Part shown: positions 1 to 34,799 of the stretch, piece after piece
Numbering within the stretch: position 1 is the first letter of the stretch
Layout: the number at the start of each line of letters is the position of its first letter
Source of the DNA: an uncultured virus (IMG/VR IMGVR_UViG_3300030104_003662)
Lineage: Duplodnaviria; Heunggongvirae; Uroviricota; Caudoviricetes
DNA: 34,799 nucleotides
IMG/VR virus record: IMGVR_UViG_3300030104_003662
Coordinates: 62,001 to 96,799 of that record
Strand: one strand, 5' to 3'
Translations under genes and position numbers: made by a program
The notes under the pieces: generated by a model
The model's input: the letters and a program-made list of their open reading frames with translations, nothing else
Database searches by the model: none
Told to the model about the DNA's origin: nothing

Positions 1-1
1 C

Positions 2-535
2 CAAAATACAAATGCTACTGATTCTACAATTGATTTCCTTTATCGCCCTGCTCAAGTGCTGGATAACAAGCATGTACAACTATTCAGACCAGCGCCTGTG
101 ATAAGTGCTGACGATACTGACGGGGATGACACTATACAGGGCGGCTCTAACTTTTACAGAGCGACAGCCGGAGGTAAATACGGGCTATTCACAAGTGATG
201 CTCCGGGCGCTTTGACTGGCACTCCAAGTAGCCCACCGTATGCACCTGTTTACTCAATTACCCCTACTTCTAGTACAACTGTGCCTACAAGCCAAGGTCC
301 TAAGATTCAGGGTGTAGATGTGACAGGATATAACAAGGCTGACATACGCTCACCTGTGGCGAGAGTAGTTATGACTGAAAATACACTTGAACACTTTAGA
401 GCAGATGCAAGTCGTAAATCACCTGATGATGAAGAAGGCGATTTTAATGTACAGCCAAGATATAGCCAAACATTGCATCCAAAGGGTAGTGACGGTGATG
501 CATCTTATAATACAGGAGACCATAGCGGGGAGTGA
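2..535 (+). CDS. 5'-truncated late/virion (probable tail-associated) protein, C-terminal part
   Basis: The frame is open from base 2 (QNTNATDSTIDFLYRPAQV...), so the GTG at 56 is internal. G/S/T/D-rich composition; same strand as and coupled to the tail-like genes. Confidence 0.55.
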   Translation, partial: QNTNATDSTIDFLYRPAQVLDNKHVQLFRPAPVISADDTDGDDTIQGGSNFYRATAGGKYGLFTSDAPGALTGTPSSPPYAPVYSITPTSSTTVPTSQGPKIQGVDVTGYNKADIRSPVARVVMTENTLEHFRADASRKSPDDEEGDFNVQPRYSQTLHPKGSDGDASYNTGDHSGE

Positions 536-537
536 GT

Positions 538-2241
538 ATGGCACTAGGTAAGAACACAATCACTGGTCGTTCCAATGCGAGTCAAAATACTATCATGAAG
601 CGTATCCGCAAGCCTAAGTTTGTGGATAACGGTATGCGCCATGCTGAGTATAACAAGGTACAAAGTGGGTTTTCTGCAAAAGCACCCACTGCAACGGACT
701 TTGTACCGACGCATGACCGTAAGTACACACTTGTAGAAGAAGAAGATACTATCCGTTTGACTCATAAGATGAGCGACGGTCATAAGTATACGGGTAGTAT
801 ATTCTTTGATAGTGACGAAGTTTCACTCAATCGTTACACCTTGCCTCCTTTGTTAATCGGCGGAGATGACCCTTCACAGTCACTTGTTGTCTCGGCATTA
901 GTTTCACCTCAAACCGAGTTAGACGATGTGTTGAGTGCCACCGACGGTACTCGTTATCGAATTGGTAATATGAAAGGTAAAGAATTGAAACAGGTTGGAT
1001 TTACTAGCAAAACGGTTCACATAGGTCAGAAAGTCAATGTCGGATTGCGTACAACTGACCTCGTTGCTAGGCTTGCCAAGGGTACTACCAACTCGCTCAA
1101 CGGATTGAGCATAAATAACCCAAGTGGCACATTCGTAGCACAGGATTTCTACGGCGTAGATGGCATAACTGCCATGAGGTTCTTATCTAAGCACGATGGA
1201 TATAACACTACTACCGACCAGTTTGGAAACTTGCATTATTCTCACCAAAAGAAGCACAACAGGGAGCACTATGTTACCCAATCTATGGTGACAGAAGGCT
1301 CTGTTGAAAATGCCAGTAAAAGCACACCTAATCGTGTCATAGTAAGGGGCAAATCAAGGGCTAATAACGATGACAATACGGTACAAATAGATGATTTAGG
1401 CCCTCAAGTAGATGGTGTCAATGAAATACCGGGCGGTATATACGCACCTACTGCTGTTACCAAAGCAAGTGCTAGAAATATCGGTCGTAGGATGCTTTCT
1501 ATGTCTAAAAGAGCGACTGGTGGTGAAAAATTGATGGGAGTAGTTCACGCTTCTAATGTTCAGCCCGGAGATGTGATTTCATACGACACATTGACCGATT
1601 CACAAAGACAAGTAGTACTTTCTACTAAACACGACCTGATAAACGCTAAGTCTGAAATCAATATCAACTCAGTAGATGGCTCTTTAGAGGATATTTTACA
1701 AAGATTCCAAGAAGTAGACATTAGTTCTAGTACAAAGGATAACGAAGAGCGTAACCGACAATTTGGCAAAGAAGACTTCTTTACATCGTTTGGTTTCAAT
1801 ATCAAGGTGTCTTGGCAAGTAGAAGAACGCAGTATCAGGAATCCGACAAAAGGTATGGCAATAGGTATACCTAGTAAATCTACCATACACGGCGGTAGGC
1901 ATTTGAAAAGTACAGGTATTTTGATTAACAACGGAGGAGGTTATGCAGTTAATACTACTACATTTACCACTGATGGTACAAATGCTAATTCTGTATTCAC
2001 ATCAAGTATAATTAGCGCAGGTAAGGCAGATGCCTTTGTCTACAGGTCCAATGGTAACTTGTTAGGTAAACTCAGTTCTGCTGGTACTAACCAAGTCGTA
2101 ATTACTAAAAAATCACCTGATTTAGTCAAGGATAATGAAGAATTATTCCAAATATCCATAGATAGTTTGCCCGAATCTTACAATAACCACTTAACTATAG
2201 GGCTGAACAAAGGAACATACTCAAGTAGAAGGAGAGGCTGA
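538..2241 (+). CDS. Putative baseplate hub / tail tip (Tal, gp27/Mu gp44-like) protein
   Basis: About 567 aa. The segment PNRVIVRG...A.A...G...L...QPGDVI resembles hub-protein signatures, and there is a G/T/N-rich C-terminal beta insert. ATG 538 follows GGGGAG; the track starts it at GTG 532. Confidence 0.5.
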   Translation: MALGKNTITGRSNASQNTIMKRIRKPKFVDNGMRHAEYNKVQSGFSAKAPTATDFVPTHDRKYTLVEEEDTIRLTHKMSDGHKYTGSIFFDSDEVSLNRYTLPPLLIGGDDPSQSLVVSALVSPQTELDDVLSATDGTRYRIGNMKGKELKQVGFTSKTVHIGQKVNVGLRTTDLVARLAKGTTNSLNGLSINNPSGTFVAQDFYGVDGITAMRFLSKHDGYNTTTDQFGNLHYSHQKKHNREHYVTQSMVTEGSVENASKSTPNRVIVRGKSRANNDDNTVQIDDLGPQVDGVNEIPGGIYAPTAVTKASARNIGRRMLSMSKRATGGEKLMGVVHASNVQPGDVISYDTLTDSQRQVVLSTKHDLINAKSEININSVDGSLEDILQRFQEVDISSSTKDNEERNRQFGKEDFFTSFGFNIKVSWQVEERSIRNPTKGMAIGIPSKSTIHGGRHLKSTGILINNGGGYAVNTTTFTTDGTNANSVFTSSIISAGKADAFVYRSNGNLLGKLSSAGTNQVVITKKSPDLVKDNEELFQISIDSLPESYNNHLTIGLNKGTYSSRRRG

Positions 2242-2242
2242 T

Positions 2243-2599
2243 ATGCCATTATTAAACCAAGGAACTAGATACATGATAGACACGCTAAAAGGTAGAATTA
2301 ACGAAGTTATATTCGGATTCGGTGGCAATCTTGCCAGCCAAGACGATACGGGCGCATCGCAGCCAGCAATCGTTGTTACGCCCACAGTTAAGGTAATTGA
2401 CGACCATAGTTTGGCAATTGAAGCCAAATTGTCATTAGATAGTTCTTTTACGAGTCCTTTGAGGGAAGTAGTTGTGCAGTATAAGAATCCAAGCGATGCC
2501 ACCGATACTACCGCTTTACTTAGGTATACATACGACTCAATTACTAAGACTAACGACAATGAAGTTATTTTCTCAGCAATTATTGAGGTGAACGCATGA
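2243..2599 (+). CDS. Putative small tail/baseplate (collar-fibre-like) protein
   Basis: 118 aa with a FGFGG...LREVVV...ITKTND pattern typical of tail-module adaptor proteins; lies between two tail-like genes. Confidence 0.45.
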   Translation: MPLLNQGTRYMIDTLKGRINEVIFGFGGNLASQDDTGASQPAIVVTPTVKVIDDHSLAIEAKLSLDSSFTSPLREVVVQYKNPSDATDTTALLRYTYDSITKTNDNEVIFSAIIEVNA

Positions 2600-3795
2600 C
2601 GAATCCTATAGCAGGGCATACAAACGCAACCGGAATGGGCACTAGTGCCGAAGGACTAAGAGACGGAGATGGCTTGTCTTCTCCAAGTTTGACTAACTTA
2701 TACGAAGGTCTACATGGTAATGGTATAATCCGTATGTCTGACACCGCTATTGGGACTAGTCTTAGAAATAGCCTAGTCGCAAGTACTCCGGGTTACATCG
2801 AAGTAGGTGCTTCGGGTGCGCTGACAATACACGGTGGATGGTGCGTATTAGATGGAGTTCTGTACAAGTTCGCAGGTGGTCCGGGTTCAAGCCAAGCGAT
2901 AGTTGTAGGTACCACTGGTACTGCTAATTTCAATGGCGAATTACCGGCGGTACCCACCGCAGCAAGCGATGTCTATGTCGTAGTTTACATATGCTCCGAC
3001 GATACCCTAACTGGTAGGATTAGATACGAAGTTGGTACACCTGTAGCGCCCGCTGTAGGTACTCCTCTAATCCCGTCTAGTTTCCTCGCTGACCCTTCGA
3101 TAGACAATACTCGTAGCAATCACCAATCTATTGTATTGGGTATACTTAGATACAGTTTAGACCAAACCGCTGGTAACCTAATAGACGCACTCAATGACAC
3201 TCCTGTTTTGCATGACAGGCGTGTGTTTATCAGAAATAGCCCCATGTATATACAGCACATGACAAAGGGTGGAATAACCACCGGTACTAGTTTTCATACG
3301 GCTGCTAATGCAGTGAGGTTACACACTGATTTGAATGCACTTTATGCTAGTAATGAAGGTGGAGATTTGACTAATAGTGAGTTTGGCGCAGTTTGGCAGA
3401 GCCATACGCCTGATTCTCATTCTATGCTCTATTACGCCGCCTCTCGTACTCTAGGGGGCACCAAGGCCATGCATACCCATAGACTAGGGCCTGATGAAGT
3501 AAAGGTACTAACAATGTCAGGAGCAGATGTTACATTCAAGTTCGATGAGCCTAACATTTGGATTATTACTACTGACGCTGCTCGCAAACTCAATCCAACT
3601 GGTACATTCCCAGCAGGTCATACTGTCGAGATTTACCATAAGGCTGGGGCGCATACTCTCCACTTCGATTCTACGAGTGGAGGGCATAGTACTAACACTA
3701 AGATTAACCAAGATGTCGCTAATGGAGAATGCGGCAAGTTCGTGTACGATGGTGCAGATTGGCATAAAGTGAACTTAAACACGGTGAGTAGTTGA
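2596..3795 (+). CDS. Putative tail fibre / receptor-binding-associated virion protein
   Basis: 399 aa, Gly/Thr-rich. GWCVLDG and YVVVY motifs of distal tail proteins; C-terminal YDGADW typical of fibre tips; ATGA coupling. Confidence 0.5.
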   Translation: MTNPIAGHTNATGMGTSAEGLRDGDGLSSPSLTNLYEGLHGNGIIRMSDTAIGTSLRNSLVASTPGYIEVGASGALTIHGGWCVLDGVLYKFAGGPGSSQAIVVGTTGTANFNGELPAVPTAASDVYVVVYICSDDTLTGRIRYEVGTPVAPAVGTPLIPSSFLADPSIDNTRSNHQSIVLGILRYSLDQTAGNLIDALNDTPVLHDRRVFIRNSPMYIQHMTKGGITTGTSFHTAANAVRLHTDLNALYASNEGGDLTNSEFGAVWQSHTPDSHSMLYYAASRTLGGTKAMHTHRLGPDEVKVLTMSGADVTFKFDEPNIWIITTDAARKLNPTGTFPAGHTVEIYHKAGAHTLHFDSTSGGHSTNTKINQDVANGECGKFVYDGADWHKVNLNTVSS

Positions 3796-4046
3796 TGGGT
3801 AGACTCATTGACATGCTCAAGCAAAAGTGTGAAAGTTGTACTAAAGTTACACTGCCTCGCTCAATTTCAGGGAGATATATTTCAGGAGAAACCGCTGTAC
3901 TGCACGAGTGCTCTTATTGCGGTTACCTACGATTTCACGGCCAATTAGGTTTACTGGGTTTACGCAAGCGTAAGAGCAAAAGGGTTGCTAAACGGGCTAA
4001 CGGTAGACTATCCCAATATCTCAGGGAAATGGCTAAGAAGTTATAA
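3792..4046 (+). CDS. Small Zn-ribbon protein with basic C-terminal tail
   Basis: CESC...CSYC and a K/R-rich tail (RKRKSKRVAKR); coupled to the upstream stop; last + strand gene of the late module. Confidence 0.65.
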   Translation: MMGRLIDMLKQKCESCTKVTLPRSISGRYISGETAVLHECSYCGYLRFHGQLGLLGLRKRKSKRVAKRANGRLSQYLREMAKKL

Positions 4047-5543
4047 TCATTCACTCTTCTTGCCGATTATGTCATCTATTCGTAGGATACTGATTGTAAC
4101 TTCACTAGCAGATTGTATAGCCTGACGAACAAGAGCCAGCGGCTCCCATACATTCGCCTTAGACATAGAGCAAGCGCCGCCATTCTCAATATCAGGACCT
4201 GCATCAGAATTACCTTGCTGATGTTCATTCCTTAGCATCAATACAGTGTCTAATGCATCGTGACCGGCATTCTCTGCGATAGTAGCAGGTATAGACTCTA
4301 GTGAGTCGGCAAATGCATCAATTGCCATCTGTTCACGACCACCTGCTTCTGCTGCACGAGAGCGCAAATGAAGTGCAATGTTCTGATACGAAGAGCCTCC
4401 GCCGGGTACCACTCCCTTGGTTTGATAAGCGAGACAAACTACTCCCAATGCGTCTTCAAATCCACGCTCGGTTTCATCCAGTGTCTGCTTAGTAGCACCT
4501 CTTAGAATAAGTGTGGTTACCTCTCCAGCGCCCTTTACTACAATATACTTCATGTCACCAATAGTGGTACATTCGATGTCTGCATCTACTGCTTCAATCA
4601 AGTCATCAGGGGTATGCGCGATAGTAGCGCCCAGTAGTTTACATAGAGCGGTCATATCACTTTGAGGGATGCGCTGTACTACAGAAATACCTTGTTTAGC
4701 AAGAGTAGCGGCGACTACCTCATTTACACTGTCTCTAACGAGTACAGTTCCACCTTTGGGTAAAAGTGAGGCGATTTGCTGTCCCTTGTCGACCCAATTA
4801 TCCCTTGAAGATTGTCGCTTATATTGCTGATATTCGGCAGCAGAGCCTAAGTTTAACTGTACATTATCATCGGACTTAATGTCGCTCATACCGGTGTTGA
4901 TTAGGATAGTATCGCCGTTAGGCTTGAGCGGCATTGCGGGTAACATGAACTCCTTGTGTAGCACTACACCTGAAAAGCAAGAAGAGTCATCCAGCGCTCC
5001 TCCCGGCTGACATAGTACACGGATTCGCTCGTAGTCACCCTTGGCATTCTCGACAGCGTCGACGCACAGTTCACCTACATGATGCATGCTAGATTCCAGC
5101 GCTTTGCCTGTAATTGAAGTGGTCGCCACATGTAGTAGGTTATCCTTGGACTTCACTTTTAGTGATTCAAGGTGCTCAATAGCCCATCTACTGGCCTTTC
5201 TATAACCTCTGCATATCACATTAGCGTGTAGACCTTTGTTGAACAGAAGTTCGCTGTTTCCTAGCAATTCCCCTGCCAATACGACTGTACTTGTCGTACC
5301 GTCATAACACATATTCTCTTGAGTGTTAGCGGCCTCTACCACCATCTTGGCCGCTGGGTGGCCGATGTCTAATTGCTGTAGGATAGTAGCCCCGTCATTT
5401 GTTACAATGACATTGCCACCTCCGTCAACCATCATCTTATCCATTCCCATAGGACCAAGGGTTGTTTTCACGGTGTCAACTGTTCGTTTCGCTGCTCTTA
5501 TATTGTGCACTACTGCACTTGCGCTCGTATCATTATCTTGCAT
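4047..5543 (-). CDS. ths: Thermosome (group II chaperonin) subunit
   Basis: [49 protein letters not shown]: canonical group II chaperonin motifs; 498 aa. Confidence 0.97.
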
Positions 5544-5571
5544 ATATTTCCCTCTCTTTTTGTTATTTGAA

Positions 5572-6180
5572 TCACCAATCTACTTCGTATTCTTTGACTT
5601 CGCCCGATGACCTGCACCGGGCTTTTATGAGTCCCTCATCTACGCCGTGACGCCATAGTTCATAAACTAATTCCGCATCTTTGAGGCAATACTCAGCGAC
5701 TTTGCTGTGATTACCCTTTCTCCACTCTATTGGGGCGTCGTGACTAGTCATGAGTTTACCTTTACCAAGAGTATGGTAACAGGCATCTGACAATGGGACA
5801 GCGTGACCGACTATACCTTTGAGCAAAGCAGATGTGTCAAAAACTTGCTCGGCTGATTTGTTCATAATGTCCCTTGCAGTCCAGCAATCCAAAGCGTCTC
5901 GGAGTATAGGTAGGTCAAACATTTTCAAGTTATGACCGAGTACCATTCCTCCATCAGATACATGCTTGGCAAGGTCCTCTCCGAGTGTTTTAGGATGGAG
6001 TGACTTGATGATAGTACCTTCGGGTAGATATTTTTCTACATTTTCATTCGCGTAAACTACACCCTCGTTACCATCCCATGTAGCGACTACGCTAGGTTCA
6101 AACAAGTGAGTTTGACCCCAGCCTCCTATTTCATGAGAGTAATTTGCAGTCTCTATATCAAGTGCCAGCATCTTATTCAT
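5572..6180 (-). CDS. DEDD/RNase H-like 3'-5' exonuclease (YprB-like)
   Basis: ExoI LDIET, Exo[12 protein letters not shown], ExoIII YCLKD. Confidence 0.85.
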
Positions 6181-6218
6181 ATCATCCCTCTATTGTATTC
6201 CCAGTAAGTAGACACCTA

Positions 6219-7643
6219 TCACGCTTTCTTATTGTCTCTGTAATCAGCCCTTAGTCTAGCGTATTTTCTGACGCCTTCGTTTGTCTCTTCAAACACCTTG
6301 GCACCGAATGAATTGTACTTGTTGTTGATAGCGCTATCTGAACTCAAGTTAGCAATGACTCCGAATTGCTTCATCATCGAACTCTTTCTAACCCAGCCTA
6401 CTCCTCTGTTATCGTCAAAGTCAAACTTTTCACATCGCTTGAATGCCTCTTTCCAAGCACCTTCTAATTTCTGCTTTTCCTTACCAACCATACCGACTTT
6501 CACTTCTGATTCTAGCCAGTGTATCAAGTTCTGATATAGGTCGTAAAGGATTTCCTTAGCCATGTCTACATGTTCACCAGTGACTACCCAAACACCTTCT
6601 ATCATAGCCATGTGATGCGCCAATACATTTGTGTAATTCTGTAGACCCATGATGAAAGAAGCACATACGCCTTGCTTTTGCGGGTCCATGTCTTCTATTG
6701 AATCATAGTAGTCGTCTATTGCCAAGTGTAGCGCTGGGTGGAAAGAGGGGTGCACTGTGAACAAATCATCCATTATTGCCAAAACCGTAGAGTCTTGGTC
6801 TTCTTCATTCATGTCATTCCACTCCATATCGTTCAATCCAGTCAACTTGAATACCCTCTGCTTGAGGTTCTTCTGAATGTTGATGAAATGTTCTATGACC
6901 TTTTCAAATGACATAGTGAAGTCGGGCTTACTGTGCACAGCGTCTGCTAATTCGTGGGCGATTTCTCTTTTCATTTCAAGAGTCCAATGTCGCCAGTAGG
7001 TCAGTACTCTTTGGAAAATACCTTTGTCAAGTACATGCTCTTTGATACCGTTAGGCGGGTATGTGGTAATCCAAAGAGATACTTCGGATTTGATTTCAAA
7101 TGTGTCTCTAGCCATGTGTTTGACCAGTATGTTACGACCTGTACCTGATGAGTTCAGCGCCGTTTGAAGGAACAGTGTTGTATTCTCATTGTGCTGGCCG
7201 GTTTTCAGCAAAATGGACCCTTCGTCAAAGTTAAGTCCCTTTCTACCTGCCAGTAGACCTGCTCTTACTATTTGGTCAGGGTTTCTCCTATCTTCTGATT
7301 CGGGGTCGTCTACAAGCGTACCGACAAGTGCAGCATCGTTACCCGACGCATAGTCAGTGGACTGTAAGCCAGCGCCTTTCAGTACCTGCTCTATCACTTG
7401 GTATGCTGCTGATTTACCGGTACGAGTACCTTGAATCCAAAACATACTCACACGAGGGTCAAGGTTACTACCACCCACAGGGATGCGGACATAAGGTATG
7501 GCCGCCTGACCTTGTATGAAAAAGAAGGACAGTAGCCCCGGTATTTCATTATTTTTTGACACTTGGTTAAAGTGCTCTAAGTAACCCTTTAGAATTGGGT
7601 ATCTATGCACGCATTCGTAGTTATCTGCTCTATGTTCCATCAT
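6219..7643 (-). CDS. MCM-like AAA+ replicative helicase (compact)
   Basis: Walker A GTRTGKS, AALVG and GLL segments like the MCM box, Walker B FDEG, putative Arg finger FQR, VTGEHVDMA helix typical of MCM/Mg-chelatase clade C-terminus; replisome context. Confidence 0.65.
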   Translation of the reverse strand: MMEHRADNYECVHRYPILKGYLEHFNQVSKNNEIPGLLSFFFIQGQAAIPYVRIPVGGSNLDPRVSMFWIQGTRTGKSAAYQVIEQVLKGAGLQSTDYASGNDAALVGTLVDDPESEDRRNPDQIVRAGLLAGRKGLNFDEGSILLKTGQHNENTTLFLQTALNSSGTGRNILVKHMARDTFEIKSEVSLWITTYPPNGIKEHVLDKGIFQRVLTYWRHWTLEMKREIAHELADAVHSKPDFTMSFEKVIEHFINIQKNLKQRVFKLTGLNDMEWNDMNEEDQDSTVLAIMDDLFTVHPSFHPALHLAIDDYYDSIEDMDPQKQGVCASFIMGLQNYTNVLAHHMAMIEGVWVVTGEHVDMAKEILYDLYQNLIHWLESEVKVGMVGKEKQKLEGAWKEAFKRCEKFDFDDNRGVGWVRKSSMMKQFGVIANLSSDSAINNKYNSFGAKVFEETNEGVRKYARLRADYRDNKKA

Positions 7644-8355
7644 TGTAATTCCCTCTCTTATTGTATTTCCTCTGAATCTTAACCGGCTCTTCTGATGTCA
7701 GTACATCTAGTAATCTTTTCCTCAATGTAGCCCCCATACCCTTTACTTGCTTTAGTGATTCTTGGAATAACATCTCTTCTATCGACCCGCATTTCTCAAG
7801 TGTCCGCTCGACTAACTCAGGTCCGAATCCGGGCACCGTTAAAAGCATGTCTGCTCGGACATCGTTTGTACTTACACGAGTAACTGCCCTTGCACCGTGC
7901 CTACTTGCGGGCTTGTGTAGTTTGGAATGTAACTTAGTGATGAACATACCCGCTTCTGAGTGGTCCTTCGCTCTATAGATATGACAATCGAAGTCTGCCA
8001 TGATTCTTGCGAATGTACCTAGTAGTTCATTCATTACTTTGGAATAGGAAATGTTGCGACCTTGTTTTTTACTCATGGCTACATACTTAGCGAGGTCGCC
8101 GTGTACCACTAGGAAAACTCGCTCGCAATTAGAGTCAAGGTTTTCCATTTGTCTCATAAGATGACCACTGTGACTTGACTGGAAAAAGTCACTTAGGCTC
8201 TTGCACTCAACATGACCCGCGCCTACCTTGTAATCGCCTAGTCCTTGTAAATGCTCTTGACTAACTGCAAAGCCTTGTTTTTCAGACAAACGGATGACAG
8301 AGTCTCGTAGAGGCCCCCGCTCGTTAGAGTCTATGATTAGGTTAGGTATCTTCAT
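7630..8355 (-). CDS. XPF/ERCC4-family structure-specific nuclease with tandem HhH
   Basis: IIDSNE, GDY, VECKSLSDF (ERKxxxD variant), HhH motifs PGFGP and KGMGA. Likely start is ATG 8355 (SD GAAGGTG), not 8511. Confidence 0.88.
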   Translation of the reverse strand: MKIPNLIIDSNERGPLRDSVIRLSEKQGFAVSQEHLQGLGDYKVGAGHVECKSLSDFFQSSHSGHLMRQMENLDSNCERVFLVVHGDLAKYVAMSKKQGRNISYSKVMNELLGTFARIMADFDCHIYRAKDHSEAGMFITKLHSKLHKPASRHGARAVTRVSTNDVRADMLLTVPGFGPELVERTLEKCGSIEEMLFQESLKQVKGMGATLRKRLLDVLTSEEPVKIQRKYNKRGNYNDGT

Positions 8356-8468
8356 CCAAACACCTTCTCCTTTATCCAGTAAATAGGGTATAGTACCACT
8401 ACGATAGGTAGTAGAATGGCTATTATTAGTATAGCCTCTGCGGTCTGTACCCATACATTGTCTTTCAT
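8352..8468 (-). CDS. 38-aa single-pass membrane microprotein (not in ORF track)
   Basis: MKDNVWVQTAEAILIIAILLPIVVVLYPIYWIKEKVFG*; SD GGAGGG; ATGA overlaps with both neighbours. Confidence 0.7.
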   Translation of the reverse strand: MKDNVWVQTAEAILIIAILLPIVVVLYPIYWIKEKVFG

Positions 8469-8689
8469 TTATTACCCTCCTTTGGAGTATGAAAATGGCA
8501 AAAGTCACCATCTACTTTGGCCCACTGCCCGCATCTTTTTTGCTGCTTAGTGATACCTTGGCACCTGTATTCGTCAGGTGGGGTTTTGTTGTTACAGTGA
8601 AAGCATATGCTGCGCTTGGACCTATTGTTCACTTTGATGCCCTTTTTGCATATGGCGCACTCAGCGCCATGAAATGAGTGTTGCTTCAA
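8465..8689 (-). CDS. Double Zn-finger protein (C-terminal CxGxTKxxxRC...CxxH, DUF5763-like)
   Basis: CAIC...CFHC plus CQGITKQQKRC...CHFH. Likely TTG start at 8689 overlapping the primase stop. Confidence 0.6.
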   Translation of the reverse strand: MKQHSFHGAECAICKKGIKVNNRSKRSICFHCNNKTPPDEYRCQGITKQQKRCGQWAKVDGDFCHFHTPKEGNK

Positions 8690-9780
8690 ATTATCGCCCC
8701 CGTCTTGTCCCAGTAACGGCACTTTCCAAGGCAGAGACCTTTACTCCATAACATTTTACATGTCTGAGGGTAGTCTGTACCTACAATTGTACCAACTTGA
8801 TAACGAGTAGTACCTTCGTCAAAGTCAGCCCATTGTAAAGAGCGTATGTAATCTACAATCATATCACTGTGTTTTTCTATATCTTCGGCAGATATTTGAT
8901 TCGTTTTGTTGAAGTTTCTAAGGCGCTGTGATAAGTACTTGACTAACTGTACACGAGCGTCATGGCTAGGGTTACTACCGACCTGACAAGCGGCAGAGTT
9001 CAAGCAGGGTAATATGATTATACCATCCATCGAGACAGTATCTAGGTCAAGAGGCTTGGCGGCTGGGTCAAAAATCTGAGCGCGCTCGCTAGGCTTTTTC
9101 ACATCCAGTACTATACCTGATTCTCCATATGACATAAGCCCCGCCTTCGGTTGCTCTGCTATTTCCATAATGTGTTCTATTCCCCTCTCCATGTCATTTG
9201 TGTTGAGGGGTATACTCCAATAGCCGCGCTTGGCATTATAGGAGTTAGGAATACGAATCATGCCACTGGTATTGAAAGGCACTGCGGGGTCTGAGCAAAA
9301 CAAATCTAAATCTTTAATCCAGTCATTCACTAACTGCATACCTGCTTCTTGGATAGAAGACAAGTGACCTCCGCTACCGGGAGTATATGCTTTGTCTAAC
9401 TGTACCCATACATGGAATCCGCCCCCGCTGTACCAAACTGCATGTGATACCTTTCTATCCAGTAGGTAGTGATGTAATTTGAGAGTCTGAGATAGCGCTA
9501 CTTCTATCTCCACATCGGGCCTCCTCCTGTCTCTAAAGTTCTTAGCATCAAAGTCCAATACGAAGTGTCGTATAATCGGTGTAGTCAAATCTACTCTTTT
9601 GTTGTAAGGCTGCTGTGTCGCTCTATACCCGTACACTGTCATATACGCATTGGATACGCCGTTTTTACCAGCCCAGTATGTCTCTAAATCTTCACTGTTA
9701 CGGACTATTTTTCTAAAGCCTTTGCCTTTCTCAGTACTGAGTTCCATTACCTCCCTTGGGAAATCAAATACTATTTTCAT
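8686..9780 (-). CDS. priS: Archaeo-eukaryotic primase, PriS catalytic domain fused to PriL-like Fe-S domain
   Basis: VLDFD, YSGGGFHVW, D...IRIPNSYN (AEP motifs). C-terminal LPC...PSHDAR...FDEGTTRYQV...TC...GLC..KC (PriL-CTD cysteines). ATG 9780 follows SD GGTGA. Confidence 0.88.
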   Translation of the reverse strand: MKIVFDFPREVMELSTEKGKGFRKIVRNSEDLETYWAGKNGVSNAYMTVYGYRATQQPYNKRVDLTTPIIRHFVLDFDAKNFRDRRRPDVEIEVALSQTLKLHHYLLDRKVSHAVWYSGGGFHVWVQLDKAYTPGSGGHLSSIQEAGMQLVNDWIKDLDLFCSDPAVPFNTSGMIRIPNSYNAKRGYWSIPLNTNDMERGIEHIMEIAEQPKAGLMSYGESGIVLDVKKPSERAQIFDPAAKPLDLDTVSMDGIIILPCLNSAACQVGSNPSHDARVQLVKYLSQRLRNFNKTNQISAEDIEKHSDMIVDYIRSLQWADFDEGTTRYQVGTIVGTDYPQTCKMLWSKGLCLGKCRYWDKTGAII

Positions 9781-9784
9781 GGAA

Positions 9785-10045
9785 TCACTCACCATGAGAA
9801 TGGTCAGGGCAGAACGAAGCAAGTACCTTTGTCAGTTTACCCGTATCTTGTAACAGGTTATTGTTTAGACTAAGGTACATAGGTCCTTTAGGCCCACCTT
9901 CGGGGTCAAACTCATACAGGCTCTTCTGTATAGCAACCGTGTAGGGTCTGTCTTGGCCCAAATGCCCAAAGTCTACTACAACTGGTCTTTTCACAATTTC
10001 AGTCATCAGTGTTTCTATAGTTCTCTTCATCATATTTTTATTCAT
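9785..10045 (-). CDS. Hypothetical protein (86 aa)
   Basis: Tiles exactly between the nuclease and primase genes; SD GGAGG upstream. Confidence 0.65.
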   Translation of the reverse strand: MNKNMMKRTIETLMTEIVKRPVVVDFGHLGQDRPYTVAIQKSLYEFDPEGGPKGPMYLSLNNNLLQDTGKLTKVLASFCPDHSHGE

Positions 10046-11044
10046 TTATTTCTCCTCCTCATAATTTTCTAAGTATTCTTGTGGATTATCACTACCACCC
10101 CATTCGGGGCATATGCTCTTGAAACTACACCAAGCACATTTACCTACACTCGCCTTCGGTGGAAAGTTACTGGTTAGATACGCGGTTAACAGTGCATCCC
10201 TCATTCTAATTATCTTCTTCTTGTAGGTGTTGCCGTTTCTACCTAGGCAAGATTCGTATGTAATGTTGTCAATCGACCTTTGTTCATAACCATATTTGTC
10301 TAGTTTATCCAGCACCTTGGTAGAACCCGCTGGATACACCCAGCCCCAGTGCGTAACATCCTGTAAATTGTGGTTCGCTTTCTCAAGCAAATACTTGTAA
10401 AATGCCATCTCAGTTCTCATAGATTGTACCTTGTAGCGGTCGGTTTCCCACTTATCCTTCTTGAGTTTCTGTACAAACTTACCGGTCTTCAATTCCATAA
10501 TCGCAATTGTATCTTCATCTGTCCTAAAACCTCGGTCAATCGAACCAGCGTAATGGATTGGAATTGTAATTTCCTCACCATTGAACTCGATAGTCTCCTC
10601 TGCGTAGGCGTGTACTTCTAACTCATTGATAATAGGCAAGAAGTTCTTCACCCCATCTGATTGTAGACGAGCAAGGTCCCAGTCAAGTCTTTTCTGAATA
10701 ATAGGCTCTTCACCTAGTGTGTATGGCTCATCAGGTACCGGTAACGCCTCTTGTAAAATTGCCATCGCTTTTGCTGGTTTTTCAGGGAGGGCTGCTGCTG
10801 CTTTTTGTATAAGAGGTGCTAAGTTGATGTAATACTGTTCGATTGCATCGTGAACATTCGTACCTCTTGTCATGTCATCTGTGCTTGGCTCAGGTAATCT
10901 ATGAATACGCTTGTACTCATACGACTTAGGGCAGTAGTCAAAGTCACTGGTTAGGCTAGACTTTGTCATACGCAGGTGTAACTTATGTCCCGGCTCCCAC
11001 TGATATGTGGACTTGGCGTATGCGCTCCAATCTCTATCACTCAT
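10046..11044 (-). CDS. Cas4/AddB-like PD-(D/E)XK exonuclease with Fe-S cluster
   Basis: YCP, GTNVHDAIE, GSIDR, ELKTG, MAFY, and C-terminal CAWCSFKSICP. Confidence 0.88.
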   Translation of the reverse strand: MSDRDWSAYAKSTYQWEPGHKLHLRMTKSSLTSDFDYCPKSYEYKRIHRLPEPSTDDMTRGTNVHDAIEQYYINLAPLIQKAAAALPEKPAKAMAILQEALPVPDEPYTLGEEPIIQKRLDWDLARLQSDGVKNFLPIINELEVHAYAEETIEFNGEEITIPIHYAGSIDRGFRTDEDTIAIMELKTGKFVQKLKKDKWETDRYKVQSMRTEMAFYKYLLEKANHNLQDVTHWGWVYPAGSTKVLDKLDKYGYEQRSIDNITYESCLGRNGNTYKKKIIRMRDALLTAYLTSNFPPKASVGKCAWCSFKSICPEWGGSDNPQEYLENYEEEK

Positions 11045-11178
11045 TCGCTTTCCTCCTTTAATTTTACAGGCTTGGGTATATTCTTTGCAAATCGCTCATT
11101 ACAACAAGCGCAGGTGATTGATGGATGGTATCTAAGGCTCGCCCAATCAAGAGGAGTCCAATGAGAACGGTCACTCAT
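11041..11178 (-). CDS. 45-aa microprotein (not in ORF track)
   Basis: MSDRSHWTPLDWASLRYHPSITCACCNERFAKNIPKPVKLKEESE*; strong SD; ATGA overlaps at both ends. Confidence 0.6.
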   Translation of the reverse strand: MSDRSHWTPLDWASLRYHPSITCACCNERFAKNIPKPVKLKEESE

Positions 11179-11378
11179 TCGCTCTCCTCCTTCGATATGT
11201 TTTTTCTATACCATTCCTCTATGCCTATATTACGCATTTCAGTTTTACAATCATAACAAAGGTCCCAATTCCATTGCCCGTAAATAGTAAACAATGGTCG
11301 GTGTAATCCACACCCAAAGCAACACTTGGGATAATCCATATCTGCTTGAATAAACGGCTTTTGACCAAACAAACTCAT
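11175..11378 (-). CDS. Small Zn-finger protein (67 aa)
   Basis: CFGC...CYDC; ATGA-coupled on both sides. Confidence 0.6.
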   Translation of the reverse strand: MSLFGQKPFIQADMDYPKCCFGCGLHRPLFTIYGQWNWDLCYDCKTEMRNIGIEEWYRKNISKEESE

Positions 11379-11527
11379 CTCTTATCCCTCCATTCATCAA
11401 AAGCATGAGATGTCCCACAGGTGCTGCAAAAGCCCCACGCTTGGCGACCACTTGCCATCCTGTACCAATTATCAGCCTTGACTATGCGCCCGCAAGTACA
11501 TTCTCTTTCAGATGTCGGTTTATTCAT
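11375..11527 (-). CDS. 50-aa Zn-ribbon microprotein (not in ORF track)
   Basis: MNKPTSERECTCGRIVKADNWYRMASGRQAWGFCSTCGTSHAFDEWRDKR*; ATGA overlaps at both ends. Confidence 0.6.
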   Translation of the reverse strand: MNKPTSERECTCGRIVKADNWYRMASGRQAWGFCSTCGTSHAFDEWRDKR

Positions 11528-11706
11528 TCTACCATCCCCAATAACTTCTCAACATACACTGCTGCATCCATCAACTCTTCTTGTAGGTGTACAAGCCACT
11601 CGCGTATAGATAGAACCTCTTGTTCCATAGTCACGCCATACTTCTCTTTGCCTACTTCTGAGCGGGCCTTAATCTTCTTACAAACATCATCTTCTATTCT
11701 ACTCAT
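11524..11706 (-). CDS. MazG/dUTPase-like all-alpha NTP pyrophosphatase-fold protein (60 aa)
   Basis: GKEKYG...WLVHLQEELMDAAVY (EExxD motif). Likely start is ATG 11706, just after the PolB-C stop. Confidence 0.6.
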   Translation of the reverse strand: MSRIEDDVCKKIKARSEVGKEKYGVTMEQEVLSIREWLVHLQEELMDAAVYVEKLLGMVE

Positions 11707-11710
11707 ATTA

Positions 11711-12754
11711 TCACCAATACCTCTTAGGTCTCGCAGCGCCTGATGCGAACTCAAGGTTCCAATTCATCGCTTTGAATATATTTTTCATTTTAGATTTAAC
11801 CAATTTGTCGACCATCTTTTCATAATCTAATTCAAACCCTTCTAAATCAGTCTCGTTTCTATAGGCAACTATGTCAGCGGGCGGTAAGCCTTGGGGCACA
11901 CTAGTGACATATACCCAGTTTACACTATCTCCCTCTCCGAAGTAATCAGTCCTACTCTTAGCAATATGTGCGTTGTAATACCTTGCACCCTTTACTCCGG
12001 GCACACCTGCGTTTTTGGCATACGCATTGAGTGCTTTTTGAATACGAGTGGTGCCAGCGACTTCTTCTATTTCGACTGTACCCTTGTCTATTCTTTTGGC
12101 TAATGGTCTAACTATATCAGTCACAGTATCTTCGTCTGCACCTGTACAAATAGCCAACAGTACATCATTCTCTAAGTTTTTAGAAATGGGAGCCAGCGTG
12201 CTGATTTTACCCCATCGTGCGCTCTTGACTTTACCCTCGTCTTCGGGAGGCCATGAGCATATACCATAGTACAGGTTCTTACCGCCTACAATCCAGTAGG
12301 GCATGTATGCTTCAAACTCTACAGCCAAATGACTGGCGTTCAGAGTGCTTTGGGCTTTTTCAGTCAAGTGCTTGGCTAGTGCCGGTGCCTCATCAAATGG
12401 TACGCTTACGAATGCTGAATCAGTGTGACCGTACAAGGCTTCGTAACCCTGTGCTTGGGACTCCTCCATTAGAAACTTGATAGCCTCTCTGCCACAAGAA
12501 GTAATAGCGTTCGCTATGTCAAAGTCACACCATCCCCAATAAGGACTCGCAACGCAGCCATATAGACTCGCCATGACGCGCTTGGTAGCAAGTTGCATTG
12601 TATTCCAACCGGCCTTTTCTATAGGGTCTGTTGCTTCTTTCATCTTCTGCTTGTACTCATCACGAAGTTCAAACATTTCCTCTACAATCTGAGGCAAAAG
12701 TCCCTTCTTGGATTGGTCCCAGCGAGAGCCGTCAGGTAGTGTGTGTATAGTCAT
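11711..12754 (-). CDS. polB: Family B DNA polymerase, C-terminal subunit (fingers, motif C, thumb)
   Basis: GLLP...R...K; motif B variant QLATKRVMASLYG; ITSCGRE; motif C YGHTDS; EFE; KNLYYG. Confidence 0.92.
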   Translation of the reverse strand: MTIHTLPDGSRWDQSKKGLLPQIVEEMFELRDEYKQKMKEATDPIEKAGWNTMQLATKRVMASLYGCVASPYWGWCDFDIANAITSCGREAIKFLMEESQAQGYEALYGHTDSAFVSVPFDEAPALAKHLTEKAQSTLNASHLAVEFEAYMPYWIVGGKNLYYGICSWPPEDEGKVKSARWGKISTLAPISKNLENDVLLAICTGADEDTVTDIVRPLAKRIDKGTVEIEEVAGTTRIQKALNAYAKNAGVPGVKGARYYNAHIAKSRTDYFGEGDSVNWVYVTSVPQGLPPADIVAYRNETDLEGFELDYEKMVDKLVKSKMKNIFKAMNWNLEFASGAARPKRYW

Positions 12755-14070
12755 CGGACATCACCTTTTACTTGTGTAGTCCAGCAGAGGTTATGCGAGA
12801 GGATTAGCGAGGGGTACAGTCCCTTGTAATCTACACAGGCTACACTCTCGTATCGACCCGGTGAGGGCGGAGGTATGAATGCACCTTCGTACTCCCTTTT
12901 CTCCTGATTAGACTTAGTCGGGGCTTTCAAGTGAGTGCGTCTACTAAGTAGGCCACGAGCGAACCTCGTTACATTGTGACATGAAGAGAAGCGTACACCG
13001 CATAATCTTTGTAAGGATAAGAAGAAGTTTAGAACATGGTTGTCTTCATCTATTCGTTTGAGTAGAATAGTATCTTGCATACAGTAGTCGACATAGTCAT
13101 CAAACCGCTCGGCCCATCCAGTGAATACATCCATGTCGAACTTACCTCCCATGTTACAGGCTTTGGCTATGGTGTCTAGTTTTCTATTCTTCAACTGAGG
13201 CTGACCGCTATCTTTCCATACACGCTCAAACCCACTACCGCTTCTGATAGGAGCGGCTGTGTCAAAGCATAGCCTACCTATAATCGGCTGGGCCACATAG
13301 TCATAGCCCTTTGAGTCAGATTTGTTAGGTGGTCGCAGTACACGGTTTAGAGGACTTAGTTGCCTAAACTCAGGCAAACGCCTGATAAGATGCGGGAGGT
13401 CCGCCCACATTATTGCATGTGCCACGAATATGTCAGGATTACATTCATCCATATAGTTCATAAAAGCCTGATGCATTTCCCTCTCTGAGCCATATTCGTA
13501 CCGCTCATAAGTGAACTTAACAGGAACTTCGTTGACTTCATATTCAACCTCACGCTCTGTTGTCTCCCACTTATTCGCTAGTCCCTTTGGGTCATTATCT
13601 TGCCAGCAAAATGCTATGTTACGGTTGTTGTAATTGTCGATTACTGCCATAACTGTAGTCTCGTCAGTCTTGGGGTCCCATTCTAAATCGAAGTGCCATA
13701 CCCTTGGTTTCCATTGAGGCATCTCCTCTATCTCATCTATAAGGTACCTATCTGCTAGGCTAAAGTCGCCCTCCCAAGTCACTCTGAACTCATGGCACAT
13801 CTGCCTAATGTCGCTAGTTCTAAACGCATACACTTTGACTAACTTTTCATCAGTACGCAGTGCTACTGCTGTATCATTCCAGTCTATTTCTGAACCGGGG
13901 TAGCGACCTAGTATGCGATTAACAACACGAGGTGGAGTAGATTCTTTAATCCAAAAATAGGGCTTGAAGTCAGAGATGTGCTCTTCTATGAGAGCGCCCT
14001 CTGAGTCTCGCCATCTCTTGTAGATATGGTCAGGACCTTCGGGGTCAGGTCTGTATGTGTCGATTATCAC
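12751..14070 (-). CDS. polB: Family B DNA polymerase, N-terminal subunit (exonuclease + motif A)
   Basis: FKPYFW, FDLEW (ExoI), ADLP, KLDTIA, YCMQD (ExoIII), YEGA, DYKGLYPS (motif A). Confidence 0.92.
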   Translation of the reverse strand: MIIDTYRPDPEGPDHIYKRWRDSEGALIEEHISDFKPYFWIKESTPPRVVNRILGRYPGSEIDWNDTAVALRTDEKLVKVYAFRTSDIRQMCHEFRVTWEGDFSLADRYLIDEIEEMPQWKPRVWHFDLEWDPKTDETTVMAVIDNYNNRNIAFCWQDNDPKGLANKWETTEREVEYEVNEVPVKFTYERYEYGSEREMHQAFMNYMDECNPDIFVAHAIMWADLPHLIRRLPEFRQLSPLNRVLRPPNKSDSKGYDYVAQPIIGRLCFDTAAPIRSGSGFERVWKDSGQPQLKNRKLDTIAKACNMGGKFDMDVFTGWAERFDDYVDYCMQDTILLKRIDEDNHVLNFFLSLQRLCGVRFSSCHNVTRFARGLLSRRTHLKAPTKSNQEKREYEGAFIPPPSPGRYESVACVDYKGLYPSLILSHNLCWTTQVKGDVR

Positions 14071-14438
14071 TCTTTCATCTCCATGTACGCACCTTCGTGA
14101 GATATTAGACCGGTTAAGTTTGAGTTGATTGTGAGGACTTTGTCTGTATGAGTCGACATGTACATCCTAGTAATGTGGCTCACTATGAAGAGACAATCTC
14201 CATGTAATTTTTCTTCAAACTTAACAAAATTATCCCAATCTTCTTCACTGAGTCCAGTTCTTACTATGATTTTAGAGCCGGTGAGTTGAACTACTGGTAT
14301 TGAATGACCATCGTACTTAATGTGCTTAACGCTCGATTTTGCATTAGTCACTCTTGCTACTGATATTCCTTTTGGTATCGTTACATTCTCGCCGTGAGAA
14401 ACTAAGTTTATTTCATGAGGTGTTAAATTGATTATCAT
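14067..14438 (-). CDS. NLTPH-motif protein, candidate Crn4-like cyclic-oligonucleotide ring nuclease
   Basis: N-terminal INLTPHEI, IP....VARV, IPVV and FIVS motifs of a widespread viral family. The Crn4 link is from memory and unverified. Confidence 0.45.
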   Translation of the reverse strand: MIINLTPHEINLVSHGENVTIPKGISVARVTNAKSSVKHIKYDGHSIPVVQLTGSKIIVRTGLSEEDWDNFVKFEEKLHGDCLFIVSHITRMYMSTHTDKVLTINSNLTGLISHEGAYMEMKE

Positions 14439-14944
14439 TCCTCCTCACCGAGCCTTCTTTCCCTGAGCCATTTGCTCAAGTCCCTAGGGACCTTCTTTTT
14501 CATTTCTGCCATAATAGCCATTGTCATGTAAATAACTTCGTGCGTATCTGCGCTTTCAATCTGAAAATATGTTCTGCAATTACGCCTGTCTTTGGCACGA
14601 ACATTCCATAGGTTACAGATACGCTCATATCCCCTAAACCAAGGGTCAATGATTATCTCATTGCCTTTGGTATCAGTGTAAGTAAGCCATGCGTGAGCAT
14701 CTATACCTCCTAAGTTGTCCCAACCATCATTACCAGTACGCGATGGGTCACCATATTCCCAATGTATCAAACCGTCATCCGATTTGAACCCCATTGAGCC
14801 TACGCATATTTTCACATTCTCAGGGTCTTTATCCTTTACTTTATGCAAATGCTCTTCTAAAATTACCATTCGATTATACATAGCATTGACAATGCAGTTA
14901 CCCATTGAAACAACGCCTGTCCGTTTAGTACCTTGTCTTATCAT
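14435..14944 (-). CDS. Transglutaminase/papain-like Cys-His-Asp protein
   Basis: GNC...HAWL...IIDPW triad spacing. Confidence 0.6.
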   Translation of the reverse strand: MIRQGTKRTGVVSMGNCIVNAMYNRMVILEEHLHKVKDKDPENVKICVGSMGFKSDDGLIHWEYGDPSRTGNDGWDNLGGIDAHAWLTYTDTKGNEIIIDPWFRGYERICNLWNVRAKDRRNCRTYFQIESADTHEVIYMTMAIMAEMKKKVPRDLSKWLRERRLGEEE

Positions 14945-14946
14945 AT

Positions 14947-15708
14947 TCAGTCCTCCTCGTATTCTTGGTCGATAACCACCATTAGGAAATTAGTCTCAGG
15001 TTGCTCCAATACCAATACTGTTTCATCACCTGTGTATATGTATAAGTCGCCTCGTGGTAGGTTGTTTAGTAACTCAGGTAACCAAGAATCAAAAGCAGAC
15101 TTAGCAGATATTGAAGGAGAGGCGATGTCGAACAGAGGAGCCTTTACGAACATAGTACCCTTGCTCTTAGTACCGCCTCTAATCACCAATTCCTTACCTT
15201 GTGGGTCGAACTCAGTCTTGCACGCAAACTTACCCCCTAGTACCTTGCTAAAGTTAGTAGCAGGTTTGAGGGAATCGCTTGAGACCTTTGCATGGTAGTT
15301 TAGTTTCTGACTGTGCCATGTTTGCCACATGTTTTCCTGAGACTGCTTTATCAACTTCGATATTAAGCCGACCTTATCTTGCGACTGTATGTAAGAAGAG
15401 GTCGGGAGTTGTAAAGAAGTCCCATCTGTTCTAATGTGCAAAGTACCTGTGCGACTGTTCTGAGTCACTGACACTTCTACCTTTTTACATGTGTTCAGAA
15501 ATGACTTACACTTAGGTAGGTCGCTGATATTGATGCTGCCGGTTTTGGTAACACCGCAGTCCATACTCCGCTTTATGTAATGAGTGTCCTTGCCAACCTC
15601 CGCAGATATGCCATTGTCATTCACATTGATAACAACATCTGCCAAGTCTTTACCAAGGCTGTTTAGAAAGTTCTGTAAATTATCGGTTTTTATAGTAAAA
15701 TTAGTCAT
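14947..15708 (-). CDS. PCNA-like sliding clamp
   Basis: 253 aa with a two-domain alpha/beta pattern (N-terminal F.I....LQNFL, final LVL...FLMVV strand). Lies among PolB, RPA and RFC genes. ATG 15708 follows SD AGGAGA. Confidence 0.6.
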   Translation of the reverse strand: MTNFTIKTDNLQNFLNSLGKDLADVVINVNDNGISAEVGKDTHYIKRSMDCGVTKTGSINISDLPKCKSFLNTCKKVEVSVTQNSRTGTLHIRTDGTSLQLPTSSYIQSQDKVGLISKLIKQSQENMWQTWHSQKLNYHAKVSSDSLKPATNFSKVLGGKFACKTEFDPQGKELVIRGGTKSKGTMFVKAPLFDIASPSISAKSAFDSWLPELLNNLPRGDLYIYTGDETVLVLEQPETNFLMVVIDQEYEED

Positions 15709-15721
15709 AATATCATCTCCT

Positions 15722-15829
15722 ATACACAGGGCGGGGGAGGGGTGCAACTCAGGTGAGCATGGATAGAACCTGAGAGTTACCTAGGAGGGCTGCACTCCAA
15801 TTACCTTATCAAGAACCCCATATGTGTAT
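15722..15829 (-). ncRNA. Putative structured intergenic RNA / cis-regulatory leader of the clamp gene
   Basis: Nested complementarity: 15722-15728 with 15823-15829, 15739-15746 with 15791-15798, 15748-15754 with 15768-15774. Unusually long gap in a tightly packed operon. Confidence 0.45.
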
Positions 15830-15830
15830 C

Positions 15831-16841
15831 TCAAAGTACCCCATCACGCAGTTCAGATAGCCCGAACCATTCAGCATCCTCGCCCTTTTTCGTTACGAAG
15901 TAAGTGCGTTCTTGCCCTTTGAGATTAGAATTGGTCTTCTGTTTGAAGAAGTCAGCATAGTGCCGCACCTCTCCAGTTTCAGAGCCGTCATTGTTACGAA
16001 TTACCTTTGACTTGCACCAAATTATCTGAAACAAATCGTTGTTAGCACTCTTTTCCCATGCGAACTTCCAACCATCGAAGCCGACTTTGCCTTCTTTGTC
16101 TTCTTTGAGGTGGGTTTCCCAGTACACATCTACACCAAGTGCGTTTAGTTTCTGACAGATAGCAGTCAGTTGCTTGAATCTAGTAGAGCGTATGTTCCAG
16201 TTCCAACCGATTTCTGAGTTAAGTTTAGCAGCAGATGCCTCGATAGCATCCGTTGCATTCATCTCTAAGTCGTATATCTTCATGTTGTTGATACAGACAC
16301 TATCGAATTGGTCTACGCCAGTGACTAAGAATGACTTGAGTATAGGTTCATCGAAGCCTTCTTCTTGTTGTTTCTCAGCGTATTCTACAGCGTATTTGGC
16401 TAAGTCCATGACACGCTGATATGTAGCGAGGTAATTGTAAGCAGTGCGGTCTTCTACCTGCATGACCCAAGGTCTGAATATACGGATACGAGGGTCACCG
16501 TTGTAATGGGCCTGATGACAAGCCATCGCTCCGTTGTCGAAGTCGATAACATACATGAGTTCGCCATCGGTGTATCTATGCATGTGCCCATCCATCGCTA
16601 TACCTGTCTTACCGCCACCTTCGTGACCTACTATACCACACATTATGTTAGACGGTGGAAACTTAGGTGGATTTGCCAAACTAAGCATCTCTTCGTCTAT
16701 GCTAGGAAACTTGCTGACAAAGGCAGTTGAAGTGATTGGTGCCTTTGGTTCTTCTTTCACCTTCTCTTCTTTCACCTCTTTAACTACCGGAGCCTCCTCT
16801 TCAACAGGTGCTGCTGCTAATGCATCCCAGCCTCCCATCAC
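15831..16841 (-). CDS. RadA/RecA-like (Sak4-type AAA) recombination ATPase
   Basis: Walker A GHEGGGKT, VIDFDNG, WETH; acidic flexible N-terminus; adjacent to the SSB gene. Confidence 0.7.
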   Translation of the reverse strand: MMGGWDALAAAPVEEEAPVVKEVKEEKVKEEPKAPITSTAFVSKFPSIDEEMLSLANPPKFPPSNIMCGIVGHEGGGKTGIAMDGHMHRYTDGELMYVIDFDNGAMACHQAHYNGDPRIRIFRPWVMQVEDRTAYNYLATYQRVMDLAKYAVEYAEKQQEEGFDEPILKSFLVTGVDQFDSVCINNMKIYDLEMNATDAIEASAAKLNSEIGWNWNIRSTRFKQLTAICQKLNALGVDVYWETHLKEDKEGKVGFDGWKFAWEKSANNDLFQIIWCKSKVIRNNDGSETGEVRHYADFFKQKTNSNLKGQERTYFVTKKGEDAEWFGLSELRDGVL

Positions 16842-18130
16842 TCATCACCTCCGAATTGGTTGAGGTCTGTACTGCCGCTACCACCTGCTGGGCGAGCGGT
16901 GCGTGGCGGTACATAGATACCCAGTGCAGTGATACTTGGTAACATATCATCTTGGTATGGGCGCATCTTAAGTCGACCGAATACAATCACCGGTGTTTTC
17001 TCTGCATAAGCAGTCCAGTTATCCTTTATCCCATCTAGTTCGTATTCAAATGGGTGGTGTTCGTCATGTAGTCGACCCGGAATCCATACGGTCACTTCTG
17101 ATTGAGCGCTGTCTCTACCGTTACGAGATTGTAGAGATAGGCTGGTGATATTCATACGGTAAGAGCGACCTGTTGCATCATACTCGCTATCCATCGCTTG
17201 TTTATTCAAACGACTGACATTCCCTTTCACAATGATAGTAGGGTTTAGTGTAACCCCGCTAGGTAACTTAATCTTACGGTCAGCGTGTGCTTCTGCTAGT
17301 TCGCTCAAGTCAACCGATGCGTCGTGCATGTTCTCGTTGAGTAAGAATCTCTGTGCCTGTAATTCTTGACGAAGGTTGTCAGGTACGAATGAATCCGTGT
17401 ATTCAATGGTTGTATGGAAATCCCTGTTAGTGTACAGCGTGTCCCTAGTGATGTCTTTAGGTGGTATAACTTGTACCTTACATGGTTCGTGGTAATTGTA
17501 TTCAGCATCCATTGACTTACCATTGAGTGTAACTCTCCAAAGGCCAATCTTGTTGCTCTTTTCCTCGGAGCCTAGTAAGTACAAAGTGCGTGTGAAACTA
17601 GTAGGTGCCATAGGTTTACCTACACTTGCACTCGCAGCATTAGTGTTGAGTAGACATAAAATCGTATCCCCTTCTTCAAGAGCGAACCAAGGTAAGTTGC
17701 TACCATCGACTCGCTCTGTAGTTGCCTCTCCATTGATGTGCCATACACCTTCTTTGGCAGTGACTATACCGATTAATTTCTCACTAATCGCTCTGTCGCT
17801 ATTAGCACGGAACATATTAAGTGCATTTTCTCTAGCACTCTTTCTCATGTCACGAGAGGTGTCTTCTATACCTACAAGGTGACCCACATAAGTAGAAGTC
17901 GCTCGGCTACTGCCGCCGCTACCACCTAAGTTTCGTGTTTCAATTACGAACATTTCAGTCCATTCTACCAATAGGTATTCGTCTTCATCCAACGGATTGT
18001 CTACAGAAAACTCCGCCTTGAGCCACTTCTTGAACTCATTGACGGCCTCTCCTACCTTTACTCCTGTTCTATCTGCATATGCCTGTAAGCGCTCTATCGA
18101 AGCGTCAGGCCATTTGTTATCTTCTGTCAT
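16838..18130 (-). CDS. Putative RPA-like OB-fold ssDNA-binding protein
   Basis: Archaeal RPA-like N-terminal helical domain with a Gly/Ser linker; OB-like strands (IIVKGNVSRL, VTVW, VIVFGRL); flexible tail; lies between RFC and RadA. Confidence 0.55.
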   Translation of the reverse strand: MTEDNKWPDASIERLQAYADRTGVKVGEAVNEFKKWLKAEFSVDNPLDEDEYLLVEWTEMFVIETRNLGGSGGSSRATSTYVGHLVGIEDTSRDMRKSARENALNMFRANSDRAISEKLIGIVTAKEGVWHINGEATTERVDGSNLPWFALEEGDTILCLLNTNAASASVGKPMAPTSFTRTLYLLGSEEKSNKIGLWRVTLNGKSMDAEYNYHEPCKVQVIPPKDITRDTLYTNRDFHTTIEYTDSFVPDNLRQELQAQRFLLNENMHDASVDLSELAEAHADRKIKLPSGVTLNPTIIVKGNVSRLNKQAMDSEYDATGRSYRMNITSLSLQSRNGRDSAQSEVTVWIPGRLHDEHHPFEYELDGIKDNWTAYAEKTPVIVFGRLKMRPYQDDMLPSITALGIYVPPRTARPAGGSGSTDLNQFGGDE

Positions 18131-18132
18131 AT

Positions 18133-19062
18133 CTATTTCTCCTCCATATTTCTCTTTAGTTTTGCTACAAAATACTCAACAAATGCCAAGTCATCATCCG
18201 GCCACTGTGTAGCCAGCATGACGAACTCGCCATATGTGAGCATGAATGTGTGCCAGTCACTCTCACTCTCCATGAGAGGCTTGGCACGCTGTCTAAGGCC
18301 CTTGAGCACACCTAGACGGCTGTAACCGCTTTCCATCGAATTGACGAGCAGGGCGGTAACCTGCGGGAAATCAGAACCCATTAGATTTAGGGCTGCTTTG
18401 TTAAGTGAGTTAGTGTCTCGCTTGAGGTAATTCACAAGTGCATCCGGTTCATTGCGTATACTCTCGATTACATCAATTGCTTTTCTAAGACTACCGTTAC
18501 AGTTCTGTAAAAGCATAGATAGATGATTGTTCCATTCTGCGGGTCTGCCCTCCGCATTGATGATAGTACCCAGTCTACCTGTGTCTGTATGGTGTATAGG
18601 CTTGAACTCGTATGTCAAGCACCTATCCCTAATCGCAGCGTGTATAGGGCTGATGTCATTTGCTGTAAGTATGAATATAGCAGACTTGTGACTCTCCTCC
18701 ATGATTTGACGGAGGGCTTTCTGCGCTGCCGAAGTTAGATTGTCGGCCTCATCCAGTACGAATACACGGCGCTTCACGCCTATGCCCTTTTGCTTGCTAA
18801 GGCGCTTAAGTTCACGAACATAATCTATACCTCTGTCATCACTTGCATTGGTTACTACAAAGTTCATAGGGTCAAAGAACTCGCCCATCATATCTTTAGC
18901 AAGAGCAAATGCTGCACTGGTCTTACCCACACCGGGTGGACCTACGAATAGAAGATTAGAGGGGCATGCCTCTAGGGTCCATTCACTGGCACCAGCAGTG
19001 AACGACTCACAGCCTACTAACTCACTCAGGGTAGTAGGTCGGTACTTCTCTCTCCAATTCAT
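18133..19062 (-). CDS. rfcS: Replication factor C small subunit (clamp loader)
   Basis: WREKYRP, GPPGVGKT, NASDDRG, LDEAD, AQKALR, RDRC, GSLRKAI. Confidence 0.95.
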   Translation of the reverse strand: MNWREKYRPTTLSELVGCESFTAGASEWTLEACPSNLLFVGPPGVGKTSAAFALAKDMMGEFFDPMNFVVTNASDDRGIDYVRELKRLSKQKGIGVKRRVFVLDEADNLTSAAQKALRQIMEESHKSAIFILTANDISPIHAAIRDRCLTYEFKPIHHTDTGRLGTIINAEGRPAEWNNHLSMLLQNCNGSLRKAIDVIESIRNEPDALVNYLKRDTNSLNKAALNLMGSDFPQVTALLVNSMESGYSRLGVLKGLRQRAKPLMESESDWHTFMLTYGEFVMLATQWPDDDLAFVEYFVAKLKRNMEEK

Positions 19063-19068
19063 CACTTC

Positions 19069-19108
19069 ACTATCCTTTCTTGTTTATTTATAACCGGAAC
19101 TTCTCAGT
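19069..19108 (-). promoter_or_regulatory. Conserved viral promoter repeat, copy 1 (upstream of RFC)
   Basis: Minus strand ACTGAGAAGTTCCGGTTATAAATAAACAAGAAAGGATAGT with TATA box TTATAAAT; 38/40 identical to copy 2. Confidence 0.8.
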
Positions 19109-20567
19109 CTATCGTTTCTATCAAATCAGTCAATTGGGAAACATCACTGTAGCCCATGCTCTCATCTAGGTATTCTAACTTACCTTGCTTGAGCGTAAGT
19201 GAATCTAAGTCAAAGGCGCTTATTTCTAACAGCACCACCATAGCGTATTCGTCTACAGGTAGCCAGCCAGTACCTGCCAGTACTCCGTCTCTAGCGAGCC
19301 GCTGCCTCATCTGCTGCGCTGGCCTTACAGGTATCTCCATCTCGCCTACTTCATACATCTCGTAGCCATCCATAGCAGCGAGCCGTACATGCGTGTTGAA
19401 CTCCTCATCCTTTCTAATAGCACTTACTAGTAAATGGATATGGAATGCGTCTTTGAGTATCAGCCAGCCGCCTTCTCCTCCTATCTTAAACGCACCCTTG
19501 TTGGTTAATCTCAATCGCTCTTGCTCTCCGAGGGACTCAAGCAAATGGCTCAAATCTGTAGAGGCTGATAAGGGCTTACCAGTTTTAACAGGGCACTTTA
19601 ATTCTAATCTATTTAGGTAGGAAATACGGTCGACATAATCTAACTTATGTATATTCCAATCATCACCTATTGACAAGACATCGGTTATACATTTGACATT
19701 AGTTATGTCTGCCTCTACTTCAAAGATAGCCTCTTGCTTGTAAGGTAATACTGACTCTGACAACTTTCCCACAACCTGACGGTCTCTATTGTACAAGACA
19801 CCCTTAAACACTCCGATTGGAAACTCAGTTATGTGCAGGTATCTCCTTGGCTTTGATACAACCTCGGCGTATACTTCTGTAGGCGTCACCAGTTTATTCC
19901 ACGCTCTATAGATAGGACCCTTGAAAGCGATTCCGGGTTGCATGGTCCTTATATCGAGGTCTACCTTTTCCTCTGCGAATAGTTTGTTTAGCACTTCTGC
20001 TGGACTCATAGTCTCAAGCATCCTTCTGACGGCCGTTAGACTCTGAGAGTGTCCGTCTCCTAGGTAAGATACCATTTGGAGGAATCTATCAACAGGCATC
20101 ATCGGACTTTCATCAAGTGCCCTTGACCAAAATAACAACGCCTCTTTCTCATTCATTTTGTTAGCAACCGCTAGGAACCCTAGGTCTTGTATGCGAGGCA
20201 TGAGAGTAAGGGCTTGTTTGACTGTCATCCCTTCGCCCCCATACTCAGGTGATTCTAACGATAGTAGAGGAATGATAGGCTTACCTGCCAGTGACTCATC
20301 CCACACCAATGGGGATATTGATAATTTTTTACATAGGTCTCCTCTGACCCAATGTATAGTAGTGAACTGCCTTTGGTATCGGGAATACTTAGGATAGAAA
20401 ATATCTATCAGCGACTCCATCTCATCTCCTACATCCCTTGTAGCCTGTTGAATAACAGTGAGTGCCTGTGAAAAATACATCGAACGATTCTCACGGTCGG
20501 TCAGCATCTTGCGATACAGCCGCCTGAGATTTTCAGAGATGTCAGCCGCTTCTGCTAGTAGCATCAT
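19104..20567 (-). CDS. ATP-dependent DNA ligase homolog, apparently lacking the KxDG catalytic motif
   Basis: Ligase-like layout: DBD helices, YAEVVSKPRRYLH in place of EYKYDGxRxQxH, TDVL...DRISYL, GWLILK, C-terminal OB fold. Confidence 0.6.
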   Translation of the reverse strand: MMLLAEAADISENLRRLYRKMLTDRENRSMYFSQALTVIQQATRDVGDEMESLIDIFYPKYSRYQRQFTTIHWVRGDLCKKLSISPLVWDESLAGKPIIPLLSLESPEYGGEGMTVKQALTLMPRIQDLGFLAVANKMNEKEALLFWSRALDESPMMPVDRFLQMVSYLGDGHSQSLTAVRRMLETMSPAEVLNKLFAEEKVDLDIRTMQPGIAFKGPIYRAWNKLVTPTEVYAEVVSKPRRYLHITEFPIGVFKGVLYNRDRQVVGKLSESVLPYKQEAIFEVEADITNVKCITDVLSIGDDWNIHKLDYVDRISYLNRLELKCPVKTGKPLSASTDLSHLLESLGEQERLRLTNKGAFKIGGEGGWLILKDAFHIHLLVSAIRKDEEFNTHVRLAAMDGYEMYEVGEMEIPVRPAQQMRQRLARDGVLAGTGWLPVDEYAMVVLLEISAFDLDSLTLKQGKLEYLDESMGYSDVSQLTDLIETID

Positions 20568-20577
20568 TCCTCCTCCA

Positions 20578-21066
20578 TTAGTCAAGCCACTCAATAGCGT
20601 TGTGCTTTTGGAAAAAGTCTTTATGGCGATTTGCTTCTACTTTATCTGCATACAATCTAGTATTCTTGGGATGTAACCTTTGTCTGTACCCGCAATTAGG
20701 GCAAGGACTCTGTATTTCATCTGTGAATATGAAGACTTCATCAGGGGATAGACTGATGAGTTTCGATGTCCTGACATTGAAAGTACCGCATTCTTTACAT
20801 TTCCAAAGAGCGTGATACTTTTTATCTTGAGGAGTGGGATAATTATGTCTAATCTTAGGGACTTTGGTAGATGTCTGCGGTAGAAGTCTATCCTTATCTA
20901 ATCTGTAATGGCACTCGTCTATTACAGTCACCAAGTCTTTAACTAACTTATCGTAACTTGCTGCCTTTTGTCTTAGTTCTCTCATCTCAATAACTAACTT
21001 ATCGTAACTTACTGCCTTCTGCTTCAAGGCTTGCATTTCACTAATTATTTCATCTATCGTTGTCAT
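20578..21066 (-). CDS. Coiled-coil plus Zn-ribbon protein with a 17-aa tandem repeat
   Basis: QKAxSYDKLV occurs twice; CKEC...CPNC. Confidence 0.7.
   Translation of the reverse strand: MTTIDEIISEMQALKQKAVSYDKLVIEMRELRQKAASYDKLVKDLVTVIDECHYRLDKDRLLPQTSTKVPKIRHNYPTPQDKKYHALWKCKECGTFNVRTSKLISLSPDEVFIFTDEIQSPCPNCGYRQRLHPKNTRLYADKVEANRHKDFFQKHNAIEWLD
20940..21021. repeat. Intragenic tandem duplication, 51-bp period
   Basis: TAACTAACTTATCGTAACTTRCTGCCTTYTG at 20940-20970 and 20991-21021. Confidence 0.85.
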
Positions 21067-21322
21067 CTGTTTCCCTCAGTTCTGCGAGGGCGTGTTGAAT
21101 TGCTTTGCATAGCGACGAAGCATCCTCTTGACTTAGTCTCACACCCTCTCTTGTGAAACCTGCTCCGCTAGGATGCTCTTCTGTTCTTCTGATTCTGATG
21201 TCTATAGTTGCAGGGTAGTCTCCCTTCGGGTCGGCTACGCTCATGACGACTTCTGCTTTACCTCGCCACTTGGCAGAGGTAGCAGGGACACGCCACTTGA
21301 TAGTCTGTTCAAAGCCTCTCAC
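21050..21322 (-). CDS. PC4/Sub1 (YdbC)-like ssDNA-binding protein
   Basis: IDIR...FTREGVRLSQEDASSL matches the PC4-family DIR...tkkGi.l motif. Confidence 0.65.
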   Translation of the reverse strand: MRGFEQTIKWRVPATSAKWRGKAEVVMSVADPKGDYPATIDIRIRRTEEHPSGAGFTREGVRLSQEDASSLCKAIQHALAELRETDDNDR

Positions 21323-21444
21323 TCTTCTTCACCACGCTTGTCAGGAGTCATGCCTCCCATGCACTGGGGGCATTTCCTAAACCCTGCCAATGTGTAATTA
21401 TCACACTTGCGTACTATACAATATCTCACTGTGAATCTAGCCAT
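21319..21444 (-). CDS. 41-aa Zn-finger microprotein (not in ORF track)
   Basis: MARFTVRYCIVRKCDNYTLAGFRKCPQCMGGMTPDKRGEEE*; SD GAGGGG; GTGA overlap with the next gene. Confidence 0.6.
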   Translation of the reverse strand: MARFTVRYCIVRKCDNYTLAGFRKCPQCMGGMTPDKRGEEE

Positions 21445-21462
21445 AACTAATCCCCTCTGTAC

Positions 21463-21660
21463 TTAATCGTACCTTTTTTTCCAAGCCCTTTCAGTCAACT
21501 GCTTAATTAGATAAGAAGAGCAATCCTTGCATATTTCATCTGCTGGGTATTGTACCCCGTCAAAGAATATACTGCCTATATTTTTTCGTACCGTATCCTC
21601 TATAGAAAGTTCGATAGCGCCGCATCTCTTGCACTCTTTGGCCTTGACCTCTTCACTCAT
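21463..21660 (-). CDS. Small Zn-finger protein
   Basis: CKRC...CKDC; ATGA-coupled. Confidence 0.65.
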   Translation of the reverse strand: MSEEVKAKECKRCGAIELSIEDTVRKNIGSIFFDGVQYPADEICKDCSSYLIKQLTERAWKKRYD

Positions 21661-21854
21661 GTCCTAGCCTCCAAGCACTCAGGGCATGTCGGTAATGTGT
21701 CAGCAAACTCGTTGCTCATCTTAGTGTTATGCCAACTGATACCTTCGTTGTCGTATCCGCACAGTATCTTATTCCCTCTCCTGATGTGAATTACCTTGGG
21801 AGTAATTTTTTTCTCACCATAAGCCCACTCTACATTTGACAACTTAATCCCCAT
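21657..21854 (-). CDS. Small His/Cys Zn-finger protein
   Basis: H...LCG...TCPEC; probable start ATG 21854. Confidence 0.6.
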   Translation of the reverse strand: MGIKLSNVEWAYGEKKITPKVIHIRRGNKILCGYDNEGISWHNTKMSNEFADTLPTCPECLEART

Positions 21855-22089
21855 CCCTGTATCTTTGGTACGCTTCTTCTTCTGCATCTGCTTTGGCTCT
21901 TTCGTGGTCGAACCACTCGTACTTGTCAGTGGCAATCTCTTCTACATCATCTTCAATTTCTGTTGGATAATTATGTATGTAACTCTCTAACAAGTCGAGC
22001 AAATCATCGGGTGTCATGTTGTCACGCAATAGTGCAAACGCACTACCGTAACCACAGTGTTCTACTATCTCGTTTAATTTTTCAGACAT
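21844..22089 (-). CDS. Acidic hypothetical protein
   Basis: 81 aa, D/E-rich; SD-containing junction repeat upstream. Confidence 0.65.
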   Translation of the reverse strand: MSEKLNEIVEHCGYGSAFALLRDNMTPDDLLDLLESYIHNYPTEIEDDVEEIATDKYEWFDHERAKADAEEEAYQRYRDGD

Positions 22090-22423
22090 CTGTTTCCCTC
22101 AGTTGTTTTCGCTTCTCCATCAGTCGGTCAGTTATTCTGAAAAGCCTTGTCTGTCGGTTTCCATTTCTTTCACGGACTAGGTTTTCTACGGGTGCGTATA
22201 GTTCTTCATAAAACTCTTCATCTGTTATACTAGCATCTTTGAAATCCCAAACCCAAAGAGTCCCATATTTTAACACATGCTCAGGCTGTTCGTCACCTTC
22301 AAGGCTAGTTTCAACTATGATGTCAAATAAAGACCTAGTGCCTTCACCTTCTGTTTGTTCTATTCGTTCCATTTCATATTCAAGCACTAATCTTAATATC
22401 TCTTGTTCTGTTCTTTTTCTCAT
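22082..22423 (-). CDS. Hypothetical protein
   Basis: 113 aa; SD GAGG; tiles with neighbours. Confidence 0.65.
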   Translation of the reverse strand: MRKRTEQEILRLVLEYEMERIEQTEGEGTRSLFDIIVETSLEGDEQPEHVLKYGTLWVWDFKDASITDEEFYEELYAPVENLVRERNGNRQTRLFRITDRLMEKRKQLRETDV

Positions 22424-22425
22424 AT

Positions 22426-22710
22426 TTATTCCTCCTCTTCACTATAGTCCTCTTTGCACTGTGTGCCACAGAAAGACTGTCCCTCTTTGGGTATGAAAAT
22501 CTTGACTTGAGGTACTCCGTTATGCTCAGCACCTTCGGTGCATCCGTCGTATTCGCACTCTATATACCGCTTGTCAATAGAAGAAATCCATCCTCCATCT
22601 TGTAACTTGGTATACTTGATACCGTCTCTAGTGTACGATTCATCAACTTCATAATCTCTTGGTACTCGTACCTTGGCGTGGAATGTTATTGTAAATCCCT
22701 CCATATTCAT
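22426..22710 (-). CDS. Hypothetical protein with C-terminal Cys cluster
   Basis: CEYDGC...FCGTQC; start MNMEG with ATGA overlap and GGAGG SD. Confidence 0.6.
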   Translation of the reverse strand: MNMEGFTITFHAKVRVPRDYEVDESYTRDGIKYTKLQDGGWISSIDKRYIECEYDGCTEGAEHNGVPQVKIFIPKEGQSFCGTQCKEDYSEEEE

Positions 22711-23408
22711 TCCTCCTCTCCTACAGGTGCGTAGATAACTACTGACCCTCTTACATGCGGTGGTAACAAAAGACCAGTCGTAGGGCAAAATGTACCTAGT
22801 ACTAACACATTGCCGAGTCCAGCATCCACCATTTCTATAATCTGCAAACGGCTCAGTGCCGTGTAATTGACATTACCGCTTCTGTAGGACATGAGTAAGT
22901 CATCACCTGCTAGTAGGGTATAGTCGTAAGGTTCCATCGGTACTTGTGTATCACATACCGGGCACTGTATAATAACGCTCCACTGCTCTACATCTTTTTC
23001 AACTTCACCATCAGGTAGCATCATATCTTGGTGCCCGTCAAAGTTCCATAGTCCCTTTTCCAAGGGAAATGCAGACAGAGGTGTTTCGCACTCAGGGCAA
23101 GGCCACTTCTGAGCAGCCTCGACTCGTAGTTGCATCTCCTTCATATGCTGCTGCTGTGGTGTTAGGTTCTGTACATCAATCATACTCACTTCGCTGTCGT
23201 CTATATCCCAGCCTATGCTGTCTAGTAAGTGCTGCATCCTTACCTTTGCTTGTGCAGCAATAGGTGTGTTGTGTTGCTCTATTAGTTTGAGTTGACTTTC
23301 TCCTACTTTCATGTAGGATAAGCCTAAGCCCGCTGGCTCCCATAAGGCATTCATCCTCAGTTTGTTCAGTATATCTTGTGCTACATTTTCAGGCGTATTC
23401 GTTTCCAT
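22707..23408 (-). CDS. Zn-ribbon-containing hypothetical protein
   Basis: CPEC...CPVC; likely start ATG 23408. Confidence 0.7.
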   Translation of the reverse strand: METNTPENVAQDILNKLRMNALWEPAGLGLSYMKVGESQLKLIEQHNTPIAAQAKVRMQHLLDSIGWDIDDSEVSMIDVQNLTPQQQHMKEMQLRVEAAQKWPCPECETPLSAFPLEKGLWNFDGHQDMMLPDGEVEKDVEQWSVIIQCPVCDTQVPMEPYDYTLLAGDDLLMSYRSGNVNYTALSRLQIIEMVDAGLGNVLVLGTFCPTTGLLLPPHVRGSVVIYAPVGEEE

Positions 23409-23724
23409 AGTTCTCCCTCTCATTTTTCATCCAAAGCATCCAATCGCAACATTTTGTAGCCATCAACATGGCATAGTTAGTCACGAGTACGACAGTGCTC
23501 TCCGGTAATGTCTCGTGACATTGGGGGCACTTATCAAAGTGATTGTTAGCAGGGGTTATCATGATTACCTCTTGGTACTCATCTCCCCCGCTCTCTTTCC
23601 TCACATGCTCAGGTACAGGTATAGTGGAGCCGAGCAAAGGTATGCGCTCTCCTTTACGCAACCAATTACCTTCGCTGTCAATGTCCTCCGGCTTCATCCA
23701 CTCTCCTGTAAAATCTCTGCTCAA
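23389..23724 (-). CDS. Cys-containing hypothetical protein
   Basis: CPQC...CC; ATGA-coupled to the DUF932 gene. Confidence 0.6.
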   Translation of the reverse strand: MSRDFTGEWMKPEDIDSEGNWLRKGERIPLLGSTIPVPEHVRKESGGDEYQEVIMITPANNHFDKCPQCHETLPESTVVLVTNYAMLMATKCCDWMLWMKNERENYGNEYA

Positions 23725-25238
23725 TGAAGCACCTCTGAAAACAGAGGTACTTTCTCTAGTTGGTCTTCGATAGATACGCCGTTGACCGACTTGGTTGTAA
23801 TGTCTCCGAGTATCTTATGCACCTTTTGCAAGCGGTCAGTGAAAGTGTTGAAGTTCAAGGTGGAGCCAGTCAGCACTGCCTTTCCATCAGTCCAAGTAGG
23901 CTTGTGAGTAATAGCACCGGTCAAGACATTGTAGACATGGTAAAGAGAGCCTCTGTCCTCATTGTTGACTGCTACCCAAGGTTCGCTAGGCTGAGTCCAG
24001 CCCTGTCCCATGAGTCTCCACATGTGACCACGAGTAATTGAAGTGACTTCGCCAGCGTCGTTGCGCTTAAGTGTAGGCTTAGCAATCAACCCTGCACGCT
24101 CGCAAATCGTCATTATTTTCTCAAATGTATTTCTGTTAACTCCGACATCTTTCATGGTTTCTGCCACAATGATTTCCTTTGCAGCCATTTCCATAACTTC
24201 ATTTATCTTATCAGCCAGTCCTTCAAAGTCATATTGACCGAGTACGCCATTAGTGTGTTTGAGGTTAACCAAGGTAGCACGGTCGCCCATGACTTGCCCG
24301 TTCGTACACACTAGTCGCTCACCTACGGCCTGTACCTTAAATGCAGACGAGCCGTCTAAACTATTCATGATGGTGATACCTACTCGGTATTCACCGTTGT
24401 TTCTGAAACCTCGCCTTTGCCATTTCTCCCCAAGGCTTCTACCTGCCTTTTCCCAATCTACACTACTACTGACATCGCAGAAACAAGCGGCTGCTTTGCC
24501 CTCGTTCCATGCTAATACTTGAGCGGGCCATCCATTCTTTGCGGCCAAGTCAAGTACAGGTCCGAATCCCTTACGATAAGGCATCGGATAATAAGAAGCA
24601 CTAAAGGTACCGAGGTGTGCGCCCGCAGGTCTTTTCTCACTTTTGTAAAGTGGGTTGAATATATGATAAGCAGTAGGCTCACCCTTTTCATTGTTAACTC
24701 TCGCTATAGTCGCTTGCCTACCGTCATCTGAGTCAGAGTGCATCACGAAGGCTGGCTTACGCACTGGGTCAAAGTCCCAGTCTATACTTGCCTTTTCCTC
24801 ACGACCACCTGCATACAACATACCGTCGAATGGGCCTGTGGCTTCATTGACGGTCACGCCATCTACTGTAATCGAAGGTGCATCTGCACTAACCCACATG
24901 GGTACTTCATCATCTAATTCATCTTGCTCGTCTATTGGTAATTTTTCATTGTTTTCCATTGCATTCACTATTCCTATTTGTTCTTCTGTTATGTGCAGAG
25001 GTGCGTTGTGCATAAGTGTATTACTAAGTTTTTCACCAAGTTCACTTTCGTCTGCCCGTACCAGTACTGCTATTCGCCCGTTGCTTATCTTGTCAAGGCG
25101 TGCTACGCAAGTTCTTGGTACTATTACGCTAGTTACACCGTGTGTAGATGGGTACTCCATCTCCACAGCACTAGCACTACTGCTCGTTACTTTTCCTATT
25201 ACTACTATGTCATCCATGTATATGTCTCCTTGTCTCAT
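23721..25238 (-). CDS. DUF932-family protein with N-terminal extension
   Basis: NSLDGSSA...RLVCTNG...LKHT and SLYHVYNVLT are DUF932 signatures. Confidence 0.8.
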   Translation of the reverse strand: MRQGDIYMDDIVVIGKVTSSSASAVEMEYPSTHGVTSVIVPRTCVARLDKISNGRIAVLVRADESELGEKLSNTLMHNAPLHITEEQIGIVNAMENNEKLPIDEQDELDDEVPMWVSADAPSITVDGVTVNEATGPFDGMLYAGGREEKASIDWDFDPVRKPAFVMHSDSDDGRQATIARVNNEKGEPTAYHIFNPLYKSEKRPAGAHLGTFSASYYPMPYRKGFGPVLDLAAKNGWPAQVLAWNEGKAAACFCDVSSSVDWEKAGRSLGEKWQRRGFRNNGEYRVGITIMNSLDGSSAFKVQAVGERLVCTNGQVMGDRATLVNLKHTNGVLGQYDFEGLADKINEVMEMAAKEIIVAETMKDVGVNRNTFEKIMTICERAGLIAKPTLKRNDAGEVTSITRGHMWRLMGQGWTQPSEPWVAVNNEDRGSLYHVYNVLTGAITHKPTWTDGKAVLTGSTLNFNTFTDRLQKVHKILGDITTKSVNGVSIEDQLEKVPLFSEVLH

Positions 25239-25268
25239 CCGTTTTGCTGGTTTCCTAAAAAGGTATTT

Positions 25269-25308
25269 ACTATCTTTTCTTGTTTATTTATAACCGGAAC
25301 TCCTCAGT
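25269..25308 (-). promoter_or_regulatory. Conserved viral promoter repeat, copy 2 (upstream of DUF932)
   Basis: Minus strand ACTGAGGAGTTCCGGTTATAAATAAACAAGAAAAGATAGT. Confidence 0.8.
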
Positions 25309-25355
25309 GGCCTTTTTCAAGCAATCACTAAATGACAGAAAGGGATGGGGTTAAC

Positions 25356-26144
25356 ATGGGCGGAGCATTTGAACAAGCATGGTTGCTTCTCAAGGCTGCA
25401 TTTCAACCCAGTGAAGGGCGCTTCATTGGTTCAGGTATGAATCAGTCTGTATATGGTCAAGCGGGTAACCCTGATGTAGTCAAGGTAGGTGACCTATCGC
25501 AGAATCCTAGGCAATTAGACGACATGTATTACCATCATTTGCTTAGTCAATTACCTAGTCTACCTATGTTCCCCGGCCAAAGTCCGATAGAACAAACCGC
25601 TGAATTACCAAGTGAAGTTAACACCGCTAGCCTACCTATGTTATCCACCCAACCTAGAGTCGATGGGTTGGAAAGAAGCGGTGCTGGCCTGTACGCCGAT
25701 ACAGTAAGAGGTAGGAAACTAGCCGATGCACTCTATGACATAGGCGACCAAGGTAAGTTAATAGAAGCGATGGGCCTTTCTGATTTGAAGAGGGAGAATT
25801 GGGGTGCTACTAAGCAGGGTATACCTGAACAAATAGTCACAGGGGAGCCTAGTCAGAGATTAGTACAAGTACACGACCCCTCTTTCTACTCTCACCTAGA
25901 TGCATCGCAAGAGGCTGCCGAAGGTAGAGGCCCTGCTCCTCGTAAGTTGGGTAGAGATTACAACATACCCGCAGGTACATTAGAAGAGTTCGCTCGTACA
26001 GTAGACCGTAACCCATTTGATAAATATACCGAGCCAATCGAAGAATCATTCTACGATTTCAGTAAAAATCCCGAAGAGGGCCTTGAGCGACTCAACCAAA
26101 GGCAAACGGCCATTGATGATATGATGGCTTCACTCGGACTCTGA
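25356..26144 (+). CDS. Protein-kinase-like (PKL-fold) protein on the opposite strand
   Basis: IGSGMNQSVY (Gly loop), VVK, DLKRENW (catalytic loop), HDPSF (DFG equivalent). Start is ATG 25356 or 25332. Confidence 0.6.
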   Translation: MGGAFEQAWLLLKAAFQPSEGRFIGSGMNQSVYGQAGNPDVVKVGDLSQNPRQLDDMYYHHLLSQLPSLPMFPGQSPIEQTAELPSEVNTASLPMLSTQPRVDGLERSGAGLYADTVRGRKLADALYDIGDQGKLIEAMGLSDLKRENWGATKQGIPEQIVTGEPSQRLVQVHDPSFYSHLDASQEAAEGRGPAPRKLGRDYNIPAGTLEEFARTVDRNPFDKYTEPIEESFYDFSKNPEEGLERLNQRQTAIDDMMASLGL

Positions 26145-26438
26145 TAAGTCAGTTGGCTTGCCATAATCACGGACTTTGTATTCAGCGACTAGGTGACTTA
26201 TGCCGGGTTCATTTGCAAACTTTACCATCGTACCTACATCGGACCAATCCTCCTTAGTAGTATAGGGTAGATTCTTTTGTACAACTTTCCAAATGAACTC
26301 TGCAACAAAGTGCTTAAGTGCTTTCTCGTCATCACCATAAATCCGTATTATCTCATCAAGCATTTTCAACATACCGTGTAAGTTATCATACCACATGTCG
26401 TTATCGGTATCTCCTACTAAATTGTAATCTATTCCCAT
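26130..26438 (-). CDS. Hypothetical protein
   Basis: 102 aa; SD GGAGAGG; 15-bp convergent overlap with the kinase-like gene. Confidence 0.6.
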   Translation of the reverse strand: MGIDYNLVGDTDNDMWYDNLHGMLKMLDEIIRIYGDDEKALKHFVAEFIWKVVQKNLPYTTKEDWSDVGTMVKFANEPGISHLVAEYKVRDYGKPTDLSESE

Positions 26439-26693
26439 CTATTCCTCTCCTTTCAATATCCAGTTGTCAGGTTTCTGACTGACTCTTAAAAATCTCTTCT
26501 GCGAATCTGTTCTTAACAAAGTGCTGATTGCTCTTGACGGTATGTTATCCATGCTGTAGATACTCTTACCCTCCCTCTCCAGTAAATTAAGCACCCTGTC
26601 CTTTATCGCATGGTGCGGTAGTGGCGATTCAGCCACCAATAGTATTTGCTCTGCATAGTTTCTAAACCTGTCTTTGTTAGTTAATCCCATCAT
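26439..26693 (-). CDS. Winged-helix (HARE-HTH-like) DNA-binding protein
   Basis: AEQIL...PL...I...ISTLL...RFLRV...W.L pattern; ATGA overlap with the helicase stop. Confidence 0.55.
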   Translation of the reverse strand: MMGLTNKDRFRNYAEQILLVAESPLPHHAIKDRVLNLLEREGKSIYSMDNIPSRAISTLLRTDSQKRFLRVSQKPDNWILKGEE

Positions 26694-28693
26694 ACCACCT
26701 CGTATTTCCAAGCACGCTCTTGCTTAAGTTTTCTAACCAGTTCCTTGACAAGACCCTTGCGTTCCTCAACATCTCCACCGTCTAGTACAGATTTAACCAC
26801 TTGCCTTTTCTGTTCAACTACACGGTCAAAGTGTTCGTCTATCGTACCGGCGCATGATATGTACACAGCGTGTACATGTTGGCTCTCCTGTCCTATTCTA
26901 TAGACTCGGTCCTCTGCCTGTTCTTCGTCAGTCGGAACCCATTCGCGCTCGATGAATAGAACTGTGTCTGCCGCTGTAAGTGTGATGCCCTCCTTGGCTG
27001 CAATTGTATTGCAGATGAGTACATCTATGTGACCCGCTTGGAAATCATCAACCAACTCTTGCCTCCTCTTAGAAGAAGTGTCACCATTGATGTAATTTAT
27101 TCGCTTGGTATTTCCATACTGCTCTAGTGCTTTCAGTTGCTCGCCTATCATTACCATGACATCACGATGATGAGTGAATACAACCAGCGGCATTTTCGTT
27201 TGGTCACGATACTGCCCTATCCAGTCGATGGCATACTTGACTTTGATTCTCCCGCATATATGTCTCAGGTCATTGAGCATGTTCAGCATCATGCCCTTTG
27301 GTAGCGACTCTCCGTTTAGGTAGTGGTCGTCTATTCTTCTGTCCCACTCCTCTTGCGCTATGTCATAAGGCTCCCTTTCAGACTTAGACAAATGTATAGG
27401 TAAGAAGGTACGAGTCTTAGGTGGTAGGTCAGGTAGTACTTCGCTCTTGAGTCTACGAATACATAAGTCACGAATCCTTTCATTGAGTTCCTTAGTGTGA
27501 CTTGCACCTGTGAAATCCCAGCCGAAGCCATTGTTCCAAGGGTCGCAGTAACGCTGTGCGAAGTTCCAAAAGTTAGGGAATTGCTCAGGGCGCATCAAGT
27601 TCAGAGTGTTGAAGAACTCAGAGGGGCGGCTGCTAATAGCAGTGCCACTAAGTGCAATCACCTTGGGTGAATCCTGTGCTACTAACAGAGTCGCCTGTGT
27701 CCGTTTTGCTCTACTGTTCTTTAGGTAATGTACTTCATCAAGTACAACCAACTTAGGACCTAGTGCAATTAGTTCGTCTTGCTTCTTCACCATCAAGTCA
27801 TAATTGATTATGATAATGTCAGCCGTTTCTATCGTTTCCTTACCCTTGGTAATGACCGTCACACTCTCAGTAGGTAACCACTTACTTACTTCTTTTTTCC
27901 AGTTGAACTTGACATTTGCAGGGCTGACTACAAGCATCGGCCTGTCCTTTGGGTTAATCGCAGCGTAACCTATGGTGGATATTGTCTTGCCAATTCCCAT
28001 CTCATCACCAATCAAACACATACCATTACTTGCTTCTGCAAACGCAACCGCTACCTTTTGGAAAGGGTACAGTTCCATGTCTTCGGGCAAGCAGTCATCC
28101 AGTCTATAGGATATTGACTCTACTCGCTCATCGGTTAATTCGGCAGCGGAACTCATCTCCACTCGCTCTATACTATCTGCGACATCAGCATTGATGTCCT
28201 CGTTACTAAGGATAGCCTGTGCCAAAGGTGGGTAGGAGTCCTCAATAAGTGAATGTAATGTGCGTGCTTGTGCGACAGGTATCGACCAGCACTTCTTGTC
28301 AGCATGAAACTTACGACCGCCTATGCTACGCACAGCAAGGCGTACAGTTTCACGCAGTTCGCTGTCTACAATGTAGGGCCAGTGCAAGTGTAACCTAGTA
28401 CGCTTAACCTCAGTCCAACACTCTGATTTGTTTTGCTGGTTTTCGGGGAGGGTTCCGTTGTGTTTGTGAATATACTCTGTATCATAGTTCAACTCTTCAA
28501 GTACCTGACATGCCTCGTCAATGACATACTTCTTGTTCTCTATGCTCCACAATTTTCTATCCGCATCCCACTTGAACTTAGGGAAACCCAGTGTCGACTT
28601 GAGCAGTTCATTGGTGTCAGGGTCATAACTGTACTTGAGGCCGAGCCTTTCGCCGTAGTCATCATTGTACAACTCTATGCTAATTCGCTTCAT
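26690..28693 (-). CDS. SNF2-family helicase with two HARP-like domains (SMARCAL1-like)
   Basis: LYPFQ, DEMGIGKT, DEVH, SGT, RRLK, EGITLT, QAEDRVYRIGQ; N-terminal KWDADRKLWSI and KFHADKKCWSI repeats. Confidence 0.93.
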   Translation of the reverse strand: MKRISIELYNDDYGERLGLKYSYDPDTNELLKSTLGFPKFKWDADRKLWSIENKKYVIDEACQVLEELNYDTEYIHKHNGTLPENQQNKSECWTEVKRTRLHLHWPYIVDSELRETVRLAVRSIGGRKFHADKKCWSIPVAQARTLHSLIEDSYPPLAQAILSNEDINADVADSIERVEMSSAAELTDERVESISYRLDDCLPEDMELYPFQKVAVAFAEASNGMCLIGDEMGIGKTISTIGYAAINPKDRPMLVVSPANVKFNWKKEVSKWLPTESVTVITKGKETIETADIIIINYDLMVKKQDELIALGPKLVVLDEVHYLKNSRAKRTQATLLVAQDSPKVIALSGTAISSRPSEFFNTLNLMRPEQFPNFWNFAQRYCDPWNNGFGWDFTGASHTKELNERIRDLCIRRLKSEVLPDLPPKTRTFLPIHLSKSEREPYDIAQEEWDRRIDDHYLNGESLPKGMMLNMLNDLRHICGRIKVKYAIDWIGQYRDQTKMPLVVFTHHRDVMVMIGEQLKALEQYGNTKRINYINGDTSSKRRQELVDDFQAGHIDVLICNTIAAKEGITLTAADTVLFIEREWVPTDEEQAEDRVYRIGQESQHVHAVYISCAGTIDEHFDRVVEQKRQVVKSVLDGGDVEERKGLVKELVRKLKQERAWKYEVV

Positions 28694-28697
28694 ACTG

Positions 28698-28967
28698 TCA
28701 CCTCTTCATTTTTTCCCAACAATAATAGCATTCATATTCACCATCAGCATTAGGGTTTTCAAGGGTTCTACCAAATTGTAAATGCTGTTCGTTTACTGAT
28801 ACGGAATCACATTCATTACACCAACCTGCATTATCCCTATAATACAGGAACTTATCATATGAGAAATCCTCATCCTCCATGTACATTAACACCTCATGCT
28901 CCCAATTTTTCTGCCTTTTCAAGTATTCAATTTCCTCTTTCAACTTCTTAACCTGTTCTTCATTCAT
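28698..28967 (-). CDS. Small Zn-finger protein
   Basis: CNEC...CYYC; starts within one junction element and stops within the next. Confidence 0.65.
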   Translation of the reverse strand: MNEEQVKKLKEEIEYLKRQKNWEHEVLMYMEDEDFSYDKFLYYRDNAGWCNECDSVSVNEQHLQFGRTLENPNADGEYECYYCWEKMKR

Positions 28968-29233
28968 GCTGTCACCTCCCACCACCAATGGGGTAATCCA
29001 TCTGTATGAGGTTGATGTGAAGCAAGGGCTTGGAAACTACAACACCCGCACATATACATTATCACATAGGGGTTCGTATCGCTCATACCAAACTTCATCA
29101 TCTCGTATTCTTCGTCTTCATCGGAGCAATTTGGGCACATCGAACTATTCACAAAGGGTAATTTTAGAGCATTTTTTCTGTCTAATTCATCTTCATGTTT
29201 GTCCTTATCTTCTTCATGTTCCCAACCTTTCAC
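28964..29233 (-). CDS. Small Zn-finger protein ending in EVTA
   Basis: CPNC...CGCC; GTG start in a junction element. Confidence 0.65.
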   Translation of the reverse strand: MKGWEHEEDKDKHEDELDRKNALKLPFVNSSMCPNCSDEDEEYEMMKFGMSDTNPYVIMYMCGCCSFQALASHQPHTDGLPHWWWEVTA

Positions 29234-29406
29234 GCCGTCACCTCCACGCTATAACCTCGCTCTTGTCTAATGCGCTCTGCGCTCAAGATATATGGCCCTT
29301 CAAGGCACTGGGTTGAAGATAGATTCGCATAGCAATCCATCTCCTGTTTGCTGTCACAAAGAATAGTCGTGCCATTATTGTTTAGTACAATCCACACTCG
29401 CTTCAC
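29230..29406 (-). CDS. 58-aa microprotein ending in VEVTA
   Basis: GTG 29406 follows SD GGAGGG; ends in a junction element. Confidence 0.6.
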   Translation of the reverse strand: MKRVWIVLNNNGTTILCDSKQEMDCYANLSSTQCLEGPYILSAERIRQERGYSVEVTA

Positions 29407-29564
29407 GCTGTTTCCCTCCATTGTTTCATAAAATGATAGGCGCTATCAATCGCAGTGCGCCTGTCTATAGAACGGTTCCACCTTTGTAGTTGTTCTGCCA
29501 CAGCAGTAACACTGGCTCCTTCACTAAGCATCGTATGTAGTTGGCCCATCTTACCCATACTCAT
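29403..29564 (-). CDS. 53-aa microprotein ending in WRETA (not in ORF track)
   Basis: MSMGKMGQLHTMLSEGASVTAVAEQLQRWNRSIDRRTAIDSAYHFMKQWRETA*; overlaps at both ends. Confidence 0.6.
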   Translation of the reverse strand: MSMGKMGQLHTMLSEGASVTAVAEQLQRWNRSIDRRTAIDSAYHFMKQWRETA

Positions 29565-29743
29565 TCCTCCTCATCGGGTACAATCTCAGGCATTTGTACA
29601 TCAAACCTAGTACCGTAGTCGTTCATGTAGATATGATGCTTAGTGAAATCTATATCGTTAAAGATACATAGGTCTATCCAAGCCTCTCTGACTTTATTTT
29701 TCAGGGCTGCCTTTAGTAAATAATTATCCATTGTCATATTCAT
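29561..29743 (-). CDS. Hypothetical microprotein
   Basis: 60 aa; GAGGAATGA coupling at both ends. Confidence 0.6.
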   Translation of the reverse strand: MNMTMDNYLLKAALKNKVREAWIDLCIFNDIDFTKHHIYMNDYGTRFDVQMPEIVPDEEE

Positions 29744-30162
29744 TCCTCCTTTGGGTTTAGTGAGTAGCCGTTCTCAAGCACTTTTTCGCACTTAGGGCAT
29801 ACTCCTCCCTCGTGACCTTCTAGGTAGTTGTTACAATAATGTCGCTGCATGAAACCAATTTCGTTCCTAGGCTTACTGAATACCCTACCTTTGAATGTAC
29901 ACGCTGAATACTTCTTGACACCTGCTGGTTTAGGTTTGTACGCTTGGTGATGTTTCCACCACCCATCCAACTCTTCACAACAGACACCGTCTTTATCGCA
30001 AGAGTCGTAGCCGTTCTCTTCGACCCAAGCAATTGCTTCGGCCATTGAGTTGACTCCACGCACTGCGTATGTACGACTGTTCTTCTCAGCAACCTCGACA
30101 TAGTATTCGGTGTGCTGGTTTCCTTCTTTGTCTGTCTTTAATGCTATCATATTATAATTCAT
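29740..30162 (-). CDS. Cys-rich hypothetical protein
   Basis: 140 aa; CPKC and other cysteines; SD GAGGG. Confidence 0.65.
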   Translation of the reverse strand: MNYNMIALKTDKEGNQHTEYYVEVAEKNSRTYAVRGVNSMAEAIAWVEENGYDSCDKDGVCCEELDGWWKHHQAYKPKPAGVKKYSACTFKGRVFSKPRNEIGFMQRHYCNNYLEGHEGGVCPKCEKVLENGYSLNPKEE

Positions 30163-30328
30163 TCAAATCCCTCGCTCTCATTTCTAAACTACCAATTGTG
30201 TTATTGAATAGTTGATATTGTTCTTCTGTAATATCACCTGCTCTTTTCATATCGTGTGCTGCGTGAACAACCTCTTCAAGATTGGTCATCAGTTGGCTCC
30301 ATCTTAGTTCTGCTTTTGTTATTGTCAT
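30152..30328 (-). CDS. 58-aa helical microprotein (not in ORF track)
   Basis: MTITKAELRWSQLMTNLEEVVHAAHDMKRAG...RARDLNEL*; SD GGAGGGG. Confidence 0.55.
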   Translation of the reverse strand: MTITKAELRWSQLMTNLEEVVHAAHDMKRAGDITEEQYQLFNNTIGSLEMRARDLNEL

Positions 30329-30462
30329 CTCATCCCCTCCAAATCATCTAGGCATTTCTGAATAAACTCCTTTACCTTCTCTTCATCTCCGTCTTCTGCT
30401 GCTTCTAGTGCTATGTCTAAGCATACACTTGCATGCATTAATCTATCTATATTCATATTCAT
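30325..30462 (-). CDS. 45-aa acidic microprotein (not in ORF track)
   Basis: MNMNIDRLMHASVCLDIALEAAEDGDEEKVKEFIQKCLDDLEGMR*; ATGA overlaps at both ends. Confidence 0.55.
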   Translation of the reverse strand: MNMNIDRLMHASVCLDIALEAAEDGDEEKVKEFIQKCLDDLEGMR

Positions 30463-30746
30463 TCCTCCTCTTTGTCTATTCCATAGAACTCATTCATGGC
30501 TTTATCTCTTGTCTCCATGTATTCATCCCAAGTTATGTTCGTACAAAAGTACTCGACACATTCCTTACCAGTGATACTCATGTCCTCAACGGATGGGCGA
30601 TACCACCCTACCTTACCCGCTGTGCCGAACTCAAACCCTGCGAAACTACCGCAAGGTAAGATGCGGAAGTGGGTATGACCTGACGCTTTGGCCATTAATA
30701 GTATATGCTCAAGCCATTCGATGTTACAAAACTGTGTGCTTCTCAT
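30459..30746 (-). CDS. Hypothetical protein
   Basis: 95 aa; coupled on both sides. Confidence 0.6.
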   Translation of the reverse strand: MRSTQFCNIEWLEHILLMAKASGHTHFRILPCGSFAGFEFGTAGKVGWYRPSVEDMSITGKECVEYFCTNITWDEYMETRDKAMNEFYGIDKEEE

Positions 30747-31156
30747 TCAGTCGCCTCCTTCTTTCCAATAATACCGGACACATCTACTCGATATGCCCCG
30801 CTGGAATCTACTTCATTTTCCAATGGAACTTTAGGTTTCTCATCCGTTTCCTTGGTTTTTGGAGAAAGGGTGGCGATTTCTATTTCAATGTCCTCCAAGT
30901 TCTTACCTGCAAGGTCACCGAAGCCCTCCTCATTATCCTCATCAAACCACATGGTGTAGTTCTCTGCCTTGAACGATATACCGCTCTTTTGACATGTACC
31001 ATGTATAGTCTCAGTTTCCTCATCAAGCCAGTAATCAAAGTCGAATCCATTCTTCACGCAGTCTTGTAGTACCCTAAATGTCAGCATGGTCGCTTCTAAT
31101 CTCTGTGCTTGTTTTGTCAATTCTTCTGCTTGCTTTTCATAATCTTTCATATTCAT
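30743..31156 (-). CDS. Acidic hypothetical protein
   Basis: 137 aa; coupled on both sides. Confidence 0.65.
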   Translation of the reverse strand: MNMKDYEKQAEELTKQAQRLEATMLTFRVLQDCVKNGFDFDYWLDEETETIHGTCQKSGISFKAENYTMWFDEDNEEGFGDLAGKNLEDIEIEIATLSPKTKETDEKPKVPLENEVDSSGAYRVDVSGIIGKKEATE

Positions 31157-31317
31157 TGTTCCATCTCCAATTTAATTATTCTGTCCTCAATTCCTTTAAG
31201 TTGTAATTTAGCCATGTGTAACTGGCTATTCACAAGGTTAAACATTTGTTGTAAATCGTTTACATGGCGTTGCTTCGCATCCCTATATGCTAGATAGTAT
31301 TCCAAATCGTATTTCAT
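31153..31317 (-). CDS. 54-aa coiled-coil microprotein (not in ORF track)
   Basis: MKYDLEYYLAYRDAKQRHVNDLQQMF...IKLEMEQ*; ATGA overlaps at both ends. Confidence 0.55.
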   Translation of the reverse strand: MKYDLEYYLAYRDAKQRHVNDLQQMFNLVNSQLHMAKLQLKGIEDRIIKLEMEQ

Positions 31318-31481
31318 ATTACCAACCCTTCATCAGGCTCACATACCCAACAGGTATAGAACCAATCTATCCTTTTTCCAGTCCAATTGTCATAACGGAC
31401 TTGTAATTCAAAGGTACCGCCTTTGTTGATTCCTTCGGTTCTTTTCGTACCACACTTAGGACAACTCTTCAAGTAACTCAT
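31314..31481 (-). CDS. 55-aa Zn-ribbon microprotein (not in ORF track)
   Basis: MSYLKSCPKCG...YTCWVCEPDEGLVI*; ATGA overlaps at both ends. Confidence 0.6.
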   Translation of the reverse strand: MSYLKSCPKCGTKRTEGINKGGTFELQVRYDNWTGKRIDWFYTCWVCEPDEGLVI

Positions 31482-31918
31482 ATTTTCATCTCCTTCACTT
31501 CTTTCATATCATTTATGTACAGTGTCGATAACTCTACTGCATCATCTATTGGTACATACTCCAAGGCATGCACCTCTCCGTTACTGAACTCCACCGCACG
31601 ATATTCGTATGGTAAATCCAAAGGAACGGCTGAGAACATACCGCTAGGTATGCTCGCTGGAATTATACTGTAATAGATAGTCTCGATACTATCCTTTAGT
31701 GGATGATGTGACCCGTTGACATTGTACCATGTGTCTAGTAGTGACTGTGCATGTATAGCCATCCAAGCATAGTTACCTCTACTTTCATGCACCCAGTCAT
31801 AGAGACAGTCGCCCTCATCGAATGATGATAGTACCGACTGTATGGCTGAGTCAAGCATGTGCGTAGGGTACTTCTTTGCCGCTTGGTCGGGCATCTTATC
31901 TAAGTATAGTATGCTCAT
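31478..31918 (-). CDS. Degenerate paralog of pyrimidine-dimer glycosylase-like protein
   Basis: MSILYLDKMPDQAAK...W...S..NYAW...H...L...G..H...LPYEYR aligns with 33199-33765; start ATG 31918. Confidence 0.6.
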   Translation of the reverse strand: MSILYLDKMPDQAAKKYPTHMLDSAIQSVLSSFDEGDCLYDWVHESRGNYAWMAIHAQSLLDTWYNVNGSHHPLKDSIETIYYSIIPASIPSGMFSAVPLDLPYEYRAVEFSNGEVHALEYVPIDDAVELSTLYINDMKEVKEMKI

Positions 31919-32100
31919 AGATAGCACAACCCCAATTTCCTTTCTACCCATGCCTGAACATCGAGATAATCTTCTTCTGTATATTCATACCCTGATGCTT
32001 TGTACCCCATATTATTCCTGTCTCCGTGCTCTATCACCTTATGAATACCTTCGTAAATCATAAACTCGGCCAATGCTCTCAACTTTGCTCCATGAATCAT
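31915..32100 (-). CDS. Hypothetical microprotein
   Basis: 61 aa; ATGA-coupled. Confidence 0.6.
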   Translation of the reverse strand: MIHGAKLRALAEFMIYEGIHKVIEHGDRNNMGYKASGYEYTEEDYLDVQAWVERKLGLCYL

Positions 32101-32279
32101 TTGTCGCTCGCCTCTTCTTTTGTCAAGTAGTAGTTAGCATACTCAGGGTATTGCCTAAGTATATCGACCACTACCTTGTGGTTCTCGTCATAGTCTTCGC
32201 CGTCGGTTGTTCTAGCAGTAAAGTATGCTCTGATTATATCGTCTATCTCGTCTAGTCTCATTGGATGCTTCATTTTCAA
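32097..32279 (-). CDS. Hypothetical microprotein
   Basis: 58-60 aa; first gene after promoter copy 3. Confidence 0.6.
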   Translation of the reverse strand: MKMKHPMRLDEIDDIIRAYFTARTTDGEDYDENHKVVVDILRQYPEYANYYLTKEEASDK

Positions 32280-32286
32280 TCACTCT

Positions 32287-32326
32287 CTATCTTCTCTTGT
32301 TTATTTATAAACGGAACCTTTCAGTC
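32287..32326 (-). promoter_or_regulatory. Conserved viral promoter repeat, copy 3
   Basis: Minus strand GACTGAAAGGTTCCGTTTATAAATAAACAAGAGAAGATAG. Confidence 0.8.
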
Positions 32327-32332
32327 CACTCT

Positions 32333-32548
32333 TTATTCCAAAGGGTGTTCAATTCCTTTTTCGCCCAGCGCCCATTTCAGTGTCTTGACTACACCTTCAA
32401 GTGCCTTGTAATTTCTGATATGAAAGACGCGCTCGGCCTTCTTGCCCCTCTGCATTTTGGTGTAGTGCATGTTCTGCTTGCGCTCTGCTCGGTCAAGCAT
32501 GTCCTCTATCTCGACCCATGTTCTATCGTATGTTCTCTGTTCACTCAT
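32333..32548 (-). CDS. Hypothetical helical protein (71 aa)
   Basis: MSEQRTYDRTW...ALEGVVKTLKWALG; start lies within a junction element. Confidence 0.7.
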   Translation of the reverse strand: MSEQRTYDRTWVEIEDMLDRAERKQNMHYTKMQRGKKAERVFHIRNYKALEGVVKTLKWALGEKGIEHPLE

Positions 32549-32664
32549 GCTGTCACCTCCACGCATCTTTCGCATTCTTTATTGACGCATACGGGCATCA
32601 TAGTCCACAGGTACAGCATGTGTTCTCCACAAGCGTAGCATGGGTTCAGTGCACTGTTACTCAT
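32545..32664 (-). CDS. 39-aa Cys-rich cassette microprotein
   Basis: MSNSALNPCYACGEHMLYLWTMMPVCVNKECERCVEVTA*. Confidence 0.6.
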   Translation of the reverse strand: MSNSALNPCYACGEHMLYLWTMMPVCVNKECERCVEVTA

Positions 32665-32822
32665 GCCGTCACCTCCACGCCTTCTTCATCAACCAAGTTA
32701 GCATATCTGCATTGAGAACAATACCAACCGAACCTCGGTGTATCAAATCGTTGTCCTTCATACTCAAGCGCAACCCATACCTCTTCTGTTTCATTATAAT
32801 GCCCGCACCTTGTACACTTCAC
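32661..32822 (-). CDS. 53-aa Zn-ribbon cassette microprotein
   Basis: MKCTRCGHYNETEEVWVALEYEGQRFDTPRFGWYCSQCRYANLVDEEGVEVTA*. Confidence 0.7.
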   Translation of the reverse strand: MKCTRCGHYNETEEVWVALEYEGQRFDTPRFGWYCSQCRYANLVDEEGVEVTA

Positions 32823-32980
32823 GCCGTCACCTCTTCATATTCTATCGCTTCTTCAACATTTTCTAAATGCTCTTGAATTATATCGTATCTAAGTTGTAAT
32901 TCGTCAAGTGCTTTCTTCATTTCCTTCAATGATTGTTCATAGCCACTTTTCATTCCCTTTAATGCTCTTAACTTACTCAC
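32819..32980 (-). CDS. 53-aa coiled-coil cassette microprotein
   Basis: MSKLRALKGMKSGYEQSLKEMKKALDELQLRYDIIQEHLENVEEAIEYEEVTA*. Confidence 0.65.
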   Translation of the reverse strand: MSKLRALKGMKSGYEQSLKEMKKALDELQLRYDIIQEHLENVEEAIEYEEVTA

Positions 32981-33066
32981 GCCGTCACCTCCACACCATT
33001 AACAAACATCTTGTATCGTATGCCATTGATAGTCCATATCGCTTTGTATGTTATTTCTTCACTCAC
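32977..33066 (-). CDS. 29-aa cassette microprotein
   Basis: MSEEITYKAIWTINGIRYKMFVNGVEVTA*. Confidence 0.55.
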   Translation of the reverse strand: MSEEITYKAIWTINGIRYKMFVNGVEVTA

Positions 33067-33070
33067 GCCG

Positions 33071-33202
33071 TCACCTCCACGCTCTCATACTTTCCACGCC
33101 AATTGATTTGCACATCTCATTCAAGACATCTTCACCATATCTATGTAGAATCCACTGCATCATTCTGTTCATCATATATTCATTTGTATCTATTTTTTTC
33201 AT
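33071..33202 (-). CDS. 43-aa cassette microprotein
   Basis: MKKIDTNEYMMNRMMQWILHRYGEDVLNEMCKSIGVESMRAWR*; stops at the TGA inside the SD of the next element. Confidence 0.6.
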   Translation of the reverse strand: MKKIDTNEYMMNRMMQWILHRYGEDVLNEMCKSIGVESMRAWR

Positions 33203-33765
33203 GCTGTCACCTCCACGCCTCGCCACCAGTCGGGAGCAGGTGTTCCCTTCTCCCACTTGGCGAATGTCTTGGAATGGTAGTAGGCTCGGTATGCTTTGAC
33301 CGCATCATCACCTTCTGCTTCCATGTAAAGCACATCATCACTACTTCCTCGTGGTCTATACTCGTCAGGCATAGCCAGTGCGAATGGTGTAAGTGCTGCT
33401 TTAGGACTTGGGTATTTGTCAGGAAACAAAAATACCAAACCTAACATTGAATGTATAGGTCGTTCACAAGCATGATTTTTACCAAAGCGCTTTGCGTATT
33501 CATTACACAAGGCTATTGCATGAGTGCATAGCCAAGCGAAGTTGGCCTCACTATCACCAGCCCATACTGTGCATGGGTGGTGAGCGTAGCCTCCCTTGTA
33601 AGGAGTCCCTGACTTAGTAAGTGGCATCTGCTCATCAGTAGCACCATGTCGGCGCAGGGCTGATGCCATCATCTGTGCTGCTTCAACACACATCTTAGGC
33701 ACATGCTTGTCGCAGTGCATTCGTGCTGCTATCACTGGGTCTTTATCTAATACAAATATATTCAT
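33199..33765 (-). CDS. Pyrimidine-dimer DNA glycosylase / endonuclease V-like protein
   Basis: MNIFVLD.DP..AA..HCDKHV.KM..E.AQM, HHPCTVW, AMPDEY, AYRAYY, W.K...PDW: family signatures. Confidence 0.85.
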   Translation of the reverse strand: MNIFVLDKDPVIAARMHCDKHVPKMCVEAAQMMASALRRHGATDEQMPLTKSGTPYKGGYAHHPCTVWAGDSEANFAWLCTHAIALCNEYAKRFGKNHACERPIHSMLGLVFLFPDKYPSPKAALTPFALAMPDEYRPRGSSDDVLYMEAEGDDAVKAYRAYYHSKTFAKWEKGTPAPDWWRGVEVTA

Positions 33766-33786
33766 CTTATCAACTCTAACTGTTTT

Positions 33787-33825
33787 CTACATTCTCTTGT
33801 TTATTTATAACCGGAACTCTTCGGT
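33787..33825 (-). promoter_or_regulatory. Conserved viral promoter repeat, copy 4 (heads the cassette array)
   Basis: Minus strand ACCGAAGAGTTCCGGTTATAAATAAACAAGAGAATGTAG. Confidence 0.8.
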
Positions 33826-34305
33826 TCACTTTTTACTCAAACTCCTATTCATCGGTATAACTGATTTGTTTATGTGGTTTCTAAATCGAGTGACCTGTGA
33901 TTTAAGATTCTTAATAACCGTGCTCAGTTCTTCTACTGAATTAACAGCCGACCTAGACCTTGAGTAAGCACCTGCTGACTGTTCAGAAATCGTATGCGCC
34001 AGTGTCTCAAATGTCTCCTTGGCAACCTTCTCCATCTGTTCTTCTACAATCGGTATTACAGTTGCGCCTATTGCTTCGTGTAATACTTTTAACAAGTCTT
34101 CTATCGAATCCATACGCTCTTCTATAGAATCCATACGATTGATTACACTTTCCTTATCTTTTTCTAGCGCCCTCTCCATCTGATTGTAAATGTTACTCCT
34201 AGAGCCTTTGCCTCTATTTCTACAATCGTAACAAATGCTATCGGTCGCTTTAGTTGAAAACTTTCTAAACTGTACTCCACAGTCATGGCACACAGCGTAC
34301 ATCAT
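33826..34305 (-). CDS. Zn-finger plus coiled-coil protein
   Basis: CHDC...CYDC followed by heptad repeats (RMDSIEERMDSIED). Confidence 0.7.
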   Translation of the reverse strand: MMYAVCHDCGVQFRKFSTKATDSICYDCRNRGKGSRSNIYNQMERALEKDKESVINRMDSIEERMDSIEDLLKVLHEAIGATVIPIVEEQMEKVAKETFETLAHTISEQSAGAYSRSRSAVNSVEELSTVIKNLKSQVTRFRNHINKSVIPMNRSLSKK

Positions 34306-34583
34306 CTTTCAATCACCTTCACCAATGCCTGTTTCATTTCATATACACTCTCATGTTCATCAAATGTAACTTCAATAATCGCCTTACGCAACCGCTTGAC
34401 TTCTGCAAGGAAAAGTGGTGCGTCTGCTATGAGTGCTGCATCTGCTGGCTTTGGATGCTCGTTGTTTCCATCCTCTGCAAACATCAGTAACCTCATACTA
34501 CCAGTGAGTGATTTATGTCTCGCCCCTTCGTACCATTTCCATTCTCCTTCTGTATGTCCTTCGTATTTGTCTGTGTCAATCAT
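34302..34583 (-). CDS. MIDTDKYEG-family protein (Ead/Ea22-like DAALIADAP motif), paralog 1
   Basis: HTEGEW...DAALIADAPLFLAEVKRLR. Confidence 0.65.
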   Translation of the reverse strand: MIDTDKYEGHTEGEWKWYEGARHKSLTGSMRLLMFAEDGNNEHPKPADAALIADAPLFLAEVKRLRKAIIEVTFDEHESVYEMKQALVKVIER

Positions 34584-34774
34584 TCTTCTTCATCTCCCAT
34601 GTGTTCGTTCCAAACATCAGTCGCCTCTGTGCTTAGATGACTTGGTATCAAATTAAACAAGGCATCTGCCAATGCACTCAACCGCTTGACTTCTGCGAGT
34701 AAGTGGTCTAATCCATCGTAGTCAATGTAGCCTTCTGCATCAATCAATCCTTCGTATTTGTCTGTGTCAATCAT
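34580..34774 (-). CDS. MIDTDKYEG-family protein, paralog 2
   Basis: Shares the MIDTDKYEG and LAEVKRL blocks with paralog 1. Confidence 0.65.
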   Translation of the reverse strand: MIDTDKYEGLIDAEGYIDYDGLDHLLAEVKRLSALADALFNLIPSHLSTEATDVWNEHMGDEEE

Positions 34775-34799
34775 TCAATCGTCTCCTTTTAGTATAGTT

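Follow-up and report, generated by a model that had tools for sequence, protein, structure and literature searches.

In lambdoid phages, short conserved boundary or 'linker' sequences lie at gene borders and have been proposed to guide module exchange. Among archaeal viruses, the haloarchaeal myovirus HGTV-1 carries a repeated motif whose source is reportedly work by Sencilo and colleagues from 2013. This motif, a TATA box plus inverted repeat before most left-arm ORFs, has been likened to PeSLs in the available portion of one account (PMC3950731). PeSLs (promoter-early stem-loops) are mobile regulatory cassettes in the hyperplastic regions of T4-type phages (Arbiol et al. 2010, PMC2839356; Comeau et al. 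2014, PMC4122927) and, in the accessible parts of those papers, consist of an intergenic promoter and terminator with a stem-loop. At the level of translation, termination-reinitiation occurs at ATGA/GTGA overlaps with an intragenic Shine-Dalgarno (SD) motif, according to the available part of Huber et al. (2019, PMC6728339).

Here we describe a 20-nt junction element in a magrovirus-like, archaeal-type marine virus with a source genome of 96.8 kb (IMG/VR record IMGVR_UViG_3300030104_003662); the window, that is, the whole stretch of DNA analysed, comprises 34,799 nt of that record (positions 62,001 to 96,799). Magroviruses, which cannot be cultured, rank with the most abundant archaeal-type viruses in surface ocean waters. 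The features of group A magroviruses, as given in the accessible text of the published account, include a thermosome-type chaperonin, an SNF2 helicase and a family B DNA polymerase (PMC5434244). All three are present in this genome (Cpn60_TCP1, E 8e-131; SNF2-rel_dom, E 4e-35; DNA_pol_B domains), and by these three genes the virus is group A-like.

The element (hereafter the 20-mer) is best read as a candidate archaeal-virus analogue of the PeSL cassettes of T4-type phages, its closest likeness. Set against the available parts of the PeSL papers, both systems have short conserved regulatory repeats flanking ORFans in a plastic region, both have breakpoints of indels and replacements between related viruses within the repeat, and in both the repeat gives expression signals to whatever follows, with no integrase. 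Unlike a PeSL, the 20-mer sits inside overlapping coding sequence with no promoter and no hairpin, and its signals are those of translation rather than transcription; its cassettes probably share one common transcript, which PeSL cassettes do not, and the carrier is an archaeal-type virus rather than a bacteriophage. Mini-circles have been shown for PeSLs, whereas the 20-mer is known here from assembled contigs alone. HGTV-1, as far as its account is available, is likewise an archaeal tailed virus with a repeated motif before small ORFs, proposed as a driver of shuffling, but its motif is transcriptional, contains an inverted repeat, and stands nearer to a four-copy promoter-like repeat of the present genome than to the 20-mer. 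The lambdoid linkers resemble it in homologous exchange at short conserved gene-boundary sequences, but are not one standard SD/stop/start unit in tandem arrays. Coupling at ATGA/GTGA overlaps has its counterpart in the 4-nt stop/start overlap following an SD in the upstream gene, found at all tight junctions here; in the accessible account, however, coupled pairs have gene-specific junctions, whereas here one 20-nt sequence recurs at up to 10 junctions per genome in many viruses and coincides with recombination breakpoints.

The first-pass annotation had called the locus integron-like but integrase-free. Its second part stood, as the tyrosine integrase family (Phage_integrase, PF00589) had no match in the 96.8-kb genome while its control matched in 14 of 14 genomes; the first did not, as the comparison fails on the integrase and on the attC-type hairpin site. 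The likeness lies in the layout, a conserved 5' platform with a putative promoter followed by variable, apparently promoterless cassettes split by a recurring site. The differences are that there is no intI-type integrase, that the repeat is neither an imperfect palindrome nor a folded attC-like site, that it overlaps coding sequence and sets the reading frame, and that the arrays are viral, not cellular.

The junction element and its array

In the array, on the minus strand at 33218-32333, a DenV-like gene and six microgenes are linked by six copies of GCGTGGAGGTGACRGCRTGA, four of which are exact while the other two have 1 and 4 mismatches (Table 1). Their 5' ends (33218, 33082, 32996, 32838, 32680, 32564) are spaced by 136, 86, 158, 158 and 116 nt, and scan and ORFs together confirm the earlier description of a six-copy repeat at 86-158 nt spacing with intervals of 43, 29, 53, 53 and 39 aa. 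A motif scan of the whole genome recovered these copies and also a second cluster at 29249-28690 (minus strand), missed by that annotation, with three copies (5' ends 29249, 28983 and 28709); both clusters sit among small unannotated genes. Within the window, seven minus-strand matches with at most 3 mismatches were found against 0.02 expected, and none of 100 shuffles reached seven. The repeat is local, and not universal as had been claimed: the 62 kb of the genome outside the window region hold zero copies, and the 20-mer serves 9 of about 25 tight junctions between 34774 and 28698.

Table 1. Features of the array and of the second cluster (window positions)
Feature	Position	Strand	Remarks
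Promoter-like repeat, TATA-like core GTTCCGGTTATAAATAAA at 33800-33817	33783..33829	-	heads operon; ~35 nt conserved; putative promoter
DenV-like gene, 188 aa, pyrimidine-dimer glycosylase family	33199..33765	-	conserved array anchor; ends ...RGVEVTA* in copy 1
Junction copy 1, exact	33199..33218	-	motif scan
Microgene, 43 aa	33071..33202	-	ends AWR* on TGA inside copy 2
Junction copy 2, exact	33063..33082	-	motif scan
Microgene, 29 aa, GTG start	32977..33066	-	ORF
Junction copy 3, 1 mismatch	32977..32996	-	motif scan
Microgene, 53 aa, coiled-coil-like, family c2	32819..32980	-	ORF
Junction copy 4, degenerate, 4 mismatches, ATGAAGAGGTGACGGCGTGA	32819..32838	-	variant travels with c2 cassette
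Microgene, 53 aa, Cys-rich (CxxC...CxxC)	32661..32822	-	Zn-ribbon matches sub-threshold only
Junction copy 5, exact	32661..32680	-	motif scan
Microgene, 39 aa, Cys-rich	32545..32664	-	ORF
Junction copy 6, exact	32545..32564	-	98.7% identity to close relative resumes exactly here
Last array gene, 71 aa, family c18	32333..32548	-	common to window and close relative
Next promoter-like repeat, core 32300-32317	32283..32329	-	closes operon
Second cluster, junction copy 7, exact	29230..29249	-	motif scan
89-aa gene between copies 7 and 8	28964..29233	-	ORF
Junction copy 8, 3 mismatches	28964..28983	-	motif scan
89-aa gene, family c0	28698..28967	-	in other viruses, inside arrays downstream of DenV-like gene
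Junction copy 9, 5 mismatches, GAAGAGGTGACAGTATGA core	28690..28709	-	feeds SNF2 helicase gene (26690-28693)

The 20-mer is built from an 8-nt SD sequence, GGAGGTGA, a 4-nt spacer and an RTGA stop/start overlap. GGAGGTGA lies inside the upstream gene and ends 4 nt before the RTG, and seven of its eight sites in the window fall within the junction element. The overlap is 4 nt at five of the six array junctions, with a 4-nt gap at the sixth. Both stops within the element are used, as had been proposed: the DenV-like gene and four of the five upstream ORFs end in ...VEVTA* on the overlap TGA, and the 43-aa ORF ends in ...AWR* on the TGA within the SD sequence; that the third frame would fuse the neighbours follows from the sequence, by RGGD(S/G)(M/V) read-through. 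The 20-mer, lying as it does in overlapping coding sequence, contains no TATA-like or promoter element, and no palindrome or inverted-repeat architecture can be read from it. RNA structure at the junction was rejected, since folding of eight junctions with 20-nt flanks was no better than for shuffles (z -0.77 to +1.88) and no Rfam family was found, the sole match being sR2 at 30287-30335 (18.8 bits, gathering score 42).

The DenV-like identity of the gene heading the array was borne out by a Pfam Pyr_excise match (E 9.6e-7; 29.5 bits, cut-off 23), and the gene also matches phrog_624 (E 7e-61); 192 relatives were found in viral contigs. The promoter-like repeat GTTCCGKTTATAAATAAA, which may function as a promoter, occurs four times in the genome, always on the minus strand. 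One copy precedes the DenV-like start codon by 35 nt, another follows just after the array and none falls within it, such that a single upstream copy precedes all cassettes. A simple regular expression for this repeat matched in 1 of 80 DenV-anchored loci, so it is either lineage-specific or too divergent for the pattern. Across relatives, the 247 cassette proteins fall into 128 families. The microgenes are coding, with differences at the three codon positions numbering 97, 84 and 244 in 33 families; searches of Pfam and PHROGs for microprotein function gave nothing above threshold.

Occurrence and constraint

Public viral contigs contain 85 stretches with the exact 20-mer, for the most part as arrays of 2-10 copies. 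Motif junctions are present at 57 of 81 DenV-anchored loci, with zero on the opposite strand, and 59 of 81 loci have at least two copies (maximum 10). A scan of 596 Gb of cellular genomes gave 86 stretches with the motif. Among the 80 cellular matches listed, two have more than one copy, both probably misbinned virus contigs, and none bears a Poseidoniales title; use of the motif by the host was rejected, the cellular matches being mostly singles in high-GC bacteria (Streptomyces, Paraburkholderia and others) and taken as chance or unrelated. Motif 12-mers in the literature gave, among the matches listed, unrelated eukaryotic primers, and term searches in the text of two magrovirus papers turned up neither a promoter nor an SD sequence, recombination or such a motif.

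Conservation extends beyond what an SD and a start codon demand, as the first-pass annotation had supposed. Among 634 unique RTGA-overlap junctions, from 80 loci picked by the DenV-like protein and not by the motif, the mismatch to the 20-mer is bimodal: 72 junctions match it fully, and a second, broad peak spans 7-12 mismatches. A perfect GGAGGTGA is found at 133 junctions, 123 of which have at most 3 mismatches in the 8 flanking positions, compared with just 14 of 97 where the core has one mismatch. About 15 other ATGA junctions in the same region of the window have diverse sequences and diverse SD contexts, and the uniformity of the 20-mer thus exceeds the constraint of SD and overlap.

Cassette turnover between relatives

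In relatives the microgenes do not recur as the same ordered series: the 128 cassette families recur with differing neighbours and in differing orders. Cassette c2, for example, is alike between repeats and unrelated beyond both of them; three contigs match its interior at 95.7% identity, and their DenV-like genes match that of the window at 58-59% (aa). Breakpoints of gain, loss and replacement fall in the element, as had been predicted, and do so far more often than at other junctions. In comparisons that are not independent events, the downstream neighbour is replaced in 588 of 610 at motif junctions versus 161 of 557 at others, in 74 of 79 versus 86 of 220 for small genes only, and in 95 of 99 (96%) versus 25 of 109 (23%) within 2.5 kb downstream of the DenV-like gene; counted by junction, 46 of 50 motif junctions have every partner replaced, versus 65 of 237 others.

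Individual events are consistent with this pattern. A precise two-cassette indel of 391 nt separates loci L014 and L020, with alignment blocks that overlap by exactly the 20-mer, and cassette indels at the motif leave one repeat. One relative, otherwise 97-99.8% identical, has a different sequence in place of the block of the DenV-like gene and five cassettes, and its identity returns precisely at copy 6. Within the motif, positions 1-4 vary with the family upstream and positions 16-17 with the family downstream, which puts crossovers in the core. Where the adjacent DenV-like genes reach 80% identity at most, or cannot be aligned, 35 of 49 cassette pairs have a nucleotide identity of 90% or higher. 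Median identity is 95.7% for cassettes versus 73.8% for adjacent DenV-like genes; short cassettes are subject to a blastn detection threshold that biases this comparison. Among the 20 loose ends listed for contigs of other samples (two studies), 11 are no more than 5 nt from the edge of a repeat. In four public runs, the contigs contain 'joints' between repeat copies, all with sides of 20-34 nt, and these therefore reflect only the repeat; no recombination intermediate or circle was seen in assembled contigs, the joints being ambiguous.

A systematic indel scan, limited to events flanked by 100 nt or more of sequence with an identity of 88% or higher, identified 26 unique events, of which 5-6 touch the 20-mer and 20 lie elsewhere. 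Most (22 of 26) are at SD/start/stop junctions with just 5-8 nt in common, as are three cassette indels against the close relative (5-8 nt shared only), showing that whole-gene indels happen without the 20-mer. Selection for intact genes could explain breakpoints at gene boundaries, and the genes linked by the motif may simply be more dispensable than others.

Explanations and meaning

We think it probable that the 20-mer is a translational-coupling linker that doubles as a short-homology exchange site. The element would be a standardised translational-coupling junction, its RTG start overlapping the upstream TGA stop, by which ORFan microgenes are strung into one polycistronic unit behind the promoter-like repeat and the DenV-like gene in a magrovirus-like clade. 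Because every cassette has the same 14-20 nt at both ends, the junction would act as an exchange point where whole microgenes enter, drop out, replace one another and change order between co-infecting or sister genomes, most likely by short-homology recombination or replication template switching within the invariant core. For classical homologous recombination, 14-20 nt is short. The comparative patterns point to recombination through the repeat, and the repeat presumably causes the exchanges rather than just marking tolerated breakpoints. The interpretation of the first-pass annotation is in this sense partly supported. Its proposal that any DNA captured between two copies becomes an expressed gene may go too far, given the strong bias in frame use described below, and the RadA-like and Cas4-like proteins to which it had ascribed the exchange were not detected, with no match to the Pfam families Rad51 and Cas_Cas4 in the 96.8-kb genome. 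The HARP family also had no match there, but its control matched nowhere either. More tentatively, and at something short of even chances, the 20-mer may be a portable 'expression-and-exchange adaptor' that spreads because its cassettes move more often, any ORFs it flanks being coupled in translation and transferable between co-infecting magroviruses, perhaps via one-repeat circles.

It seems unlikely that the 20-mer is purely a translation signal (optimised termination-reinitiation), with turnover due to illegitimate recombination filtered by selection for intact genes. This would agree with the indels at SD/start/stop junctions, most of them away from the 20-mer, and with the three that share 5-8 nt with the close relative. 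Spacings between copies fall by frame into 141, 11 and 0 of 152, the 141 being in the RTGA-overlap frame, a bias that indicates selection on translation. Distant relatives have their own lineage-specific junction consensus, and the surroundings of the SD modulate reinitiation in the available part of the coupling study (Huber et al., PMC6728339); the conserved flanks could thus serve translation. Against this stand the roughly 4-fold more frequent replacement of neighbours at motif junctions near the DenV-like gene and the diverse sequences of the other junctions in the same operons. The 20-mer is found in the listed cellular genomes only as chance singletons, and is therefore not a general host optimum. 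Moreover, judged by the canonical 16S 3' end, which may differ from that of the host, anti-SD pairing would be limited to the 8-nt core and gain nothing from the flanks.

Other explanations fare worse. The conserved feature would be the C-terminal peptide ...VEVTA (for example a sorting, turnover or chaperone tag), with the DNA repeat a by-product, if the peptide itself were under selection; 149 of 155 upstream ORFs that stop within the next repeat do end in this frame and the virus encodes a thermosome subunit, but the Thr codon of the motif is nearly always ACG (85%) or ACA (13%) when ACG makes up 13% genome-wide, the codon xGC preceding the tail keeps its GC while x and hence the residue vary, and 5-11 junctions, by the count used, have the AWR* frame instead. 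Use of two frames, retention of GC under a varying residue and the Thr codon bias together indicate constraint at the nucleotide level, and make such a tag highly improbable. We give equally little credence to a site-specific target of a virus- or host-encoded recombinase or nuclease that moves cassettes: a protein recognition site typically has such length and invariance, GCGTG forms an internal direct repeat (positions 1-5 and 15-19, when position 17 is G), and many viral genes are without annotation, whereas the genome has no match to the tyrosine integrase family, the element, which lacks an inverted repeat, palindrome or hairpin, is tied to reading frame, and cassette indels occur at unrelated junctions too. 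That assemblers produced the shuffling, by joining different viruses at a shared repeat, is less credible still. The data are all metagenomic contigs and the repeat is common to co-occurring viruses, but the same arrays occur in contigs from different metagenomes (five pairs: L041/L063, L013/L042, L022/L066, L027/L064 and L002/L003) and codon-position signatures are intact across families. The usual final assembly k-mers are longer than 20 nt.

The linker that also serves exchange, our preferred explanation, bears on how these viruses evolve. Published magrovirus accounts, in their accessible text, emphasise that gene order is conserved across the replication and structural modules (PMC5434244); the array locus behaves oppositely, in that a small defined stretch turns over its ORFan microproteins fast and module by module at a standard connector. 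The idea of a regulatory repeat as recombination linker would be widened from the promoter/terminator modules of T4-type phages to an SD/stop/start junction in an archaeal-type virus, and the principle may hold generally in dense viral operons. In practice, the 20-mer offers a sequence handle for unannotated microgenes of 26-100 aa in viromes, and a natural design for promoterless, translationally coupled cassette arrays. If the 20-mer is indeed a portable adaptor, it would constitute an integrase-free cassette system based on a translational rather than a transcriptional signal, and would give these abundant ocean viruses a main route to new small proteins.

Layout of the array and its genome

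One stretch of the minus strand reads as a single compact unit (see the table), headed and closed by a promoter-like repeat, in which the 20-mer GCGTGGAGGTGACRGCRTGA forms all gene boundaries. Allowing up to 3 mismatches, the window has 7 hits to this junction repeat where 0.02 would be expected, and 7 was not reached in any of 100 shuffles, confirming the repeat array that the first-pass annotation had described at 32545..33825. The DenV-like gene that opens the array passes the curated cut-off of Pfam Pyr_excise, with an E of 9.6e-7, and also matches phrog_624 (E 7e-61). A second cluster of copies links a 58-aa gene, two 89-aa genes and an SNF2 helicase gene, and the remaining 62 kb of the 96.8-kb virus record, of which the window is the final 34.8 kb, contain no repeat copies.

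Features of the window discussed in the text
Feature	Position (nt)	Strand	Remarks
Compact unit	33829-32283	minus	
Promoter-like repeat, head of unit	33817-33800	minus	core GTTCCGGTTATAAATAAA
DenV-like gene	33765-33199	minus	188 aa; pyrimidine-dimer glycosylase family match
Microgenes after DenV-like gene		minus	43, 29, 53, 53, 39, 71 aa
Array repeat copies 1-6 (5' ends)	33218; 33082; 32996; 32838; 32680; 32564	minus	1 mismatch at 32996, 4 at 32838
Promoter-like repeat, closing unit	32317-32300	minus	second copy of unit
Promoter-like repeat, further copies	19083-19100; 25283-25300	minus	
Second cluster, copies 7-9	29249; 28983; 28709	minus	3 mismatches at 28983, 5 at 28709
Adjacent small genes	34580-34774; 34302-34583	minus	64 and 93 aa
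Family B polymerase ORF	12751-14070	minus	439 aa
Next ORF	11711-12754		
sR2 match	30287-30335	minus	sub-threshold

The record encodes a thermosome subunit and an SNF2 helicase as well as domains of a family B polymerase, a combination described for group A magroviruses (PMC5434244). The promoter-like repeat is about 35 nt long (…GTTCCGGTTATAAATAAAcaaga…) with a TATA-like core; its four copies in the genome all lie on the minus strand and head gene blocks, and it may define transcription units in this half of the genome. The two adjacent small genes directly upstream of the array operon both start MIDTDKYEG, have an ...AEVKRL... stretch in common, and look like a tandem duplication. The 439-aa ORF holds the polymerase exonuclease domain and just the first ~50 positions of the polymerase domain, so that the polymerase appears split over two ORFs. 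The match to sR2, a C/D-box sRNA family, reaches only 18.8 bits (gathering score 42; E 0.94) and is most likely due to chance.

Anatomy and conservation of the junction repeat

Within the repeat an RTG start lies 4 nt after the end of GGAGGTGA, and the stop of the upstream gene is the TGA that follows the first base of that RTG; Huber et al. 2019 (PMC6728339) investigated this architecture of termination-reinitiation. In related loci, 141 of the 152 distances from one copy to the next equal 2 modulo 3, which makes the overlapping TGA the stop of an upstream gene with the ending ...VEVTA*; another 11 equal 1 modulo 3, the upstream ORF ending ...AWR* on a TGA within the Shine-Dalgarno sequence, and none equals 0 modulo 3, the read-through fusion frame. 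A separate count of stop frames gave 149 (...VEVTA*) versus 5 (...AWR*). Judged by differences of 97, 84 and 244 at codon positions 1, 2 and 3 (33 families of up to 100 aa, one pair per family), the microgenes are genes; none matched a known family in Pfam or PHROGs.

ATGA/GTGA overlaps are the general style of the region: between 34774 and 28698, nearly all of a run of ~24 small genes overlap in this way, and at about 15 other junctions of this run the sequences 5' of the ATGA are diverse. Among 634 unique RTGA-overlap junctions from 80 loci, picked by the DenV-like protein and not by the motif, mismatches to the 20-mer are bimodal, with 72 junctions at 0 and a broad peak at 7-12. Where the 8-nt core is perfect, 123 of 133 junctions have at most 3 mismatches across the 8 flanking positions; with one core mismatch just 14 of 97 do. 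Bimodality and this association of core and flanks therefore set the repeat apart as a family of its own rather than the upper extreme of a continuous distribution. The sole free synonymous site in the motif, in a Thr codon, is G in 85%, A in 13%, and C or T in ~1% each in a set enriched for exact copies; over all Thr codons, the share of ACG is 13%. In the codon preceding the tail the last two bases, GC, are kept (72-80%), while the first base and the residue vary; the motif, moreover, is read in two frames. On the sequence evidence, constraint on the repeat acts at the nucleotide level, and the earlier proposal that conservation exceeds what the Shine-Dalgarno sequence and start codon require is upheld by the bimodal mismatches, the Thr-codon bias and the diverse neighbouring junctions. 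We take pairing with the canonical 16S 3' end, which may not be the host's, to be limited to the 8-nt core. RNA structure was rejected as the cause of conservation: folds of 8 junctions gave z of -0.77 to +1.88, and an Rfam search matched the repeat junction to no family.

Distribution and known systems

In the viral contig collection, 85 stretches contain the exact 20-mer. Among 81 loci free of duplicates, 59 carry at least 2 copies and 25 at least 4 (maximum 10), at a median spacing of 158 nt. Motif junctions occur in 57 of 81 DenV-anchored loci, usually from the stop codon of the DenV-like gene on, with no opposite-strand copies across 80 related loci, and 22 more distant relatives are without the motif. 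Three contigs without the 20-mer have consensus junctions of other kinds: L256 has its own, GAGGGAGTTGACRAATGA, at 3-4 successive junctions (~4880-5810), and L219 and L223 have GGAGGAAGAGGARTGA downstream of the DenV-like gene. Since some distant relatives have a lineage-specific consensus, standardised junctions may arise independently in different lineages. A scan of 596 Gb of cellular genomes returned 86 stretches with the 20-mer; 80 of these are listed, almost all of them one-copy hits in high-GC bacteria, and none of the 80 has a Poseidoniales title. Just two of these contigs, titled as bacterial MAGs, carry more than one exact copy, both with array-like spacing, and are probably misbinned virus contigs: NZMJ01000078.1 (9.3 kb, Maricaulis, 5 copies) and CAXXDF010000003.1 (61 kb, Opitutales, 2 copies).

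The closest known system is the PeSL (promoter-early stem-loop) cassettes of T4-type phages, repeated regulatory modules around ORFans in hyperplastic regions that mediate indels and replacements (PMC2839356, PMC4122927). The 20-mer element behaves in the same way but has neither of two defining PeSL features, promoter and stem-loop. A PeSL-like TATA-plus-inverted-repeat motif in the archaeal myovirus HGTV-1 (PMC3950731) is nearer to the window's promoter-like repeat than to the junction 20-mer. We found no printed description of the junction element in the literature searched, including the main texts of two magrovirus papers. The integron analogy of the first-pass annotation stands for the platform-plus-array layout, to which the likeness is confined, and not for the rest. 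A Pfam search of the 96.8-kb genome detected no tyrosine integrase family, in keeping with an integrase-free array, and no Rad51 or Cas4 family, so that the RadA-like and Cas4-like recombination proteins once suggested for it were not recovered. The HARP family was also without a match, as was the control of that search.

Cassette exchange among related loci

The 247 repeat-started ORFs form 128 families that recur in different orders and with different neighbours. Three further contigs carry a near-identical copy of the window's 53-aa cassette (32980-32819); beyond both flanking repeats the sequence is unrelated, and the cassette moves with its own degenerate 3' repeat variant. For tight junctions with a counterpart in another locus of 80% identity or more across the upstream 80 nt, we scored the downstream gene as same, diverged or replaced. 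It was replaced in 588 of 610 comparisons at motif junctions versus 161 of 557 at other junctions, in 74 of 79 versus 86 of 220 where both genes are at most 120 aa, and in 95 of 99 versus 25 of 109 within 2.5 kb downstream of the DenV-like gene in motif-bearing loci, pair counts that are not independent events; per junction, all partners were replaced at 46 of 50 versus 65 of 237. Cassettes are also closer than their anchors: of 49 pairs, 35 combine a cassette identity of 90% or more with DenV-like genes that do not exceed 80% identity or fail to align (median identity 95.7% versus 73.8%), a comparison biased because short cassettes below ~75% identity would escape detection.

Of 1520 internal right ends of alignment blocks, 755 fall 5 nt or less from the end of a repeat, compared with just 202 of 1476 left ends close to the start of one, owing to the conserved anchor genes located upstream. 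A 391-nt indel of two cassettes separates L014 from L020, and the overlap of the two alignment blocks there is exactly the 20-mer. Bases 1-4 of the repeat vary with the family upstream and bases 16-17 with the one downstream, which places exchanges in the invariant core. The L045/L009 contig, 97-99.8% identical to the window across long stretches, has another first gene and other cassettes where the window has the DenV-like gene and five cassettes; the replaced block begins directly after the operon's ATGA start and ends exactly at repeat copy 6. Across this interval (window 33762-32565, L045 2703-3586) L045 has no DenV-like gene, and its first gene also ends ...GVEVTA*; the "anchor" gene itself is therefore exchangeable. 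The expectation that breakpoints fall in the repeat thus agrees with the border at copy 6, the 20-mer overlap at the 391-nt indel and the replacement excess at motif junctions.

That the shuffling is an assembly artefact is unlikely, because five contig pairs, each from different metagenomes, share the same arrays. Selection for intact genes alone could place breakpoints at gene borders: in a systematic scan between well-conserved flanks, 22 of 26 unique indels lie at some Shine-Dalgarno/start/stop junction and just 5-6 at the 20-mer. No recombinant molecules were observed in four public runs, where joints in contigs, with sides of 20-34 nt, reflect the repeat alone; of 20 loose ends listed there, 11 are no more than 5 nt away from the edge of a repeat (2 studies). 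The pattern supports the cassette-array reading, and with it that part of the proposed plug-in array; recombination through the repeat, and expression, we infer.

Three further cassette indels between the window and L045/L009 lie at ordinary junctions sharing 5-8 nt (ATGA-GCAT, AATATGA, GGAGG). Together with the 22 scanned indels, they argue that these viruses generally turn over whole genes at coupling junctions, a process of which the 20-mer is the extreme form and not the sole vehicle.
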